This document shows positions 1 through 64,000 of a DNA stretch of 64,000 nucleotides, one piece after another. How positions within the stretch are numbered: the first letter of the stretch is position 1; every line of letters starts with the position of its first letter. The notes beneath the pieces are model-generated. The model saw only the letters and a list, made by a program, of their open reading frames with translations, had not been told where the DNA came from and ran no database searches. Source of the stretch: a virus (taxonomy: Duplodnaviria; Caudoviricetes). Location of the stretch: IMG/VR virus record IMGVR_UViG_3300035498_000621, positions 1 through 64,000 of that record, one strand, 5' to 3'. The translations under genes and the position numbers were made by a program.

Positions 1-19
1 GTCATTTATTTTTTATAAG

Positions 20-27
20 CAAATATA
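20..27 (-). promoter_or_regulatory. Bacteroidetes-type -7 promoter element for a leftward transcript
   Basis: CAAATATA = TATATTTG on the minus strand; a minus-strand ATG (CAT at 3-5) follows at the window edge. Confidence 0.45.
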
Positions 28-117
28 ATATTATATATGTTAATTAAAAATATATAAATGTTAATTATTATTAAATTACTTTTTACGGAATAAAAATTAA
101 CTATACATTATATTTTA

Positions 118-271
118 TCCCCCCCCTATCTAGCAAATCCCGATTTTTTTATTTTAAAGTGCTATATTATAAAAATTATACATGTGAGAGTATATTATAC
201 GCATGAGAATATATTCACTAGAAAGTTATATGCACGAGAGTACACTCAGATATTTAGTCCCCCCTCTATCT
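118..271. repeat. Imperfect direct repeats upstream of first gene
   Basis: TCCCCCCCCTATCT 118-131 and TCCCCCCTCTATCT 258-271 bracket three GAGARTAYAYT units (185-196, 204-217, 235-248). Confidence 0.5.
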
Positions 272-300
272 CTGAATTAACAACAAAAACAAATTAGATT

Positions 301-705
301 ATGAAACAAGAATTTAATGAACAGCTTGAGCAAATTATTGCTCACCTTGGTGACTCACAAATGGCTAAGTCCGTTCGCGAAATGCCGCTTGCTGCTATTG
401 TGGGCGACGTTTTGACGTTGACGGGCGAAACAAAGGTAATTCCTACCGAGCTTAAGACACGTGACGGTCAAAGCATCTCATATGGTGCTTTCCTCACTGT
501 TGAGGGCTTTAAAGTGCCGTTTGGGCAAATTGCGCGCCGTAACAACGGGTTAGGGCTTGTGGGTGATACCCGCGCGGAATGTATCCGTGAATTTGCCGCC
601 AAAATTCCCGACGAGGGATTGAAGCTCAAGGTGGTGAAAGTCAAGAAGGTCGAGTCTTCTTTCGATGACTCAAAGCAATCTTACGTGATGTTCGAGTACG
701 TTTAA
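301..705 (+). CDS. Hypothetical protein, unusually GC-rich
   Basis: 134-aa ORF with A-rich leader, followed by a hairpin. Confidence 0.75.
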   Translation: MKQEFNEQLEQIIAHLGDSQMAKSVREMPLAAIVGDVLTLTGETKVIPTELKTRDGQSISYGAFLTVEGFKVPFGQIARRNNGLGLVGDTRAECIREFAAKIPDEGLKLKVVKVKKVESSFDDSKQSYVMFEYV

Positions 706-710
706 TGGTT

Positions 711-735
711 TGGGGCATTTGCCCCATTCCATTTA
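711..735 (+). terminator. Hairpin after first gene
   Basis: TGGGGCA-TT-TGCCCCA followed by TTCCATTTA. Confidence 0.5.
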
Positions 736-804
736 TGTGTAAACATGCGTAAAAGTAATTAAATCTAATTAATGTGTAAAATTTCGTGAGAAAAATTACA
801 CAAA

Positions 805-875
805 AGACATTCTAGACGTCTATAACACACTCACTGATGAGGCTAGAACGAAACCCCTTAAAAAGGGGTCTGAGT
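805..875 (+). ncRNA. Type I hammerhead ribozyme 1
   Basis: Stem I ACTCA(829-833)/TGAGT(871-875), CTGATGA 834-840, G-C stem II, GAAA 850-853, stem III CCCCTT/AAGGGG, cleavage after GTC 870; loop II CTAGAA pairs with upstream hairpin loop TTCTAG (810-815). Confidence 0.92.
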
Positions 876-897
876 ATAAACTAAAAAGTAAAAAATT

Positions 898-1122
898 ATG
901 ACTATTTATAACGTAACAACAGTAAACGAAAAAAGGGCAAATACTAAATCTTTCTTAACGGAAGAAGAAGCACGTGAATATTTTAATACACGTGTTTCGA
1001 ACATGTCTAAATGTACAAATGTCTATGATGCTAAAAAAGTATCTGAGGATATTTTTATGTTTTTCGTTTATTCAGAGGGTAATTGCACTAATTTTATGTC
1101 ATTAACTACATCTGAACTCTAA
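898..1122 (+). CDS. Hypothetical protein downstream of hammerhead 1
   Basis: 74-aa ORF with AAACTAAAA leader. Confidence 0.7.
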   Translation: MTIYNVTTVNEKRANTKSFLTEEEAREYFNTRVSNMSKCTNVYDAKKVSEDIFMFFVYSEGNCTNFMSLTTSEL

Positions 1123-1195
1123 AGACAGCCAGGAGTCTATAAAATAATCTCTGATGAGACTGGACGAAACACTATCGTAAGATAGTGTCAGATTA
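1123..1195 (+). ncRNA. Type I hammerhead ribozyme 2
   Basis: Stem I TAATCT/AGATTA, CTGATGA 1151-1157, GAAA 1166-1169, stem III CACTATC-GTAA-GATAGTG, cleavage after C1189; loop II CTGG pairs with upstream CCAG (1129-1132). Confidence 0.92.
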
Positions 1196-1220
1196 ACAAA
1201 ACAAGTAAACTAAAACGACA

Positions 1221-1376
1221 ATGAACGCATTTGAACTTAGATCTGGCTATCTCGTATGCCATAATGACAATATGGTCACAATTTACGACACCATTGAAGG
1301 AGCTAAAGAACATGTAGCTTTTCATGGTAACAAAGAAGGTTGGTATATTCTTGATCTTACCGTTAAGAGTATATGA
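1221..1376 (+). CDS. Small hypothetical protein (51 aa)
   Basis: Manual translation MNAFELRSGYLVCHNDNMVTIYDTIEGAKEHV...; AAACTAAAA leader after hammerhead 2. Confidence 0.6.
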   Translation: MNAFELRSGYLVCHNDNMVTIYDTIEGAKEHVAFHGNKEGWYILDLTVKSI

Positions 1377-1385
1377 TGAATGTGT

Positions 1386-1432
1386 AATTACATAAAGAAG
1401 GATTTAATAATGATTCTTCTTTATGTAATTAT
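1386..1432. terminator. Long inverted repeat / possible terminator
   Basis: TAATTACATAAAGAAG...CTTCTTTATGTAATTA. Confidence 0.5.
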
Positions 1433-1533
1433 TGTTATAATCTATTGATTACAATGATTTTTAGTATTTTCTTTTGTATAGTTATATTTGCTATAATATA
1501 TGAAGGTTTAGATTCATACTTCCCTAAAGAAAA

Positions 1534-1722
1534 ATGAGTTATATAACTGTCTACGGCAAATTGACTGACCACAGAATACTTACTGAAGATGGTGTGTATT
1601 GGTTAAAGTATACATGTAGTATTAAGGCTACTGGGTACTTTCTTTTACACAAAGAGTGGACTGGTACTTATACTATCATAAGAATGTTGGTTGAAAGTTA
1701 TGGTGAAGAGGAAGAAAAATGA
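1534..1722 (+). CDS. Hypothetical protein
   Basis: 62-aa ORF. Confidence 0.5.
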   Translation: MSYITVYGKLTDHRILTEDGVYWLKYTCSIKATGYFLLHKEWTGTYTIIRMLVESYGEEEEK

Positions 1723-1809
1723 GGACAGACATCCCATCCTCCTTTTCACCATTTTTAATCAAAATTCCATTTCAAAAATTATTTCGAAGTCAATAGCTAG
1801 TTACAATAA

Positions 1810-1872
1810 ACATTCTGATGAGTCTTTGAAAATTAAGACGAAACCTAGAAATTTTTTTTCGATGGTCAATGT
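1810..1872 (+). ncRNA. Type I hammerhead ribozyme 3
   Basis: Stem I ACATT/AATGT, CTGATGA 1815-1821, stem II GTCTT/AAGAC, GAAA 1840-1843, irregular stem III, cleavage after GTC 1867. Confidence 0.8.
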
Positions 1873-1895
1873 AAAACTAAAAATAGATTAATAAG

Positions 1896-1973
1896 ATGAA
1901 AACATTTTACCTTGTAGATGGAATTATGTTCGACTCACTGAAAGCAGTGCGCGAATATCGTGAAGGCAAGTAA
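1896..1973 (+). CDS. Micro-ORF (25 aa) downstream of hammerhead 3
   Basis: MKTFYLVDGIMFDSLKAVREYREGK; same AAACTAAAA leader. Confidence 0.4.
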   Translation: MKTFYLVDGIMFDSLKAVREYREGK

Positions 1974-1986
1974 CAATCCATTTTGA

Positions 1987-2015
1987 ATAGTCCTAGGCAA
2001 GACTATAAACTGCCT
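1987..2015 (+). ncRNA. Compact H-type pseudoknot
   Basis: S1 ATAGTC/GACTAT, S2 AGGCA/TGCCT, AAAC linker. Confidence 0.55.
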
Positions 2016-2049
2016 TTAACACTTATAAAGTGTTATATGTATCTGCTAT

Positions 2050-3030
2050 CATGATGCAGTATAAAAATACATGACCAAACTACTTCTGACGCCTATATAA
2101 GGAAGACTATTGGAATATTTTAATAACATTGGTAGGCAACCTAACAGCAGGGTTAAAGACGCTGTATATTCTATGAAATCCATGTAGAATATAACATGAT
2201 AAATGGTTGGCCCGCAGGAATACGACTGCATTAACTTCTATTTAACGAATCATGTAAAAATCCACAACATGAGGGTAAAATGGTGGTTGACAACTCGGAA
2301 AGACGAGTATTAATTATTTAACTTTTTAATTTATACAACATAGTAAGAATTTACTGCACTCTTAATGCCGTTACGCTGTTGAAGAGTATTGGGAAAATAT
2401 TATGTTGTAAAGTATATTTATTCAATTAAATATACTTATTATGTTTAACTTTTAATAAAAAGAATCATACTTCGCACCATTCCAGCGAATAGATGTTCAA
2501 CTTATATCTAGAATAAGTTCTTGTACGGGAAGTGGAATTGGTGGCTGTTCCAAATTAGCCAACGAAAAATCAGAAATACCTAGAGTAACTGGATATGGGT
2601 ATTTCAAATTATTATTTCTAGAATAATAATTATAAGTCTAAAATTGTCTATTTCTAGAGTTAGACTAAGGGAATATAACATGTATTCGCAAACCATGTGC
2701 GCATCCCTGAATTAAGTTTGCGATAACGGTCTTATTTGCAACGCCGTGAATATTTCGCTCAAAGTAAAGATAAGAGCCTTATACATAAATTTGTCAGCAT
2801 AAATATGTATTAAGTATCAAAACTGTCCAAAGGATTCAGGCGTACAGATCTACAGAATGGTGATGAGCTAGTCCATTCAAACTCAGTATTACGATGTGAG
2901 TATAAATAATATCGTACCAATTGACATGAGGAAATTGTCATAGTTTATTTAACTAGGAGTGACGTTAAATAAATGAAGATATAATCATAACTCAGTAATG
3001 TGTAAAAAGCAGCTACGTTGGTAACGTAAC
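2050..3030 (+). ncRNA. Long structured non-coding region (one or several ncRNAs)
   Basis: No credible ORF; several helices and pseudoknots (e.g. ATGCAGT/ACTGCAT, 2471-2542, 2881-2916). Confidence 0.4.
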
Positions 3031-3039
3031 AACCATGTA

Positions 3040-3119
3040 GAAGAGTATAGTCAATGTTGGTATTTGTACAAACTTTCTTCGAAAGTATAAGATCATGAGT
3101 TCGATTCTCATTACTCTTC
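3040..3119 (+). ncRNA. tRNA-like element with degenerate D/anticodon arms
   Basis: Acceptor GAAGAGTA/TACTCTTC, T-arm ATGAG-TTCGATT-CTCAT, central ACTTT-CTTCG-AAAGT hairpin. Confidence 0.6.
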
Positions 3120-3196
3120 CTAATTAAAATCCTTTAGCGAGGTGGGAGCTGTGCAACTCCTTTATCATCTGCACTTTATAAAAACTAAAATAACTT

Positions 3197-3322
3197 TCCA
3201 AGTTGTTGAGGACAGCCGTGTTCTCTAAGTCATTTTAAACATAACACTATAACTAAAAAACAACTAGTATATAGTAAAAATCGTGAGTAGCTCTCCGTAG
3301 TTATGGACCGAGTTTAGGCTGT
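3197..3322 (+). ncRNA. Multi-pseudoknot structured RNA / leader
   Basis: AGTTGTT/AACAACT, ACAGCC/GGCTGT, GTGTT/AACAC, ATAACTA/TAGTTAT pairings. Confidence 0.45.
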
Positions 3323-3345
3323 AAAACACAAAACAATTAACAATT

Positions 3346-3726
3346 ATGAATAAACAACAAGTATCTGACATAGAAGCTCTTGAAGAACTTAAAAAACATT
3401 TATCAGAACCCAGATGTAAAGTTTTTGATTACAAACTCGTAAAAGTTCTTGTTCCTTTTACTCAATGGGCAGGAATTTGTGTAGATTGGACAAATACAAA
3501 AATATCTACCGGAAAAGTAGCATGTATGTTTCTAAATAAATTTCATAGAAACATAATAATCAAATCTTTTGCTGAATTTAACAAAGAGCTCAATAAAGAA
3601 GAACCTGTTCTTATTGAAGCTTGTAATAATGAAACAGGTAATATTGAACAATTTTTTGTTCAAAAATCTAAAGACGGACTTTGTATTTATGCAGTAGGTG
3701 AAGATTATAAAATTATTGATTTATGA
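3346..3726 (+). CDS. Hypothetical protein
   Basis: 126-aa ORF, ATGA overlap with next gene. Confidence 0.75.
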   Translation: MNKQQVSDIEALEELKKHLSEPRCKVFDYKLVKVLVPFTQWAGICVDWTNTKISTGKVACMFLNKFHRNIIIKSFAEFNKELNKEEPVLIEACNNETGNIEQFFVQKSKDGLCIYAVGEDYKIIDL

Positions 3727-4037
3727 AAGAATATATTCTAGCAAAGAAAGAAAATGAGTTGATCGCAGTTTATTATGTAAATTGTGATCTTTACTATAAT
3801 CGTAGTACTCAAAATAATACTCTTAATGCAATTTCTGATGCTATTAAGAGTATTACTAATGTGGCTCTTGAGCCATCTGTAATTAAAGAAATTGTACGTG
3901 ATTCTAAAGCACTATCTTTGCATTATGATATTGCAAAAACTGAATATTCAGTATTTGTAAGATATGATGCAAATAATATCATTTTTCATATTGCAAAGAG
4001 TCCTAATGAATTAGAATGGCAAGAAATAAATAAATAA
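3723..4037 (+). CDS. Hypothetical protein
   Basis: 104-aa ORF, coupled. Confidence 0.75.
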   Translation: MKEYILAKKENELIAVYYVNCDLYYNRSTQNNTLNAISDAIKSITNVALEPSVIKEIVRDSKALSLHYDIAKTEYSVFVRYDANNIIFHIAKSPNELEWQEINK

Positions 4038-4132
4038 ATGAAAAAATTCGAATCAAACAACGATCCGTTCATGGCATTAGCTATTATAGCTAGTATGATG
4101 TTTTTATATATCATTTTAATATTTCTATAAAA

Positions 4133-4333
4133 ATGAACGCAGATCAAATAAATGCTATTAATTTAGCATTTGATACTTTGAAAAAAGTATTTCATGAAGT
4201 TGGATTTTATGAAAACTGTCGTGATTCCAAATATTCTGAAGAAAATTATAAAGATTTAGATAATGCTATTCATGCATTATTTGATGCTAATGTTCCTCAG
4301 AATATTATAGATCATTTTAAACAATGTATCTAA
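4133..4333 (+). CDS. Hypothetical protein
   Basis: 66-aa ORF in operon. Confidence 0.65.
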   Translation: MNADQINAINLAFDTLKKVFHEVGFYENCRDSKYSEENYKDLDNAIHALFDANVPQNIIDHFKQCI

Positions 4334-4334
4334 A

Positions 4335-4493
4335 ATGGAAGAACTCACTGATATGAATAATATTAAACCTAGTCCAAAATGGATTACACAACTTGGACAA
4401 GACATAGCTGAGAAATATAATCTTGGCTATGTCGATGGTTTATTTATTTCAGGAATGATTGAGCATGCAATTTTACATGTAATATTTAAATAA
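4335..4493 (+). CDS. Small hypothetical protein (52 aa)
   Basis: Manual translation MEELTDMNNIKPSPKWITQLGQDIAEKY...; abuts previous stop. Confidence 0.55.
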   Translation: MEELTDMNNIKPSPKWITQLGQDIAEKYNLGYVDGLFISGMIEHAILHVIFK

Positions 4494-4544
4494 TAATCAA
4501 TATTTACATAAATATAATATTTTACAAATTTTAACATTTTATTA

Positions 4545-4576
4545 TTTGGCAAAATGAATTTTATATAATATATTTG
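4545..4576 (+). promoter_or_regulatory. Bacteroidetes sigma70 promoter for tRNA/ncRNA cluster
   Basis: TTTG(-33) 4545-4548, TATATTTG(-7) 4569-4576. Confidence 0.7.
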
Positions 4577-4636
4577 CATACAATATTACAAAATTAAATT
4601 TATAGTTAATTAATTAAGTGATTATTAATTATAATA

Positions 4637-4700
4637 AGAATACATACAGCAATTATTTATTATATTGTTAGTTTAAGTTTCTTGTTCCAAATGTATTCTG
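4637..4700 (+). ncRNA. ACAGCAA small-RNA element copy 1 (Y-RNA-like candidate)
   Basis: AGAATACAT-ACAGCAA...ATGTATTCT-G terminal stem. Confidence 0.65.
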
Positions 4701-4718
4701 AATTTAATAATCATGTTT

Positions 4719-4790
4719 GCGCCATTAGTATAAAGGTTATTACACTAGACTTCCAATCTAGATATGTCAGTTCGATTCTGATATGGCGCT
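4719..4790 (+). tRNA. tRNA-Gly(TCC)
   Basis: Cloverleaf, anticodon arm CTAGA-CTTCCAA-TCTAG. Confidence 0.93.
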
Positions 4791-4812
4791 CTGAACTATT
4801 TCATAGACAATA

Positions 4813-4889
4813 AGAATACTTACAGCAATTTATTACTCTACTTAATAAATTTTATCTTTTTTCTAACATTTTTAATTATAAGTATTCTG
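4813..4889 (+). ncRNA. ACAGCAA small-RNA element copy 2
   Basis: AGAATACTT-ACAGCAA...AAGTATTCT-G; internal 8-bp hairpin with CTCTACT loop. Confidence 0.65.
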
Positions 4890-4893
4890 GCAT

Positions 4894-4967
4894 GGGAATT
4901 TAGCTCAGCAGGTTAGAGCAATTGACTGTTAATCAATAGGTCGTAGGTTCGAATCCTCCAATTCCCG
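4894..4967 (+). tRNA. tRNA-Asn(GTT)
   Basis: Cloverleaf, ATTGA-CTGTTAA-TCAAT. Confidence 0.93.
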
Positions 4968-4971
4968 CTAA

Positions 4972-5045
4972 GGGCTGTTAGTTCAGTTGGCTAGAACGTA
5001 TGCTTTGCACGCATAAAGTCGCGAGTTCGAGTCTCGCACGGTCCA
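4972..5045 (+). tRNA. tRNA-Ala(TGC)
   Basis: Cloverleaf, TATGC-TTTGCAC-GCATA, G3:U70. Confidence 0.93.
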
Positions 5046-5107
5046 CTAGAGCAGCTTGTTTTAGAAATAAAAGATGAATTAATTCAAAATTTTAAATCAA
5101 AAACAAA

Positions 5108-5281
5108 ATGAAGAATCTAGTTTTAGTATTTACATTTTTGATGGCTATTACTTTTGCTTCATGCAGCCATAGTACATCAAATGAAGTGCCTACAGTTGAT
5201 TCTACTGAGGTAGTTACAGATTCTATCGAGACTGTTGACTCTCTTACTGTAGATAGTCTAGCAGTTGATTCTGTTCTGTAA
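5108..5281 (+). CDS. Small lipoprotein with D-S repeats (57 aa)
   Basis: MKNLVLVFTFLMAITFASC lipobox followed by VDST/DSI/DSL/DSL/DSV. Confidence 0.75.
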   Translation: MKNLVLVFTFLMAITFASCSHSTSNEVPTVDSTEVVTDSIETVDSLTVDSLAVDSVL

Positions 5282-5552
5282 TTTTGTAACTGTCTTCAAA
5301 GTTCACAGTATAAACGAACTTCCTTTTTATTGAAATTATATAATATCCATGAAAAAAGAAATATTCACCATTATTATTATAGCTCTTGTTTTAGCTATAC
5401 TCATCTATTGTGCATTAGAATGTTATGTATAAAATATTTGATTCTTATGGAGAATTTTTAAGAAGTTTTCCTACATATAAACAAGCTTTTACTTGGGTAT
5501 ATAGTCAAGGTGGTTATGGTAAATGGGTAATTAGCAACAAGGGCTGTTGCTA

Positions 5553-5634
5553 GCGAATGTGGCGAAATTGGTAGACGCACTAGACTTAGAATCTAGTATC
5601 GAAAGATATGCGGGTTCGAATCCCGCCATTCGCA
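5553..5634 (+). tRNA. tRNA-Leu(TAG)
   Basis: Type II cloverleaf, CTAGA-CTTAGAA-TCTAG. Confidence 0.93.
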
Positions 5635-5636
5635 CA

Positions 5637-5708
5637 TGTGGAGTAGAGCAGTGGTAGCTCGTTTGGCTCATAACCAAAAAGTCACAGGTTCGAATCCTGT
5701 CTCCGCAA
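5637..5708 (+). tRNA. tRNA-Met(CAT), initiator-like D arm
   Basis: Cloverleaf, TTTGG-CTCATAA-CCAAA. Confidence 0.88.
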
Positions 5709-5731
5709 CAAATTAATTAATTTTTTTAAAT

Positions 5732-5941
5732 ATGAGAACAACTAAATATCTTCTTTCATCTGGAACTTCTATTGTTTCTGAAATTTCAGAATCAAATGGT
5801 TTATTAGTTTCATTTACAAATGATCTTGGAAAGGCTGTTAAATTTGATACATTTGGAGAAGCTATGACTGAAGCTACTAAAGTAAATGATCTTTTAGGAA
5901 CTCCAATATTTAAAGCAGCTATCATAGTAGGAAATTTTTAA
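5732..5941 (+). CDS. Hypothetical protein
   Basis: 69-aa ORF. Confidence 0.65.
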   Translation: MRTTKYLLSSGTSIVSEISESNGLLVSFTNDLGKAVKFDTFGEAMTEATKVNDLLGTPIFKAAIIVGNF

Positions 5942-6053
5942 CAAATCAATACTCCAGTTTCCAATAATCTATAAATTGGTGACTTTTCGAATCCTCAACA
6001 AGAGGAATAGGGTTTGGCTATTTCCTCAAATAGTACAGGTCTAGTAAGACAAC

Positions 6054-6106
6054 AAAGACATATACAATTAGTTATGGAGTTAAACTAACAATGTATATGT
6101 CTTTTT
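6054..6106 (+). terminator. Intrinsic terminator
   Basis: AAGACATATACA...TGTATATGTCTT-TTT. Confidence 0.55.
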
Positions 6107-6178
6107 ATTAAAATGAGTTAAGTGTGAGAACATTATAAAAAACTTTGGTTTGTGAAAATAGAAGTTTTTACCTATTAT

Positions 6179-6209
6179 TTTGTAAATAGATATAATTTTA
6201 GTAAATTTG
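6179..6209 (+). promoter_or_regulatory. Bacteroidetes-type promoter for recoded gene
   Basis: TTTG 6179-6182, TAAATTTG 6202-6209. Confidence 0.6.
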
Positions 6210-6252
6210 AATATTAAATTCAAATAATGTTTAATTTTATTAAAATCTATTT

Positions 6253-7602
6253 ATGTCAACTAAAAATAATACAAATGAATCATTTTCATCACGATATAAA
6301 TATGAAAATGGAAATTATTATAGAAAAGCAGCCAATGGAAGTTGGTTTAAAGTTTCTGTAAATAGAGATGGTAATTTATAGTGGGAACAACCTGATGGTA
6401 AAATAGTAAAAGATTCTAGATATAAAGTTCCTGCATTTATAGCTACTTCTAATACACCAAATGGTGTACAATATAGAATTGCTACAGGATCAAATGGAGG
6501 TTAGGGATATTATAATTCTTTAGATGCTGCAATTAGTGCGTATTCTAATGCTAAAACTAAAGGAGCATTTTCAGATCCTTCTGAAAATTTATTAAATGAT
6601 TTAACATTTGATGCTTTTACAGGTAAAGGTGTTATTAATGCAGTCGGTAGAGGAATTAGAATGTTACCTAATGCTGGTAAATCTTTTATAAATGCTGCGA
6701 AATATGCATTTAGTACGCCATCAAAAGAAGTTGCTAGAAAAGTTGCTACAAAAACAGCAGAAAATACTATAAGAGAAGCTCCTAGATTTATTGGAGGATT
6801 AGTTGCAGCAGGAGGCGCAAATAAAGCAACAAAAGTATTAACTGGCAAATCAATTAATGAACGTAATGCTGACGCTTTAACACAACATTGGGGAATGGAA
6901 GTAACTCCAACTACTGCATCTGTTATAAATCCTATATTTTGGGGTGGATACGGACTTACTGATAGAGCTATTAGAAGAGCTTCTTTTAATCATATTACTC
7001 CTATTAGTTATTCTGATGATGTTGCAGCAATTCCTTTAAGTAAAAAATAGGAATTTATGGAAATAGTAAAAGATATTCCAAAACAAATTTTTAATTTTAA
7101 ACCTATTAAAGTTCCTGCTTGGAGAAAAAGATATAATACATCATTAGCAGAACATGATCTTCAAGGAAATGAAGCTTTTCTTGATAATAGAGAAGAAGCT
7201 ATGCGATTAGTATTTGGATAGCCTAGTAGAACTGGTTTATATGTTAAAAATAAAAATGGAACTTATTCATATGATTTAGATAAACTATATGATGAAAATC
7301 TTCCTGAATCTGGATTAATTAAAACAGAAGAAGGATATAAATATAATCCAACTGTTGTAGGTAAAAATCTTGCTGGTGATAACTTAGCATGGAATGGCGG
7401 ATATATTAATTATCAAGAAGGAAATGGTGTAGCACATATTTCTGATGTATTTGATGTATAGCCATTTATAGATGCTTATAGACTTCCTTCTTTAAGTTTC
7501 TCACCGTGGATGCATAGAAATCTTCCAGAATTTGAAGTATTTAATGCTCTTGGTGGAAAACCATTTACTTTAGAAATGACACTTCCAACATTATGGTATT
7601 AA
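6253..7602 (+). CDS. 449-aa hypothetical protein with 5 in-frame TAG codons (code 15)
   Basis: Single frame ATG6253 to TAA7602, broken only by TAG at 6379, 6502, 7048, 7219, 7459; includes track ORF 6661-7050. Confidence 0.85.
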
Positions 7603-7676
7603 TTATTTTATTTTTAAGTATAATTATATTATACGTATTAATGTTATTAGTATCTTCCATGGATACTTGTGATAAA

Positions 7677-7708
7677 TTTGACATTCCAAAAAAATATAAA
7701 TAAATTTA
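7677..7708 (+). promoter_or_regulatory. Promoter directly upstream of ACAGCAA element copy 3
   Basis: TTTG 7677-7680, TAAATTTA 7701-7708 (one mismatch to -7 consensus). Confidence 0.5.
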
Positions 7709-7715
7709 TATAATA

Positions 7716-7783
7716 AGAATTCTTACAGCAAATCTTTTTTTAATATTAATTTAGGGGATTAATCAGTTAAAATAAGAATTCTG
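7716..7783 (+). ncRNA. ACAGCAA small-RNA element copy 3
   Basis: AGAATTCTT-ACAGCAA...AAGAATTCT-G (compensatory change relative to copy 2). Confidence 0.65.
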
Positions 7784-7789
7784 GTTTTA

Positions 7790-7863
7790 GCTCCTATATC
7801 TCAGTTGGTTAGAGAAGCTGACTCATAATCAGAAGGTCCTAGGTTCAAGCCCTAGTGGGAGCA
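7790..7863 (+). tRNA. tRNA-Met/Ile2(CAT)
   Basis: Cloverleaf, GCTGA-CTCATAA-TCAGA. Confidence 0.88.
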
Positions 7864-7870
7864 CAGCAAT

Positions 7871-7941
7871 TGGAATATGGTGTAATGGTAGCACTACAGA
7901 TTTTGATTCTGTCTGTTTAAGTTCGAATCTTGATATTCCAA
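7871..7941 (+). tRNA. tRNA-Gln(TTG)
   Basis: Cloverleaf, ACAGA-TTTTGAT-TCTGT. Confidence 0.9.
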
Positions 7942-7993
7942 CAAATGATCTCGTAACTCAGTTGGTAGAGTATTACACTTTAAACTAATTTTT

Positions 7994-8024
7994 TTTGAAC
8001 TTTCAAAGATTTAATTTATATTTG
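7994..8024 (+). promoter_or_regulatory. Intron-internal promoter for the endonuclease
   Basis: TTTG 7994-7997, TATATTTG 8017-8024. Confidence 0.65.
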
Positions 8025-8060
8025 TATATATAAAAGTTTAACAAATAAAAATTGAAAATT

Positions 8061-8705
8061 ATGAAATGGGATGAAGAAATAGAAAATTTAAAAAAATATG
8101 TATTTGTAGATAATCTTTCTTATGAAGAAATAGGACGTATGTATGAATGTTCTGGAACTAATATTAAGAAAGTAATGTAGAGAAGAGGTATAGAATTGCC
8201 AATTCGTTCCAAAAATGCAGGAAAAGAACCTGTAAATAAAGGAACTGGTAAAAAATATTATTGTTTAAATTGTGGAAAAGATATTACTTCTACAAAAAAT
8301 ACTACTCATAAATATTGTTCAAATAAATGTTAGCAAGAATTTGAATATAAATCTTGGGTAAAAAAATATAAACAAGATAATTCTATTGCAAAATCTACAA
8401 AATGGGGTTAGATTCCGTGCCAATTACGCAAATTTATTTTTAATAAATTTGAAAATAAATGTTGTGAATGTGGATGGTCTAAAATAAATCCATATACAAA
8501 TACAATACCTCTTGAAATTGATCATATAGATGGCGATTATACTAATAATGCTGAAGAAAATCTAAGATTAATTTGTCCAAATTGTCATTCTCTTACTCCT
8601 ACTTATAGAGGCGCAAATAGAGGGCATGGTAGAAATATAACTTGGACAATTAAAGGGGATAATAAGAGTGCATCTGAGGAAACTCAGAATGTAGAAGTGT
8701 GCTAA
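8061..8705 (+). CDS. HNH homing endonuclease (214 aa) with 3 in-frame TAG codons
   Basis: N-terminal HTH-like segment, CxxC motifs, LEIDHIDGDYTNNAEENLRLICPNCH; TAG at 8178, 8331, 8409. Confidence 0.88.
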
Positions 8706-8991
8706 TTCGGTGAAACTCCTAATAGATAATGCTAAGGACAACGCCGAGCTAAATCAGATATAAATCTGTAAATGTGTAGAGACTATATACACACATCCTA
8801 AGTTAAAAAATTTATTTTAATATGGATATTACATAGTCCAGACTACAACAATTTAATATTATAAAATGTAAGATTTCTTCTTTGATTTATAGTATTAAAT
8901 TGGTTACAGTAATGTAATGTAGTAAGTTAATGTAAGAGTCCTGGGTTCAAATCCCAGCGGGATCACTAAATTAATTTAAATAATATTAGAT

Positions 8992-9267
8992 ATGGCAAAA
9001 GTTTTTACTAATAAAAAAGGTTTTAAAGTAATAAAACTTTCTATAGATGAAGCAAGATCTCTTTCTTGGGGAGTTCCAGAAGGAATGATTTGTATGCATT
9101 GCAATGAAATCATTGACGGAGATCTTTATTTTCCTTTAGTTCTAAATGATGTTTTTTGTAAAAAATGTTATGAAGAATGGGAAAATGAAGCGGAATATTT
9201 CCCTGAAGATTCTGAATATGAAATTGATTCATTAGAATATTATAGTAAACTATTAAACATTCAATAA
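8992..9267 (+). CDS. Hypothetical zinc-binding protein
   Basis: CMHC...CKKC motifs, 91 aa. Confidence 0.75.
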   Translation: MAKVFTNKKGFKVIKLSIDEARSLSWGVPEGMICMHCNEIIDGDLYFPLVLNDVFCKKCYEEWENEAEYFPEDSEYEIDSLEYYSKLLNIQ

Positions 9268-9285
9268 ACTTTTTAAATTCATAAC

Positions 9286-9517
9286 CCCTAGAGAATAGGT
9301 ACCAATGATCTAAGCTGTATAGGTTTTGCGCAAATGGCCTTATACATCTGGTCAAGAGTTGACATAAGCAATACTAGTTCAATGAAACAACTCTTCATAT
9401 GCTTTATCCTGAATATATAGGGAGAGATGGATTGAGAATTTAAAAAGTTGGTTAGTACGAGCGTGGGCGCACTTAGTGAATTAAGTGAATGAAAGGTTCG
9501 AATCCTTTCCGTACTCC
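9286..9517 (+). ncRNA. Structured RNA ending in a tRNA-like acceptor/T-arm module
   Basis: Pseudoknot AAGAGTTG/CAACTCTT + AAGCA/TGCTT; AGTACG/CGTACT stacked on GAAAGG-TTCGAAT-CCTTTC. Confidence 0.55.
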
Positions 9518-9577
9518 TAATGATAATTCTCCAATTAAGATACACAAAAATTTATAACTTAAAAAAACTTTATTTTA

Positions 9578-10615
9578 ATGAAGAATCTTAAAACACTTTT
9601 TATGACACTTGTGATTGCATTTGTATCAATCACTTCAATTAATGCACAAACTGCAATTCAAGAATCAAAAGTATTTGACAATACTTATATTGGCGCAGAA
9701 GTTGGCGCTTCTACTCCTCTTACTTTTAATTCTGTATTTCCTCTAAATGCACAAGCAGGAATTAAAGTTGGTAAGAATTTTACTCCTGTGTTTGGAATGA
9801 ATGTAGAAGGAACAGCATTGTTTGGTTCTGCTGCTGATAATCAATCTAGATTTTCATATCATAATGTAGTAAGAGCTACTAATGTAGGATTGAATGCAAC
9901 AGTTGATATGTTTAATCTATGTTTAGGATATAATCCTAATCGAGTATTTACTTTGATTCCTGAAGTTGGTATTGGTTGGTTGCATGAATTTAATAATGGA
10001 CAAGATTTTGATAATCTTTCTGCTAAAACTGGTATTCAAGCTGCATTTAATGTAAAACAAACTTGGCAATTGTATATTGAACCTGTTGTACTTTGGAATT
10101 TGACTGCAAATAATGCAGTTCAATTTAATAAAAATCATGCACAACTTGGTATTCAAGCAGGTTTTATTTACAAATTTAAAACATCTAATGGCACTCATAA
10201 TTTTGTAACATATAATATTGGTGTTATGAATGATGAAATTAGTAATTTGCGTGCTCAACTAGCTCAAAAACCTACAGAAATAGTTAAAGAAGTTCCTGTA
10301 GTTATGGAAACTACTAAAGAAGTAACTAAGACAATTGTTCTTGAAAATGCAACTATTTTCTTTGCACAAAATTCTTATGAACTTTCTAGTCGAGCTAAAG
10401 AAGCATTGAATAATATTTCTACAGAAGCTCCAGTAGCAGTATATGGTTATGCTTCTCCAGAAGGAACTTCAGAATATAATCTTTCTCTATCTAAGAAAAG
10501 AGCTGATGTTGTAGCTCAATATCTTAAAAATCGAGGAGTAAATGTTTCTGAAGTAAATGGATATGGTGTAGATGGAATTGAATCTAATCGTGTTGTACTC
10601 GTAATTGTAAAGTAA
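9578..10615 (+). CDS. ompA: OmpA family outer-membrane protein
   Basis: Signal peptide, beta-barrel-like region, C-terminal IFFAQNS...GYASPEG..YNLSLSKKRA..NRVV peptidoglycan-binding domain. Confidence 0.9.
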   Translation: MKNLKTLFMTLVIAFVSITSINAQTAIQESKVFDNTYIGAEVGASTPLTFNSVFPLNAQAGIKVGKNFTPVFGMNVEGTALFGSAADNQSRFSYHNVVRATNVGLNATVDMFNLCLGYNPNRVFTLIPEVGIGWLHEFNNGQDFDNLSAKTGIQAAFNVKQTWQLYIEPVVLWNLTANNAVQFNKNHAQLGIQAGFIYKFKTSNGTHNFVTYNIGVMNDEISNLRAQLAQKPTEIVKEVPVVMETTKEVTKTIVLENATIFFAQNSYELSSRAKEALNNISTEAPVAVYGYASPEGTSEYNLSLSKKRADVVAQYLKNRGVNVSEVNGYGVDGIESNRVVLVIVK

Positions 10616-10760
10616 ATATACTATTGACTAACCCTGTAGTCCTTTTAATATTTTTGCAACAGTCGGTGAAAGGCCGAATAAAGGGTAAAAATATAATTTT
10701 ATCTTATCAACCATGTGTTGAAAAAGTTACGGAGGCGACATTTAATGTTGTCTCTTGTTT

Positions 10761-10834
10761 AGGGTAGTAGTTCAGTTGGTTAGAATACGTGTTTTGGGAA
10801 CATGAGGTCGCTGGTTCGAGTCCAGTTTACCCTA
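10761..10834 (+). tRNA. tRNA-Pro(TGG)
   Basis: Cloverleaf, CGTGT-TTTGGGA-ACATG. Confidence 0.92.
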
Positions 10835-10864
10835 CTATATAACAATTTACTATCATAACTTTAC

Positions 10865-10898
10865 ACTCCTCAGCGGTCGGGAGTATAAACTCGGCCTG
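10865..10898 (+). ncRNA. Compact H-type pseudoknot
   Basis: S1 ACTCC/GGAGT, S2 GGTCG/CGGCC, ATAAAC linker. Confidence 0.45.
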
Positions 10899-10995
10899 TC
10901 GCGTTGACTTACGAACAGTCATGTTTATCTAATGATAGACATTATAAAAGAATATAAACAATCATTCTATCCTATAAGGTCTTGGATTGTTATTT

Positions 10996-11066
10996 AGGAA
11001 TATAGTTCAACGGTAGAGCAAAGATTTTATAAATCTAAAATATAGGTTCGAATCCTATTATTCCTA
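10996..11066 (+). tRNA. tRNA-Ile(TAT)
   Basis: Acceptor AGGAATA/TATTCCT, anticodon arm AAGAT-TTTATAA-ATCTA, canonical T arm. Confidence 0.75.
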
Positions 11067-11120
11067 CAAACATCGGAATCTAAAAGATATAGTAGTTATT
11101 AACTAATAATTTAAAATATT

Positions 11121-11225
11121 ATGATTAAATTAATTAAAAAAGCTACACGATGGTATTTTAAAAAAGCTTCTGAAAATTACGCTTTAGTACCATCTGGGAT
11201 GCTACCTTGTAATCCCAATCTTTAA
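11121..11225 (+). CDS. Micro-ORF (34 aa)
   Basis: MIKLIKKATRWYFKKASENYALVPSGMLPCNPNL with AT-rich leader. Confidence 0.5.
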   Translation: MIKLIKKATRWYFKKASENYALVPSGMLPCNPNL

Positions 11226-11323
11226 TATATAGAATAATTCTATATAATTGAGTGTTTCAATTGGGAAACACTCAGCGGTTAACGATGAATTATAAATGAA
11301 ATTTAATTTAAATAATAAGACAT

Positions 11324-13054
11324 ATGTTTGATACAAAACAATCATCTTTGATTGCAACAACTACAAGTTTCAATCAATTTATTAAAGAAGGTCTTAAAGC
11401 ATCTTCTGAAATTCTTTCTGAAAATGGTGCATTGAAATATAGCACTTCTGGAAATGAATTTGTTGACAATTTCGCAGCTATTGCTAGATTTAAAGAACCT
11501 CGTTCTTTTGCAGAAATTTCTACAGACATGGAAAAACTTTGGAGTATTGATCCAAAGAATACTGTAAAATTGGCTATTTATATTCGAATGATTACTCGAA
11601 AAAGTCAAATTACAGTTGGAAAATTTGAAGTTAAATCTACTCAAGAAGTTCAAAGAGGACAAGGTCTTAAACATGAAGGTATTATGCGAATGATGTGGCT
11701 TGCAATATATCATCCACTTACATTTAAAGCAAATATTCCTTTGTTTATTGCAGCAGGTTCATGGAAAGATATTATTATAATGATGAATCTTGATTTGCAA
11801 TATAATGGCTGGAAAGATAAAAAACTTGATTGGAAGTTTTTAGAAACTGTTCTTAAAGCTGGTCTTATTAATCCTAATACCGAAGAACTTGTTAAGAAAT
11901 ATCTTCCGACAATTCGTACATCTTCAAAATGTATTACTCTTGAATCTCAAGCAGATACATTAATTGGAAGATGGTTTGCTAAAAAACTTAATCCTGATTT
12001 GGAAAAAGCTTCTGCATATAAACAATATAGACTTATTAAGTCTAATGGAAAAGCGCATCAATGGCAACAGCTTATTTCTAAACAACTTTATAATCAAATA
12101 GATTTTAATAAAGTTGCAGGTCGTGCTCTTATGCTTCTTGTGGGAAGTAAGTTTCTTGAAAACCATAATCTTATAGAAAAATATACTGAATGGATTAAAT
12201 CTAAACCTGTTGCAAAATATACAGGTTTTGTATTTGAACTATTTGAACCATTTGGTTTAAATTATCATATAAAGTCAATTCCTGAATATCAAAAAATAAC
12301 TATTGAAGCTCAGTTTAATCAGCTTGTACAAACTGGTAAAACTAATACAACTTCTAAATTACTTGTTGTAAGAGATATTTCTGGATCTATGACTTGCCAA
12401 GCAAATGGATGTAAAATGTCTGCTTATTCAATTGCTAAGGCAATGGCATTGTATTTCTCAAAATTGCTTGATGGTCCTTTTAAAGATGCCTATGCTGTAT
12501 TTTCAGATGAATGTGAACTGAAAACATGGAAAGGTGAAACTATTTATGATCAATGGAAAAATGACACTAATTCTGATTATGGAAGTACTAATTTCTTAAG
12601 TATTGCTGATTTACTTATTAATATTAAAAAGAAAGGAGTATCTGAATCAGAATTTCCTAATGGAGTTCTTGCATTATCTGATGGAGAATTTAATAATTCT
12701 TATGATTATACTCGAGACGTTAATGTTTCTAATTTTAAACTTTTCCGTTTAAAACTTCGTGAAGCAGGATTTAGTAATGAGTATGTAGATAATTTTAAAC
12801 TTATTTTATGGGATATTCCAAATTCATATTATGGAAAAACTCAAATTAAGTTTGAAGATTTTGCAGACGCCCCAAATAGTTTTTATATTTCAGGTTATGA
12901 TCCTAGTGCAATTAGTTTTATTTTAGGTAATGAAGAATTTAAAGCTTCTCCTAAAAATAATATCGAATTATTTGAAGCAGCTATGGATCAAGAGTTACTA
13001 AATTTAGTAACTATAGTTAAAGAGAAAAAGTATAATAAAAAGATTAAAAAATGA
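11324..13054 (+). CDS. DUF2828-like / Ro60(TROVE)-like protein with C-terminal vWA domain
   Basis: N-terminal ENGALKYSTSGN, helical middle with GSWKD, MIDAS RDISGSM, GSTNF, LSDGEF, LILWDI, ISGYDP. Confidence 0.8.
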   Translation: MFDTKQSSLIATTTSFNQFIKEGLKASSEILSENGALKYSTSGNEFVDNFAAIARFKEPRSFAEISTDMEKLWSIDPKNTVKLAIYIRMITRKSQITVGKFEVKSTQEVQRGQGLKHEGIMRMMWLAIYHPLTFKANIPLFIAAGSWKDIIIMMNLDLQYNGWKDKKLDWKFLETVLKAGLINPNTEELVKKYLPTIRTSSKCITLESQADTLIGRWFAKKLNPDLEKASAYKQYRLIKSNGKAHQWQQLISKQLYNQIDFNKVAGRALMLLVGSKFLENHNLIEKYTEWIKSKPVAKYTGFVFELFEPFGLNYHIKSIPEYQKITIEAQFNQLVQTGKTNTTSKLLVVRDISGSMTCQANGCKMSAYSIAKAMALYFSKLLDGPFKDAYAVFSDECELKTWKGETIYDQWKNDTNSDYGSTNFLSIADLLINIKKKGVSESEFPNGVLALSDGEFNNSYDYTRDVNVSNFKLFRLKLREAGFSNEYVDNFKLILWDIPNSYYGKTQIKFEDFADAPNSFYISGYDPSAISFILGNEEFKASPKNNIELFEAAMDQELLNLVTIVKEKKYNKKIKK

Positions 13055-13242
13055 AAAGAGGTATAATATTTTGGACAATTGTTATTGTATCAATTTGTTT
13101 TATTATTTCAATTGGTACATTTTGTCCTTCTATATATTATTTTGTAATTGGATTTGGAGTATTTCATATAGTAAATACTTATTATCCATTAGACCTTGAT
13201 AGGAGTAATGGTTCAAGCTGGGAGAGCAGTGATCGGAAATGA
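13051..13242 (+). CDS. Small membrane protein
   Basis: Two hydrophobic segments; ATGA overlap. Confidence 0.6.
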   Translation: MKRGIIFWTIVIVSICFIISIGTFCPSIYYFVIGFGVFHIVNTYYPLDLDRSNGSSWESSDRK

Positions 13243-13443
13243 CCGATAAACACCCAAAGGTAACAATGGGAAACCTCAAAGGTACACACTAAAGATAACA
13301 TTTTATGTCGACTCTCTAATGGTGTGTGAAGTACATATATTTAGGTCCCATGTGGATAATAAAAAGTCCTAGTATATTGTTAGCAAGATACCTGAAAGAA
13401 CCATAAGGTCTGGTTAGTTACTTACCAATAAAAGTAACATTTT

Positions 13444-13527
13444 GCCTTTGTCGCATAGTGGTCGATTGCACTGGATTTGTAATCCAGATCTGAAAAGACA
13501 TCGTGAGTTCGAATCTCACCAAAGGCT
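13444..13527 (+). tRNA. tRNA-Thr(TGT) with long variable arm
   Basis: GCCTTTG/CAAAGGC acceptor, CTGGA-TTTGTAA-TCCAG, 15-nt variable region. Confidence 0.85.
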
Positions 13528-13530
13528 CAA

Positions 13531-13676
13531 TAGCTGTTGACGAACAGATCGAAGATTAGGAGCGCCGAGAAGAATAATAACTCATATGCAGTTGTAGGCG
13601 TACCCGTCCTACTGGAAGACATTATGTCGTAACGTATGCCAGCGCATGTGATACCGTGTGGGTGAATCAACGGTAT
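13531..13676 (+). ncRNA. Structured RNA downstream of tRNA-Thr
   Basis: TAGGA/TCCTA, CGCC/GGCG, ATACCGT/ACGGTAT, possible ACCC/GGGT pseudoknot. Confidence 0.4.
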
Positions 13677-13696
13677 ATTTTTTATTTAAATATATT

Positions 13697-14659
13697 ATGA
13701 AAAAATTTAATCTTTTATTAAATGAATCATTATTTCAAGATGAAGATACTTTAAGAGAATTTGATTTAAGATGGAATGAACCTCAAAAACAAAAAATTAA
13801 CGGAGGTGTATTTAATTCTAAAGGAAAATATTATCTTGATTGGGATAGACCTCGTGGTTATTCTAGATTTAAAGAGAGAGATAATAAAATACATGGAATT
13901 CTTGAAAAAGGAATTGGAAAGAAATTTAACGATATATATTCAAAATTATGTAAATCAGAAATAATAAATAAACGTGTATGGCGAAGAAGCGTTCGTGAAA
14001 AATTTTTATCTAATTTTAATGATACATATTGTAATTATTATATAGATAATGAAGGATTAATACAACATAAAAATAATTATAAAAAACCTAGAATTCATCA
14101 AGACATTAAAATACCATATGAAAAACCATATATTGTTTATCAAATAAATCATAAAAATTTAGAATCTATTGCTAATACATTTATATTAGAATTTGGTGAA
14201 AATATATATTATCATTTGTTATTTGTAAATGAAATTAAAGAATCAGAATATAATAAATATATTAATAATTGGGATTATGAAGCTTGTAAAAGAGTAATGG
14301 AAGCAACTAGGAGATCACGTGAGTGGAAACCTAAGTTTTATACTTTAGAAAGAATTGAAAATCTTTTTCATTTTATTTTTGATAAAATGTATCAATATTA
14401 TAAAAAGATAATAAAGTATGGAACAAAAGAATATATTGCATATAAAAGGATTCAAAAACGTAACAAAAGAAATAAAAATTATTTAACTAATGAAGAAAGG
14501 GCATATTATGACGCAGTGATGCGTTGGTATAAAAAATTTGGAAATTATAGCCCTGTAAATTTTATAAATAAATATAATTATGTATTTAATTCAAAGGAAT
14601 TGCCTTTGAGTCCTAATAAACGGAGAGAGTTAAAGGGAAAGAAAAGATGGAATTCGTGA
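13697..14659 (+). CDS. Basic hypothetical protein
   Basis: Track ORF 13658-14659; the ATG at 13697 is more likely because the GTG lies in a hairpin. Confidence 0.7.
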   Translation: MKKFNLLLNESLFQDEDTLREFDLRWNEPQKQKINGGVFNSKGKYYLDWDRPRGYSRFKERDNKIHGILEKGIGKKFNDIYSKLCKSEIINKRVWRRSVREKFLSNFNDTYCNYYIDNEGLIQHKNNYKKPRIHQDIKIPYEKPYIVYQINHKNLESIANTFILEFGENIYYHLLFVNEIKESEYNKYINNWDYEACKRVMEATRRSREWKPKFYTLERIENLFHFIFDKMYQYYKKIIKYGTKEYIAYKRIQKRNKRNKNYLTNEERAYYDAVMRWYKKFGNYSPVNFINKYNYVFNSKELPLSPNKRRELKGKKRWNS

Positions 14660-14682
14660 GAACCCATCTTTTTATTTTTTTT
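14642..14682 (+). terminator. Intrinsic terminator
   Basis: AAAAGATGG...CCATCTTTT plus long T tract. Confidence 0.65.
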
Positions 14683-14704
14683 TAATCAATTTATTATTAA
14701 TAAT

Positions 14705-14866
14705 ATGAAAATTTCTACAAGATTATTTATTCTAATTTTATTAATTATTTCAATTATAACAGGATACATTGCTACTACTATAAATTCTGTAACACTTAGT
14801 GCTATTTCAATACTAACTTGTGTATATATGATTGGATATAGTATAGGTAGTGAATCTAAATGGTAA
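14705..14866 (+). CDS. Small two-TM membrane protein (53 aa)
   Basis: Manual translation MKISTRLFILILLIISIITGYIATT... Confidence 0.55.
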   Translation: MKISTRLFILILLIISIITGYIATTINSVTLSAISILTCVYMIGYSIGSESKW

Positions 14867-14887
14867 ATTAAATTAAATTTTAATTTT

Positions 14888-14918
14888 TTTGTAATATCAT
14901 TAAAAATACTTATATTTA
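14888..14918 (+). promoter_or_regulatory. Promoter for recoded 738-aa gene
   Basis: TTTG 14888-14891, TATATTTA 14911-14918. Confidence 0.5.
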
Positions 14919-14939
14919 TTAATCAAAAAAAAAATAAAT

Positions 14940-17156
14940 ATGGAAGAAAACGAAAATATAGAACAACTTGATTCATAGAATTTTATAGGATCATCACAAT
15001 CTAATCCAATACAATTACAAGAAATTGTAAGTTATGGAAAATAGCCAAATTGGTTTAAAAGAAATATTTTAATACCAGTTAATAGATTTATAAATAATGA
15101 AGTTCTTCTTAATAAGAATAATATAAGAGTTAAAAATGCATAGAAAGATCCAGAAGTAATGGATGCAATTGAAGAAGGTGGTAATATTGCAGGTGGTGTA
15201 ATTGCTGCACCAGTTGCTGCAATTGCTGCTACAGAAACTGCACCTATTTGGATGCCAGCATTAAATGTAGCAGGTAAATTTTTTACACCATCTACTTGGA
15301 TTGGTGGAATTAGTAATGCATTTGGTGTTTAGGCTCCTACTTTATTACTTAATGGAGCTGATTTAGGGGCAACTGCATATTTTGCAAATGAAGCTAGAAA
15401 AGATATAAATGAAAATGGATTAAATTGGAAAACAGGAACAAATGCTTTATTATCTTTAGCACCATTTACTAGAGATGAATCAGCTATTAAAGCAGTTGGA
15501 ACTAGTTTAAGAAATCCAGTTTTATCTCTTAGTTCTATTGCTGATGATTTTAGAACAGCAAGAAATGCAATGAGTTCTCCAACAACTAATTTATTTAGAG
15601 AATTTAATAATGCTGTAAAAAATACTAAATTTACAACTATTCCAATAGAACATGTATCTACAAATGGAATAACTGAAGGAGCTGGACTTAATGCACACAG
15701 TAATAATGATGTAGGTTTTCATTTTTCTCCAGAAGGTTCTTCTACTACATATAATATTCAAACAGCAACAAATGCTCCATTTGTAAGAACTGGAACATGG
15801 ACATATTCAAATAATACTACACCAGTATTTGTAATAGATAAAGGTAATTGGCGATTTGCATTTAATCCAGAAATATATCAAGGAGTAAATCCTGGAAAAA
15901 CAATAGCAGAAAATACTTTAGCATTAAATCAAAAAGGTTCAAATTATACTTATATAAATAATTATGAAGGGAATGGTGCTTAGTCATTTATGACAACTGA
16001 ACCTAATCCTAGTGTTTAGTTAAGTAAAAATATTAATAAAGATATTGATTGGATAAATACACCATATATAAAAAATACAGATGGCAATTTTGTATTAGCA
16101 GATGGTACTGTAATTAAAAGTCCAAATACTGAAACTACTCCATATCGTATTTTACATGATTATTTTTAGGAATATGAACCACTTCCTACAGTTTATCTTG
16201 TAAATAATAATTTTACATCTGAACTTACACATAATTTTATATAGAATGGTAAAGTATTCAAAATAGGTTATGATCCCGCTAAAAATACATATTTTACAGA
16301 AGTTAATGGTAATCGTAAGTATTTTACACAACAAAAAGATGCAATTAATAATTTATTAAATGAACGATATAATTTTATTGAATCTTTTCCAGATAATGAT
16401 ATAAAAGAAATTTCAAGAAATTCTTCAATTGCAAATATAATGGATTCATATAATAGTTCTGATAATTACATTGCTAATAAACAAATTGCTAATATTATAA
16501 AATCTCATACTAAATAGGATATTGAAAATATATATTTATCAGATGAATATATTGATAGATATATGAATTCTTTAGGATTGAATCTTGAAAATCAAGAATT
16601 TCGAGAACAACTTAAAACTAGAATTATTGAAGACATTAATAAAACTTATGATAAAGCAACTCCTATAATGTATAGAGATATACCACAAAATAATCTTGGT
16701 AAATCATTTAGTAGAAAAGATAAATCAGGATATAAATATGGTATAAATACATAGTATTTAGAACGTTGTATAGATTCTTGGGATTCTACACTTTTTCATG
16801 AATTTGGACATAATTTATGGTAGGATAATACACCATATTCGGAATATATTCGTAATTATAATACTGATATACTTAATAAAAATTTAAAAAGAGAAGTATT
16901 AAAAAGAACTAAATTCAATTCAAACGAAACACAATATCTTAATTATTTATCTAAGCCTAGTGAATTTAGACAACGAATAATGGAAGGAGTTAGATATGGT
17001 ATTAAAGAAGGATTAACTCCAGAAGAAATATATAATGAATGTAATATTGAAGGTTTTTAGGCTCTTAAAGATTATTTTAAAAAAGATTTTCTTGTTAAAA
17101 TGTTAGGAACAATGTTAGGAACTACTCCAATAATTGTAAATGATAAAAAAGAATGA
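14940..17156 (+). CDS. 738-aa protein with 12 in-frame TAG codons and a C-terminal HExxH zincin-like domain
   Basis: Single frame ATG14940 to TGA17156 broken only by TAG; HEFGH at 16797-16811, downstream YLSKPSEFRQR; includes track ORFs 15570 and 16563. Confidence 0.87.
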
Positions 17157-17317
17157 GTATAAATTTAGTTAAAAGAGAAGATTATTCTTCAGAAAAAGAA
17201 TATCAAAAAGCATATCAAAAAATGTTAGAAGCTATAAAAAATCATAATAAATATAATTCTGATATTCAATATAATCCTAATTATAAAGAAGAATTTCTTA
17301 AAGAATTATTTAAATAA
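17153..17317 (+). CDS. Small protein (54 aa) coupled to the zincin-like gene
   Basis: ATGA overlap; MSINLVKREDYSSEKEYQKAYQKML... Confidence 0.6.
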   Translation: MSINLVKREDYSSEKEYQKAYQKMLEAIKNHNKYNSDIQYNPNYKEEFLKELFK

Positions 17318-17325
17318 CCAAAATT

Positions 17326-17622
17326 GTGGAAAATATTATATATAAAACATTAGTAGTCGATCAAAATAATAAAATATGTTATGTGGATGATAATAAAGTA
17401 ATACTTACTAAAAAAGAGTATGCAATACTTATACTTCTTCTTACTAATCCTAATTACATATATACTAGAGAATCTATTATAGAAAAAGTATGGAACAAAA
17501 AAGTGAGTCTTCGTACAGTTGATACTAATATTCGAAGACTTAGAAAAAAACTTACTAAATATGGTAGTAATATAAATACCAGGATAGGTTTTGGATATGG
17601 GTTTGATACAACAATAAATTAA
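17326..17622 (+). CDS. Stand-alone OmpR/PhoB-type winged-helix DNA-binding protein
   Basis: LTKKEY..L.LL..NPN..YTRE.I...VW...RTVDTNIRRLRKKL...TRIGFGY; no receiver domain. Confidence 0.88.
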   Translation: MENIIYKTLVVDQNNKICYVDDNKVILTKKEYAILILLLTNPNYIYTRESIIEKVWNKKVSLRTVDTNIRRLRKKLTKYGSNINTRIGFGYGFDTTIN

Positions 17623-17630
17623 AGATATAC

Positions 17631-17702
17631 GCTTCCGTAATTCAAGGGATAGAATCTTCGATTTCTAATCGAATTATGACAGTTCGAGTCTGTCCGGAAG
17701 TA
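17631..17702 (+). tRNA. tRNA-Arg(TCT)
   Basis: Cloverleaf, TTCGA-TTTCTAA-TCGAA. Confidence 0.9.
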
Positions 17703-17784
17703 CAAATTATTTAAATTAATAATATTTTATTAATTCAAAAAAATTTTATATATTTGAATATAGTTTATAAAGTTATTAGAAATT

Positions 17785-17997
17785 ATGATACATACTTTAT
17801 CTTCTAATGGACTTAGATTAACAATCAATCTTATTAGATTTATACAATCAAAAGAGTTTACATTTATACTTCGTAGAAGTAGATTTGAAGAAAGATGCCA
17901 TACTTATTTAGAGTTATTGGAAAACTCAAATCTACCATATGAATTAAAACAAGAATTTGAATCTATAATACGTAGAAGATTAAATAACTTACTATGA
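17785..17997 (+). CDS. Hypothetical protein
   Basis: 70 aa; TATATTTG at 17749-17756 upstream. Confidence 0.6.
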   Translation: MIHTLSSNGLRLTINLIRFIQSKEFTFILRRSRFEERCHTYLELLENSNLPYELKQEFESIIRRRLNNLL

Positions 17998-18431
17998 GCT
18001 GGGCAGAAGAACAAGATTGGTTTGGATCTGAAGATATGATTCTTCAGGCCCAACAACGCTACTTTGAGTTAGTGGAAGAAGGTATTTGGAAAACTCAGAA
18101 AGGTGAATATCTTAGAATTAGAGATATGGACACTAACCATATTAAGAATTGTATTAAATGTATATACAAGTCTAATGGTAATTGGAGACCTGAGTATTTA
18201 AGACTCTTTGAAAATGAACTCAGACGTAGAAAATATTCATCTGAATGGAAACCAAAAGAAATTTTACCAGAAGATGATACTCTTAAATTAATTTATTATT
18301 TTGATAATGGTAAATGGAAATATGATTTAGGATTTTATTCTAGTTATCATAAAATTTGGTATTTTAGAAATAATAATACTAAAATAGAACCTGATTATTG
18401 GAGAGAAATTCCAAAATGTAATATAAAATGA
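17994..18431 (+). CDS. Hypothetical protein
   Basis: 145 aa, coupled. Confidence 0.75.
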   Translation: MSWAEEQDWFGSEDMILQAQQRYFELVEEGIWKTQKGEYLRIRDMDTNHIKNCIKCIYKSNGNWRPEYLRLFENELRRRKYSSEWKPKEILPEDDTLKLIYYFDNGKWKYDLGFYSSYHKIWYFRNNNTKIEPDYWREIPKCNIK

Positions 18432-18781
18432 GTAAAAAAATAGAAAAAGGTTGGACAAATCTTGAAGATTCATGGACAAAATCTATGAATTTACATAATG
18501 GACTTTTTCTTGCTGCATTATTTATGCGAAGAGAAAATACTACTATGTTTACTACAAATGAAATGGATTTTATACATTTAACTCATAATCTTCTTGCTAA
18601 TATAAATGATAAAGAATATAATATATTTATAAAATGTAGAAATAAAAATACATGTGAAACATTCTTTTTAGAATTCAATCCTACTGAAAGTAATAAAGAA
18701 GAATGGTGGGATTATAATGAAAAAATTCCACAATCTTATATAAATTTACTAACAGAAGTTGGAATTATTAACAAAAAATAA
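18428..18781 (+). CDS. Hypothetical protein
   Basis: 117 aa, coupled. Confidence 0.7.
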   Translation: MSKKIEKGWTNLEDSWTKSMNLHNGLFLAALFMRRENTTMFTTNEMDFIHLTHNLLANINDKEYNIFIKCRNKNTCETFFLEFNPTESNKEEWWDYNEKIPQSYINLLTEVGIINKK

Positions 18782-18813
18782 AAACAAACAACCTTTGACA
18801 TAATCTCAATTTA

Positions 18814-19422
18814 ATGGAAACAAGAAATATTTCACTGACTCTTGAGAAGGCTAAAGAGTGGTATAACAGTAATAGTGCAGACCTTAAAGAGGTAGCATTA
18901 CAAGCATATAGTGAACAAGAGCTCAAAATAAAGGACTGGGAAAGAATCAAAACCTTTAAAGATGCTTGTGATGCATTGGGCATTGATAGTTCATTTGAAC
19001 TAAATGGTGCAGTATCCAAATATGGTTTCAGAAAGCATCTTACAGCTCTATACAAGCTTGACATCATTAGACAGGCATTAAACAAAAACTATAAACCTTC
19101 ATTGGTTCATGGTACTGTTTATTACCCTTGGATTAGGTTCTACAAGAACTATGATGATGTTAAGAAAGTAGTAAAAAACAGTGACTGGGAACTCTGTGGT
19201 AAGGTTGAGATTGAAGGCACTTCTTACTATTTGATTATCAATGACTATGATAAATGCAACGGAGGTATTAGCATTTTCGGCTGCGACTATGGTGCTATTT
19301 ATGCTAATCTGGGGTTGCTCTGTTGTGAATCAAAAGAGATAGCACAGCACATGGGCAAGTACTTTGCCAAGGAAATTTTTGATGCTATGTATGTTCAACA
19401 CAATAATTATGATTGGGTATAA
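18814..19422 (+). CDS. Hypothetical protein (paralog A)
   Basis: 202 aa; shares N- and C-terminal motifs with the next ORF. Confidence 0.8.
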   Translation: METRNISLTLEKAKEWYNSNSADLKEVALQAYSEQELKIKDWERIKTFKDACDALGIDSSFELNGAVSKYGFRKHLTALYKLDIIRQALNKNYKPSLVHGTVYYPWIRFYKNYDDVKKVVKNSDWELCGKVEIEGTSYYLIINDYDKCNGGISIFGCDYGAIYANLGLLCCESKEIAQHMGKYFAKEIFDAMYVQHNNYDWV

Positions 19423-19457
19423 AAAAATAAATAAGATATTTTATAAAGTAATTTATT

Positions 19458-20090
19458 ATGCAAGAAAATAAAACAGTACAAGTAACTATAACTCTTGAAC
19501 AAGCAAGAGAATGGGCGGGAAGTAGTGATAAAGCTTTAAGAGAAATAGCTAAAAAAGCTTTTCCATATGATGAATTATTTCCTCATTTGTATTATGAGAA
19601 AATTCAAACTATGAATGATGTTGTAAAATATTTACATCTTAATGTGGATGATTATCTAGAAAAAATAGCAATGTTTAGAAGTCTAGATGATGAAACTCTT
19701 TTAAATACATATAGAATACATCTTATAGCTAAAGCTATTAATGGTAAAGATTGGATTCCTTCTGATATTGATGCTGTATATATTCCTGAAATTATATTAG
19801 AAACTTGTACTGAAGAATCTTTTGATAATATAAAAAAGCAATACGAGCCTTTTTATGAATTAGTATGTATTAGTAAAGATGTTAATTGGGAACTTGATTG
19901 TAGAAGTCAATGTGATTTTAGATATGCTGTATTCATGAATCACTCAAGAATTTCAGGTCATAGTGGTGGAGATAGAGGTTATCTTACAAATGAAATTTAT
20001 TTTGAGACTGCAGATAAATGTGACCATGCAATTAAATATTTTGGAAAAGAATTATTTAATTTTTATAAAGGAACTGCTCCTTTGAAATAA
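19458..20090 (+). CDS. Hypothetical protein (paralog B)
   Basis: 210 aa; TLEQAREW...A.KAF..EL, KYFGKELF. Confidence 0.8.
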   Translation: MQENKTVQVTITLEQAREWAGSSDKALREIAKKAFPYDELFPHLYYEKIQTMNDVVKYLHLNVDDYLEKIAMFRSLDDETLLNTYRIHLIAKAINGKDWIPSDIDAVYIPEIILETCTEESFDNIKKQYEPFYELVCISKDVNWELDCRSQCDFRYAVFMNHSRISGHSGGDRGYLTNEIYFETADKCDHAIKYFGKELFNFYKGTAPLK

Positions 20091-20115
20091 ATTTATATTT
20101 TCTATAAGCATAATA

Positions 20116-20290
20116 AGAAGACTTACAGCAAATTATTATTATTTATTATTACTATTTATTTGTTTGTTGATTACGAATTTTATAATTTATTTAATTATAA
20201 TAAATGTTAATCTAGTCTACATGAATTGTAGATATTCTAATCTTCTAGATAACTAAGAAGAAAAAATCTAAAATCTGAATAAGTTTTCTG
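20116..20290 (+). ncRNA. ACAGCAA small-RNA element copy 4 (long form)
   Basis: AGAAGACTT-ACAGCAA...AAGTTTTCT-G (G:U wobble), several internal hairpins. Confidence 0.6.
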
Positions 20291-20307
20291 ATAAATTAAT
20301 AAATTAT

Positions 20308-20718
20308 ATGGAAATGCGATGGTATCGATATTACAAAGATGATGAACGTCTTTGTAAACAACTTAATGAAAGAAATAGAGAAGAACAAAAACAAGTAATG
20401 AATCATATTTATGAACAAAATGATAAAGAGCTTGAAAAAACATATATAGATTTTTTTAATAAATTGTTTAATGCTGCAAATATTACAATGTCACATCAAG
20501 TGCCATTTTTTATTGGTCAAAAAATTTATAAAAATCGTGAAGATCTTACAAAATATGATTTAATTATTAAATTTGATTATATTATACCAGCATTTAATAA
20601 TGAACTTATAGTTCCTGAATTTCGTAATTTTGAAATTGAAAGGTATATAGATAATGAATATAAAGAAAATATAATTATTGATAATCCAATTGAATACTAT
20701 AAAAATATTGATTTATGA
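20308..20718 (+). CDS. Hypothetical protein
   Basis: 136 aa. Confidence 0.7.
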   Translation: MEMRWYRYYKDDERLCKQLNERNREEQKQVMNHIYEQNDKELEKTYIDFFNKLFNAANITMSHQVPFFIGQKIYKNREDLTKYDLIIKFDYIIPAFNNELIVPEFRNFEIERYIDNEYKENIIIDNPIEYYKNIDL

Positions 20719-21140
20719 GGTACATGTTAACATTGGAAAATGAAAAACCTATATTTATTTTTCATATTGGTCGTTATGAACTTGATTTTAATGATGAAAA
20801 TTCTATAAATAAAGTTCGTGATAATTATAATGATGATGATTGTGGTGAAATTTGTTATATACGAGCTGATTTTGAAATAACAAAAGATCAAAAAGTTTTA
20901 GACAAAGCAATTAAATTATTTCCTTCAGTAAATGATTTTAATATTTGTAAAAAAGAATTTGAAGATCTTGATAAATGGTTTAAAACTGATTATAAAATTG
21001 TAAAAAAATCTAACAATTCAACAGGTCGTGATGAGGATGAAAGAATAATATATGGTGCAATTGAACATGTAGTTTCTCTTATTCAAAAATATGAAAATAT
21101 ACCAGGATTAATGTTCTTAGGTGATGGTAATCTTTGGTAA
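20715..21140 (+). CDS. Hypothetical protein
   Basis: 141 aa, coupled. Confidence 0.7.
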   Translation: MRYMLTLENEKPIFIFHIGRYELDFNDENSINKVRDNYNDDDCGEICYIRADFEITKDQKVLDKAIKLFPSVNDFNICKKEFEDLDKWFKTDYKIVKKSNNSTGRDEDERIIYGAIEHVVSLIQKYENIPGLMFLGDGNLW

Positions 21141-21150
21141 TTAAGATGAC

Positions 21151-21235
21151 GCCTCCATGATGTAACTGGGAGCCATGAGGGACTTAAAATCCCTTGGTCA
21201 TTGCGACCGTGTGGGTTCGAATCCCACTGGAGGTA
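21151..21235 (+). tRNA. tRNA-Leu(TAA)
   Basis: Type II cloverleaf, AGGGA-CTTAAAA-TCCCT. Confidence 0.93.
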
Positions 21236-21350
21236 CTAATAAAATCCTATCCGACTTAAAGGTTAAACGGAGTTGGCGTGACGTGGCTGTCATTATAAAA
21301 AGCAAAACTTTACCGCATACAGAGGAGGGAAGCTCTGTAAAAATATTTTT

Positions 21351-21391
21351 AACTACCTGATAATTTTAAATAATTATTGGGTAGTTTTTTT
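21351..21391 (+). terminator. Intrinsic terminator
   Basis: AACTACCTGATAATT...AATTATTGGGTAGTT plus T tract. Confidence 0.7.
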
Positions 21392-21408
21392 ATTATTATT
21401 ATTTAATT

Positions 21409-21711
21409 ATGAATTTAGATAAAATTATATTTGATAGACAAATTTATAATTTGACTATATTTACACTTTTAGAAAAGTATTATCCACAATTTAATAATTA
21501 CTATTCTAAATTAAAAGAAAAAATAACTGATTATCCTAATCAAAGATTTGGACAAATTATATGTAATTATATATGTTCTGATTATTATAATAAAGATGCT
21601 CCTAGTGAAACATTAGAATTTGTACAAACTATATTTCCTAATAATCCTGATCCATTTTATGAAGAATCATATACAACTTTAAAAAGAATATATAGTCAAT
21701 TAAAATCTTAA
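21409..21711 (+). CDS. Hypothetical protein
   Basis: 100 aa. Confidence 0.7.
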   Translation: MNLDKIIFDRQIYNLTIFTLLEKYYPQFNNYYSKLKEKITDYPNQRFGQIICNYICSDYYNKDAPSETLEFVQTIFPNNPDPFYEESYTTLKRIYSQLKS

Positions 21712-21730
21712 TTAATAAATTTATAAATAA

Positions 21731-21934
21731 ATGAATACAAATAATTATTGCCAATCAGGAAGATTAGGCGTATGTTCATTACTTTTAGTTGCTTTTATAA
21801 TTTTAAAAGTATGTAATATAATTACATGGTCATGGTGGTTAGTATTAATTCCATTGTGGATTCAATTAGGATTTATTGTATTTCTTTGTATACTTTATGT
21901 TTTAGCATTAACTATAGGTAGATATGACTATTAA
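21731..21934 (+). CDS. Small membrane protein
   Basis: IITWSWWLVLIPLW, two TM segments. Confidence 0.75.
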   Translation: MNTNNYCQSGRLGVCSLLLVAFIILKVCNIITWSWWLVLIPLWIQLGFIVFLCILYVLALTIGRYDY

Positions 21935-22274
21935 AATTATTATTATAATAGCAATTGTTTTTTTAATAATTTATGTTAATGAAACAATGTTACAATTTAA
22001 TTTAGAAATAGATAATTATAATAATAATGAAAGATTTGTTGAATATAAAAATAAAGATATTATTCTTAATTTAAATCTTCCTAAAGAAATTAATAAAAAT
22101 ATAGAAGAAAAATTTAATAAAAAAATCTTTTTTGATTATAATGGATCTTGTAAAATAGGAAATTTAATTGGAATAAAAATAGATAAGAAACTTTCTAAAT
22201 ATTTTTATATAATTGAATTAAATAATAAAGAAATATATATTTCTTGTTTTAAAAGTTTAACATTAGTACAATAA
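21924..22274 (+). CDS. Hypothetical protein
   Basis: 116 aa. Confidence 0.6.
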   Translation: MTIKIIIIIAIVFLIIYVNETMLQFNLEIDNYNNNERFVEYKNKDIILNLNLPKEINKNIEEKFNKKIFFDYNGSCKIGNLIGIKIDKKLSKYFYIIELNNKEIYISCFKSLTLVQ

Positions 22275-22349
22275 AGATTATTTAAGATTATAAATCTCTA
22301 TAAAGAGATTTTTATAGATATACTTTTTATAAATCATAATAATAACATT

Positions 22350-22760
22350 GTGATAACTTTTGCAGTTGATCCACGTTATACTCAAGATTTAGAAGATGAT
22401 TTTGTAATGAATGAGGATTTAACTCTATATGAATTTATAGGAAAGGATCCAGTAAAAGCATTCTATTTAGGTTATAATATTTATGACTGGTTTGAGAAAA
22501 TAAATGAAAAACAAAGATATTTATATTCTAAACAAGCTAGACATAATAAAGATGATTTAGAAAAGTATCAAGATCAAATTATGTTTTGGTCTAAAAAATT
22601 TCCAGAAAAAGAAGAAGTTGAAATGGCTAGTTTAGCTGAATTTATTATAAATAATATGTTCTGGGAAAAAGATACAGAAGATACTGATAAAGTTAAATTA
22701 GCATTTTTCTTTGGAAATACAATAGCCAAACAACAGAAGAAAGATGAAAAAGATTCTTAA
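22350..22760 (+). CDS. Hypothetical protein
   Basis: 136 aa. Confidence 0.7.
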   Translation: MITFAVDPRYTQDLEDDFVMNEDLTLYEFIGKDPVKAFYLGYNIYDWFEKINEKQRYLYSKQARHNKDDLEKYQDQIMFWSKKFPEKEEVEMASLAEFIINNMFWEKDTEDTDKVKLAFFFGNTIAKQQKKDEKDS

Positions 22761-23163
22761 AATTTTTACAGATGGTGCATATTCTTCATCTAGAGATCAA
22801 GGAGGAATTGGAATAGTGTTTTTAGAAAATGATGAAAAAATTTCAGAATATTCTAATATGTATAAAAGAACTACAAACAATCAAATGGAACTTTGTGCTA
22901 TTATTATAGCATTACGACATATAAAAGTTTCATATGATAGTATAGTTATTTATTCTGATTCTCAATATTGTATTGGTTGTGCTATAAAAGGTTGGCAACG
23001 TAAAAAAAATAAACATCTCTGGATAGAATTTGATAAACAATTAGAAAAAGTTAAAAAATTATGTTCAGATATAACATTTGAACATATAAAAGGTCACAAT
23101 AATAATAAATGGAATGAATATTGTGATAAATTAGCTGTTAAAGCAAGTCAATTAATATCATAA
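22744..23163 (+). CDS. rnhA: Ribonuclease HI
   Basis: IFTDGA, TTNNQMEL, YSDSQY, HIKGH...WNEYCDKLA. Confidence 0.93.
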   Translation: MKKILKIFTDGAYSSSRDQGGIGIVFLENDEKISEYSNMYKRTTNNQMELCAIIIALRHIKVSYDSIVIYSDSQYCIGCAIKGWQRKKNKHLWIEFDKQLEKVKKLCSDITFEHIKGHNNNKWNEYCDKLAVKASQLIS

Positions 23164-23168
23164 ATAAT

Positions 23169-23705
23169 ATGTTAAAATTCTTTAAACTATTAAAAAGAAT
23201 AATTATTCATAAATTTTGGGTTGCTTATTATTGTTTTCAATTAAAATTATTTTGGCAAGGTATAATACATGATCTTTCTAAATTTAGTTTAATTGAAATA
23301 AAAGGAGCTTTGAAATATTGGAATGATACTAAAAGCTCTTTGTCTTATGAAAAAGATTTGAATGGATATTCTAAAACATTTTTACATCATCGCGGTCATA
23401 ATCCACATCATTATGAATATTGGATTCATTCTTTAGATGAAGGTGGAATTGCTGCTAAAATGCCTAAAAAATATGTTTTAGAATTAATTTGTGATTATTT
23501 AGCTGCTTGTAAAACTTATGGAGGAAATCCTCGAAATGAATTTTATTGGTGGGAAGAAAATAAAAATAAATTAAAAATCCATTCAGAAACTAAAAGTTTT
23601 ATAACTGAAGTATTTAGGCTTTATAATAATTATTTTAATTATTCATTAAAAAATTCTGTTAAAGCCGCAGATTATATTATAAAAAGTAAAAATATTTCTT
23701 ATTAA
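23169..23705 (+). CDS. DUF5662-like HD-type protein
   Basis: HKFWV..GIIHDLSKF..HHRGHNPHHYEYW..ELICDY. Confidence 0.75.
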   Translation: MLKFFKLLKRIIIHKFWVAYYCFQLKLFWQGIIHDLSKFSLIEIKGALKYWNDTKSSLSYEKDLNGYSKTFLHHRGHNPHHYEYWIHSLDEGGIAAKMPKKYVLELICDYLAACKTYGGNPRNEFYWWEENKNKLKIHSETKSFITEVFRLYNNYFNYSLKNSVKAADYIIKSKNISY

Positions 23706-23712
23706 ATTTATA

Positions 23713-23988
23713 ATGGAAATAATTGAAAAAGATTTTAAGTTAAAACCTATTGATGATAATTCTCCATTTTTTGATCTTGAATTATTATATACTGTTAAAC
23801 CTCGTGGTGGTGAACCTCGATTAGAATTTAAAAATGTTGCATATGGTTGTAGCTTAGAAAATGCAATAAAAAGAATTGCACATTATCGAATATGTTGTAA
23901 CCATAAAGAAGAATCAATTAAACTTATAACTTATTTTAAAGAATTTAAAATTGAACTTGATAATTTAAAAAATCTATTAAAATTATAA
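23713..23988 (+). CDS. Hypothetical protein
   Basis: 91 aa. Confidence 0.7.
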   Translation: MEIIEKDFKLKPIDDNSPFFDLELLYTVKPRGGEPRLEFKNVAYGCSLENAIKRIAHYRICCNHKEESIKLITYFKEFKIELDNLKNLLKL

Positions 23989-24137
23989 TGGATCATAAAA
24001 TAATATATGTTTCAGCAAAAATTGCTAGATGTCCAAAATGTAAGCAATTAACTGAACAAGATTTATTTGATTATAATTATTCAATTTATAAATGTTCTAA
24101 ATGCAATAATATACATTCATATGAAAGAAACAGTTAA
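23988..24137 (+). CDS. Small zinc-ribbon protein (49 aa)
   Basis: Manual translation, CPKC...CSKC. Confidence 0.6.
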   Translation: MDHKIIYVSAKIARCPKCKQLTEQDLFDYNYSIYKCSKCNNIHSYERNS

Positions 24138-24555
24138 AAATCAAAATGCTCAAAAAGTAGAAGATCGTTGGATTGATGTTCACAATGATGAAGTAGTTAT
24201 TAAAATGGGTTTAATGCGTTGTCCAGAAGCAACACCAAGAGATCAAAGTTGTTGGACTAAAACTCCTAATGAACGTAGACTGTTGAAAACACTTCGTCAT
24301 TCTTGTAAAACTAATATGCGTTTTTATAGTATTCCTGAAAGACATATTCCTGTTCAAGATAAGTTGATTATTCAACTTAAAAAGAATAAGAAATATCCTA
24401 AAACTACTTATTCTATTGAATGTCAACAAAATGATATTTCTAGAATTCTTAGTAATTATACAATTAATGCTAAAGGTGTAACTCAATCTGTTGTTAAAAA
24501 TTATATATTCAATGGAAAGACTTATGCCCCAAATGAAATTCCATTCTGGTCATAA
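24121..24555 (+). CDS. Hypothetical protein
   Basis: Track ORF 24067; ATG 24121 is the more likely start. Confidence 0.7.
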   Translation: MKETVKNQNAQKVEDRWIDVHNDEVVIKMGLMRCPEATPRDQSCWTKTPNERRLLKTLRHSCKTNMRFYSIPERHIPVQDKLIIQLKKNKKYPKTTYSIECQQNDISRILSNYTINAKGVTQSVVKNYIFNGKTYAPNEIPFWS

Positions 24556-24827
24556 ACTTACTTATAAATATGAAGGATCTCAAATAGAAGTATTACCATA
24601 TTTTTTATATGAAGTAAGTATATACAAAATACATAAAAATATGTGTAATCTATTAGATAATAAAATGTATATTTCAAATAAATTTTTAACATTAAAAAAT
24701 GATGTAAAAATTTTAAAAAAAACTAGAGAATATATAATTATACAGTTTATTAATCTATTAGGAGCTCCTCAATCTTTTATAAAAGAAAATAATTTTCCAA
24801 TATACGAATTAGAAAAAAGACATAAAA

Positions 24828-25265
24828 ATGAAAAAAGAAAAAATTGAAACGTTGACAGACCAGTTTATTGATGAAAATGGTAATATCCATCATTTTGTAA
24901 TTGCAGCAATTAGTGAAATGCTTCCTACAATATCATCTAATACTGATTATGAAGAAGCAACAATAACAAATGCAACAATAACACATAAGGTTGTTGCTTG
25001 TAATTGGCATGATGAAAATATCATTGATACAGTTGTTAAAGGACTTAAAATTGGCTTTGCTATTTGTAGCCCTGTTGACACATTCAATGAAGAACTTGGT
25101 AAAACTATTGCTATTGGTCGTGCTCGTAAAAATTCAACATATGCTTTGTATGTAACAAATCCTGGATTTATTAATACAAAACTTGTTAAAGCATTTCTTG
25201 AACAAGAAGCAGAATATTTTAAGCGTAGTCCGGAATCTTATATTGCTGGTTATAAGCGGAAATGA
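24828..25265 (+). CDS. Hypothetical phage protein
   Basis: GFAICSPVDTFNEELGKTIAIGRA motif. Confidence 0.75.
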   Translation: MKKEKIETLTDQFIDENGNIHHFVIAAISEMLPTISSNTDYEEATITNATITHKVVACNWHDENIIDTVVKGLKIGFAICSPVDTFNEELGKTIAIGRARKNSTYALYVTNPGFINTKLVKAFLEQEAEYFKRSPESYIAGYKRK

Positions 25266-25597
25266 AAAAAAATTGGATAATTATTTTTTTAATAATAGTA
25301 ATTATCTTTTTGAATTATTGCTTATTTAAATCTAATAATACTACTATTTCTGATTCTACTGAATATATTGAAAAAATAGATTCTTTAGAATCAGAAATAG
25401 ATTCCTTAAATAATATTAGAAATGATATATTAGAAAGAGTTGATACTATATATGTTAAATTAAACAATATAAACTCTGAACATGAAAAGAACGTTAGTAT
25501 TATTGTTAATAACGATATTGACGAAGATTATAGCTTTTTCCTCGAATATATCAGAAATAACAAATCAAGACTCGACAGTATGTATAACATCAAGTAA
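25262..25597 (+). CDS. Membrane-anchored coiled-coil protein (spanin-like)
   Basis: N-terminal TM plus coiled coil; overlaps next ORF by 116 nt. Confidence 0.6.
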   Translation: MKKNWIIIFLIIVIIFLNYCLFKSNNTTISDSTEYIEKIDSLESEIDSLNNIRNDILERVDTIYVKLNNINSEHEKNVSIIVNNDIDEDYSFFLEYIRNNKSRLDSMYNIK

Positions 25598-25886
25598 TCT
25601 TAAATATGCTAACTTAATATTTCTTGAACATCAAACTCTTTTTAAAGAAAATTCATTACTAAAATTACAACTAAAGAATTATGAAGAATTAAATAATAAT
25701 CTTATGCAAACTGATTCATTGCGATTAAAACAAATTCAAGAATATAATAGTTTGGATATGGTTAGAATTAATCAAATTAATTCATTAGAAAAAAATATTA
25801 AGGATAAAAATAAGATTATTAAGTATTGGCAAATAGGAGGAATTACTGTTAGTGCTGGATTAATTTTATTTATGATATTAAAATGA
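25482..25886 (+). CDS. Secreted/membrane coiled-coil protein (spanin-partner-like)
   Basis: Signal-like N terminus, C-terminal TM. Confidence 0.6.
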   Translation: MKRTLVLLLITILTKIIAFSSNISEITNQDSTVCITSSNLKYANLIFLEHQTLFKENSLLKLQLKNYEELNNNLMQTDSLRLKQIQEYNSLDMVRINQINSLEKNIKDKNKIIKYWQIGGITVSAGLILFMILK

Positions 25887-26053
25887 ATCCAATAAAATCA
25901 AAAAAAGATAAATTTGGAACTAAATTAAAATTTCCAGATAGAAGTTGTAAAATTTGTAGAAAATATCCATGTTTTAATGGTATTGAAAAATGCGTTTCAG
26001 ATTTTGCTAAATATGGATGTGGATATTATTCAGAACCAATTATAAAAGAATGA
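25883..26053 (+). CDS. Small Cys-rich protein (56 aa)
   Basis: Manual translation; ATGA overlaps at both ends. Confidence 0.6.
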   Translation: MNPIKSKKDKFGTKLKFPDRSCKICRKYPCFNGIEKCVSDFAKYGCGYYSEPIIKE

Positions 26054-26433
26054 AACAATATAATATTTATGCTGGGCTAAAAAATGGTTTTGGAGGTGCT
26101 CAATATCAGTTTACTGATCTTTGTGAAAATAAAGATGAAGCTGAAAATGAAGCATATGCAATAGCTTGTGGTGAATATGATTCATATCAAGAACTTCATG
26201 GCCTTTATAGCTGGGAAGATGCACAAAGAGATTTTTGCAATGAAAATGGAATTGATCCAGAAAATTGTGATGAAAATTCTTTTGATGCAATTCAAGAATA
26301 TTATGAAGATGCTAGAGAAGAATGGCTAGACTATTATGTCATCTCAACTGATGAAGATGATATAGATCAAGAGGATCTAATCATTGGATATCTTATTGAT
26401 AATGGTAATTCTAGCCAAACTACTAGCGAGTAA
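26050..26433 (+). CDS. Acidic hypothetical protein
   Basis: Track ORF 26017; coupled ATG at 26050. Confidence 0.7.
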   Translation: MKQYNIYAGLKNGFGGAQYQFTDLCENKDEAENEAYAIACGEYDSYQELHGLYSWEDAQRDFCNENGIDPENCDENSFDAIQEYYEDAREEWLDYYVISTDEDDIDQEDLIIGYLIDNGNSSQTTSE

Positions 26434-26707
26434 TAGAGATGATTGTGATTATACAACTTATGTATTTAAGAATTTAGAAGATAATGTAACTCCTCAAACT
26501 CGTTATGTTATGTGTGTTAAATATCCTAATTGGAATTCTATAAGATTAAAAATTGGTGATGAAGGATATTTACATTATGAAGAAATACATGCTGGAATAG
26601 ATAAATGGTATGATGGCAATGGTATGGTTGCATATAGATATGACACTATACAATTTATTAAATTTATTCCAAAAGCGAAAGAAGAAAGTTACGAATATAT
26701 TATGTAG
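26384..26707 (+). CDS. Hypothetical protein (ends in TAG)
   Basis: About 100 aa. Confidence 0.7.
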   Translation: MDILLIMVILAKLLASNRDDCDYTTYVFKNLEDNVTPQTRYVMCVKYPNWNSIRLKIGDEGYLHYEEIHAGIDKWYDGNGMVAYRYDTIQFIKFIPKAKEESYEYIM

Positions 26708-26745
26708 ATAAAAATTATACAAATATGAAAAGAATAAGTTAAACT

Positions 26746-27621
26746 ATGACAATGCTAAAAGACAAACTTACAGAAGCTATTAATGCAAAAAACAATGATG
26801 TAAAATCCTTTGTATGGAAAAAGGCACGTGATAAGGCTAGTGGTATTCAAGAAGAAATTAAGCTTATGGATGCTACTTCTGAAGATTTGAATAAATTTTA
26901 TTCACATTGTTGGTCAATGCTATATAGCACAGATAAGGTTAACCCTGGAAGATATGTACTTCTTGATATTATTAAAGAACAACGTGAAAAGTGTAATGTT
27001 GAAATTTATTTGAGAAAGTTGGCAGATGGTTCTATTCTTGCTGATGGCAAAGGATATCCTAGACATCTTTATTGTCAAGATATTCTTAGTTGTTTGAATA
27101 AGAATAGAGATATTTTTCCTCAAGATAAGCTAAAGGAACTTTCTATTAGTCTTATTACTGGTGGACTTCCTCGAGAATTTGAACGTTTGAATATCGCTTC
27201 AGTAATTGATGGCTGTCTTGATCAACTTGGTATTCTAGACAATAAGCATATTACTTTTAGTTTCATTTTGAATCTTGGTGTATTTCTTACTCCAGAAGAA
27301 ATGAAAGAATTTACTGAAAAGGATAAAGATGGCAATACTCGCAGTAAACTTGAAGTAATTAAAGAACGTTTGGGTATTAAACCTGATATTCGATTGACAG
27401 TTAAACCTACAGGTCTTAATTATTCTGAACTTCGAGCTATGCTTAAACTTCGTCCTGCTAAATATTCAGTTCTTACTACTGATCAACTTATGACTCTTCG
27501 TAATAAAGTTCTATTTAGACTTGAACAAGAAGTAAACTTCCATATTGCTCAATGGGAAGAGCGAATTCGTCAAATTAAGTTGGTAGCTCAAGCTCGAGAT
27601 ATCAAACTTGAATCATGCTAA
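26746..27621 (+). CDS. Hypothetical protein
   Basis: 291 aa. Confidence 0.8.
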   Translation: MTMLKDKLTEAINAKNNDVKSFVWKKARDKASGIQEEIKLMDATSEDLNKFYSHCWSMLYSTDKVNPGRYVLLDIIKEQREKCNVEIYLRKLADGSILADGKGYPRHLYCQDILSCLNKNRDIFPQDKLKELSISLITGGLPREFERLNIASVIDGCLDQLGILDNKHITFSFILNLGVFLTPEEMKEFTEKDKDGNTRSKLEVIKERLGIKPDIRLTVKPTGLNYSELRAMLKLRPAKYSVLTTDQLMTLRNKVLFRLEQEVNFHIAQWEERIRQIKLVAQARDIKLESC

Positions 27622-27711
27622 ATTTTATAATTAAATATATTTTAAATTGTCATAAGTTTAATAAAACAAATGTAGATAATTATTCTGCATTAATATATAT
27701 ATTATTAGACT

Positions 27712-28989
27712 GTGCAAGAATCTTTATTTAAAACAGTTACACGTGATGAACGACAAGAAGAAGCTCGTGTAAAATGGATTAAAAATCGATGTAAAGGAAC
27801 ATTCGAGTTCGCAACTGGTTTCGGGAAAACCTTCACAGCTATAAAATGTGTAAAATCAGTTGTTAATAAATACCCGAATATTAAAATTCTTATTATAGTA
27901 CCTACTGATAATTTAAAAGAACAATGGATTCAAAATCTTGATTATAATGGATTAACTTTTAATACAGATGTACAAATAGTTAATACTGTAATTAAACATC
28001 ACTATAAAACTGATATTTTAGTATTAGATGAATGTCATCGTTACGCTTCTGAAACTTTCAGGGAAATTTTTAATAAAGTTAACTACCGTTATATCCTTGG
28101 TCTTACTGCTACTTTTGAAAGATTAGATGGTAAGCATGAAATTATTAATAAATATTGTCCAGTAATAGATAAAGTAACTACTGAAGAAGCTCTTGCTAAT
28201 AATTGGTTATCTCAATATAAAGAATATCAAGTTTTAATAAATGTAGATGATATTGATGAATATAAAGAATATAATAAAGAGTTTACAAAACACTTTGAAT
28301 TCTTTGGATTTTCATTTCAAAAAGCTATGGATTGTATTGGACCAAAAGGATATATAAATCGAGCAAAATTGCGAGATGAAATGTGCCCTAATGGTACAGA
28401 CGAACAAAAGAAACAATGTTTTCAAGCTATTACATATCATGCTACTGGATTTATGAGAGCTATTCAAAAAAGAAAAGCTTTTATTAATAATCATCCTAAA
28501 AAAATAGAACTTGCTAGACATATTATTGAAATGCGACCAAACGCTAAAATAATTACTTTTTCTAATAATGTAAAAATGGCTGAATCTATAGGATTTGGCA
28601 AAGTTTATACTGGAAAAGATAGTAAGAAAAAAGGTCGTATAACATTAGAAGAATTTAATCAAGAAACTTCTGGTGTTATAAATTCATGTTCTAAATTAAA
28701 TGAAGGTGCAAATCTTAGAGGATTATCTGTAGCTATTATTCTTGGACTTGATTCATCAGAAACTAAATCTATTCAAAGAAGAGGACGAGCTATTAGAAAA
28801 GAAGAAGATAAAGTAGCTGAAATTTTCAATATAGTTATAGATGAAACTATTGAAACTAAATGGTTTACTAATTCTCATAAAACAAGTACATTTTTAACTA
28901 TTGATGAACAAGGTTTAAATGATGTATTACTTGGAAGAGAACCTAAACCTTATGTGAAAAAAATTAAGGATTTTACTTTTAGATATTAA
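27712..28989 (+). CDS. Superfamily 2 DExH helicase
   Basis: ATGFGKT, LDECH, GLTAT, QRRGRAIR. Confidence 0.92.
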   Translation: MQESLFKTVTRDERQEEARVKWIKNRCKGTFEFATGFGKTFTAIKCVKSVVNKYPNIKILIIVPTDNLKEQWIQNLDYNGLTFNTDVQIVNTVIKHHYKTDILVLDECHRYASETFREIFNKVNYRYILGLTATFERLDGKHEIINKYCPVIDKVTTEEALANNWLSQYKEYQVLINVDDIDEYKEYNKEFTKHFEFFGFSFQKAMDCIGPKGYINRAKLRDEMCPNGTDEQKKQCFQAITYHATGFMRAIQKRKAFINNHPKKIELARHIIEMRPNAKIITFSNNVKMAESIGFGKVYTGKDSKKKGRITLEEFNQETSGVINSCSKLNEGANLRGLSVAIILGLDSSETKSIQRRGRAIRKEEDKVAEIFNIVIDETIETKWFTNSHKTSTFLTIDEQGLNDVLLGREPKPYVKKIKDFTFRY

Positions 28990-28991
28990 AT

Positions 28992-29186
28992 ATGATAAAC
29001 GAGAAAATGATTGAACTCTTACTGTTACAAAAGATGTATAAAAAACTTAAATCATCTGGTTATTTTCTAGATATTGCTTATTATTGTGATAAACAATATA
29101 GTCTTGAGAAAATAATTAAACGTATATTAAAACTTGAAGAAGAGTTCTTAGAACCATATGTAATTAATTCCGACTCGAAAGAGTAA
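28992..29186 (+). CDS. Hypothetical protein
   Basis: 64 aa. Confidence 0.55.
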   Translation: MINEKMIELLLLQKMYKKLKSSGYFLDIAYYCDKQYSLEKIIKRILKLEEEFLEPYVINSDSKE

Positions 29187-29238
29187 TACTAAATTGCAGT
29201 TAAAGATAAAATGTATTAAACATTTATTTTAAACTGCT

Positions 29239-29853
29239 TTGAATTTAACATTAACATTAGAAGAGGAGGTAACACTTCTCAATAAATATAGGTTAATTCC
29301 AAATGAATTGCTTTTTATCAGAGTTTTGCTTATCTTACAAGATGAAAATAATGAAGAATTATTTTCTAAATATATTAATATCTTAAAAGATGATGGAATT
29401 AATCTAAGAGAGTTTATTTGTAAACTTCAAGAAAAGGAAATAATTCTGAAATCATATAAAATTCCAAAAGAAGGTTCTCCTTTTGATCCTTATGCTATTC
29501 CATTTAATAAGAATTTTTTAAAGAATCTTTATAAAAGTTCTTTTGAACTTGGAAAAGAATTATTTGAAGCATATCCACAATTTGGAAACATTAACGGAAA
29601 TATAATACCATTGCGTGGTGTTTCTAAGCACTTTGATTCTTTAGAAGATTGTTATTTTAAATATGGTAAATATATTGGTTGGTCTTCTGAAAAACATAAT
29701 AAAATCATTGAATTAGTAAATTGGGCCAAAGAAAATAATCTATTAAATATGTCTTTGTCGAGTTTTGTAATAAATAATTCTTGGCTTGATTTAGAATCAA
29801 TGAGAAAAGGAGATACAATAAATATTAATATTGATTCTATACGAATGTTATGA
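29239..29853 (+). CDS. Putative replication initiator / helicase-loader-like protein
   Basis: Directly upstream of DnaB; HTH-like N terminus, LFEAYP motif. Confidence 0.5.
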   Translation: MNLTLTLEEEVTLLNKYRLIPNELLFIRVLLILQDENNEELFSKYINILKDDGINLREFICKLQEKEIILKSYKIPKEGSPFDPYAIPFNKNFLKNLYKSSFELGKELFEAYPQFGNINGNIIPLRGVSKHFDSLEDCYFKYGKYIGWSSEKHNKIIELVNWAKENNLLNMSLSSFVINNSWLDLESMRKGDTININIDSIRML

Positions 29854-30935
29854 TTACTAATTCATTACTTCATCAAATTACTTATGGTAGAGAAGGAAGA
29901 AACTGGGGATTTTCTATGGGACTTCCTAAATTAGAAGAAGTTATAGATGGAGTAACTCAAGGAACTTATACTCTTGTATTTAGTCCAACTGGTACTGGTA
30001 AATCTAGTATTGCTCTTTATTCTTATATCTATAAACCTTTAATGGAACATTTAAATGATAATAATTTCAAAGTAAGTTATTTTAGCTTGGAAATGTCAAG
30101 TGAAATGCTATATGCTAAATTATTAAGCATGTATATTTTTGAAAAATATCATATTGAATTATCCACAAAAGAACTTCTTTCTAGAAAGAAAGATTATATT
30201 CTTTCTGATGAAAATTATGAGATAGTAAAAGAATGTTTACCGTGGCTACATCAAGTAGAGGAAAAAGTTTCTGTTTATGATAAATCTTTAAGTGCAGAAA
30301 GTCTTTATTCTATTTTAATGAAAGAATTAGAAAAAGAAGGAACTTTTACTGAAACTGAAGAAAGAAAAATCTATACACCTAATAATGAAAATCTTATTCA
30401 TTTAGTTGTTATAGATCACTTATCATTAGTAAGACGTTCAAACGGACGTACTCTAAAAGAGGAAATGGATTTAATTTCATCATATTTAGTTACTTTACGA
30501 AATAGATGTAAAATAAGTCCTCTTGTAATAATGCAGGCGAATAGAAATTCTACTGCTATGGATAGACGAAAAGAAGGTTTAAACAATTTAAGAATTGATG
30601 ATACCAAAGATACAGGTGCGCCAGCCCAAGACGCGGAAATAATTATTTCTATATTTAATCCATATAGAGAAAAATTATCTTCATATCGAGGATATGATAT
30701 TAAATCATTAGGAAGTAACTTTAGAGTTGTTACTGTACTTAAAAATCGATATGGAGAAGCAGATGTAGAAGTTGGTTGTGCTTTTTATGGTAGAATTTCT
30801 TATTTTGCAGAACTTCCAAAACCTGAAGAGATATACGATTATGAAAAGTATAATAATCCTAATTGGATTATAGATGAAGATAATATAAAAGAAAAAGATG
30901 AAAACTCAATTCAAACATCTAAATTTATATTATAA
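29850..30935 (+). CDS. dnaB: DnaB-like replicative helicase
   Basis: SPTGTGKS Walker A, FSLEMS, VVIDHL, MQANR, KNRYG. Confidence 0.88.
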   Translation: MITNSLLHQITYGREGRNWGFSMGLPKLEEVIDGVTQGTYTLVFSPTGTGKSSIALYSYIYKPLMEHLNDNNFKVSYFSLEMSSEMLYAKLLSMYIFEKYHIELSTKELLSRKKDYILSDENYEIVKECLPWLHQVEEKVSVYDKSLSAESLYSILMKELEKEGTFTETEERKIYTPNNENLIHLVVIDHLSLVRRSNGRTLKEEMDLISSYLVTLRNRCKISPLVIMQANRNSTAMDRRKEGLNNLRIDDTKDTGAPAQDAEIIISIFNPYREKLSSYRGYDIKSLGSNFRVVTVLKNRYGEADVEVGCAFYGRISYFAELPKPEEIYDYEKYNNPNWIIDEDNIKEKDENSIQTSKFIL

Positions 30936-31627
30936 TGGCTGAGCTTATAGCAATTGTAGGTGAAAGTGGATCAGGTAAAACAACTTCTATTAGAAATTTG
31001 AATCCTGAACATACTTTTATTATTTCTACTACTGGTAAACGTCCTGGAATTAAAGGAGCAAATAAGAAATATCCAACATTTAATGTAGCTGATGGCAAAG
31101 TTAGTGGAAATTTCTTTACTACTAGTAATGTAGATAAAATTGGTCAAATGCTTCAGATTATTGATAAGAAAATGCCGCACATTACAACTGTTGTTATTGA
31201 CGATTATCAGTATGTGATGGGGTTCGAAGCAATGGATCGAGCAAAAGAAAAGAGCTATGATAAATTTACTGACATTGCGCAACATGCATATCAAGTTTTG
31301 AAGACTAGTATGAATATGCGTGATGATCTTAATGTTGTTGTTTCAACTCATAGTGAAAATACTGGAGATAGAATTTCTCCATATTATAAAATGAAGACAT
31401 TAGGTAAAATGTTGGATTCTGTAATTACTCTTGAAGGGTTGTTTACTTATGTATTCTTTACTACTGTACAACGTGATGATGATGGAAAAGCTTCATATAA
31501 ATTTATAACAAATTCAGATGGAACTTGTACTGCAAAATCACCAATGGGATTATTTGAAGAAATTTATGTTGATAATGATTTAGATATGATTCTTAAACGT
31601 ATTAAAGAATATAACGAAGAAGACTAA
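30935..31627 (+). CDS. AAA_24 / Sak4-like ATPase
   Basis: GESGSGKT, VVIDD, TAKSPMG. Confidence 0.82.
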   Translation: MAELIAIVGESGSGKTTSIRNLNPEHTFIISTTGKRPGIKGANKKYPTFNVADGKVSGNFFTTSNVDKIGQMLQIIDKKMPHITTVVIDDYQYVMGFEAMDRAKEKSYDKFTDIAQHAYQVLKTSMNMRDDLNVVVSTHSENTGDRISPYYKMKTLGKMLDSVITLEGLFTYVFFTTVQRDDDGKASYKFITNSDGTCTAKSPMGLFEEIYVDNDLDMILKRIKEYNEED

Positions 31628-32214
31628 TGGAACCAATTATAGAAGAATTTACTATTACATTAAAGTATCAAGTAAAAGTTGATACAGAAACTGGAGAAAT
31701 GACAACTAAATGTGTTTCTCGTAAAGTAGATAAATCTAATTTTGAAGTAGTAGAATCTAAAAAGAAGAAAACTACTAAAAATGAAAGTTCTGAGCCAAAA
31801 TTGATTCTTGAAAATAATAAATATCAACTTACTCAAGCCGCTGTTGATCTTATGGGTGTTGAACCTGATGATAAGATTGATATTAAATATGAAAAGCAAG
31901 GTAAAGATATTATTCCTGTTATTGGATCTGATGAAATTTTTGGTACAAAGCAAGGAAATCGACTTACAAAGAGTTTAACTGTTGCTTGTAGAGGTAATAA
32001 GAATGAAGAATTAGCTAAATTTGGTTCTGAATTTACATTAGTACCTCATCCAAATAAAACTGGAATTTTTATTTTATCTACAGGAATTGTTAATGATGAA
32101 ATAGAAGAGCCAGAAGAGGAAGAAATTGATCTTCCTGATATAGATTTACAAGATTTAATAGATAATGAAGATGCAGATATTACTGAAGTTTCAGCTTCGA
32201 TGTTTCAACTTTAA
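31627..32214 (+). CDS. Hypothetical protein with acidic tail
   Basis: 195 aa. Confidence 0.75.
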   Translation: MEPIIEEFTITLKYQVKVDTETGEMTTKCVSRKVDKSNFEVVESKKKKTTKNESSEPKLILENNKYQLTQAAVDLMGVEPDDKIDIKYEKQGKDIIPVIGSDEIFGTKQGNRLTKSLTVACRGNKNEELAKFGSEFTLVPHPNKTGIFILSTGIVNDEIEEPEEEEIDLPDIDLQDLIDNEDADITEVSASMFQL

Positions 32215-32233
32215 TTTTTAATTTTTAATTATT

Positions 32234-32962
32234 ATGTCATTTAATTTTAATCTTAATAGCACACCTGTAGCAAATAATACTGCATATCTTAAAGCTTATG
32301 ATATTTATAATAATGTAGGCATTGATTCAGTTGAATTTAAAAGCGGTACTTCTGAGAAAGGAAATAATTGGAAATGTTTGAAGATTACTTTTAAGTGTCC
32401 TGATGGCATTTATACAGAAAGTCTATTTATTCCTAATGCTGAAAATGTAAAGGATACAACTCGTCAAGAATTTGATATGCCTAATGGTGGTAAAAGACCA
32501 GCTCCTTCTAATGCAGAAAATTTTATGGCTACTGTTGCTGCTATTGGTCGTAATTTCAATCCTAAAGGATATGAAAAGCTTCAAGAATTGAGTTCTAAAT
32601 TTAATTCATTTGATGATGTTGCAAAAGGTCTAAAACAAATTCTAGAAAAAGGAACTGTTACTACATCTATGAAACTTGTAGGTAAGACTACTGCTGATGG
32701 TAAAGTATATGCACGTCTTCCAAAGCCTCTTGGTATGACTCAAGATAAGGAATCTGGAGAATGGCGAGCTTTTGCAATTGCTATGTTTGGTGATAATCTT
32801 GAATTTACCGCATATGAGCAAAATCAGCGTAATGCTTATCATAATGCTAAGCCTACTTCTGTAGGTAATTCTAATGTAGAGACTGATTCTATTAATAATT
32901 TTGATACTCCTAATGGAGGTTCAGAAGATATTGATTTTAACAGTCTTATAAGCGAACTTTAA
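32234..32962 (+). CDS. Putative single-stranded DNA-binding protein
   Basis: Position in replication module, acidic C terminus (EDIDF). Confidence 0.55.
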   Translation: MSFNFNLNSTPVANNTAYLKAYDIYNNVGIDSVEFKSGTSEKGNNWKCLKITFKCPDGIYTESLFIPNAENVKDTTRQEFDMPNGGKRPAPSNAENFMATVAAIGRNFNPKGYEKLQELSSKFNSFDDVAKGLKQILEKGTVTTSMKLVGKTTADGKVYARLPKPLGMTQDKESGEWRAFAIAMFGDNLEFTAYEQNQRNAYHNAKPTSVGNSNVETDSINNFDTPNGGSEDIDFNSLISEL

Positions 32963-32968
32963 TAAGTT

Positions 32969-32999
32969 TTTGTTATTAGACTAAAATTTTATATATTTG
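32969..32999 (+). promoter_or_regulatory. Promoter for primase operon
   Basis: TTTG 32969-32972, TATATTTG 32992-32999. Confidence 0.7.
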
Positions 33000-33022
33000 C
33001 AATATTAATTATTGCATAATTT

Positions 33023-34042
33023 ATGGATTTTAGTTTAAAAGAAAAGCCTAAATTAAATAAGGATTTAATTTTATCTACGTTAACTGAAGAACAAATATTT
33101 GGTTTCTATATTGGATCGGAAATAAAGAGTAAAAAACTCTTCCGATCCAAACTTAGAAATGATAAAAATCCTACTTGTAGTATGTATAGAAATAAATCTG
33201 GGAGTCTTATATATAAAGACTTTGCTACTGATCAATATCTAAATTGTTTTGGGTATGTAATGGAGCTATTTAGATGTAATTACTATACAGCATTACAAAT
33301 AATTGCTAATGACTTTAATATTATTCATGACGATTCTTTTGTAAAAAATAAAGGTAAAATTATTCCTAAAGAATTTAAAATTGAAGAAAAAGAGTTTTCA
33401 AAAATTCAAATTGAAGCCCAAGAATTTACTGATTTAGAATTAAAATGGTGGGCTAAATATGGAATAACTTTAGAGATATTAAAAAAATATAACGTATATT
33501 CTTGTAAACACATTTTCTTAAATGGGCAATTAATTGCTAAATCTCAACAGCATTGTCCTATTTTTGGATATTATGGAAAAAAATATCAAGGAAATGAATT
33601 ATGGAAAATATATTTTCCTAAACGTAAAGAAGGAAGATTTATGGGAAATTATCCTTCAAAAAAAATGCAAGGCTATGAACAACTTCCAAAAACTGGGAAA
33701 ATATGTGTAATTACAAAAGCTCAAAAGGATTGTATGACTCTTTATTCATTAGGAATTCCTGCTTGTGCTCCAAATTCTGAAACTGTTATTCCTTCAGAAA
33801 ATATAATTAATGATCTTAAAAAAAGATTTAAATATATAATTTGCTTATGGGATAACGATTATACAGGAATATCTTTTCTTAATAAATTTAAAAAGAAATA
33901 TCCTGAATTAATATATACATGGATTCCAAAAAAATTAGGAGCAAAAGATATTAGCGATTTTTATAAAGAAAATGGTAAACAGAAAACGCTGAATTTAATT
34001 AAAGAATTTTTATTATGGCTAAAAAAACGTAGAAAGAATTGA
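33023..34042 (+). CDS. DNA primase (Toprim)
   Basis: RNDKNPTC, YKDFA, KAQKDC, WDND.TG, KDISDF. Confidence 0.85.
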   Translation: MDFSLKEKPKLNKDLILSTLTEEQIFGFYIGSEIKSKKLFRSKLRNDKNPTCSMYRNKSGSLIYKDFATDQYLNCFGYVMELFRCNYYTALQIIANDFNIIHDDSFVKNKGKIIPKEFKIEEKEFSKIQIEAQEFTDLELKWWAKYGITLEILKKYNVYSCKHIFLNGQLIAKSQQHCPIFGYYGKKYQGNELWKIYFPKRKEGRFMGNYPSKKMQGYEQLPKTGKICVITKAQKDCMTLYSLGIPACAPNSETVIPSENIINDLKKRFKYIICLWDNDYTGISFLNKFKKKYPELIYTWIPKKLGAKDISDFYKENGKQKTLNLIKEFLLWLKKRRKN

Positions 34043-34578
34043 ATACTGCTTGTAAAGCTACATTTAAAAATGGAACAACTCAAGAGTTTTCTTCAATTGA
34101 AGAAGCTAGTGAGAAAACTGGTATTAGTATTGCATCAATTAAAATAAGATGTAATAAACCTGGAACTGGAGGTAAAGATAAAACTTTATTTGAATGGTTA
34201 GATGAATATACTGCTCGATATTATCGTGCTAAAAAATCTAAATCAAAAGGTAAAGATTTAGAATATGAAATAGTAGAGAAATTAAAAGAAATTGGATATG
34301 AAAATGTTTGTAGATCTGCTGGAGAGTCTAAAAAATTAGATAATATGAAGGTAGATATTGCTGATCCTAGTGGAGAACTTGAAGTAGCAATACAAGCTAA
34401 ACATTATGCCAATTTTCCTAACTATTTTAATATTAAGTCTGAGTGTCCAGACCCTAGGGATTTTGTATTAATATGGAAAAAATCAGCAGAAGGCGGTACT
34501 ATTAGTAAAGGTACTGTAGCTATAATGGATGTTGATTTATTTTATAAATTATTAGAGAATTATCATAAAAATAAATGA
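34039..34578 (+). CDS. NUMOD1-like HTH fused to Holliday-junction-resolvase-like PD-(D/E)XK nuclease
   Basis: FSSIEEASEKTGI; KGKDLEYEI...KVDI...IQAK. Confidence 0.7.
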   Translation: MNTACKATFKNGTTQEFSSIEEASEKTGISIASIKIRCNKPGTGGKDKTLFEWLDEYTARYYRAKKSKSKGKDLEYEIVEKLKEIGYENVCRSAGESKKLDNMKVDIADPSGELEVAIQAKHYANFPNYFNIKSECPDPRDFVLIWKKSAEGGTISKGTVAIMDVDLFYKLLENYHKNK

Positions 34579-34796
34579 ATAAATATATAATTCCTATTTG
34601 TGATATTCAAGCAGGTTCTATATGGACTCATGTTATTATGGCAAAGTCTAGATCTGATTGTGAAGAAAAACTTATAAATAAGTTAATAGAGTTATATGAT
34701 GTATTAGATAACTTTAATACTTACAGAGAATTTGTAGAAAATGCTGATGAACACGATATCTTAATAGGAGATATAACAGATATTGAAGAACTATGA
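34575..34796 (+). CDS. Hypothetical protein
   Basis: 73 aa, coupled. Confidence 0.7.
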   Translation: MNKYIIPICDIQAGSIWTHVIMAKSRSDCEEKLINKLIELYDVLDNFNTYREFVENADEHDILIGDITDIEEL

Positions 34797-35320
34797 ATTT
34801 AAAAGTTTCTATGGACCTTGACGGATGTTTATGTGATTTTTATGGTCCTTATATATCAAGATTTGGTAATCCAACAAAAGATTCTGAAATCACTAAAAAT
34901 GTAAATACAGTTTTAGCTAATGATAAAGATTTTTGGATGAATCTACCAGTTATAAATGAATTAAATTTTACTCCTAGACAATATACTACTGCTAGGATAA
35001 TTAAAAAACAATGGATTAAAGAATATTTAAATAAAGAATTATTTCCAAAAGCTCCTGTATATCAAATTCATGGTTATGGGTTAAGTAAATACAGTAAGAT
35101 CAAAATGGGAGGCTGTCATCTACATATTGATGATAGCCTTTCTGTTTTTACTGATCTTAATTTAAAAGGAATTCCTTGTTTATTATTAGATACTCCAACT
35201 AATCAATCGTGGGGTCCCATAGGACGTATTTATTCTTTAGACAAAGATGAAATAGAAGAAACATATCATCTTTTTAATAAGACTATGTTTCCATATTTTA
35301 AAGAATTAATTAATGAATAA
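34793..35320 (+). CDS. HAD-family 5'(3')-nucleotidase-like protein
   Basis: MDLDGCLCDF, TTAR, HIDDS. Confidence 0.8.
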   Translation: MNLKVSMDLDGCLCDFYGPYISRFGNPTKDSEITKNVNTVLANDKDFWMNLPVINELNFTPRQYTTARIIKKQWIKEYLNKELFPKAPVYQIHGYGLSKYSKIKMGGCHLHIDDSLSVFTDLNLKGIPCLLLDTPTNQSWGPIGRIYSLDKDEIEETYHLFNKTMFPYFKELINE

Positions 35321-36383
35321 TAATGTTTTAACAAAAGAATTTCTTAATTCTATTCAAATAATTCCACTTTTAGATACACTTCGATTACAAAAAATTGATG
35401 ATGAAGAATATTTTTCAGAAAAATATTCTAATTATATAAGTAATTCTAGGTTAGGTTTAATAAATCCAGAACAGGATAATGATCCTAAAGCTTTTTTTGA
35501 AGGGCTTAGTAAACATTCTAAATACAGCGATGCATTAATTTTTGGTAGTGCGGTACATGAGCTTACACTTCAACCAGAATTATTTTATCTTTGTTCTGAT
35601 GTTGATAGACCTACTGCTAAAATGGGGTTTATGTGTGATGAACTTTATAATATATGGATTAGAAATAATTTTCAAATATCTGATGAAGATGTAATAAAAA
35701 TTTCTGATAAAATTGATTATTATAAAGGTAAAATGACTCCAGAAAGAATACAAGCTGTAAAAAACGCTGGAAAATTATATTGGGATGCAAGAATTAAAAA
35801 TGAAAAGAATAATAATTCAAACCTTATTCCAATATATCTTGATGTAAAAAGCAGAGAAAGAGTTAATGCTTGTATCAATTCTTTAAGTAAAAGTAAAAAA
35901 ATTCAGGATCTTTTACATCCAAAAGGAATTATAGAAGATCCAATTTCTGAAAATGAACAAGCTATTCTAATGGATGTAGAAGTTAGAATATCTGGATATA
36001 ATCCTTTTAAACTTAAATTAAAGTCTAAATTGGATAATTATACAATAGATAAAGAGTCCAATATTATTACAGTTAATGATGTAAAAACTATTGGTAAAAT
36101 TTTATCTGAATTTCCTAATAATTTTAATAAATTTCATTATAGTAGAGAATTAGGACTTTATAGTTGGTTATTAAGCCTTTGTGCTAAAAAATATTATGGA
36201 ATGGATGATTGTACTATTAAAAGTAATTGTTTAGTAGTATCTACTATTCCACAATATTATTCTAAAGTATATGAAGTTACTAGGAAAAATCTTTTACAAG
36301 GATTTAATGAATTTAAATATCTGTTACGATTAGTTGCTTATTATACAGCAACACAATATAAAGATTTTGGAATATGGATATAA
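35313..36383 (+). CDS. PD-(D/E)XK exonuclease (RecE/ExoVIII-like)
   Basis: ISNSRL, FGSAVHEL, KSKLD..NDVKT, YSRELGLY. Confidence 0.78.
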   Translation: MNNNVLTKEFLNSIQIIPLLDTLRLQKIDDEEYFSEKYSNYISNSRLGLINPEQDNDPKAFFEGLSKHSKYSDALIFGSAVHELTLQPELFYLCSDVDRPTAKMGFMCDELYNIWIRNNFQISDEDVIKISDKIDYYKGKMTPERIQAVKNAGKLYWDARIKNEKNNNSNLIPIYLDVKSRERVNACINSLSKSKKIQDLLHPKGIIEDPISENEQAILMDVEVRISGYNPFKLKLKSKLDNYTIDKESNIITVNDVKTIGKILSEFPNNFNKFHYSRELGLYSWLLSLCAKKYYGMDDCTIKSNCLVVSTIPQYYSKVYEVTRKNLLQGFNEFKYLLRLVAYYTATQYKDFGIWI

Positions 36384-36715
36384 TTAAAACACCTCCATAT
36401 GAAGAAATGCAGGAAATATATAATAAATATTTTTCTTTAGGATTTTTAGGTAAAAATATTTCTAACAAGTTTGCTCTTATAAGTCTTACCTGTTATCTTA
36501 CTGAAAAATTAAAAGCTAAAAAACCTGATATTACTCATTGGACTATTCTTTATAAAATTAGTAATGGATCAGTTTCTGAAGATTATTTAAAAAGATTAGC
36601 TGTTATCTGTTCAGATTTAAGTTATGGATGTAATGAATTTCCAACTTTTGATCTAAAAGATAAAGATATTCCTGCAAAAATAAAAGAATTGTTAGATCAA
36701 CATCTACCTTTCTAA
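36374..36715 (+). CDS. Hypothetical protein
   Basis: 113 aa. Confidence 0.7.
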   Translation: MDIIKTPPYEEMQEIYNKYFSLGFLGKNISNKFALISLTCYLTEKLKAKKPDITHWTILYKISNGSVSEDYLKRLAVICSDLSYGCNEFPTFDLKDKDIPAKIKELLDQHLPF

Positions 36716-36778
36716 ATAGAAAATTCAGATTTAATTTCCAAGTAAAATATAAATTAACATTTTTTAACAGATTAGTAA

Positions 36779-36918
36779 TTTGAAATAAAAGAAAATATAT
36801 CTATTTTTGTATCACTAATCTGGAAATAAGATGGTTTTAATGCCAGATAATTTAACTAAAAATGTTAATAGATTTAACAAATATTACTTTAATAATTCAA
36901 TAGAAAGTAATATATTTG
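36779..36918 (+). promoter_or_regulatory. Tandem Bacteroidetes-type promoters
   Basis: TTTG 36779 + TATTTTTG 36802-36809; TTTA 36888 + TATATTTG 36911-36918. Confidence 0.6.
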
Positions 36919-36985
36919 TACATAGTTAATGTAGATGATAATACGAATTAATGTTTTATTTGAATTTTATAAATTTTATTGAATT

Positions 36986-37537
36986 ATGGAAAAAATGATG
37001 AATTTTAAGCGACTTGAAGTAACTGGAGCAACTAAGGCAGAAGCACTCGAAAAAGCTCCTTTCTTTGTACAAGGTGATGCAACTCAAGCTTATCGTAATT
37101 GGAAGAAAACTGTTGTTGGTGGTATTACTGATTCTGATAAGAAACAGTTTATGCTTGATTATTTGGCAAAGAAATCTAAGAACGCTCCTGGTGTTGGTTT
37201 CTCTATTACCGTTGAAGCTGCTGTTGCTGATACCCGTGAACGTCCCTATAAGGTTGAGGATGTAAAGAATGAAAAGGGAGCTCGTAAGTATAAGACTATT
37301 TATCAGATTCGCGATGCTGCTACTGGTGCTATTCTTGCAGAAACTGATGAAACTAAAGCTAAGGCTAAGGAAATTGCAAAAGCTTTGTACACTGAAAAGG
37401 ATTTTACTGGAAATCTTGTTTGTACTTATACTAAGCAAGTTGTTGAAGGTGAACCCACTGCATTTACAGTAACTTATGCTCCTTCTAAGAGTTCACATGT
37501 TGGTACTTATCTTGTATTTGGTATCGAAAATTGCTAA
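36986..37537 (+). CDS. Hypothetical protein, probably highly expressed
   Basis: 183 aa, own promoters and terminator, GCT/ACT/AAG-biased codons. Confidence 0.85.
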   Translation: MEKMMNFKRLEVTGATKAEALEKAPFFVQGDATQAYRNWKKTVVGGITDSDKKQFMLDYLAKKSKNAPGVGFSITVEAAVADTRERPYKVEDVKNEKGARKYKTIYQIRDAATGAILAETDETKAKAKEIAKALYTEKDFTGNLVCTYTKQVVEGEPTAFTVTYAPSKSSHVGTYLVFGIENC

Positions 37538-37568
37538 TTAAGCTTTCATATTCAAATCTTATAATTAT

Positions 37569-37608
37569 GAGGCGATTGTCTAGAAATAGATGATCGCCTT
37601 TATTTTTT
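37569..37608 (+). terminator. Intrinsic terminator
   Basis: AGGCGATTGTCTA-GAAA-TAGATGATCGCCT plus T-rich tail. Confidence 0.8.
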
Positions 37609-37656
37609 ATAGCGTAATAGCTTTACTTAAACATTGAATAAATCAATTAAAAATAA

Positions 37657-39246
37657 ATGAGACAAGGAACTTTAAAGAAATATATTAAAATTTTAAAGGA
37701 TATTAAAGATAGTAATCTTAGTATTAAAACTTATTGTGCTAAACACAAAATGTCCGAAAGTAGTATATATGGATATATTTGTGTTGCTAAAAAACAAAAT
37801 GATCAAGAATCAGAATTAGTAAGAGAACTTATTTCTTTATATGATTCAATTACAAATAAAGATACTGCAGCATCAACTGCAGATGTTGATATTACTTTAA
37901 AAGTTGATTCTGGATATGAAGTAGAAGTAGAAACAGACGATAAAGCTGAAACTTCATATACATTGGATGAAAATAATAAAATAAAATATTATAATTATAA
38001 AATATATAGACGTAATAAACCAGCTATTCATGGTAATTTTACCAGAGAAGAAATGGATATGATTTATCGTCTATATTCTTATTATGGAGATTCTCTTACT
38101 CAAAGAGTTATATCTAGACATTTTCCTGATTTATCTCTGATTGATTTTAAACGTATTCTTAGAGCTTTTAATATTACTAAAGCATCTTCTCCATTTGCTC
38201 CTCATATGATTGAGGAAAAAACAGAAGAAGAATTACGAGAAATTCAACTTCGAGAAAAAGAAAATAGTTTTCTTCGTAAAGCAGAAGAAGACGATATTAA
38301 AAATACTCAGAAACTTCTTAAAAAGTTTGCACAAGAAAATATAGATTTAAAACGTCAACTTGAAAGAATTTCTAATTTTAATATTACACTTCCAGATGAT
38401 ATTAAACCAGTTGAACTTACTGAATATGAACCAGTAAATCAAAGTATTAATCTTTATTTATCTGATATTCATCTTGGCGGTTGTGTAACTACTGGTTCTT
38501 TGTATAAAGAAAATTCTAATTATGGATTTAAAGAAGCAAAAAGACGATTGAATGTAGTTTTAAATAATCTTAGAAATTTTGATTGTTTTGATACTATTAA
38601 TTTAGTATTAATGGGTGATAATATTGATTGTTCTGGATTTTTTGGAAAAACTGCAAGACTTGATCATGATATGCCGGAAAATATGGATCCTAGAGAACAA
38701 GCTAATAAATATATTGAACTAATTATGTGGTTTATTGCATCTTTAGTTTCTAATGAAAATGAACTTTGTTCTAAAATAAGAGTTTTTTCTGTACCGTGTG
38801 GTAATCATGGTGGATCTTATGAATATATGTGTAATAAAGCTCTTCTTGCTTATATTAATGCTAAATATCCTAGTATTGAAACTACAATGTGGGAAGAATT
38901 TTATGGAGTTTTTGAACAAAATAATAATACTTTAATTTGTTGTCATGGTAAAGATGATCAATATATGAAAAAAGGTCTTCCTCTCAATCTTGATGATAAA
39001 TCAAAAGTACTTATTTATGAATGGTTAGAAGAAAATAATATTCATGGTAATAATATTCATTTTGTTAAAGGTGATTTACATTCTAATAGTTTAAATTCTT
39101 GTAGAAGATTTGATTATCGTAATGTACTTAGTCTTTTTGGAGCTTCTGATTATTCTAATTATAATTTTAGCCGTAATTCTTATGGACTTTCCTATGATTT
39201 ATTTGTAGGAGATAATATTATTCGTGGAACATTTGAAAATATGTAA
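37657..39246 (+). CDS. Calcineurin-like metallophosphoesterase with N-terminal extension
   Basis: SDIHLG, MGDNID, GNHG, CHGKD, GDLH. Confidence 0.82.
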   Translation: MRQGTLKKYIKILKDIKDSNLSIKTYCAKHKMSESSIYGYICVAKKQNDQESELVRELISLYDSITNKDTAASTADVDITLKVDSGYEVEVETDDKAETSYTLDENNKIKYYNYKIYRRNKPAIHGNFTREEMDMIYRLYSYYGDSLTQRVISRHFPDLSLIDFKRILRAFNITKASSPFAPHMIEEKTEEELREIQLREKENSFLRKAEEDDIKNTQKLLKKFAQENIDLKRQLERISNFNITLPDDIKPVELTEYEPVNQSINLYLSDIHLGGCVTTGSLYKENSNYGFKEAKRRLNVVLNNLRNFDCFDTINLVLMGDNIDCSGFFGKTARLDHDMPENMDPREQANKYIELIMWFIASLVSNENELCSKIRVFSVPCGNHGGSYEYMCNKALLAYINAKYPSIETTMWEEFYGVFEQNNNTLICCHGKDDQYMKKGLPLNLDDKSKVLIYEWLEENNIHGNNIHFVKGDLHSNSLNSCRRFDYRNVLSLFGASDYSNYNFSRNSYGLSYDLFVGDNIIRGTFENM

Positions 39247-39249
39247 GCT

Positions 39250-40128
39250 ATGAAAATATTTGATAAAGAATTAGAAAGCGAAATTAAGCCAATGTCACGT
39301 TCAAGAATATCTGGAACAGATAGAGTAATTGAATGTTTCATAAAAGCAAAAGGAGCCGATATTACTAACGTAATCTTCGGAACAACTTCTAGAGGTTTTA
39401 TTGATGGAAGAAAAATTCCTAATGGAATTTCTTTTGATAATTGTGTATTTAATTATATAAATTTCAAAACAATTTCAGAATGTACTTTTAAAAATTGTCA
39501 CTTCAATAAATGCTTGTTTGCTTCAATGAGAAATATTGTATTAGAAAATTGTACTGGATGTTATTCTAAAGTGAGTCATTATACTAATGCGTTTATATTA
39601 ACGGGCAATTGTTCTTTTATTAATTGCAATGGATTGGAATTTGATGGATATATTGATCTTAATGCTACTATTAAGTCAATAAACTGCCCTGATCTAGACA
39701 TAGCGTTGACTAGATCTGAACAGAGAAAGAAGGACATTGAGGATGCAAAACGTAAGAATGATGAACTTCGTAAATCTATAAAGTATGTATACAAAGTAGT
39801 TAGTGCCCAAGTTCTTGTTAAGTTATCATTACCAGACGAAGCTGAGATTGTAAATCTTGATAAAGATAAGAGTAGAGCTAATATGGCTTTTGTAGAAGCT
39901 GTCTATCCTATTAATAACTTTGGAGGAGAAGGAGTAACTAATACTAATTATAATCAGAACTGTAATTATGAAATTGGTAAGATGGTATATCCAGATTCAT
40001 ATGATCCAAATCCATATCAAGAGTGTGGGCATGGAATACATTTCTGTAAAGATATTAACAGTCTACGTACCTATTGTGATTTAACTTCAGACCAGGTTGA
40101 AAGTATTAAAAAGATGTTAAATCTCTAA
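39250..40128 (+). CDS. Pentapeptide-like repeat plus DUF5758-like protein
   Basis: FDNCVF/FKNCHF repeats; YPDSYDPN...ECGHGIHF. Confidence 0.65.
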   Translation: MKIFDKELESEIKPMSRSRISGTDRVIECFIKAKGADITNVIFGTTSRGFIDGRKIPNGISFDNCVFNYINFKTISECTFKNCHFNKCLFASMRNIVLENCTGCYSKVSHYTNAFILTGNCSFINCNGLEFDGYIDLNATIKSINCPDLDIALTRSEQRKKDIEDAKRKNDELRKSIKYVYKVVSAQVLVKLSLPDEAEIVNLDKDKSRANMAFVEAVYPINNFGGEGVTNTNYNQNCNYEIGKMVYPDSYDPNPYQECGHGIHFCKDINSLRTYCDLTSDQVESIKKMLNL

Positions 40129-40153
40129 TATTAACTATAATATATTTTGAATT

Positions 40154-40339
40154 ATGAAAAAATTAACAATTAAATCAAACAATCGTAAAAATTTCTATGC
40201 ATTTGGTAACTACAATCCTAATAAAAATGCAAAACCTGTAACTTATAAAGGAACAGAATATCTTTCTAAAGCTCAATGTATGGCTCTTGAAGGAATTACT
40301 CGTAAAGAACTTGATGAGTATCTTAAAAAAAATAAATGA
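40154..40339 (+). CDS. Small basic protein
   Basis: 61 aa. Confidence 0.65.
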   Translation: MKKLTIKSNNRKNFYAFGNYNPNKNAKPVTYKGTEYLSKAQCMALEGITRKELDEYLKKNK

Positions 40340-40403
40340 TGAATACTTTTTTAAGATACTTGAAACTTGTAATCTATAAAAGAACATATTAAAATAGAAT
40401 AAT

Positions 40404-40757
40404 ATGATAACAGCTGAAACTATTATTAATATTTTTGATACTCTTATTGAGAAAAGAAATCTTTTAGATAGAAAATGTACTTATACTGTATCTGCCTATT
40501 TTACTGATACAAAACATGGAATAGTTTATTGTGGTGATGCAATAATATTTTATAATTGTAATGATAAATATATTATAGGAATTACTGAAGATGCTAATGA
40601 AAAAAGATATATTTATATTTCAACAAATTCATTAGATTCTAAAATAGAAATTTCTGAATCAATATATCATTTGATTAAATTGAAATTTATTGAAATTTCT
40701 AAAATGTTAGATCAAGAACTTGAAAATAAAGTAAATAATCTTATATATAATCTTTAA
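40404..40757 (+). CDS. Hypothetical protein
   Basis: 117 aa. Confidence 0.7.
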   Translation: MITAETIINIFDTLIEKRNLLDRKCTYTVSAYFTDTKHGIVYCGDAIIFYNCNDKYIIGITEDANEKRYIYISTNSLDSKIEISESIYHLIKLKFIEISKMLDQELENKVNNLIYNL

Positions 40758-40759
40758 TT

Positions 40760-41554
40760 ATGATTTTAACTGTTGATGAATTGTTAAAAGGAAAAGCTAC
40801 TCAAATTAAAGGAAAAGAATATTTAAGTACTGAAGCTTATGTTACTCCTTTTCTTGAAAGAATGTCTAAATTTACTAATGATTTTAGAGTACAAGCTAAA
40901 TTGCCTGATCAAATTAGTATTACTAAAAAAGAAGATATAAATCTCGAAGATACTGTATTTAATAGAGTATGGGTACAAGCAGTACTTCCTGAAGAATATT
41001 CTTTTGATAATCATAAAGAAGTAATTGGTATGGTTTACGGGCTTGATGCTCGTAAACCTATTGCTAAAATTTATAGAGGTGCATTAAATATGGCTTGTTT
41101 AAATCTTTGTGTTTTTGATCCTTCATTTTTGAATGTACAAGAAATTGAACCAGAACGAGCTATTAATTTTAAGCCATTGAAATCTTTGATGGAGCAAACT
41201 TCTGATATTAAAGTATGGCTTGATCAACTTAATAATACTGAAGTTCCCTATGATGAAGATCTTATTAATGAAAATCTTGGATCATGGGTAAGAAATGCTC
41301 TAAATACTTCTTATGACACTGGATATAATAAAGTTAAACTTGCTACTAGTACAGCAATTGATGCTTATAAACTTCTTTATGAAAAGAAAGAATCTCCATA
41401 TTTTGTAAAAAGTGGAGAATCGACTAATATGTTTAATGTTTATAATGCATTTACTGAACTTATTACTAATGATGGTACTAAGGATGGAGGAGCTAAAGAT
41501 ATTCTTAATAAATGTGAAAAAACATTGCTATTGAAAAATATTCTTACTTTGTAA
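40760..41554 (+). CDS. DUF932/DUF945-like phage protein
   Basis: ACLNL..F and TNMFNVYNAFTE motifs. Confidence 0.6.
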   Translation: MILTVDELLKGKATQIKGKEYLSTEAYVTPFLERMSKFTNDFRVQAKLPDQISITKKEDINLEDTVFNRVWVQAVLPEEYSFDNHKEVIGMVYGLDARKPIAKIYRGALNMACLNLCVFDPSFLNVQEIEPERAINFKPLKSLMEQTSDIKVWLDQLNNTEVPYDEDLINENLGSWVRNALNTSYDTGYNKVKLATSTAIDAYKLLYEKKESPYFVKSGESTNMFNVYNAFTELITNDGTKDGGAKDILNKCEKTLLLKNILTL

Positions 41555-41559
41555 ACAAT

Positions 41560-41590
41560 TTTGTTATGTGCAAATAATTGTTTATATTTG
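41560..41590 (+). promoter_or_regulatory. Promoter for nrdD
   Basis: TTTG 41560-41563, TATATTTG 41583-41590. Confidence 0.7.
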
Positions 41591-41617
41591 CTAGTTAACC
41601 CTTAAAAATATATAATT

Positions 41618-43816
41618 ATGCAAAACATAACAAAAAGAGATGGAACAATAGTTCCTTTTGATAAAAACAAAATTATTAATGCACTTAAAAAAGCTTTTTC
41701 AGCTTGCGCATATACTATTTCAGATGATATTATAGAAAAGATAACTTCTGAAGTAAGAATTTGGGATGATATATCTGTAGAAGATATACAAGATCAATTA
41801 GAAGAACTTCTAATGGATTATGATTATTCTCAAGTTGCTAAAGAATTTATTTTGTATAGAGCAAAACGAACTGCAATTCGTAATCAAGAATCTAAACTTA
41901 TTAAAGGAATTTCTGAAAAATTAGAAGCTAAATCAGTTGAAAATCAAAATGCTAATGTAGATGAATATTCTTTTGGGGGTAGAATTGGTGAAGCTAGTCG
42001 TCTTGTAAATAAAGAATATGCTTTAAATTATTGTATGTCTGAAATGGCTAAAAATAATCATTTAAATAATGAAATTTATATTCATGATTTAGATTCTTAT
42101 GCCGTCGGGATGCATAATTGTTTAAGTATTCCTTTAGATAAACTTCTTAAAGAAGGATTTACAACTCGACAAGCAGATATTCGCCCAGCATCTACTGTTA
42201 ATACAGCAATGCAATTGTGTGCTGTTATTATGCAATTACAATCTCTTTGTCAATTTGGTGGAGTTTCTTATACACATTTAGATTGGTCTTTAGTACCATA
42301 TGTACGTAAATCTTTTTATAAACATTTTAAGGATGGTTTAAAATGGCTTGAAAAAATTGAATTAGAAAATCAATTAGAAAATCCTGAAGAAGTTTCTGTA
42401 AATTCTGAATTTTATACAAAACATTCTACAGCATATGAATATGCTATAGAAATGACTCGTAAAGAAATTAATCAAGGAGCAGAAGCTTTATATCATAATC
42501 TTGGAACTTTACAAAGTCGTTCTGGTGATCAATTGCCATTTAGTTCTATAAATTATGGAACTTGTACATTAACAGAAGGAAGATGGGTTATTGAAGCATT
42601 ATTAATGGCTTCTATTAATGGAATTGGTAATTTTCATAAAACTCCTATTTTTCCTTGTTCTATATTCCAACTTAAATCTGGAATAAATCGTAAACCTGGC
42701 GATAAAAATTATGATTTATATCGTTTGGCTTTAAAATCTACTGCTCAAAGACTTTATCCTAATTATGCTAATGTTGATTGGAGTGGTAATAAAGGATATG
42801 ACATTGATAATCCTTGTACATATTTTTCTACAATGGGTTGTAGAACAGCAAATGGAATGGATATTAATGGATTTGGTCAACTTAAAGATGGTCGTGGCAA
42901 TATTTGTCCAGTAACTATTATTTTACCTACATTAGCTATGGAAGTAAAAGAAAAATTAGGAAAAACTATTGCATCATCTTTAAATGATACTTTAATATCT
43001 GAATTTATTGAATTACTTGATACTAAAATTTATGAAGCTAAAGATATGTTAATTGAACGCTTTAATTGGATTTGTAAACAATCTCCTAAATCTGCTAGAT
43101 TTATGTGGGATAATGGTACAATGGCGGGATATGATGGTAAAAACATTTCTAGCGCTTTAAAACATGGTACTCTTGCAATTGGACAATTAGGTTTAGCTGA
43201 AGCTTTACAACTTTTAATTGGTTGTGATCATACTGATGAAAAAGGAATGGAATTAGCTAAAAGAATTGAACAACTATTTAAAGATAGATGTTCACAATTT
43301 AAAGAAAAATATAAGCTTAATTTTGGTGTATATTATACACCTGCTGAAAATCTTTGTTATACAGCTTTAAAGAAATTTAGAGAAAAGTATGGAGTAATTC
43401 CTGATGTTTCTGATAAAGAATTTTTTACTAATTCTATGCATGTTCCTGTATGGAAAAATGTAAGAATTAAAGAAAAAATTGATATAGAATCTCAATTAAC
43501 AGGATATTCTAATGCTGGATGTATTACTTATATTGAACTTCCGGAAACAGCTAAACATAATTTAGATGCTTTGGAAGAAATTGTTAATTATGCAATGGAT
43601 AAGGATATTCCTTATTTTGCAATTAATCTTCCAAATGATACTTGTGACAATTGTGGATATCAAGATGAAATAGGCAATAATTGTCCTATGTGTGGTAGTT
43701 CTAATATTAAAAGACTTCGTAGAGTAACTGGTTATTTAACTGGAGATTATAAATCTGCATTTAATTTAGGAAAACAACAAGAAGTCGAAATGAGAGTTAA
43801 ACATGCAAGTAATTAA
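41618..43816 (+). CDS. nrdD: Anaerobic ribonucleoside-triphosphate reductase with ATP cone
   Basis: KRDG..VPFD ATP cone, IYIHDLD, MGCRT, TPAE, CxxC/CxxC, RRVTGYL. Confidence 0.96.
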   Translation: MQNITKRDGTIVPFDKNKIINALKKAFSACAYTISDDIIEKITSEVRIWDDISVEDIQDQLEELLMDYDYSQVAKEFILYRAKRTAIRNQESKLIKGISEKLEAKSVENQNANVDEYSFGGRIGEASRLVNKEYALNYCMSEMAKNNHLNNEIYIHDLDSYAVGMHNCLSIPLDKLLKEGFTTRQADIRPASTVNTAMQLCAVIMQLQSLCQFGGVSYTHLDWSLVPYVRKSFYKHFKDGLKWLEKIELENQLENPEEVSVNSEFYTKHSTAYEYAIEMTRKEINQGAEALYHNLGTLQSRSGDQLPFSSINYGTCTLTEGRWVIEALLMASINGIGNFHKTPIFPCSIFQLKSGINRKPGDKNYDLYRLALKSTAQRLYPNYANVDWSGNKGYDIDNPCTYFSTMGCRTANGMDINGFGQLKDGRGNICPVTIILPTLAMEVKEKLGKTIASSLNDTLISEFIELLDTKIYEAKDMLIERFNWICKQSPKSARFMWDNGTMAGYDGKNISSALKHGTLAIGQLGLAEALQLLIGCDHTDEKGMELAKRIEQLFKDRCSQFKEKYKLNFGVYYTPAENLCYTALKKFREKYGVIPDVSDKEFFTNSMHVPVWKNVRIKEKIDIESQLTGYSNAGCITYIELPETAKHNLDALEEIVNYAMDKDIPYFAINLPNDTCDNCGYQDEIGNNCPMCGSSNIKRLRRVTGYLTGDYKSAFNLGKQQEVEMRVKHASN

Positions 43817-44312
43817 AATAATTCCAGATACAGTAGTGGATGGTCCTGGATTAAGGACCTCCATTTACTTTGCTGGATGTTCACATCAATGTAAAGGATG
43901 TCATAATCCTGAATCTTGGGATTTTGATCAAGGAATGAAATATTCAGCAGATGAATTATATGATTTACTTTCAAAAACGGGAAATTCAAAAGTTACTTTA
44001 ACCGGAGGAGATCCTTTATATCAAAATATTGTAGAATTACATAAATTTTTATGGTTATTAAAAAATAGTCCTATAACTCATAATTTAGTATATAATGTAT
44101 GGTTATATACAGGATATACTTGGGAAGAACTAATTCATTCACCTAGAAATAGCCATCTTTTACAATATATTGATGTAATAGTTGATGGTATGTTTAAAGA
44201 AGAACTTAAAGATCTATCTTTAAAATTTAGAGGATCATCTAATCAAAGAATTATAGATGTTCAAAATTCTTTAAAACAAAATAAAATTATATTATATAAT
44301 GGACGAAAATAA
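43803..44312 (+). CDS. nrdG: Anaerobic RNR activase (radical SAM)
   Basis: VDGPGLR, CSHQCKGC, GGDPL, FRGSSNQR. Confidence 0.95.
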   Translation: MQVIKIIPDTVVDGPGLRTSIYFAGCSHQCKGCHNPESWDFDQGMKYSADELYDLLSKTGNSKVTLTGGDPLYQNIVELHKFLWLLKNSPITHNLVYNVWLYTGYTWEELIHSPRNSHLLQYIDVIVDGMFKEELKDLSLKFRGSSNQRIIDVQNSLKQNKIILYNGRK

Positions 44313-44613
44313 TCTAATTTCATTGCTTAGTATTTTAGTTAAAGCTCCATCATTAATTCTTAATATTAATGATAATGTTTTTAAAACTGAATTTGGCATA
44401 ATAGAACGAGAAGATTCAACTTTAGTAAAAATTACTCTTCACAATGGTATTGTAATTTCAGTATATACACATGAAAATAAAGATACTATTGATAATTTAT
44501 TTGATCAAATTCGAAAATCTGCTGAAGAATTTGGTATTTATATTCTTGAAGATAAATTGAAGAAATGTTATGACGTCCTTGGCAATTCTGTTAATAATAA
44601 TCAGTCTGAGTAA
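44299..44613 (+). CDS. Hypothetical protein
   Basis: 104 aa. Confidence 0.65.
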   Translation: MDENNLISLLSILVKAPSLILNINDNVFKTEFGIIEREDSTLVKITLHNGIVISVYTHENKDTIDNLFDQIRKSAEEFGIYILEDKLKKCYDVLGNSVNNNQSE

Positions 44614-44761
44614 GTTATTATTATCTATAATTATTCCTGAAGATGATATTTATCCTTCAATTTCATTACCTATATCATATCAAAAATATGTATTTTTAAT
44701 AAGAAATTTATTATTTTTTGATGGATTTATTGGACTTATTTGTGGTTTATATATATTATGA
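44570..44761 (+). CDS. Small membrane protein
   Basis: Two hydrophobic segments. Confidence 0.5.
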   Translation: MTSLAILLIIISLSKLLLSIIIPEDDIYPSISLPISYQKYVFLIRNLLFFDGFIGLICGLYIL

Positions 44762-45027
44762 TAACAGACGTATATATTGTTTATAATGACACATCATTCA
44801 TAAAGAAATTTGGAGATACTTCATTGAAAGTATCTCCATTTTTTCATTTTATAGATGAAACTACTAGACAAGGTAAAAAAGAAGCTTTTGCTTTAAAAGG
44901 ACATTGGGGTACTCGAATGACTCCGTTTATAATATGTTTTGATAAAGAAACTCCAGTTAAAGCATTTTATTCAGAAACTGGAGAAAATATTATTCAATCT
45001 TTAATTGATTATTTAAATGCTGATTAA
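44758..45027 (+). CDS. Hypothetical protein (possible thioredoxin-like fold)
   Basis: Track ORF 44740; coupled ATG at 44758. Confidence 0.55.
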   Translation: MITDVYIVYNDTSFIKKFGDTSLKVSPFFHFIDETTRQGKKEAFALKGHWGTRMTPFIICFDKETPVKAFYSETGENIIQSLIDYLNAD

Positions 45028-45241
45028 TTTAATAGGTTGGGTAGCAACTATTTTTAGAGGTTGGGGAATGTTATGTAAAAAAGCAACTACTGTTAAATAT
45101 TTAGTAAGTATTGGAAACTTATTTTGGATGATTAATGGTATTTTTACATATAACATTCCTCTTATAGTTAGTAATGCTTTTTGTTTAATAGTTATGCTTT
45201 ATGAAATAATTATTGGATTATGGAAGAAAAAGCAAACTTAA
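45017..45241 (+). CDS. Small three-TM membrane protein (YgjV/PQ-loop-like)
   Basis: IGWVAT...IGNLFWMINGI...NIPLIVSN. Confidence 0.65.
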   Translation: MLINLIGWVATIFRGWGMLCKKATTVKYLVSIGNLFWMINGIFTYNIPLIVSNAFCLIVMLYEIIIGLWKKKQT

Positions 45242-45402
45242 AATACAAAGTAGATATTTTTAATGAAAATCCAATTATTTATGGTATTTTTAGAACATAT
45301 GATGATTTAAATTGGGAAGTACTTAAAGTATCTACAGATTTTAAACAAATACAACAAGAAGTTAAATATCTTAATTTATTACCTATATATTATGGTAAAT
45401 AA
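45220..45402 (+). CDS. Hypothetical protein
   Basis: 60 aa. Confidence 0.55.
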   Translation: MEEKANLKYKVDIFNENPIIYGIFRTYDDLNWEVLKVSTDFKQIQQEVKYLNLLPIYYGK

Positions 45403-46117
45403 AATTTTATTTATTGGAGATATACATGGCAGATTAATTTGGAAAGATATTATAGAAAAAGAAAATCCAGACTTAACAATCTTTTTAGGAGATTATGTAA
45501 GTACACATGAAGGAATTTCAGCTAATCAACAATTATCTAATTTAGAAGATATTCTAAATTATAAAAAAGATAATATTGATAAGGTTATTTTACTTAGAGG
45601 CAATCACGATTGCCAAATGCTAGGCTATTCTTGGGCTGAATGTTCAGGATATGATCCAGAAGTATTTAAATATATGTCAGAAAGTTCTTTTAGAGAACGT
45701 TTTTTAAAATTTACTCAATGGGTTTATTTAATTCCTGATACTAATATTATTTGTTCACACGCTGGAATATCTACTAAATTTCTAGAAAATGTAAATAATT
45801 ATAAAATATTTCCAAAAGAATGGAGAAATAATCCAAATATAATTAATTATATTAAACCTTGTGAATTATTTGGATTTACTCCTTGTAAATTAAGTGATTA
45901 TACTGGAATTTCAGCAACTCAACCATGTACATGGATAAGACCTCAAGCACTAATTGAATATGGTATTCCTTATTATATTCAAATAGTTGGACATACTCCA
46001 GTAAAAGAAATAACTAATATTACAAATGATAATATTAATATTTGGTTATGTGATTGTTTAGATAATAAACAATATTTAATATTAGAAAATGGAGAATTTA
46101 AATCATATAAATTTTAA
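45392..46117 (+). CDS. Metallophosphoesterase (lambda-phosphatase-like)
   Basis: GDIHG, LGDYV, RGNHD, HAG, VGHT. Confidence 0.9.
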   Translation: MVNKILFIGDIHGRLIWKDIIEKENPDLTIFLGDYVSTHEGISANQQLSNLEDILNYKKDNIDKVILLRGNHDCQMLGYSWAECSGYDPEVFKYMSESSFRERFLKFTQWVYLIPDTNIICSHAGISTKFLENVNNYKIFPKEWRNNPNIINYIKPCELFGFTPCKLSDYTGISATQPCTWIRPQALIEYGIPYYIQIVGHTPVKEITNITNDNINIWLCDCLDNKQYLILENGEFKSYKF

Positions 46118-46718
46118 TGATATATCTAGAACTTATCATAGATGTATGCAAGAAATTAAAAATCAAGTAGATAATTATAATTTTATAAAAAATAATTTAA
46201 ATTCTATGGTATCTGTAAATGTAATTAATAATTCAGAAAATCAACTTCCTAAGTATGAAACAGATGAAGCAGCAGGTCTTGATTTGAGAGCTAGTTTTAA
46301 ATATATTACACCTGATAATCCAATTAAATTATTTGGAGATGGTGAAATTATTTTTGCTGGAGAAGGTCATCAAAAGACTATGTTGAGACTTGAACCAGGA
46401 AGTCGAGCTATTATTCCTACTGATTTGTTTGTGGCTATTCCTAAAGGCTATTTTTGTGCTATTTATCCTCGAAGCGGTCTTGCAATTAAGAAAGCTCTTT
46501 CATTGGTTAATAGTGTTGGAGTTTTAGATTCTGATTATAGAGGTAATATGGGAATTCCTGTTATTAATCATGGTTTTGAAACTATTTGGATTGAAGATGG
46601 AGAGCGTATTGCACAAATGATTGTTCAACCATACACTAAAATCGAATGGAATGAAGTAAAAAATCTAGATGAAACATCTCGTAATTCTAATGGTTTTGGC
46701 ACAACTGGTTCAAAATGA
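46089..46718 (+). CDS. dut: dUTPase
   Basis: AAGLDL, PRSGLA, GVLDSDYRG, GERIAQ, GFGTTG. Confidence 0.95.
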   Translation: MENLNHINFNDISRTYHRCMQEIKNQVDNYNFIKNNLNSMVSVNVINNSENQLPKYETDEAAGLDLRASFKYITPDNPIKLFGDGEIIFAGEGHQKTMLRLEPGSRAIIPTDLFVAIPKGYFCAIYPRSGLAIKKALSLVNSVGVLDSDYRGNMGIPVINHGFETIWIEDGERIAQMIVQPYTKIEWNEVKNLDETSRNSNGFGTTGSK

Positions 46719-46845
46719 TAAACTTTCAATTTGAAGTACAAACTGAATCTGGAAAAAGATTATCTAAAGTCATTAAAGCTCATGATATAGATTCAGCATA
46801 TGATCAAATTTATGATATGTATCCTAATTCTTATATTGAATTAAT

Positions 46846-47061
46846 ATGACAGTAGAAGAAAAAGCAAAAGAAATTTTGTATAATATTTATATTTATATGG
46901 GAAAATGTCCAAAAAATAACAATGATGACTATTCTCATATTTTATTTATGTTGAATGAAGGTATTCAACCAGACGAACTTTATAATTGTCTTGTAAGAAA
47001 TTATCATAAACATTATAATTTTATTAAATTAAATTCTGGATTTAAAAGTTACGATTGGTAA
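46846..47061 (+). CDS. Hypothetical protein
   Basis: 71 aa. Confidence 0.6.
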   Translation: MTVEEKAKEILYNIYIYMGKCPKNNNDDYSHILFMLNEGIQPDELYNCLVRNYHKHYNFIKLNSGFKSYDW

Positions 47062-47444
47062 TGGGACTTGATATTTATTTTGAAAAAGTTAAAAGAACTG
47101 AAGTAGGATATTTTAGAAAAATTAATTTTCTAGTTAAATATTTTGAAACTTTAGGGTTTAATGGCGGAAATCTAGAACCATTTAATATTAAAAAAGAATA
47201 TATTATTACACTTAAAGATAAATGTAAATATATTCTAAAAGCTAATGAACTTTTTGATGATATTAAAGAAGAAGCAGAAAAAGTACTTCCTAATACTAGT
47301 GGATTTTGTTTTGGAAGTACTGATTATGATGAATATTATTTAAAAGATATTCAAGAAGTTTATGATTATTGTAATGATACACTTATTCCATTATTTGATA
47401 CATTAGGACCAAATGAAACAATACAATTTAAAATTTGGTATTAA
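47061..47444 (+). CDS. Hypothetical phage protein
   Basis: MGLDIY...YFRK...GFCFGSTDYDEYY. Confidence 0.75.
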   Translation: MGLDIYFEKVKRTEVGYFRKINFLVKYFETLGFNGGNLEPFNIKKEYIITLKDKCKYILKANELFDDIKEEAEKVLPNTSGFCFGSTDYDEYYLKDIQEVYDYCNDTLIPLFDTLGPNETIQFKIWY

Positions 47445-47446
47445 TT

Positions 47447-47785
47447 ATGAATAATAAATTAAATTCTTTAGTAAACGAATATCGTAAATTGGTAAATAGT
47501 TCTAATGATACTTTAACTTTAGATAATGAATTAGAAGAAAAAATAGACAATATATATGATGAAATCTATAATCTAATTTGTGATTCTAAAGATAAATTTA
47601 AATTAAAGTTTTCAGGTGAATTTACTTCAAAAATTTGTAATATTTCTGATAAAGATAGATTAATTGATTTTTTATATGAAGGTGGAAAAATTGATGATTT
47701 TATCTTATATGAATTACGAAATGACATTTTAGATGTAATTGGCGGTGTTAGTAATTTTAAAATTGAATTTACAAATGAATGTTGA
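47447..47785 (+). CDS. Hypothetical protein
   Basis: About 112 aa. Confidence 0.65.
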   Translation: MNNKLNSLVNEYRKLVNSSNDTLTLDNELEEKIDNIYDEIYNLICDSKDKFKLKFSGEFTSKICNISDKDRLIDFLYEGGKIDDFILYELRNDILDVIGGVSNFKIEFTNEC

Positions 47786-48101
47786 TAAAATTAAAGAATT
47801 AGCTAAACGACATAAACAACTTATTGATAGTAATAATTATGATGAAAAAGAACTTGATACTATTTGTGATGAAATTGAGTTTCTTTTAAAATCATGTAAT
47901 GATTATGTATCAATTCGTAAAGACATTTTCTTCAATAATTTAGATAGTTATAATTGGCTTGTAGAGTCAATTATTGATGAGCCTGAAAGAACTCCTCAAT
48001 CTATACTTGTTGAAGATATTAAACTTGACCCTACAAATTATTTAACAGTTTTTGATTCTACTATTTTAGTTAAAGACGAACATGGAAAAGAAATTAAATG
48101 A
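47775..48101 (+). CDS. Hypothetical protein
   Basis: About 108 aa; N terminus resembles the previous ORF. Confidence 0.65.
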   Translation: MNVDKIKELAKRHKQLIDSNNYDEKELDTICDEIEFLLKSCNDYVSIRKDIFFNNLDSYNWLVESIIDEPERTPQSILVEDIKLDPTNYLTVFDSTILVKDEHGKEIK

Positions 48102-48393
48102 AGCACATTTCCAAAAACTTATAATGGAAAGACAACAACAAACTAATAGTCTAGATAAATTGAGTGATTATGGTTTGGATTTATGGGATAGTAAAATAAT
48201 AGAATATGGAAATAAATTATTTGATGAAATCTTAGGTCTTTATTTTACTGATGAAGGAGCTGAATGGATTTTTTGGTGGCTTTATGAAAAGAATGGAAAT
48301 TCTAATATTAATTGTTTTGATAGCGACCACAATGAAATTCCTACAGAAACTATACATGATCTTTGGCAAATAGTTAAAAATTATTTGAGATAA
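48082..48393 (+). CDS. Hypothetical protein
   Basis: 103 aa, WIFWWLYE. Confidence 0.7.
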   Translation: MEKKLNEAHFQKLIMERQQQTNSLDKLSDYGLDLWDSKIIEYGNKLFDEILGLYFTDEGAEWIFWWLYEKNGNSNINCFDSDHNEIPTETIHDLWQIVKNYLR

Positions 48394-48446
48394 ATTATTA
48401 TTAATATGGGCAGGATTAAATAATTCTGCCCTATTATTTATTTAAT

Positions 48447-49649
48447 ATGATAAAATATCTTCTTGGAAAAAGTAGTACTGGTAAATTTCGTTGGTGGACT
48501 TGTGAATGTGATGAAACAAATTATGGTGTACAAGGTTATGTAATAAAACGTAAATATGGACAAGTTAATGGAAAAGAAACTAATGGTCCTACCATATTTG
48601 TATCACATGGAAAAGCTAAACGAACAACTTATGAACAATTAGTGCTACAATTTAATAGTGAAGTTAAAAAACAATTAGATAAAGGCTATAAAGAAGTTCC
48701 TAAACATCCTAATGAATATACAGAAAAAGAACTTCAAGAAATCTATGGAGATATTAAAACAAGAGGAGAAGGTATTATTAAACCAATGTTGGCTAAACAA
48801 GCTGATAAAGTAGCTGCTAAAACTTTTGATAAAGAATATTACGGAAGTCGAAAAGTAAATGGGGTTAGATGTCTTATTTACTGTAATAATGGTAAAATTA
48901 AAACAGCTTCTAGAGGAGCTACTAATTATGATATAGCTATTTTGCATATTATTCAACATCCTCTAATAGAAACATTCTTTAAAAATCATCCAGATGCTAT
49001 TTTAGACGGAGAAGTTTATAAACATGGATTAACTTTGAATAAAATTAGCGGAATTTGTAGATCTCAGTCTACAGTTGATGATGGAAAAGACCTTGAATTT
49101 TATTGGTATGATATAGTCGATTTGGAACACTCTTTTACTGAAAGATATAAACTAATGAAAGAATGGTCTAAAGAGCTTCAGCTGTCTGAATTTAATCCAT
49201 ATAGACATTTTTCTGATGAAGAACTACATATTCAATTTCTACCACAAGTTGAAATTTCTGGTTATGATAATATGAAAAAACTTCATGATGAATATGTATC
49301 TGAAGGTTGGGAAGGTCTAGTAATACGATTAGCTTCTTCTGTTTATAAACCAGGTGCTCGTGGAAATGATTGGATAAAAATAAAAGTTTATAAGGATTCA
49401 GAATATCCTATTGTTGGTTTATCTGAAGGTCTCAGAGAAGAAGATATGTGTTTTATTCTAGAAACTCCTAATGGTCAACGATTTAATTGTAAACCAATGG
49501 GAGATAGAGAACAAAAACAATGGTATAGAGAACATATTAATGAACTGATAGGTAAAATGTTAACTATTAAATATTTCGAAATGTCCGGAGTAGAAGGTTC
49601 TGATGTTCCTCAACAACCTATTGGTATTTGTATTAGAGATTATGAATAA
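48447..49649 (+). CDS. ATP-dependent DNA ligase with WGR-like N terminus
   Basis: PMLAK, SRKVNGVRC, LDGEVY, WEGLVIR, WIKIK. Confidence 0.92.
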   Translation: MIKYLLGKSSTGKFRWWTCECDETNYGVQGYVIKRKYGQVNGKETNGPTIFVSHGKAKRTTYEQLVLQFNSEVKKQLDKGYKEVPKHPNEYTEKELQEIYGDIKTRGEGIIKPMLAKQADKVAAKTFDKEYYGSRKVNGVRCLIYCNNGKIKTASRGATNYDIAILHIIQHPLIETFFKNHPDAILDGEVYKHGLTLNKISGICRSQSTVDDGKDLEFYWYDIVDLEHSFTERYKLMKEWSKELQLSEFNPYRHFSDEELHIQFLPQVEISGYDNMKKLHDEYVSEGWEGLVIRLASSVYKPGARGNDWIKIKVYKDSEYPIVGLSEGLREEDMCFILETPNGQRFNCKPMGDREQKQWYREHINELIGKMLTIKYFEMSGVEGSDVPQQPIGICIRDYE

Positions 49650-49696
49650 ATATTATGATTTATCAATTAAAATTATAATTATTTTTAACAAATAAT

Positions 49697-50050
49697 ATGA
49701 AATTACCAAAATCATTTGTAATACATGGACATACTATTACAGTTAATATAGTAGAGTTTTGTGATGATCCATCTGTATTTGGTACTTATAATGATGTTAC
49801 TGAAGAAATAACTATTGCTACCAAAATTATGGATGGCACTAAAATACATGAATTGAGTCAAATACAAATAGAACATACATTTTTACACGAATTGATTCAT
49901 TGTTTTCAATTTCATGTAAAAGGAGAATTTGATGAAGGAGAAGCACAAGCTTATTCTGGATTACTTATTGAATTTTTTAAAACTAGTGGAATTAAAATAG
50001 ATCCTAATGTTATTAACGAACCAATTAATAATGACAATGAATACATTTGA
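49697..50050 (+). CDS. Small HExxH metallopeptidase-like protein
   Basis: HTFLHELIHC. Confidence 0.7.
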   Translation: MKLPKSFVIHGHTITVNIVEFCDDPSVFGTYNDVTEEITIATKIMDGTKIHELSQIQIEHTFLHELIHCFQFHVKGEFDEGEAQAYSGLLIEFFKTSGIKIDPNVINEPINNDNEYI

Positions 50051-50246
50051 TTTTCAAGAAGCACTATCTTATATTAAAGCAGGTTTGAGCGTATCTATTA
50101 ATATTGATAATAGAAAAAGAACATATAAACTTAATGATAATGGGAATATTATTTGTATTCCTAATGAAAAAGAATTTCTTTCTTATAAAGTAAAACATTT
50201 TCATATAGACGCAATTATGTCTAATGAATGGCAGCTATGTAATTAA
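50031..50246 (+). CDS. DUF2829 / Tad2-like anti-defence sponge candidate
   Basis: FDFQEALSYIKAG...DAIMSNEWQL. Confidence 0.6.
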   Translation: MTMNTFDFQEALSYIKAGLSVSINIDNRKRTYKLNDNGNIICIPNEKEFLSYKVKHFHIDAIMSNEWQLCN

Positions 50247-50247
50247 A

Positions 50248-50976
50248 ATGTTAGAAATTAAAACATTAGCCGATTGGGCAAAAATTCTCAAAGAACTTGA
50301 TTTTCATTCTGAATCTTGCCAATTTTTAGATCAAGAATTAACTGGAATTGATTGGCATCATGATAATGAACATATTGTTCTTTATACTAATTATACTAAA
50401 GATTATTATGAGTTTCTAAAAAATCTTCCTGAAAATACAGAATTTACTCCTGATTGGAATAAATGTGAAGTAAGAAGTATTGAATTATATACTAAAGAAT
50501 TTGGCTATCCAGAAGGAAAAGTAGATTTTAGTGATAATTGGATTGGAAATATACTTCTTTCTTGTGATGATCCTTATGAAAATTTTAAAAGTCTTACTGT
50601 AGAGAATTTTCATAAAGCTTTATTAATGATTAGAAATCCTATTACAACTAAAAATGAAATAATTAAAGGATTTATTTCTGAAATGGATATTTTTCTTAAT
50701 AAACATAGTGAAATATTAAAGAAACTTGGGTTTAAAGAAAAAAGTAGTTCCATATTAAATGTAGGATCAGAAACTCATGAAACAGAACCTTGGATAGAAT
50801 ATATTAATGATAATGGTTATAATAATTTAATTATTAGTTATAATATATTTACAGATATTTTATATTATACTAAATACATAAAATCTAATAACGATTATCT
50901 TTGTTATCAAGTAAATGTTAATGATTTAACTTGTGAAGAATTTGAAAAGGAATTAACAGAATATTTAAATAATTAA
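50248..50976 (+). CDS. Hypothetical protein
   Basis: About 242 aa. Confidence 0.7.
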   Translation: MLEIKTLADWAKILKELDFHSESCQFLDQELTGIDWHHDNEHIVLYTNYTKDYYEFLKNLPENTEFTPDWNKCEVRSIELYTKEFGYPEGKVDFSDNWIGNILLSCDDPYENFKSLTVENFHKALLMIRNPITTKNEIIKGFISEMDIFLNKHSEILKKLGFKEKSSSILNVGSETHETEPWIEYINDNGYNNLIISYNIFTDILYYTKYIKSNNDYLCYQVNVNDLTCEEFEKELTEYLNN

Positions 50977-50978
50977 AG

Positions 50979-52352
50979 ATGAAGTTAATAAAAAGTAAAA
51001 AAGCAAGTGAAAACTATTTATCTAAAATAGTTAAAATAGAAACATTTCGTAAGCATAATGATCCAGAAGTAACTAAATTAAAATGTTGTGCTATAGATGG
51101 TTTCAATATAATTACTGGTATAGATTCAAAACCTGGATTATATATTTATTTTCCTGTATTATCTCAAATAAATAGTGATTTTTTAAGTTTTGCTAATTTA
51201 TATAGGCATAAAGAATTAAACAAAGATCCAGAACAATCTGGAATGTTTGAGGATAATGGCAGAGTTAAAGCTATTAAATTAAGAGGAGAATTATCTGAAG
51301 GATTTATTATTCCTATTACTATCTTTGAAAATTATATTATATCAGTAACAAATAAAGAACTTGAAAATGTCAAAGAAAATACGGAATTTGATGCAATCGA
51401 ACATAATGGAAAAGAATTCTGGATTAGTAAAAAGTATCTCCCAAAAAGAGAAAATTATGAAAAACAAAGCACAGGTAATGGCAAAATCAAAAAAGTGTCA
51501 AAAAGATATGATAGAGTTATTGACACCCAATTTAGATACCATTACAACACAGTTGTTATTAAGAAATGTCCTTTCGTATTAACTCCAAATTCTATTATTC
51601 AAATATCTGGTAAAATACATGGAACATCTGGCATTTCAGCATATGTATTATGCCATAAAAAGTTATCTTTAAAAGAAAAAATTGCTAAATGGTTAACTGG
51701 AAATCAATTTGATGCTTATGACTATTTATATTCATCTCGAACTGTTATAAAAAATAAATATTATAATAAAGAAATTACAGATGGATATTATGGAATAGAT
51801 GTATGGGCAGAAGCTGATAAAATTGTTAAACCGCATCTTGAAAAAGGGCAAATAGCTTATTATGAAATAGTAGGATTTCTTCCAACTGGAGCATATATTC
51901 AGAAAAATTATGATTATGGATGCGTAGCACCAAAAAAAGGAGAAAAATATACTCCAGAAAAACATTTTAAAGTAAGAATTTATCGTATTACTTATACTAA
52001 TGTAGATGGGGATGTTCTTGAATATACTACTCATCAAGTTCAACAATGGTGTGAAAAAACAGGATTAATTCCTGTGAAAGAATACTATTATGGTAAAGCT
52101 AAAGATCTTTATCCTGAATTAAATAATTGTGATAATTGGAATGAATGTTTCATAGATAAACTTGCTAATGATGCTAATTTTAATATGGAACAACTTTCTC
52201 CTGATTGTAATAATAAAGTTCCACATGAAGGTATTGTAATTAAAATTGAGGATGGAATGTCTAGAGCTTTCAAATTAAAATCTTTTGCCTTTATTAATAA
52301 AGAACAACAAGCTTTAGATAAAGGTGAGGAAAATATAGAAGATGAAAATTAA
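50979..52352 (+). CDS. RNA ligase (Rnl2-like) with N-terminal OB-like domain
   Basis: RVKAIKLRGELSEG, KIHGTSG, YYEIVG, HEGIVIK, FKLKS. Confidence 0.85.
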   Translation: MKLIKSKKASENYLSKIVKIETFRKHNDPEVTKLKCCAIDGFNIITGIDSKPGLYIYFPVLSQINSDFLSFANLYRHKELNKDPEQSGMFEDNGRVKAIKLRGELSEGFIIPITIFENYIISVTNKELENVKENTEFDAIEHNGKEFWISKKYLPKRENYEKQSTGNGKIKKVSKRYDRVIDTQFRYHYNTVVIKKCPFVLTPNSIIQISGKIHGTSGISAYVLCHKKLSLKEKIAKWLTGNQFDAYDYLYSSRTVIKNKYYNKEITDGYYGIDVWAEADKIVKPHLEKGQIAYYEIVGFLPTGAYIQKNYDYGCVAPKKGEKYTPEKHFKVRIYRITYTNVDGDVLEYTTHQVQQWCEKTGLIPVKEYYYGKAKDLYPELNNCDNWNECFIDKLANDANFNMEQLSPDCNNKVPHEGIVIKIEDGMSRAFKLKSFAFINKEQQALDKGEENIEDEN

Positions 52353-52377
52353 TATTAATTATTTTATTTAAATAAAA

Positions 52378-52791
52378 ATGGAAACACTTGATAATAAAAT
52401 CATTGAAATTTTTAATAATCTTATTGAATCTAGAACTAAATATATTGATTGTATCAATTATTATGGACAAAATATTGTTTATAATCTTGGTCCTAATTTG
52501 AGAGTTCATTTGATATTGCAAAGAAGTATTGAACCTAATGTTAAAGAAAATCAACCTAGTACAATTGAAGATTTATTTTCAAAGAATTCTGAAATTTATT
52601 TTCAATTTCCACAAGAAACTGGACATATTAACTTTTTGTTAGTAATAAATGAAAAAACATATTATGTTCCTAAAATGGATAGAATTAACGAGGCACGTAC
52701 TTTGAGTGCTCTTGAAGAAACTATTGCTGAATATGAATCTGATGTTCTTGATAAAGTTTACAAAAAAATAGAATTAGAAGAATATCTTTAA
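52378..52791 (+). CDS. Hypothetical protein
   Basis: 137 aa. Confidence 0.7.
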   Translation: METLDNKIIEIFNNLIESRTKYIDCINYYGQNIVYNLGPNLRVHLILQRSIEPNVKENQPSTIEDLFSKNSEIYFQFPQETGHINFLLVINEKTYYVPKMDRINEARTLSALEETIAEYESDVLDKVYKKIELEEYL

Positions 52792-52793
52792 AT

Positions 52794-53651
52794 ATGAAAC
52801 CTATAACTATAGGGCAAACAATAACTGATAGGCAAGATGCATCCTTAAGTATATATTTTAAGGATGTATCTAAACAGCCTATGATTGATATTAACGAAGA
52901 AATAGCATTAGCTAAGCGTGTTCAAAAAGGTGATAAACAAGCTTTAGATAAATTAGTTAAAGCTAATCTTCGTTTTGCTATATCTGTTGCTAAACAATAT
53001 CAAAATAAAGGTTTGAGTTTAGTTGATTTAATTCAAGAAGCTTCATTTGGTTTAATAGAAGCAGCTAAGAAATATGATCCTGATAGAGGATATAAATTTA
53101 TATCTTATGCTGTATGGTGGATAAGACAAGCTATAATGCGAGCTATATCAGAACAATGTAGAACTGTTAGAGTTCCAATGAATCAAATAGCAAATTTGAA
53201 TAAAATTAATAAAGTCGCTGATAAATTTGAAAAAGAATATCAACGAAAACCATCTAATGAAGAATTAGAAGAAGAAACTAAAATAGAATCTAATAAAATT
53301 TCTTTAGCTATAACTTCCATTGGGCAATCTCTTTCATTAGATGCTCCTTTTAGTACAGATCAAGAAGCAGGATGTTTACTTGACGTAATTCCAAATAATA
53401 ATTCTATTAATACAGATAGTCAAGCAATTGATGAATCTATTTCTAAAGAATTAGAATCAGTTTTATATAAATTATCAAATAGAGAAGGTGATGTTATAAG
53501 AATGTCTTTTGGATTAGGAATGTTTCCTATGACATTAGAAGAAATTGCTATTCGATTTGGAATTGGTGCAGAAAGAGTTAGACAAATTCAACATGAAGCT
53601 TTATGTAAAATTAAAGAAAAATATAGTAAAGAATTAAAAGAATTATTATAA
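52794..53651 (+). CDS. RNA polymerase sigma70 factor (RpoD/SigA-like)
   Basis: ANLRFAISVAKQY, DLIQE, FISYAVWWIRQAI, TLEEIA...ERVRQI. Confidence 0.94.
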   Translation: MKPITIGQTITDRQDASLSIYFKDVSKQPMIDINEEIALAKRVQKGDKQALDKLVKANLRFAISVAKQYQNKGLSLVDLIQEASFGLIEAAKKYDPDRGYKFISYAVWWIRQAIMRAISEQCRTVRVPMNQIANLNKINKVADKFEKEYQRKPSNEELEEETKIESNKISLAITSIGQSLSLDAPFSTDQEAGCLLDVIPNNNSINTDSQAIDESISKELESVLYKLSNREGDVIRMSFGLGMFPMTLEEIAIRFGIGAERVRQIQHEALCKIKEKYSKELKELL

Positions 53652-53654
53652 ATT

Positions 53655-53903
53655 ATGGAAAAATATTATTTGCTAGTTGATAATAAAATTACTGTTTGGA
53701 GACGAGATAAAGTTATGATTAAAGCAGAATCTTTAGAAGAAGCAATAAATATTGCAGAATCTGGAGAATATGACGATTGTATGGATGTTGAATATTTAGA
53801 TGAAACTGAAGTATATCTTCGTCCAGAAGAAAATAATGGAGAAATGACTTGTGAAATTATGGATAGAGATGGAAAAACTCTATGGCATAATGGTAATGAA
53901 TAA
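53655..53903 (+). CDS. Hypothetical protein
   Basis: 82 aa, AESLEEA. Confidence 0.7.
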   Translation: MEKYYLLVDNKITVWRRDKVMIKAESLEEAINIAESGEYDDCMDVEYLDETEVYLRPEENNGEMTCEIMDRDGKTLWHNGNE

Positions 53904-53905
53904 TT

Positions 53906-55852
53906 ATGATTTTAGAAGTATATGATCTTGAATGTTTAAGAAATTTATTTACATATACTGGATATTGTCCTAAAGAAGATAAATATTATCAATTTGTTAT
54001 ATGTAATTGGAGAAATGATTTAAAAGAATTATATAAACATCTTAATAGAGATAAATTAATTCAAGTAGGATTTAATAATCTTTCATATGATTATCCATTA
54101 GAACATCATTTACTTAATCATTTTGAAAATTATAAATATTTAACTGGACAAGAAGTAGCTCAAGCATTATATAATAAATCTCAAGAAATTATTGAACAAG
54201 AATTCAGTGTTATTGCTGATAAAAATACATATATACCTCAATTAGATTTATATAAAATACATCATTTAAATAATAAAGCACGTATGGCTAGTTTAAAAGA
54301 TTTAGAAATAGCTATGCGTATGGAAAATGTTGAAGAAATGCCTATTCATCATACTACATGGTGTAATCCTGGAGATGAAGAGTCAGTACTAGCATATAAC
54401 GCAAATGATGTTCTAGCTACTTATAAATTTTTATTAGTTACTATTGGAAAAACAGATTATCCAGTATATAAAGGAAGAAATAAAATAGAACTTCGACAAC
54501 AAATAAATAAGATGTTTAATATTAAATGTCTAAATTTACCAGATGTTGGAATGGGTTCTGAATTAATGCTTCAGTTATATTCTAGAGCTGTAAATAAAAA
54601 TCCATATGAAATAAAAAAATTAAGAACAGTACGAGGCCCAATAAAATTAAAAGATTGTGTTCCATTTTGGTGTAATATAAAATCTAAAGAATTTAATAAA
54701 TTTTTAGATATTATAAACAATACTACTGTTGTAGGAGAAAAAAAGGAATTTGAATGTACTATTAATTTTCATGGATATAATTTTAATTTTGGATTAGGAG
54801 GAAGTCATGGAGATTGTGGCCCTGGTGTTTATACTTCCGATTCTATTAATGTAATTGTTGATCTTGATGTTTCTTCACTATATCCTAGTATTGCTAAATC
54901 ATTAAATCTTTATCCTGAACATCTTGGCCCTGAATTTATGTCATTATATAGTGGTTTTATAGAAAAACGTATAGCTGAAAAACATAAACCAAAAAATGAA
55001 CGAAATAATGCATTAATTGAAGGATATAAATTAATTTTAAATGGCACATATGGAAAAAGTAATGAAGATAGTAGCTTTATGTTTGATAGATTATACACTT
55101 TCAAAACAACAATAGCTGGACAAATATTTATAGCTATGTGGGCTGAAAGAATGTATAATGCATGTGAAGGTAATATTAAATTTTTGCAAACGAACACTGA
55201 TGGTCAAACGATTTTAATAAATCGTAAGTACTTAGACAAAATTAGAGCAGTAAATGAACAATTAACTAAAGAAACTACTCTCGGCATTGAAGAAGTTTTA
55301 TATAGTAAAATGATAATGAGAGATGTTAATTCATATATTGCTGTATATGATGATAATACTTCTGAAAATGAGCATCTTAAATTAAAAGGATGTTTTGAAA
55401 TATTTCAAGAATATCATAAAGATCCATCTATGAGAATTGTACCTATGGCTCTTAAAGAATATTTTGTAAATAATGTTCCTATAAGAGATACTATTTTTAA
55501 TCATAAAGATATTTATGATTTTTGTTTAAGACTAAAAACAAATTCTAAATCTATTCCGATTTATAAGTATATAGATAATAATAAAATATGTACAAAAGAA
55601 TTGAATAGAACTACTAGATATTATATATCTAATAATGGTGGATCTTTGTTTAAAGAATTTAAAGAAAATCATAATATAGTTGGAGTAAATATTGGATATT
55701 CTGCAACTTTATTTAATAAATTTGTTAAAAAAGAAGATTTTAAAGATTATAATATTAACTATCAATTTTATATTGCTGAAGCAATGAAAATTGTGAATGT
55801 TATTAATAAAAACAACATACCAAATTTATTTGATTATGGGATGGCAAACTGA
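53906..55852 (+). CDS. Family B DNA polymerase
   Basis: Exo YDLE, GFNN..YD; DVSSLYPS, KLILNGTYGK, NTDG. Confidence 0.93.
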   Translation: MILEVYDLECLRNLFTYTGYCPKEDKYYQFVICNWRNDLKELYKHLNRDKLIQVGFNNLSYDYPLEHHLLNHFENYKYLTGQEVAQALYNKSQEIIEQEFSVIADKNTYIPQLDLYKIHHLNNKARMASLKDLEIAMRMENVEEMPIHHTTWCNPGDEESVLAYNANDVLATYKFLLVTIGKTDYPVYKGRNKIELRQQINKMFNIKCLNLPDVGMGSELMLQLYSRAVNKNPYEIKKLRTVRGPIKLKDCVPFWCNIKSKEFNKFLDIINNTTVVGEKKEFECTINFHGYNFNFGLGGSHGDCGPGVYTSDSINVIVDLDVSSLYPSIAKSLNLYPEHLGPEFMSLYSGFIEKRIAEKHKPKNERNNALIEGYKLILNGTYGKSNEDSSFMFDRLYTFKTTIAGQIFIAMWAERMYNACEGNIKFLQTNTDGQTILINRKYLDKIRAVNEQLTKETTLGIEEVLYSKMIMRDVNSYIAVYDDNTSENEHLKLKGCFEIFQEYHKDPSMRIVPMALKEYFVNNVPIRDTIFNHKDIYDFCLRLKTNSKSIPIYKYIDNNKICTKELNRTTRYYISNNGGSLFKEFKENHNIVGVNIGYSATLFNKFVKKEDFKDYNINYQFYIAEAMKIVNVINKNNIPNLFDYGMAN

Positions 55853-56240
55853 TTTATTTTGTAATATTACATTTAATAGAGAAACTTTTAACTCTAAATA
55901 TGATGTAGAAAATAAAATTGAAGAGGAAACTAGAACTCTAAATTATGCAAAAAATAGACTTAGAAATCTTGTTTATATGACCGAACCTAATAAATTTTGT
56001 CCTCCTGAACAAGATACTATTATATTTGTAGAAAATGAGTTTAATGATACTCTTGAAACTATTGAAGAATGTACAAGTAATCTAGTTAAATTATACATAT
56101 TATTGGATAATTGGGATTATTGTCATGATAAAAATGGTTTGGCAATTAATCCTCCTGATTCAATTACTTGGAAAACAGCTTATCTTGATGGAGATTTTGT
56201 TAAAACAGTCAAGAGACCTGATGCTAATGAATGTTTGTAA
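55836..56240 (+). CDS. Hypothetical protein
   Basis: Track ORF 55797; ATG 55836 likely. Confidence 0.7.
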   Translation: MGWQTDLFCNITFNRETFNSKYDVENKIEEETRTLNYAKNRLRNLVYMTEPNKFCPPEQDTIIFVENEFNDTLETIEECTSNLVKLYILLDNWDYCHDKNGLAINPPDSITWKTAYLDGDFVKTVKRPDANECL

Positions 56241-56483
56241 ATGAGTAAATTCGTAAATATTACAGTCAGTACTAATCTTAGTACTGACTTTTATATAGAA
56301 GTGCCTGATAATGCTTCTAATGATGATATAAAAAAATTAGCAGAAAAAGAAATTATCTTTCCTAATAAATATCCAGAATTTATTGATAAAATGCTTAAAG
56401 ATAAATGTGGAATTAATATTAATATAAAAGATAGTCTTTTAAAAAATTGGAATATTATTAATACTGAATATATTATTAAATGA
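56241..56483 (+). CDS. Hypothetical protein
   Basis: 80 aa; resembles the C-terminal part of ORF 57048. Confidence 0.65.
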   Translation: MSKFVNITVSTNLSTDFYIEVPDNASNDDIKKLAEKEIIFPNKYPEFIDKMLKDKCGININIKDSLLKNWNIINTEYIIK

Positions 56484-57046
56484 TTGGAGCACATAATACA
56501 TTATCTTATTTATCTCCAACACATAGTTGGATGAAAATATTTAATTTTATTTCTAAATGTCAAAAACATAATTTAGATGAATTAATTAAATTAGGTGTTA
56601 GATGTTTTGATATAAGAGTATGGTTTGATGAATTTAATGGAAGTGTAAGATTTGCTCATGGTGTTATGGATTATGGAAATGATTCTAATAAATTATTTAA
56701 TATATTAGATGAAATTTCTGAAAAAGTAAATGATCCTTATGTTCGTATTATATTAGAAAAGAAATATAATGAACATAGTAAATATTTATTTAAAATTTTA
56801 TGTGAAAAACTTCCAGAACAATATCCAAAAATTACTTTTTATGGAGGTAATTATAAAACAACATGGGAACAAATTCATTCATTTAATAATAATTTAGAAT
56901 CTCAAACAGATCAATACGTTGGATCTATGGCTAGTGATGCTAGATGGTATGAAAAATTTATTCCAATTTTTTATGCTAAAAGAATGAATAAAAAGAATTT
57001 AGAAAAAATAGATAATACTAAAATTAATTTATTTGATTTTATTTAA
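56480..57046 (+). CDS. PI-PLC X-domain-like phosphodiesterase
   Basis: GAHN, CQ, LGVRCFDIRV, AHG. Confidence 0.75.
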   Translation: MIGAHNTLSYLSPTHSWMKIFNFISKCQKHNLDELIKLGVRCFDIRVWFDEFNGSVRFAHGVMDYGNDSNKLFNILDEISEKVNDPYVRIILEKKYNEHSKYLFKILCEKLPEQYPKITFYGGNYKTTWEQIHSFNNNLESQTDQYVGSMASDARWYEKFIPIFYAKRMNKKNLEKIDNTKINLFDFI

Positions 57047-57047
57047 A

Positions 57048-57374
57048 ATGGAATCTGGATATTATCCTCCTGGTGCTGAATTTGATTCAACTGCACCTTA
57101 TAATGAGGAACCACAAGATGAAGAAGAAATTGAAGTTACAATTTCATTAAGTATAAGTAAAAATTTCAAATTATCTAGTAAAAATCATGAAAATGATTTA
57201 CATAATTTAGTTGATAATCAAGTAACACTACCTATTGATTTAGCAGATTGTGTAAATAGTATTTTTAAATATGATTTAGATTTAAAAGCTGCTGGTATGC
57301 CTTTATATTTAAAAATGGTATTAGAAGATTGTTCAGATTGGAATGTTGATGATTTTGAAATAATTCGTGAATAA
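57048..57374 (+). CDS. Hypothetical protein
   Basis: YPPGA...APYNE motif. Confidence 0.7.
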   Translation: MESGYYPPGAEFDSTAPYNEEPQDEEEIEVTISLSISKNFKLSSKNHENDLHNLVDNQVTLPIDLADCVNSIFKYDLDLKAAGMPLYLKMVLEDCSDWNVDDFEIIRE

Positions 57375-57555
57375 AATGTCTAATAAAGCACAATATCTAT
57401 TTGAAGTACAAAAAGCTATTAATCAAGCTATTGAAATTTATACTTGTTATAGAAATGAATCAGCTGGATTAATTAATCCTAAAACAGTTGAAAAACTTCG
57501 AAATCTTAAAGAAACTATTGTTAGAGAACAAACTAAAGCGTCTAAATTGAAATAA
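57367..57555 (+). CDS. Hypothetical protein
   Basis: 62 aa. Confidence 0.55.
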   Translation: MNKMSNKAQYLFEVQKAINQAIEIYTCYRNESAGLINPKTVEKLRNLKETIVREQTKASKLK

Positions 57556-57591
57556 AAAAATTTATATTTTCAATAATTATATTAGAAAATA

Positions 57592-57858
57592 ATGGAAAAT
57601 AATTTTAAAGAAGTATATACAAACGAAGATGGATATACTTTTTATATTGATAAAGAATTAACTGATTGGGCTAATCATTTAGAAAATGATAGACATTATG
57701 TAGTTTATTTGGTTAAATCGGGAGATATATCTGTCTCCCGATTATTGCTTAATAATAAAGAACAAAAAGTGCTTGATGAAATTCCTTTAGATAAAAGTCT
57801 TCATGAAGCATGTGCTAGAATTGATATTATTAAATTATGGAGTAAAGAAAATTTATGA
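57592..57858 (+). CDS. Hypothetical protein
   Basis: 88 aa. Confidence 0.65.
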   Translation: MENNFKEVYTNEDGYTFYIDKELTDWANHLENDRHYVVYLVKSGDISVSRLLLNNKEQKVLDEIPLDKSLHEACARIDIIKLWSKENL

Positions 57859-58763
57859 GAATAATTCATTCTGACGTAAAAATATTACCACAAAAACCTG
57901 GACTTCAGGGTATTTATGAACAAATAGAACTTGCTGCAAGAAATTGTTATAAGTCTGAAGGACTTATTAAATATGATGATAATTGTAATTCTACTACTGC
58001 AAAAGATTTTGTTGATAAAATAGTTAATGTTTATAAGCATCGCAGTGTTGCAGAACATGGAACTGTATATCTTAAAATTTATGGTAATAAAGGTACAGCT
58101 CATGCCTATATGAATAATCCTTATAGTAAAGTAATAGAAAAACTTGAATATGAAGATTTAATGAATGCGTATGGAAAACGTACTTATTATATTACTACTA
58201 ATTATCGTGTAATTCTTGAAAATCATTGGGAAAATGATTTACAATATTTATGTGAACCTACAGAATTTCATGAAAAAAGAGTAACTGTAAGAGTTACATG
58301 TCCTATTTCAGTATCTAGAGAGTGGAATAGGCATAGAACGCTTTCTGTAAGTGAACAAAGTACAAGATATTGTAATTTTACTAAGGATAAATTTCAAAAT
58401 GAACTTACTTTTTGTGCTCCCTATTGGGCAGTTACATTACTTGCTCATTCTCCATTTACTGTTAGAAATATAGGAGAAAGAACAAATATAGAAACAAAAT
58501 TACCACAAGATGAATTACATCTTTTCTTAAAAATGATAGAAACAGAAGTAAGTTATTTATATCTAGTTACAGAATTAGGATTACAACCACAAGAAGCTAG
58601 AGAATTTCTTCTTTTATGTACAGCTACTGAAGTAATATATACAGGTTTTGTAAGTGATTGGAAGCATTTCTTTGAATTGAGAACTGCCACAAATGCACAC
58701 CCTGATATAAAAAAGATAGCTGATTTTTTACAAGAACAATTTAAAGATAAACATTTACTATGA
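57855..58763 (+). CDS. thyX: FAD-dependent thymidylate synthase
   Basis: HRSVAEH, RHRTLSVSEQSTRY (RHRx7S), QEAR, FFELR...AHP. Confidence 0.93.
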   Translation: MRIIHSDVKILPQKPGLQGIYEQIELAARNCYKSEGLIKYDDNCNSTTAKDFVDKIVNVYKHRSVAEHGTVYLKIYGNKGTAHAYMNNPYSKVIEKLEYEDLMNAYGKRTYYITTNYRVILENHWENDLQYLCEPTEFHEKRVTVRVTCPISVSREWNRHRTLSVSEQSTRYCNFTKDKFQNELTFCAPYWAVTLLAHSPFTVRNIGERTNIETKLPQDELHLFLKMIETEVSYLYLVTELGLQPQEAREFLLLCTATEVIYTGFVSDWKHFFELRTATNAHPDIKKIADFLQEQFKDKHLL

Positions 58764-59068
58764 GAGCTTTTAATGTTATTATAGAAGATTTTAACAAAAA
58801 GGAATTTATCCCTTATGATGTTATGCCTTATTTTGAAAAGTGTTATAAAGAAGCCAAAGAAAAACCTATAACACTTGAAGAATGTACTAAATTTATAGAT
58901 AGTAAAGCTAAATATAGATTTTGGAGTAGATGTGAATATGAAATAGTTCTTACAAGCTTTCCTTCAGGAAAAATTAAAGAAAAGATTGATGTATATTCAC
59001 AAATAAAACTAAATCTTGAAGTTATAACTGAACTATTTATGGAAGATTTAAAAATTAAAAAGAAATGA
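58760..59068 (+). CDS. Hypothetical phage protein
   Basis: FWSRCEYEI..KIDVY. Confidence 0.75.
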   Translation: MRAFNVIIEDFNKKEFIPYDVMPYFEKCYKEAKEKPITLEECTKFIDSKAKYRFWSRCEYEIVLTSFPSGKIKEKIDVYSQIKLNLEVITELFMEDLKIKKK

Positions 59069-59433
59069 GTTTAGACGTATATTTATTTAAACATAAACAA
59101 CAAATAAATAATAATGATTATGATGATATAATTAATACAGATGATTCTGAATTATATTCAGCTAATATTACTCATAATCTAGGCGAAATGGCTGAAAAAG
59201 CTGGTATATATCAAGCTTTATGGAGGCCTGAAGAAATAAATGCAATTCAAGCAAAAGATATTATTAATATAGTAGAAAAAGGATTACAAGAATTAATTAT
59301 GAAACCTAGTTATTATAAACAATTTGATAGTCCAAATGGCTGGGGTGTTTATGAGCATTTTGTACCTTTTGTAGCTAAATATCTTGAAGCTTTAAAACAA
59401 TATCCAAATTCTTATATTTATATATCACGATGA
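59065..59433 (+). CDS. Hypothetical phage protein
   Basis: NITHNL...PNGWG. Confidence 0.75.
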   Translation: MSLDVYLFKHKQQINNNDYDDIINTDDSELYSANITHNLGEMAEKAGIYQALWRPEEINAIQAKDIINIVEKGLQELIMKPSYYKQFDSPNGWGVYEHFVPFVAKYLEALKQYPNSYIYISR

Positions 59434-59804
59434 AAACAAAAAATATTATTTTAACAATAGTAGTAGCAATAATAGGAATAATTGGTTTAGCGATTGGTAT
59501 TCCTAGTTATAATGTTTGGTCTCAAGAAATGTCAGGTAAAGCTGAATTTGCTAAAGCTGAACAAAATAGACGTATTAAAATTGAGGAAGCAAAAGCCAAT
59601 CTTGAGGCAGAAAAACTTAATGCGCAAGCCGAAGTAGAACGCGCTAAAGGTGCTGCCCAAGCTATAGAAATTGAAAATGGTAGTATTACACCAACTTATA
59701 TTCAATATCTTTGGGTAAGACAACAAAATTTAAATCAAGGAGATAAAATTATTTATATTCCCACTGAAACAGGTCTTCCAATTTTAGAAGCAGGACATAA
59801 TTAA
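59430..59804 (+). CDS. Membrane protein, SPFH/band-7-like coiled coil
   Basis: TM followed by AE-rich coil, IYIPTETGLPILEA. Confidence 0.7.
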   Translation: MKTKNIILTIVVAIIGIIGLAIGIPSYNVWSQEMSGKAEFAKAEQNRRIKIEEAKANLEAEKLNAQAEVERAKGAAQAIEIENGSITPTYIQYLWVRQQNLNQGDKIIYIPTETGLPILEAGHN

Positions 59805-59808
59805 AATT

Positions 59809-60015
59809 ATGGAACACGATAATCGAAGAACAATAACAGATAATTTACATAAATATGATTATCTTGCTAAAGAAGATGATCGAATTGAAATATGTGAATG
59901 GATTAATGGAGACGGATATGATATTTCTATCAATGATTCTAAAATTATATCTCTTACTAGAGGAGAAATTGATGCAATTGATTATCTTGTAAAAACATTA
60001 AATTATGAAAATTAA
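59809..60015 (+). CDS. Hypothetical protein
   Basis: 68 aa. Confidence 0.65.
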   Translation: MEHDNRRTITDNLHKYDYLAKEDDRIEICEWINGDGYDISINDSKIISLTRGEIDAIDYLVKTLNYEN

Positions 60016-60616
60016 AAATATATTAAAGAAATTTTCTTTTCCTTGGTATACTTCTCATGATGGTAAAAGAAATTATATTGGATTTTGGATAGAAAATCCA
60101 TTAGCTACATGGTGGAAAGCAAGAAAATATTTTAAACGTCCAAAAATTAGTATTCATTTCTTTAGTAAAATACGTTATAATTGTCCATATATTAATTCTA
60201 AATATGTTGGAAAAATATTAGAAATTTCTATACACGATTTAATGTGGAAAGATAAATTTAATAGTCCAAGACATGAAAGAAATCCATATATTTGGGTATG
60301 TTTCTTTAGAAAATTTGGATTTTCAATTAATTTTGATGTATATTATAAAGATGAATTTGGCATTAAACAAAATGGAGATACTTATTATTGGGAATATCTT
60401 CTAGAATGGCTATATTATAAAGAAAAGAAAACTTTAAGATGTTATTCTGCATGGCAATATGATTCTAAGTTATATAGACTTAGAAATAAATATGGAAAAG
60501 CTGAAGATGGATCTGAAGATACATTTTCTCCATTTAAAATGATTATTCCATGTGTTGAAATGTCTTTAACTAAAAAAGGATCTAAAGAACTTAAACGAGA
60601 AATAGAAAATGGCTAA
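60005..60616 (+). CDS. Hypothetical protein
   Basis: 203 aa, aromatic-rich. Confidence 0.7.
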   Translation: MKIKNILKKFSFPWYTSHDGKRNYIGFWIENPLATWWKARKYFKRPKISIHFFSKIRYNCPYINSKYVGKILEISIHDLMWKDKFNSPRHERNPYIWVCFFRKFGFSINFDVYYKDEFGIKQNGDTYYWEYLLEWLYYKEKKTLRCYSAWQYDSKLYRLRNKYGKAEDGSEDTFSPFKMIIPCVEMSLTKKGSKELKREIENG

Positions 60617-60905
60617 TATCTGTAATAATGAATTTTATGCTTATTCTGAAGATTCTAGAAATATAGAATTTATTAATAAATTTTTTGAAAAATATTTTTC
60701 ATTTTATGATGAATATGATGAATCTGATGAATATATAAATATTAGATTTGATTCTAAATGGACATTTCCTGAAGATTTAATGGAAGAACTACGAAAAGGT
60801 ATTCCAAATAAAGATGATATTTATATGCGATGTATGTCTATAGAATATGGCTGTTTATATCATGAATTATGGGTTTGTGAAGGTGAAACTTGGGACAGTG
60901 TATGA
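60609..60905 (+). CDS. Hypothetical protein
   Basis: MANICNN...FDSKW. Confidence 0.7.
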   Translation: MANICNNEFYAYSEDSRNIEFINKFFEKYFSFYDEYDESDEYINIRFDSKWTFPEDLMEELRKGIPNKDDIYMRCMSIEYGCLYHELWVCEGETWDSV

Positions 60906-61441
60906 CAATTAATTCAAATGAAGCTATTAAAATCGGATTGTTTTTAAAACAAAATGGTTGGTATAAATATATTAAAACTGAAAAGGGAACTTTATGGCGA
61001 CATCATTTTAGTAATTTATATATTACTTCTTTAGATGGACGATTTAGTATTAATAAACATAAAATATTTCCTTATTATAAACAATCTGTAACTACTTTTA
61101 ATTCCTTCTATACTAAATATGTAGAAGGAATTAGAAGTGAATTAAAAATTATTTATGGTGTAAATGAATCATTTTATCATTGTACTGAATGTGGAATAAT
61201 AATTGATGATAGCATACCTATATCTCCATTTTTTAAAAAGAAAAAAGATTGTTTAAATTATATTAATATTCATGAATCTATTAGTAGTAATAGTATATTA
61301 ATTCCAAATATTTATTCTGTATATGATAGATATGATGAAAATGCACCAGGTGTATTTCTTATGGATCAAATAAAAAATGAATATTTAGATAAATTAAATG
61401 ATGACATTAAACAACCTTTTTATCAAAATTTAATGAAATGA
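60902..61441 (+). CDS. Hypothetical protein
   Basis: About 179 aa, coupled. Confidence 0.65.
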   Translation: MTINSNEAIKIGLFLKQNGWYKYIKTEKGTLWRHHFSNLYITSLDGRFSINKHKIFPYYKQSVTTFNSFYTKYVEGIRSELKIIYGVNESFYHCTECGIIIDDSIPISPFFKKKKDCLNYINIHESISSNSILIPNIYSVYDRYDENAPGVFLMDQIKNEYLDKLNDDIKQPFYQNLMK

Positions 61442-62127
61442 AAATATATGCTTTATCAGATCTTCATGGAACTTTACTTCCTGTAGAAGATTATTTTAAA
61501 CCTTGCGAATTAGTTTGTATATGTGGAGATATTTCACCATTAAATATACAAGGTAATTATACACAAATGAGATATTGGTTAGTAAATAAATTTAAACCTT
61601 GGTGTGAATCATTACCATGTGATAAAGTTATATTTATAGCTGGAAATCATGATTTTGGTTGTTCTAATCTTGATTTTATGTATACGTTATTTCCTAAAGA
61701 TAAAAAAGTAACTTATCTTTTTCATGAAAATTATGTTTATACATCTAAATCTGGTAAAGAATATTCTATATTTGGAACTCCATATTGTAAATTATTTGGT
61801 AATTGGGCATTTATGGAAATAGATGAAATACTTGATAAATTATATCAAGATATACCTGAAAATCTTGATATACTTTTAACTCACGATCAACCATTTGGTT
61901 GGGGCGATGTTTTATTTGATAATGTAGTATGGAATACAGGAGAACATATTGGAAATAAGCCTCTTGCAAAAGCAATTATACAAAAACAACCAAAATATTT
62001 ATTTGTTGGGCATTTACATAGTACAGATCATTCTTGTATTGAAATTGGAGAAACTAAAAGGTATAATGTAAGTATAAAAAATGAAAAATATGATCCCGTT
62101 TATGATCCATTGTTTTTAGAAATATGA
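61438..62127 (+). CDS. Metallophosphoesterase
   Basis: SDLHG, CGDI, AGNHD, LTH, GHLH. Confidence 0.9.
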   Translation: MKIYALSDLHGTLLPVEDYFKPCELVCICGDISPLNIQGNYTQMRYWLVNKFKPWCESLPCDKVIFIAGNHDFGCSNLDFMYTLFPKDKKVTYLFHENYVYTSKSGKEYSIFGTPYCKLFGNWAFMEIDEILDKLYQDIPENLDILLTHDQPFGWGDVLFDNVVWNTGEHIGNKPLAKAIIQKQPKYLFVGHLHSTDHSCIEIGETKRYNVSIKNEKYDPVYDPLFLEI

Positions 62128-62324
62128 TGCAAACAGCTACTATATTATCACCTGATGAATCCTGCGTTTTAGGAGTTTTCTATGAAAATGGAAAATTCTA
62201 CGCAGGATATATTTCTAATTCTGGAGTAAATAAAGAATGGAATATAGATTACGATAAAGATTTTACATTTGATGAAAATTTACAATCATTATACGAAATA
62301 ATTGAAAATGATTACCGCAAATGA
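62124..62324 (+). CDS. Hypothetical protein
   Basis: 66 aa. Confidence 0.6.
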   Translation: MMQTATILSPDESCVLGVFYENGKFYAGYISNSGVNKEWNIDYDKDFTFDENLQSLYEIIENDYRK

Positions 62325-62547
62325 ACTTCATGATATTGCATATTCAGTTAAAAATTGTTTTCCAGATGAATATTTAGATCAATTAGAAAATATATTAATT
62401 GAACGTGCTAAAAAAGGATATACATCATATAGATATTCTTTATCTACTTTTAATGAAAATCAAATATCTGATCTTGAAGAAACTCTTAACTATCATGGAT
62501 ATTCAGTAACAGAATATGATAAACAAATTGTAATTGATTGGGATTAG
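62302..62547 (+). CDS. Hypothetical protein (ends in TAG)
   Basis: 81 aa. Confidence 0.65.
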   Translation: MKMITANELHDIAYSVKNCFPDEYLDQLENILIERAKKGYTSYRYSLSTFNENQISDLEETLNYHGYSVTEYDKQIVIDWD

Positions 62548-62548
62548 T

Positions 62549-62785
62549 ATGAATCAAATATATCAAATGAAAATTAGTTTTGATGAAACTAATTGGTATC
62601 AACTTGAATGGCTAAATATAGAATTTAGAAAATTTGATGAAACTATAAAAAATTGTAACAATATTGAAGAATTAGAATCTAAAATATTAACATCTTTTCC
62701 TAAATCAGAATTAAAATATGAATTTTTAGGTAAAAGAGAGAAAAAGATGTTTAAAGAATCTAAGAAAACTAAGAAAAAGAAATAA
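62549..62785 (+). CDS. Hypothetical protein
   Basis: About 78 aa. Confidence 0.55.
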   Translation: MNQIYQMKISFDETNWYQLEWLNIEFRKFDETIKNCNNIEELESKILTSFPKSELKYEFLGKREKKMFKESKKTKKKK

Positions 62786-62796
62786 ATTTTATTATT

Positions 62797-63204
62797 ATGA
62801 ATAAATATATAATGGTGTCTTGGCCAGAAATTCAAAACTATATGGGGAATCCTAGATGGAAAGAGTGCATCTTTTGTCAAGAAATTGAAGGGCACCCTTG
62901 TCCTGATAATTCATATATGGTTCCTGAAGATTTATATAAAGAAGTAGAAACAATTAAACTTTATCCTGCTGAATTTGATTTACCTATTGGTCATCTTCGT
63001 ATAACAATTGATGGAATAGAACTTGATGGAATAAAATATACTAGAGATGAAAATCAACTTAATAATGGTTCAGAAGTAATTTTATATTCTCCAAATAAAG
63101 GTTATTGGACTACTACTTGTACTTCTTATTCATATGGATTTCCTCCAATTTTTGAAGATAATTCTACATTAATTGATGCTGAAATTCTTGGAATAAAACT
63201 TTAA
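62797..63204 (+). CDS. Hypothetical protein
   Basis: 135 aa. Confidence 0.7.
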   Translation: MNKYIMVSWPEIQNYMGNPRWKECIFCQEIEGHPCPDNSYMVPEDLYKEVETIKLYPAEFDLPIGHLRITIDGIELDGIKYTRDENQLNNGSEVILYSPNKGYWTTTCTSYSYGFPPIFEDNSTLIDAEILGIKL

Positions 63205-63513
63205 ATGAAAAATAAAAAAGATATAATAAATCAATATTTAGAGACTCATACAGAAGATTTAGAGTCAAAATGTACGAGTAATCAAAAACATCAAAAAAAT
63301 CAATCTGCAAGTCTGATAGATATTGAAGAAATAGAATATCGACTATATAACTGGGCAGATGAACTTTATTTTATGGACTATTCTGGAACTGGAATTCCAA
63401 AAATTACTATTCCAGAAAAAGGAGTAGAAAATGCAATTAAGTTTTTAAATTCTATATTTCCAACTATTGATAATAAAATAATTTCTGAAATCGTTAAAAA
63501 ATATACTATATGA
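63205..63513 (+). CDS. Hypothetical protein
   Basis: 102 aa. Confidence 0.65.
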   Translation: MKNKKDIINQYLETHTEDLESKCTSNQKHQKNQSASLIDIEEIEYRLYNWADELYFMDYSGTGIPKITIPEKGVENAIKFLNSIFPTIDNKIISEIVKKYTI

Positions 63514-63971
63514 AATATAAATGTATATCTAAATGTTTTATGGAAGATTCTACAATTATGAGTCCTGGTGATTTTATTACAACAGATGGTAATAAACTTT
63601 ATAATATTACTACAGGATTGTCTTATAATAATATTCCTAATATTAATAATCTTAAATATTGTTTAGAAGCAGTTACAGATGAACCTATTTCAAATTATAA
63701 AACTGATTATGATCTTTTTGTTGATATAACTAAAAATATGTCAGAAACATTTAAAAAGAAGAATCATGATTATGGAAATAGTTTTGAAGAATCTTTAAAT
63801 GAAGAAGGTCTTGCTGCATCTAGAATTAGAATTGGAGATAAATGGAATAGATATAAAACATTATCTAAAGGAATTCAAAAACAAGTAAATGATGAATCCA
63901 TTAGAGATACTTTATTGGATATGGCAAATTATGCTATAATGACAGTAATGTGGCTTGATAAACAAAAATAA
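63510..63971 (+). CDS. DUF1599 / nucleotide-modification-associated domain protein
   Basis: KKNHDYGNSF...RIGDKWNR...ESIRDTLLDMANYAIM. Confidence 0.8.
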   Translation: MKYKCISKCFMEDSTIMSPGDFITTDGNKLYNITTGLSYNNIPNINNLKYCLEAVTDEPISNYKTDYDLFVDITKNMSETFKKKNHDYGNSFEESLNEEGLAASRIRIGDKWNRYKTLSKGIQKQVNDESIRDTLLDMANYAIMTVMWLDKQK

Positions 63972-64000
63972 ATAGTAAAGGCATACAGCTTAGGATCAAT

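Follow-up and report, generated by a model that had tools for sequence, protein, structure and literature searches.

The hammerhead locus and its position in the phage genome

At the left end of the DNA analysed here (the window, i.e., the first 64 kb of an IMG/VR virus contig of 161,412 bp with 26.9% G+C), three predicted hammerhead ribozymes, designated HH1, HH2 and HH3, stand among small open reading frames with the following features:

301-705, plus strand: first gene
711-726, plus strand: terminator-like GC hairpin after the first gene and upstream of HH1
804-875, plus strand: HH1, type I hammerhead of the RAGATH-1 class, predicted cut after C870 (GUC^UGAGU)
871-897, plus strand: 27-nt A-rich leader after the HH1 cut, with AAACTAAAA at 878-886
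898-1122, plus strand: 74-aa ORF, with a 66% identical protein in L039/L083 (155-kb phage contig)
1122-1194, plus strand: HH2, type I hammerhead of the RAGATH-1 class, predicted cut after C1189 (GUC^AGAUU)
1190-1220, plus strand: 31-nt A-rich leader after the HH2 cut, with AAACTAAAA at 1207-1215
1221-1376, plus strand: 51-aa ORF, identity of 61% in contig L016 and 56% in L039
1385-1431, plus strand: 20-bp AT-rich hairpin (inverted repeat) of the second segment, terminator-like or a stabiliser
1534-1722, plus strand: 62-aa ORF of the second segment, with a 34% identical protein upstream of a hammerhead pair in contigs L020/L025
1809-1873, plus strand: HH3, canonical type I hammerhead, predicted cut after C1867 (GUC^AAUGU)
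1868-1973, plus strand: 28-nt A-rich leader with AAACTAAAA at 1874-1882, followed by a 25-aa ORF at 1896-1973

The ends of the contig share a 150-nt overlap (window positions 1-149 and genome positions 161263-161412) with one homopolymer indel, and the assembly thus appears to be circular and essentially complete. The record classes it as 'linear, 89% complete', in contrast to this appearance of a closed circular assembly. The plus-strand genes from 301 to about 64 kb are readable in the standard code and include those of NrdD, DNA polymerase and a TROVE/Ro-like protein together with 13 tRNAs, whereas the blocks at 64-147 kb (minus strand) and 147.5-160.5 kb (plus strand), with ORFs of 2316 and 3006 aa among them, are open only with TAG as a sense codon, the late genes requiring TAG read-through. 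Small minus-strand ORFs and a minus-strand tRNA-like gene are found to the left of window position 1 and, therefore, positions 1-300 represent a divergent intergenic region. The hammerheads stand at the very start of the rightward standard-code block, which is of the early type.

Only two relatives of the major head protein were found among GenBank phages, both of them in uncultured phages from human faeces, and no nucleotide match was obtained by megablast against the GenBank phages. A Shine-Dalgarno-like 4-mer was found in only 2 of the 56 genes, and the leaders are A/T-rich and G-poor; this scarcity of Shine-Dalgarno sites, together with such leaders, would fit a Bacteroidota-type host.

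Identification of the hammerhead cores

The core pattern CTGATGAG..CGAAAC occurs three times in the window versus none in 100 shuffles and is absent from the rest of the 161,412-bp genome, all three occurrences being confined to one 1.1-kb stretch of the coding (plus) strand. Each element carries CUGAUGAG..CGAAAC and a GUC triplet, that is, the hammerhead core CUGAUGA ... GAAA with a cleavage triplet of the NUH type, and three helices surround the core with the core-adjacent pairs intact in all three elements (for HH1 and HH2 according to the Rfam alignments). The GUC^ cleavage sites derived from the covariance-model alignments are predicted after 870, 1189 and 1867; these are the sites given in the preliminary description of this DNA, and its count of three hammerheads likewise agrees with the exactly three plus-strand cores. 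Judged by sequence and alignment, HH1-HH3 are real hammerheads of known classes and predicted cleavers, and two ribozyme classes are assigned to the locus, namely RAGATH-1 (HH1 and HH2) and the canonical type I (HH3). An Rfam hammerhead search, which the preliminary description had named as a check, bears out part of this assignment: HH1 and HH2 exceed the cut-off of RF03152, but HH3 lies under every Rfam cut-off.

HH1 and HH2 as members of RAGATH-1

RAGATH-1 is a curated Rfam family (RF03152), with a model of 77 positions and a gathering score of 56.3 bits, against which 60.7 bits were obtained for HH1 and 77.7 bits for HH2. Both fit the full 77-position model and possess the features of the family: beginning with the 5' hairpin, they continue through stem I, the conserved core, a stem II of one pair and the hairpin of stem III to the GUC site and the second strand of stem I. 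Within the family HH1 is divergent, exceeding the cut-off by only 4 bits; its 6-bp pseudoknot differs in sequence and is compensatory with respect to the consensus (UUCUAG:CUAGAA, versus CCAG:CUGG in HH2 and the consensus CCUAG:CUAGG), and HH1 scores 30.8 bits against the type I model R1 described below.

For the analysis of covariation, HH1 and HH2 were aligned with nine RAGATH-1 copies of other phage contigs (11 sequences), and the helices considered were the 5' hairpin and the pseudoknot between the hairpin loop and the loop that replaces stem II. Across the 11 sequences, 100% of the cells in these two helices were paired, with compensatory changes in 7 of 10 pairs, a number reached by none of 500 shuffles; the pseudoknot alone showed compensatory changes in 4 of its 5 pairs, and the signal was abolished when the partner columns were shifted as a control. 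The covarying pseudoknot thus argues that even the low-scoring HH1 is a selected member of RAGATH-1. A variant of the same family was observed at 1192-1269 of L025 (relative G003), with the core CCGAUGAG (U to C), the triplet GUA and a permuted pseudoknot CUAGG:CCUAG, and still with 75.6 bits.

Assignment of HH3

The third element is placed outside RAGATH-1, having a normal 5-bp stem II, no 5' hairpin and only 21 bits with that model, and its scores are under all Rfam cut-offs (RF00008, 32.6 versus 48.5 bits; RF00163, 14.4 versus 34 bits; RF03152, 21.2 bits). Its catalytic core is complete, with stem I ACAUU/AAUGU of 5 bp, stem II GUCUU/AAGAC of 5 bp closed by the loop UGAAAAUU, and an imperfect stem III consisting of two C-G pairs beside the core followed by one bulge and one mismatch. 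When 1805-1875 is folded alone, the predicted minimum free energy (MFE) structure is the hammerhead of HH3, but with the upstream flank a competing fold becomes the MFE structure, at -13.0 versus about -8.9 kcal/mol for the hammerhead, and in stability the hammerhead folds do not exceed shuffled AT-rich sequence.

The classification of HH3 was based on relatives of its core. A scan of IMG/VR for this core, with the pairs of stem II left free, gave at least 118 stretches; among 116 distinct copies, 100 were of type I, 11 of type III and 5 ambiguous. A covariance model (R1) was built from 78 phage type I copies, none of which belongs to this genome, and it recognised HH3 with 63.0 bits (E 3e-18) in the type I register with the cut after 1867, a score that partly rests on the core pattern behind R1 having been taken from HH3 itself. 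On this DNA the model also found HH1 and HH2, and the next match, not a hammerhead, scored 14 bits. The widespread phage type I hammerhead with the loop UGAAAAUU, represented by these at least 118 stretches, shares with HH3 an identical 30-nt core as well as similar stems and a similar architecture of the gene joint; HH3 differs in its weaker stem III and in an upstream near-copy of its substrate strand (1782-1794).

Two other placements of HH3 were considered and set aside. Its reading as a RAGATH-1 member starting at 1787, in accordance with a weak Rfam alignment and with the span in the preliminary description, leaves it without the 5' hairpin and pseudoknot and with 21 bits. A type III reading, with the cut after 1791 or 1803, was suggested by the 32.6 bits of RF00008 and by L016 and L039, where true type III copies have an identical loop II; the model R2, made of seven distinct type III copies sharing the HH3 core, gave HH3 40.5 bits without stem I and so adds nothing beyond the shared core, whereas the type I model R1 adds about 20 bits, and type I also accounts for 100 of the 116 phage copies of the core. 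The comparison of both model scores indicates that the stems support the cut site after 1867.

The near-copy mentioned above, TTTCGAAGTCAAT at 1782-1794, resembles the substrate strand TTTCGATGGTCAAT of HH3 (1857-1870), and in the MFE structure that includes the flank, 1782-1792 pairs with stem II and the core, displacing the hammerhead fold. It could be a pseudo-substrate, an attenuator or the remnant of a type III ancestor.

Small genes and leaders between the ribozymes

According to the preliminary description, each hammerhead is followed by a leader with the motif AAACTAAAA and a small ORF of 74, 51 or 25 aa. The ORFs do exist and AAACTAAAA is found in each leader, but the 25-aa ORF finds no support in related phages. 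Conservation marks the 74-, 51- and 62-aa ORFs as real genes, and for the 25-aa ORF and another of 30 aa no homologue was found among the related-phage loci compared. The small proteins gave no PHROG or Pfam match, and the protein atlas provided no useful lead. The motif AAACTAAAA was also considered as a special signal and rejected, with 9 matches in the window versus 6.2 +/- 2.4 expected; it suits the leaders of this phage, which are A-rich and G-poor in general. The distances from the cut to the ATG are 27, 31 and 28 nt for HH1, HH2 and HH3, respectively, and none of these leaders contains a Shine-Dalgarno site. The 74-aa ORF and HH2 overlap by one base, the last of the TAA stop codon.

The second segment, 1190-1867, is bounded as the preliminary description claimed, but besides the 51-aa ORF it holds the 20-bp hairpin, the 30-aa ORF and the conserved 62-aa ORF, which had gone unmentioned. 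The hairpin at 711-726 suggests that HH1 may open a new transcript instead of lying in read-through from the first gene, and with that at 1385-1431 it may indicate that there are several transcripts instead of one. After the 25-aa ORF, about 1 kb (1974-3040) is without a credible ORF and without a match to an Rfam family; since no homologue of the 25-aa ORF was found either, the cut of HH3 may instead define where a non-coding RNA begins.

Ribozyme-gene joints in related phages

In each of the related contigs (155-175 kb), one or two ribozymes of these classes are found at a single locus, and tandem ribozymes are retained round homologous small genes. In L020/L025, a 73-aa ORF stands between two RAGATH-1 copies separated by 306 nt, whose leaders measure 26 and 29 nt, and the distance from cut to ATG is 26-29 nt in L006/L007 and L025. 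In L016, a RAGATH-1 copy and then a type III hammerhead precede the homologue of the 51-aa gene; in L039, the homologue of the 74-aa gene is followed by a near-identical HH2, without HH1; and in L024, a RAGATH-1 copy is followed by about 250 nt of non-coding sequence. Between contigs that are otherwise dissimilar, the identity of the ribozyme cores is 80-90%.

The architecture of the joints was surveyed in 99 other phage type I hammerheads in comparison with random positions, and, as percentages that are descriptive for loci not phylogenetically independent, an ORF stop was found within -15 to +5 nt of the ribozyme start in 66% versus 6%, the next ATG 20-59 nt past the cut in 71% versus 21%, and both together in 48% versus 1.6%.

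The mosaic of cassettes among relatives, as seen in L039 (74-aa ORF and HH2 without HH1) and in L016 (RAGATH-1 and type III before the 51-aa gene), and the similarity of the cores between dissimilar contigs might be explained by the ribozymes being bystanders, i.e., selfish or relic elements, or conserved sequences of about 50 nt that serve as recombination joints for the shuffling of small-gene cassettes, with cleavage having no role of its own. This explanation is quite improbable in view of the intact catalytic cores, the compensatory changes that maintain the stems and the pseudoknot, and the strongly constrained position relative to stop and start codons, which together point to selection on the RNA fold and the cut site.

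Proposed processing of the early transcript

Real hammerheads on the coding strand, at the intergenic joints of small co-directional genes and in the standard-code block, make self-processing into short mRNAs the natural reading of the locus. Thus, it is probable that active, constitutive hammerheads cut one or more rightward early transcripts at the small-gene joints and yield short mRNAs; we infer here that they cleave in vivo and do so early, as well as any consequence for stability or translation. The self-processing of the early transcript had been put forward in the preliminary description and is retained as the best reading, in agreement with the reality of the hammerheads, their position at joints and the published precedent, but the single transcript implied there is an assumption, given the hairpins at 711-726 and 1385-1431.

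Hammerhead cleavage leaves 5'-OH and 2',3'-cyclic phosphate ends. In the proposed scheme, self-cleavage at the gene joints would be co-transcriptional and constitutive and, with the type I topology (open stem I), nearly the whole ribozyme would stay at the 3' end of the upstream piece, which would end in a compact fold with the 2',3'-cyclic phosphate. The downstream piece would begin with the 5'-OH and only five ribozyme nucleotides, its A-rich, unstructured leader of 27-31 nt without Shine-Dalgarno leading to the ATG. The predicted products are 871-1189 (319 nt) with the 74-aa gene, 1190-1867 (678 nt) with the 51-aa and 62-aa genes, and a third from 1868 onward, so that separate short mRNAs with fixed ends would result.

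The joints may be something more specific, position-tuned devices for translation, in which a 5'-OH end 26-31 nt before the ATG makes internal cistrons 5'-proximal for initiation without Shine-Dalgarno, the terminating ribosome gates folding, and HH3 may be held back by 1782-1794. The upstream stop abuts or overlaps the ribozyme, and a terminating ribosome would consequently gate the folding of the latter. We consider this extension rather unlikely; if true, the cleavage of one message would be coupled to the translation of the previous gene.

Clustered hammerheads of prophages are known to flank single genes or short gene blocks, for example, as a triple hammerhead around ardA in Agrobacterium tumefaciens and in Clostridium scindens, and the processing of long phage transcripts into single-gene mRNAs was proposed for them; three tandem arrangements were shown to cleave in vitro, and the triple of Agrobacterium to do so in vivo (Perreault et al. 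2011, PMC3088659). The present locus is similar in that several same-strand hammerheads flank small phage genes, here three in 1.1 kb with conserved genes between them; unlike those clusters, it belongs to a large lytic-type gut phage with TAG recoding, initiation without Shine-Dalgarno and two ribozyme classes, and is known from sequence. The HHphage ribozymes of haloviruses HF1/HF2 likewise lie just upstream of an early-gene start codon, and the mapped 5' end of the early transcript is at most 3 nt from the HHphage cleavage site, but there the host belongs to another domain and the ribozyme, a core variant, is present only once (Perreault et al. 2011, PMC3088659). No paper combining 'hammerhead' and 'crAss-like' phages was found in the literature search. 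Phage hammerhead arrays having been known since 2011, the locus is an ordinary new example and not a new kind of system. The role of bacterial and phage hammerheads is still unsettled, and the locus provides a clean added case, with the arrangement from the survey (abutting stop, ATG 20-59 nt past the cut) offering a concrete, testable rule for the effect of ribozymes on mRNAs.

Possible fate of the predicted cleavage products

Early phage genes often require transient expression, and this would suit an alternative in which cleavage mainly destabilises, the 5'-OH ends marking the downstream early mRNAs for rapid 5'-to-3' decay and giving short-lived messages or a timed shut-off. Such a role is held to be unlikely, as the ribozymes show no ligand-binding or switch domain and the fixed 26-31-nt leaders right before the ATGs look translation-tuned. 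The precedent in its favour is the glmS ribozyme, where self-cleavage in the 5' leader similarly gives the coding part of the mRNA a 5'-OH and RNase J1 of B. subtilis rapidly degrades this product (PMC3328962); however, glmS is ligand-dependent and destabilises via RNase J1, whereas the hammerheads here are without a sensor domain. The same 5'-OH product, being a preferred RNase J1 substrate in B. subtilis (PMC3328962), contradicts as a general rule the statement of the preliminary description that such ends resist decay. As far as the sequence goes, the effect on the messages may be stabilising or destabilising.

In retrozymes and viroid-like RNAs, two tandem hammerheads delimit a short RNA with ligatable ends, and the members of such pairs are copies of one sequence, whose compatible ends are ligated into circles. 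By analogy, the segments 871-1189 and 1190-1867 might be circularised by an RtcB-type ligase of the host or by reversal of the hammerhead cleavage, as the preliminary description had proposed, to give exonuclease-resistant circular mRNAs; the predicted 5'-OH and 2',3'-cyclic phosphate ends are RtcB substrates, and RtcB is present in Bacteroides thetaiotaomicron, the control of the RtcB search. That search of the phage genome revealed no RtcB encoded by the phage. The three stem I sequences differ (ACUCA/UGAGU in HH1, AAUCU/AGAUU in HH2 and ACAUU/AAUGU in HH3), unlike those of retrozyme and viroid-like pairs, and a regular stem I is, therefore, impossible between the 5' end of a segment and the ribozyme at its 3' end: the hybrid stem I of 871-1189 has a U.U mismatch at the core-adjacent pair and that of 1190-1867 has two central mismatches, so that no circle is expected. 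The single published search for circular or spliced products of tandem bacterial hammerheads gave none (Perreault et al. 2011, PMC3088659). Because of the missing phage RtcB, the incompatible stem I strands and this negative search, the proposal of circles is abandoned as very improbable.

Non-coding sequences near the locus

A 31-nt direct repeat (731-761 and 768-798) lies immediately upstream of HH1. Exact copies of the word TAATGTGTAAAA are found at 770, 22 nt upstream of HH1, and at 2996 (2996-3007 of the window), 33 nt before a tRNA-like element at 3041-3120; its interpretation as a repeated promoter, possible from this placement, was rejected, as the word does not recur in the rest of the window. 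At 874-893, the leader that HH1 would release is complementary in 18 of 20 positions to 2317-2336 in the ORF-free region of the same strand, a match that is borderline versus chance by a rough estimate.

A small hairpin ACTCGGAAAGACGAGT with an A/T-rich tail is found at 2293-2308 of the window, at ~12425 in L016 and at ~2745 in L039, in all three phages downstream of the region of the 51-aa gene and within otherwise dissimilar non-coding DNA. Another motif, TTCCAAG.TGTTGAGG at 3196-3211 of the window, resembles a longer conserved word TTCCCAAG..GTTGAGGGCACCAGTTTC of non-coding sequence in L016 (~12385-12355) and L024 (2163-2190), and it may be part of a conserved small RNA.

Follow-up and report, generated by a model that had tools for sequence, protein, structure and literature searches.

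A probable mobile group I intron with an HNH endonuclease gene in the sole tRNA-Lys(UUU) gene of a phage with in-frame TAG codons

The locus described here lies in the first 64 kb of an IMG/VR virus record totalling 161,412 bp. This whole stretch of DNA, referred to below as the window, is AT-rich (22-33% G+C) and includes a tRNA array and a replication arm that is marked by helicase and primase genes. Several long open reading frames (ORFs) of the phage contain in-frame TAG codons, and a suppressor tRNA(CUA) with an extra arm in its variable region is encoded at the far end of the genome. Reading of TAG as glutamine would fit these features because the D arm of this tRNA resembles that of the phage tRNA-Gln(UUG). 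Upstream of the tRNA array are two RAGATH-1 hammerhead ribozymes (window positions 804-875 and 1122-1194), whose scores of 60.7 and 77.7 bits are both over the Rfam gathering score. Two other tRNAs of the window have lengths that are unusual for their types. These are tRNA-Thr(UGU) (13444-13528), which has 85 nt and a small extra arm in the variable region, and tRNA-Glu(UUC) (3041-3120), which has 80 nt and in which the D stem is weak and the anticodon stem odd.

The tRNA-Lys gene of this phage, which is the only one in the whole genome, is split between U34 and U35 of its anticodon loop, where the insertion is flanked by the stem TTACA/TGTAA (Table 1). Exon 1 ends with ...TTACA-CTT and exon 2 begins with TTAA-TGTAA, after which come the variable loop, the T arm, the 3′ strand of the acceptor stem and the discriminator A. 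CCA is not encoded. When the two exons are joined, ARAGORN recognizes a canonical tRNA-Lys(ttt). A run of T residues at the exon borders leaves some slack in the position of the cut, and we place the junction at 7980/8927 because this is the sole option that combines a U at position -1 pairing with the guide G, a G at the 3′ end of the intron and a CUUUUAA loop of 7 nt. The ligated junction is thus predicted to read ...TTACACTT joined to TTAATGTAA.... The split after U34 that was proposed in an earlier note on this DNA is borne out both by these spliced exons and by 13 intronless alleles that have the same junction (see below), and we regard a real tRNA-Lys gene, split by an intron in the manner described, as confirmed. 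The gene is missed in the window by ARAGORN at its default settings and by the Rfam tRNA model, just as the note had expected of standard scanners, and it is recovered by ARAGORN once introns are allowed.

Table 1. Positions of the features discussed in the text (window numbering unless the genome record is named)
Feature	Position	Strand	Remarks
tRNA-Lys(UUU) exon 1	7947-7980	+	Acceptor 5′ strand, D arm, stem strand TTACA, C32 U33 U34
Predicted group I intron, 946 nt	7981-8926	+	Rfam match, alignment of relatives, covariation, fold
Candidate promoter motif TTTG-N19-TAnnTTTG	7994-8024	+	36 nt 5′ of the HNH ATG
All TTTG-N19-TAnnTTTG sites in the window	6179-6209, 7994-8024, 32969-32999, 36779-36809, 41560-41590	+	Motif count
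Putative HNH homing-endonuclease ORF, 214 aa	8061-8705	+	phrog_10822 HNH endonuclease, E = 6e-20
Predicted internal guide sequence region	8663-8670	+	GAGTG 8666-8670 pairs with C7976-U7980; TAA at 8663-8665
P2 hairpin	8673-8688	+	GAAA tetraloop 8679-8682; 6 of 6 pairs with compensatory changes
P3	8697-8794 (8697-8701/8790-8794)	+	4 of 5 pairs compensatory; encloses P4 to P6a and the P7 5′ strand
P4	8707-8712/8742-8747	+	Inside P3; alignment and fold
P5	8717-8720/8735-8738	+	Inside P3; alignment and fold
P6	8748-8749/8776-8777	+	2 bp, inside P3
P6a	8755-8759/8764-8768	+	Inside P3; alignment and fold
P7 5′ strand	8779, 8781-8786	+	Inside P3
P7 3′ strand ATAGTCC	8833-8839	+	Pseudoknot with 8779 and 8781-8786
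P8	8795-8827 (8795-8798/8824-8827)	+	Holds CCTAAG 8797-8802 and TATGG 8821-8825
3′ domain	8842-8923	+	P9.0-like closing helix 8842-8846/8919-8923 (ACUAC/GUAGU)
Long AU hairpin	8849-8865/8886-8902	+	Within 3′ domain
Hairpin with GTAA tetraloop	8904-8917	+	Within 3′ domain, conserved
Terminal guanosine (omega G)	8926	+	Intron 3′ end GTAGTAAG
tRNA-Lys(UUU) exon 2	8927-8965	+	U35 U36 A37 A38, stem 3′ strand TGTAA, rest of tRNA
Suppressor tRNA(CUA), 88 nt	G000:C1 160755-160842	-	Far genome end, outside the window

The intron matches the Rfam group I model RF00028 at positions 8651-8859 with E = 2e-8 (a permissive search of a 1.1-kb stretch), which agrees with the class assigned in the earlier note, yet its score of 39.7 bits falls below the gathering score of 50. 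The intron consequently goes unreported by Rfam at the gathering threshold in the window, and RF00028 likewise does not report it when run on the whole genome. A low score of this type, together with a very long L1 loop, could be taken as a sign that the tRNA-Lys gene is dead, disrupted by an element that has decayed and lost the ability to splice. However, compact relatives of the intron also remain below the threshold (45.4 and 21.7 bits), so that low scores characterize the sub-family and are no evidence of decay. Furthermore, every core helix is intact and is maintained by compensatory changes across the relatives, the exons keep a perfect cloverleaf whose T stem carries compensatory changes relative to a close relative (L004), and the ORF within the intron is intact when TAG is read as glutamine. 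A dead gene thus seems highly improbable to us.

The architecture of the core was examined by aligning nine cores, whose hosts are tRNAs for Lys, Leu(UAA), Leu(UAG), Asn(GUU) and Arg(UCU), and by writing a structure of 51 pairs in 11 helices from the sequence of the window. All of the elements that had been named in the earlier reading of the sequence (a guide with a U:G pair, P3, P4, P7, a P9.0-like helix and a terminal G) were found. Paired cells make up 94.3% of this alignment, compared with 35-41% when the pairing partners are slid by one to three columns. Changes on both sides of a pair that preserve pairing occur in 31 of the 51 pairs, and none of 500 shuffles did as well on any covariation measure. 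In P3, in P6a, in P8 and in all three 3′-domain helices, every sequence that has letters at these positions is paired, and the terminal G is present in all nine aligned relatives. In P7, six pairs are invariant and the outer pair changes from GC to CG in three of the nine sequences; this helix is expected to be the one that binds guanosine. An unconstrained fold of positions 8658-8935 (z = -6.6) recovers nine of the 11 helices, namely P2, P3, P4, P5, P6a, P8 and those of the 3′ domain. The two that it misses are P7, as is expected for a pseudoknot, and the 2-bp P6.

The sequence also contains the elements for a predicted L2/L9 type of docking, which are the GAAA loop of L2, the CCTAAG/TATGG segments of P8 and the GTAA loop of the 3′ domain. 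We take the P8 segments to be the 11-nt receptor that classically accepts GAAA tetraloops and that is also present in the Azoarcus IC3 ribozyme. Presumably the resemblance to the Azoarcus intron extends to a small core seated in an anticodon loop, a P2 GAAA loop, a P8 receptor of the 11-nt type and, in the 3′ domain, a GNRA loop. We likewise assume the differences to be that the sequences are not close, that the host tRNA and the context of the insertion are other ones, and that the Azoarcus intron has no ORF. The long AU hairpin in the 3′ domain of the window intron would be an extra feature, judged from the published Azoarcus structure rather than from an alignment. The closing helix of the 3′ domain ends two bases 5′ of G8926. 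Its motifs and covariation mark the insert as a genuine group I intron of the IC3-like type found in bacterial tRNA genes, and it probably self-splices.

The guide sequence is located far from the 5′ splice site. No guide is found directly 3′ of this site, and the sole fit is provided by positions 8666-8670. Pairing of these nucleotides with the end of exon 1 gives a 5-bp P1 (CACUU/GAGUG) that places a U7980:G8666 wobble at the splice site, with a duplex energy of -4.5 kcal/mol, and P1 must close across a loop of 685 nt. The adjacent TAA can pair with the TTA at the start of exon 2, giving a P10 of at most 3 bp that is weak and that is absent in the related contig L005. In all relatives the guide adjoins the 5′ side of P2, and its sequence follows that of the exon. 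Exons ending with CUU (Lys, Leu and Arg hosts) are matched by GAG(UG), and exons ending with CUGU (Asn and Tyr hosts, in which the intron sits after U35) by GCAG. In L005, a guide of GAGUGC stands against an exon end of GCACUU.

With 685 nt separating the 5′ splice site from the guide, the HNH ORF fills the loop L1, a point that goes beyond the earlier note. In addition to the PHROG match listed in Table 1, the ORF gives hits to Pfam HNH_3 (22.0 bits) and HNH (17.6 bits), both of which are under the cut-offs. The encoded protein has a helix-rich N-terminal segment and a CxxC pair resembling a zinc ribbon, and the pattern CxxC...DH...N...CxxCH is conserved across four HNH homologues. The enzyme of the Synechocystis tRNA-fMet intron reportedly belongs to another family than the HNH protein of the window. 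A TTTG-N19-TAnnTTTG motif precedes the start codon by 19-36 nt in all four of the related HNH ORFs. This motif presumably corresponds to the promoter consensus of the Bacteroidota type, and it occurs five times in the window, always on the plus strand, compared with 0.95 occurrences expected. With an enrichment that is this mild, the five sites are candidate promoters of this type, and the copy upstream of the HNH ATG is a candidate for the endonuclease gene's own promoter.

Three in-frame TAG codons interrupt the HNH ORF at codons 40, 91 and 117 (8178-8180, 8331-8333 and 8409-8411). Codons 91 and 117 align with glutamine in the homologues of L005 and L007, and codon 40 aligns with a TAG in L005. 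The last 40 nt of the ORF (8666-8705) overlap the guide, P2 and the 5′ strand of P3, and its TAA stop codon (8703-8705) lies in the conserved J3/4. Ribosomes translating the ORF would therefore traverse these parts of the ribozyme. Because all three TAG codons are upstream of the core, ribosomes would instead halt before the guide when the suppressor tRNA is lacking. It is tempting to speculate that the TAG codons form a programmed ribosome brake, such that an early stop would permit folding of the intron and production of tRNA-Lys, and the later appearance of tRNA(CUA) would allow HNH synthesis and hinder splicing. We consider such a brake to be unlikely.

Several close relatives are informative about the mobility of the intron. 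In L004 the same tRNA is interrupted by a 472-nt intron in which the ORF is internally deleted and the core is kept at 94-98% identity. Its exon 1 does not differ from that of the window, nor does the beginning of its exon 2, and the T arm differs by the compensatory changes noted above. When the 9.6-kb L004 locus is compared with the whole genome of the phage, the only common parts are the adjacent tRNA-Gln gene and the cassette formed by tRNA-Lys and its intron, the latter with 94-98% identity. The cassette has therefore spread horizontally between genomes. Two further contigs (L005/L008 and L006/L009) have a tRNA-Lys(UUU) of different sequence that is split at the same place, and their HNH protein is 80% identical to that of the window. 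A related group I intron in L007 (1832-2758) splits a tRNA-Leu(UAG) after U34, has an HNH ORF in L1 and is enlarged by a long insertion in P6. The label tRNA-Phe(aaa) that ARAGORN gives to this gene is wrong.

The L007 contig also holds a second HNH gene (2992-3645) that is 63% identical to that of the window and has no ribozyme core. It is located between a tRNA-Lys(UUU)-like gene (2796-2882) with an insertion of about 19 nt and the 3′ half of a tRNA-Lys. Within the region 2759-3685, a 5′ piece (acceptor and D arm) at 2759-2783 matches this 3′ half. We considered whether these fragments form one split tRNA, and rejected the idea since the pieces give no clean tRNA.

The ORF-deleted copy in L004 bears on the question of whether removal of the intron depends on a protein, through maturase activity of the HNH product or a host or phage RNA chaperone, rather than on true self-splicing. 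Many group I introns require protein cofactors in vivo, and the Rfam-matched core of the window intron is AT-rich (about 32% G+C), with a short P1 and a weak P10, all of which would be compatible with such help. However, the core is conserved in L004 without an ORF, and the HNH protein thus cannot be an obligatory maturase in cis. Also, the two candidate tetraloop-receptor braces that can be recognized by sequence are typical of self-sufficient IC3 ribozymes. We consequently judge a requirement for protein to be decidedly unlikely and favor self-splicing.

Additional evidence comes from metagenome contigs that we scanned with the last 22 nt of exon 1. Thirteen contigs have an intronless tRNA-Lys allele. 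In all 13 the 22-nt sequence is followed directly by TTAATGTAAGAG, and in 12 of them by TTAATGTAAGAGTC, which is the predicted ligated junction. Three of these contigs (L130, L135 and L136) also have the acceptor end in common with the window. The alleles match the window in the tRNA only, and because their flanks are unrelated to those of the window they represent empty sites in other genomes. A before-and-after pair at one locus is ruled out by the same difference in flanks. A look for intronless alleles, as suggested in the earlier note, thus succeeded in the metagenomes, where the junction at 7980/8927 is seen. In IMG/VR, no intronless allele with the same exon 1 was found in close relatives. 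Presence of the cassette in unrelated genomes, deletion of the ORF in L004 and the many empty sites together correspond to the life cycle that is usual for homing introns. The intron is thus most likely a selfish homing element, and its homing probably proceeds by cleavage of intronless alleles by the HNH endonuclease.

The same observations can be weighed against a regulatory role, an extension of what the earlier note suggested, in which splicing of a real intron would gate the supply of tRNA-Lys(UUU) and the TAG codons would couple this supply to a late switch of the genetic code. AAA is the most-used codon of the phage at 8.0% of codons, which upholds the description of the genome as AAA-rich, and the split gene is its sole tRNA-Lys gene. 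The position of the three TAG codons, where ribosomes lacking the suppressor would halt before the guide, is also suited to such coupling, and a preprint (10.1101/2021.08.26.457843) proposes that a recoded intron endonuclease is made only late in other phages. However, the rank of AAA shows only that tRNA-Lys(UUU) matters to the phage. The same tRNA is commonly intronless elsewhere, the host cell has its own supply of tRNA-Lys, and the decay of the ORF in L004 and the movement of the cassette between unrelated genomes indicate a selfish life cycle. Gating therefore strikes us as improbable, and a selfish homing intron is the preferred reading. The connection with the PrrC anticodon nuclease that the earlier note brought up likewise found no support.

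How the intron relates to a wider family was examined by searching for its 21-nt J6/7-P7 motif with three positions left free. Matches were obtained in IMG/VR (at least 117 contigs) and in prokaryote metagenome-assembled genomes (MAGs; at least 120 contigs), and hosts were resolved by re-splicing under a rule that demands U(-1) and a terminal G. The resulting census is a motif-based sample that is biased by the motif and by the lower-bound nature of these counts, and some of the prokaryote MAG contigs may themselves be phage. Among the matches listed, almost all resolved cases are split tRNAs, chiefly Leu(UAA) split at 34/35. This host accounts for 73 of the 88 resolved viral loci listed, followed by Lys(UUU) with 6 (the window and three contigs), Leu(UAG) with 4, Asn(GUU) with 2, and Arg(UCU), Tyr(GUA) and the suppressor (CUA) with 1 each. 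Prokaryote hosts among the matches listed are mostly Leu(UAA) and Asp(GUC), and Lys accounts for none of the 60 resolved loci. The earlier note's view of tRNA-Lys as an uncommon host is therefore well founded, at least among the matches listed. The first anticodon calls made by ARAGORN in related loci (among others Phe, Ser, Thr and a second Lys in L024) mostly turned into Leu(UAA) after re-splicing. L024, L041, L046, L094 and L114 were dropped as tRNA-Lys candidates under the same U(-1) and terminal-G rule.

Other split tRNAs were observed during this search. tRNA-Asp(GUC) is commonly split after U35 by compact introns of the same family (183-229 nt) in MAG contigs of Patescibacteria and Gammaproteobacteria (L141, L146, L159, L161, L169, L176, L179, L191, L210, L221, L246 and L251). 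In L073 (7764-8054), exon 1 of a tRNA-Leu apparently ends with CUC, which would make the anticodon CAA and put C instead of U at position -1. Two more group I introns reside on the minus strand of the phage genome outside the window (G000:C1 73145-73495 and 75559-75796) and score 52 and 81.7 bits, over the Rfam gathering score. They belong to a different sub-family because they do not have the core motif of the window intron.

Among the matches listed, the nearest cores outside tRNA-Lys are Leu(UAA) introns, which are 70-76% identical and have the same GUAGUAAG end, and the 3′ end GTAGTAAG is common to many tRNA-Leu(UAA) introns. A move from tRNA-Leu(UAA) to tRNA-Lys(UUU) would be plausible because both exon ends read ACUU. 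By this similarity, descent of the Lys introns from those in Leu(UAA) is plausible, and the intron of the window appears to be a rare branch of a very large and barely described family in phages and bacteria that centres on tRNA-Leu(UAA). This family membership goes beyond the earlier note. With blastn, nothing similar was found in GenBank phages for either the core of the intron or a compact relative from Leu(UAA).

Like the classical tRNA-Leu(UAA) intron (Kuhsel et al. 1990, as cited in PMC3984707), the window intron sits between positions 34 and 35 after CUU and has the same core architecture, and its J6/7-P7 motif and GTAGTAAG end are found with tRNA-Leu(UAA) introns in dozens of viral and prokaryote contigs among the matches listed. 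Unlike the classical intron, which has no ORF, it occupies tRNA-Lys(UUU) in a phage genome and has an HNH gene in a 685-nt L1, and its P1 has 5 bp compared with about 3 bp in the Leu(UAA) relatives inspected. The Synechocystis tRNA-fMet intron (Bonocora and Shub 2001, listed as reference 105 of PMC3984707) is likewise a group I intron of a tRNA gene and encodes an endonuclease whose target is the region of the anticodon, but it is located on a bacterial chromosome in a different host tRNA and is free of recoded stops. The phage T4 introns in td, nrdB and sunY provide precedents for a mobile phage group I intron with a homing endonuclease gene, and in the 'Agate' phages in-frame reassigned stops are thought to delay an intron endonuclease (preprint 10.1101/2021.08.26.457843). 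The T4 and 'Agate' introns are in protein-coding genes, whereas that of the window is in a tRNA gene.

A parallel in phage tRNA genes is offered by the 'enigmatic', unclassified introns reported in the tRNAs of Lak megaphages by Devoto et al. 2019 (PMC6784885), who state that there were no earlier reports of introns in phage tRNAs. Those introns and the one described here are similarly found in tRNA genes of TAG-recoding gut phages and are missed by bacterial scanners. No Lak intron is described in tRNA-Lys, whereas the window intron resides in this tRNA, has the covariation of a group I intron and carries an HNH gene. In crAss-like phages, dense group I introns have been described from protein-coding genes (Yutin et al. 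2021, PMC7886860). In the literature searched, with most subscription journals outside its reach, we found no paper that classes phage tRNA introns as group I or places them in tRNA-Lys(UUU).

Taken as a whole, the locus is very probably a mobile IC3-like group I intron that is inserted between U34 and U35 of the sole tRNA-Lys(UUU) gene and homes by means of its HNH endonuclease. We infer the catalysis, the endonuclease activity and their timing to be as follows. The tRNA array would be transcribed first, and GAGUG (8666-8670) would then pair with the CACUU that ends exon 1, thereby positioning the U7980:G8666 wobble at the 5′ splice site. The core formed by P3-P8 and the P7 pseudoknot would be braced by docking of the L2 GAAA loop on the P8 receptor, and the GUAA loop of the 3′ domain could serve as a second brace. 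Once folded, the core would bind guanosine and cut after U7980. The P9.0-like helix would deliver G8926 to the same site, and joining of the exons would yield mature tRNA-Lys. Translation of the HNH protein would require the TAG=Gln suppressor tRNA of the phage, and the enzyme would most likely nick or cut the intronless tRNA-Lys genes of co-infecting phages, into which the intron would be copied.

The tRNA-Lys intron represents no new mechanism. Its importance relates in part to gene inventories, since neither tRNA scanners at default settings nor Rfam at its gathering score detect the sole decoder of the codon that this phage uses most. Because these defaults and thresholds miss such genes, the numbers of tRNA genes listed for large gut phages, crAss-like ones included, are too low. 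All phage introns known at the time of a 2014 review were in protein-coding genes (PMC3984707). With this textbook picture stands in contrast a set of at least 117 viral contigs that have the motif, in which almost all of the resolved cases are split tRNAs. The tRNA-Lys(UUU) case further suggests that the family can leave tRNA-Leu(UAA) for another tRNA whose exon ends with CUU. Finally, a copy that carries the ORF, a copy from which it has been deleted and many empty sites together offer a test system for homing between phages and for stop-codon recoding as a control of a selfish gene. If the ribosome brake considered above were real, it would tie homing, and perhaps also supply of the tRNA that decodes AAA, to the genetic-code switch of the phage.
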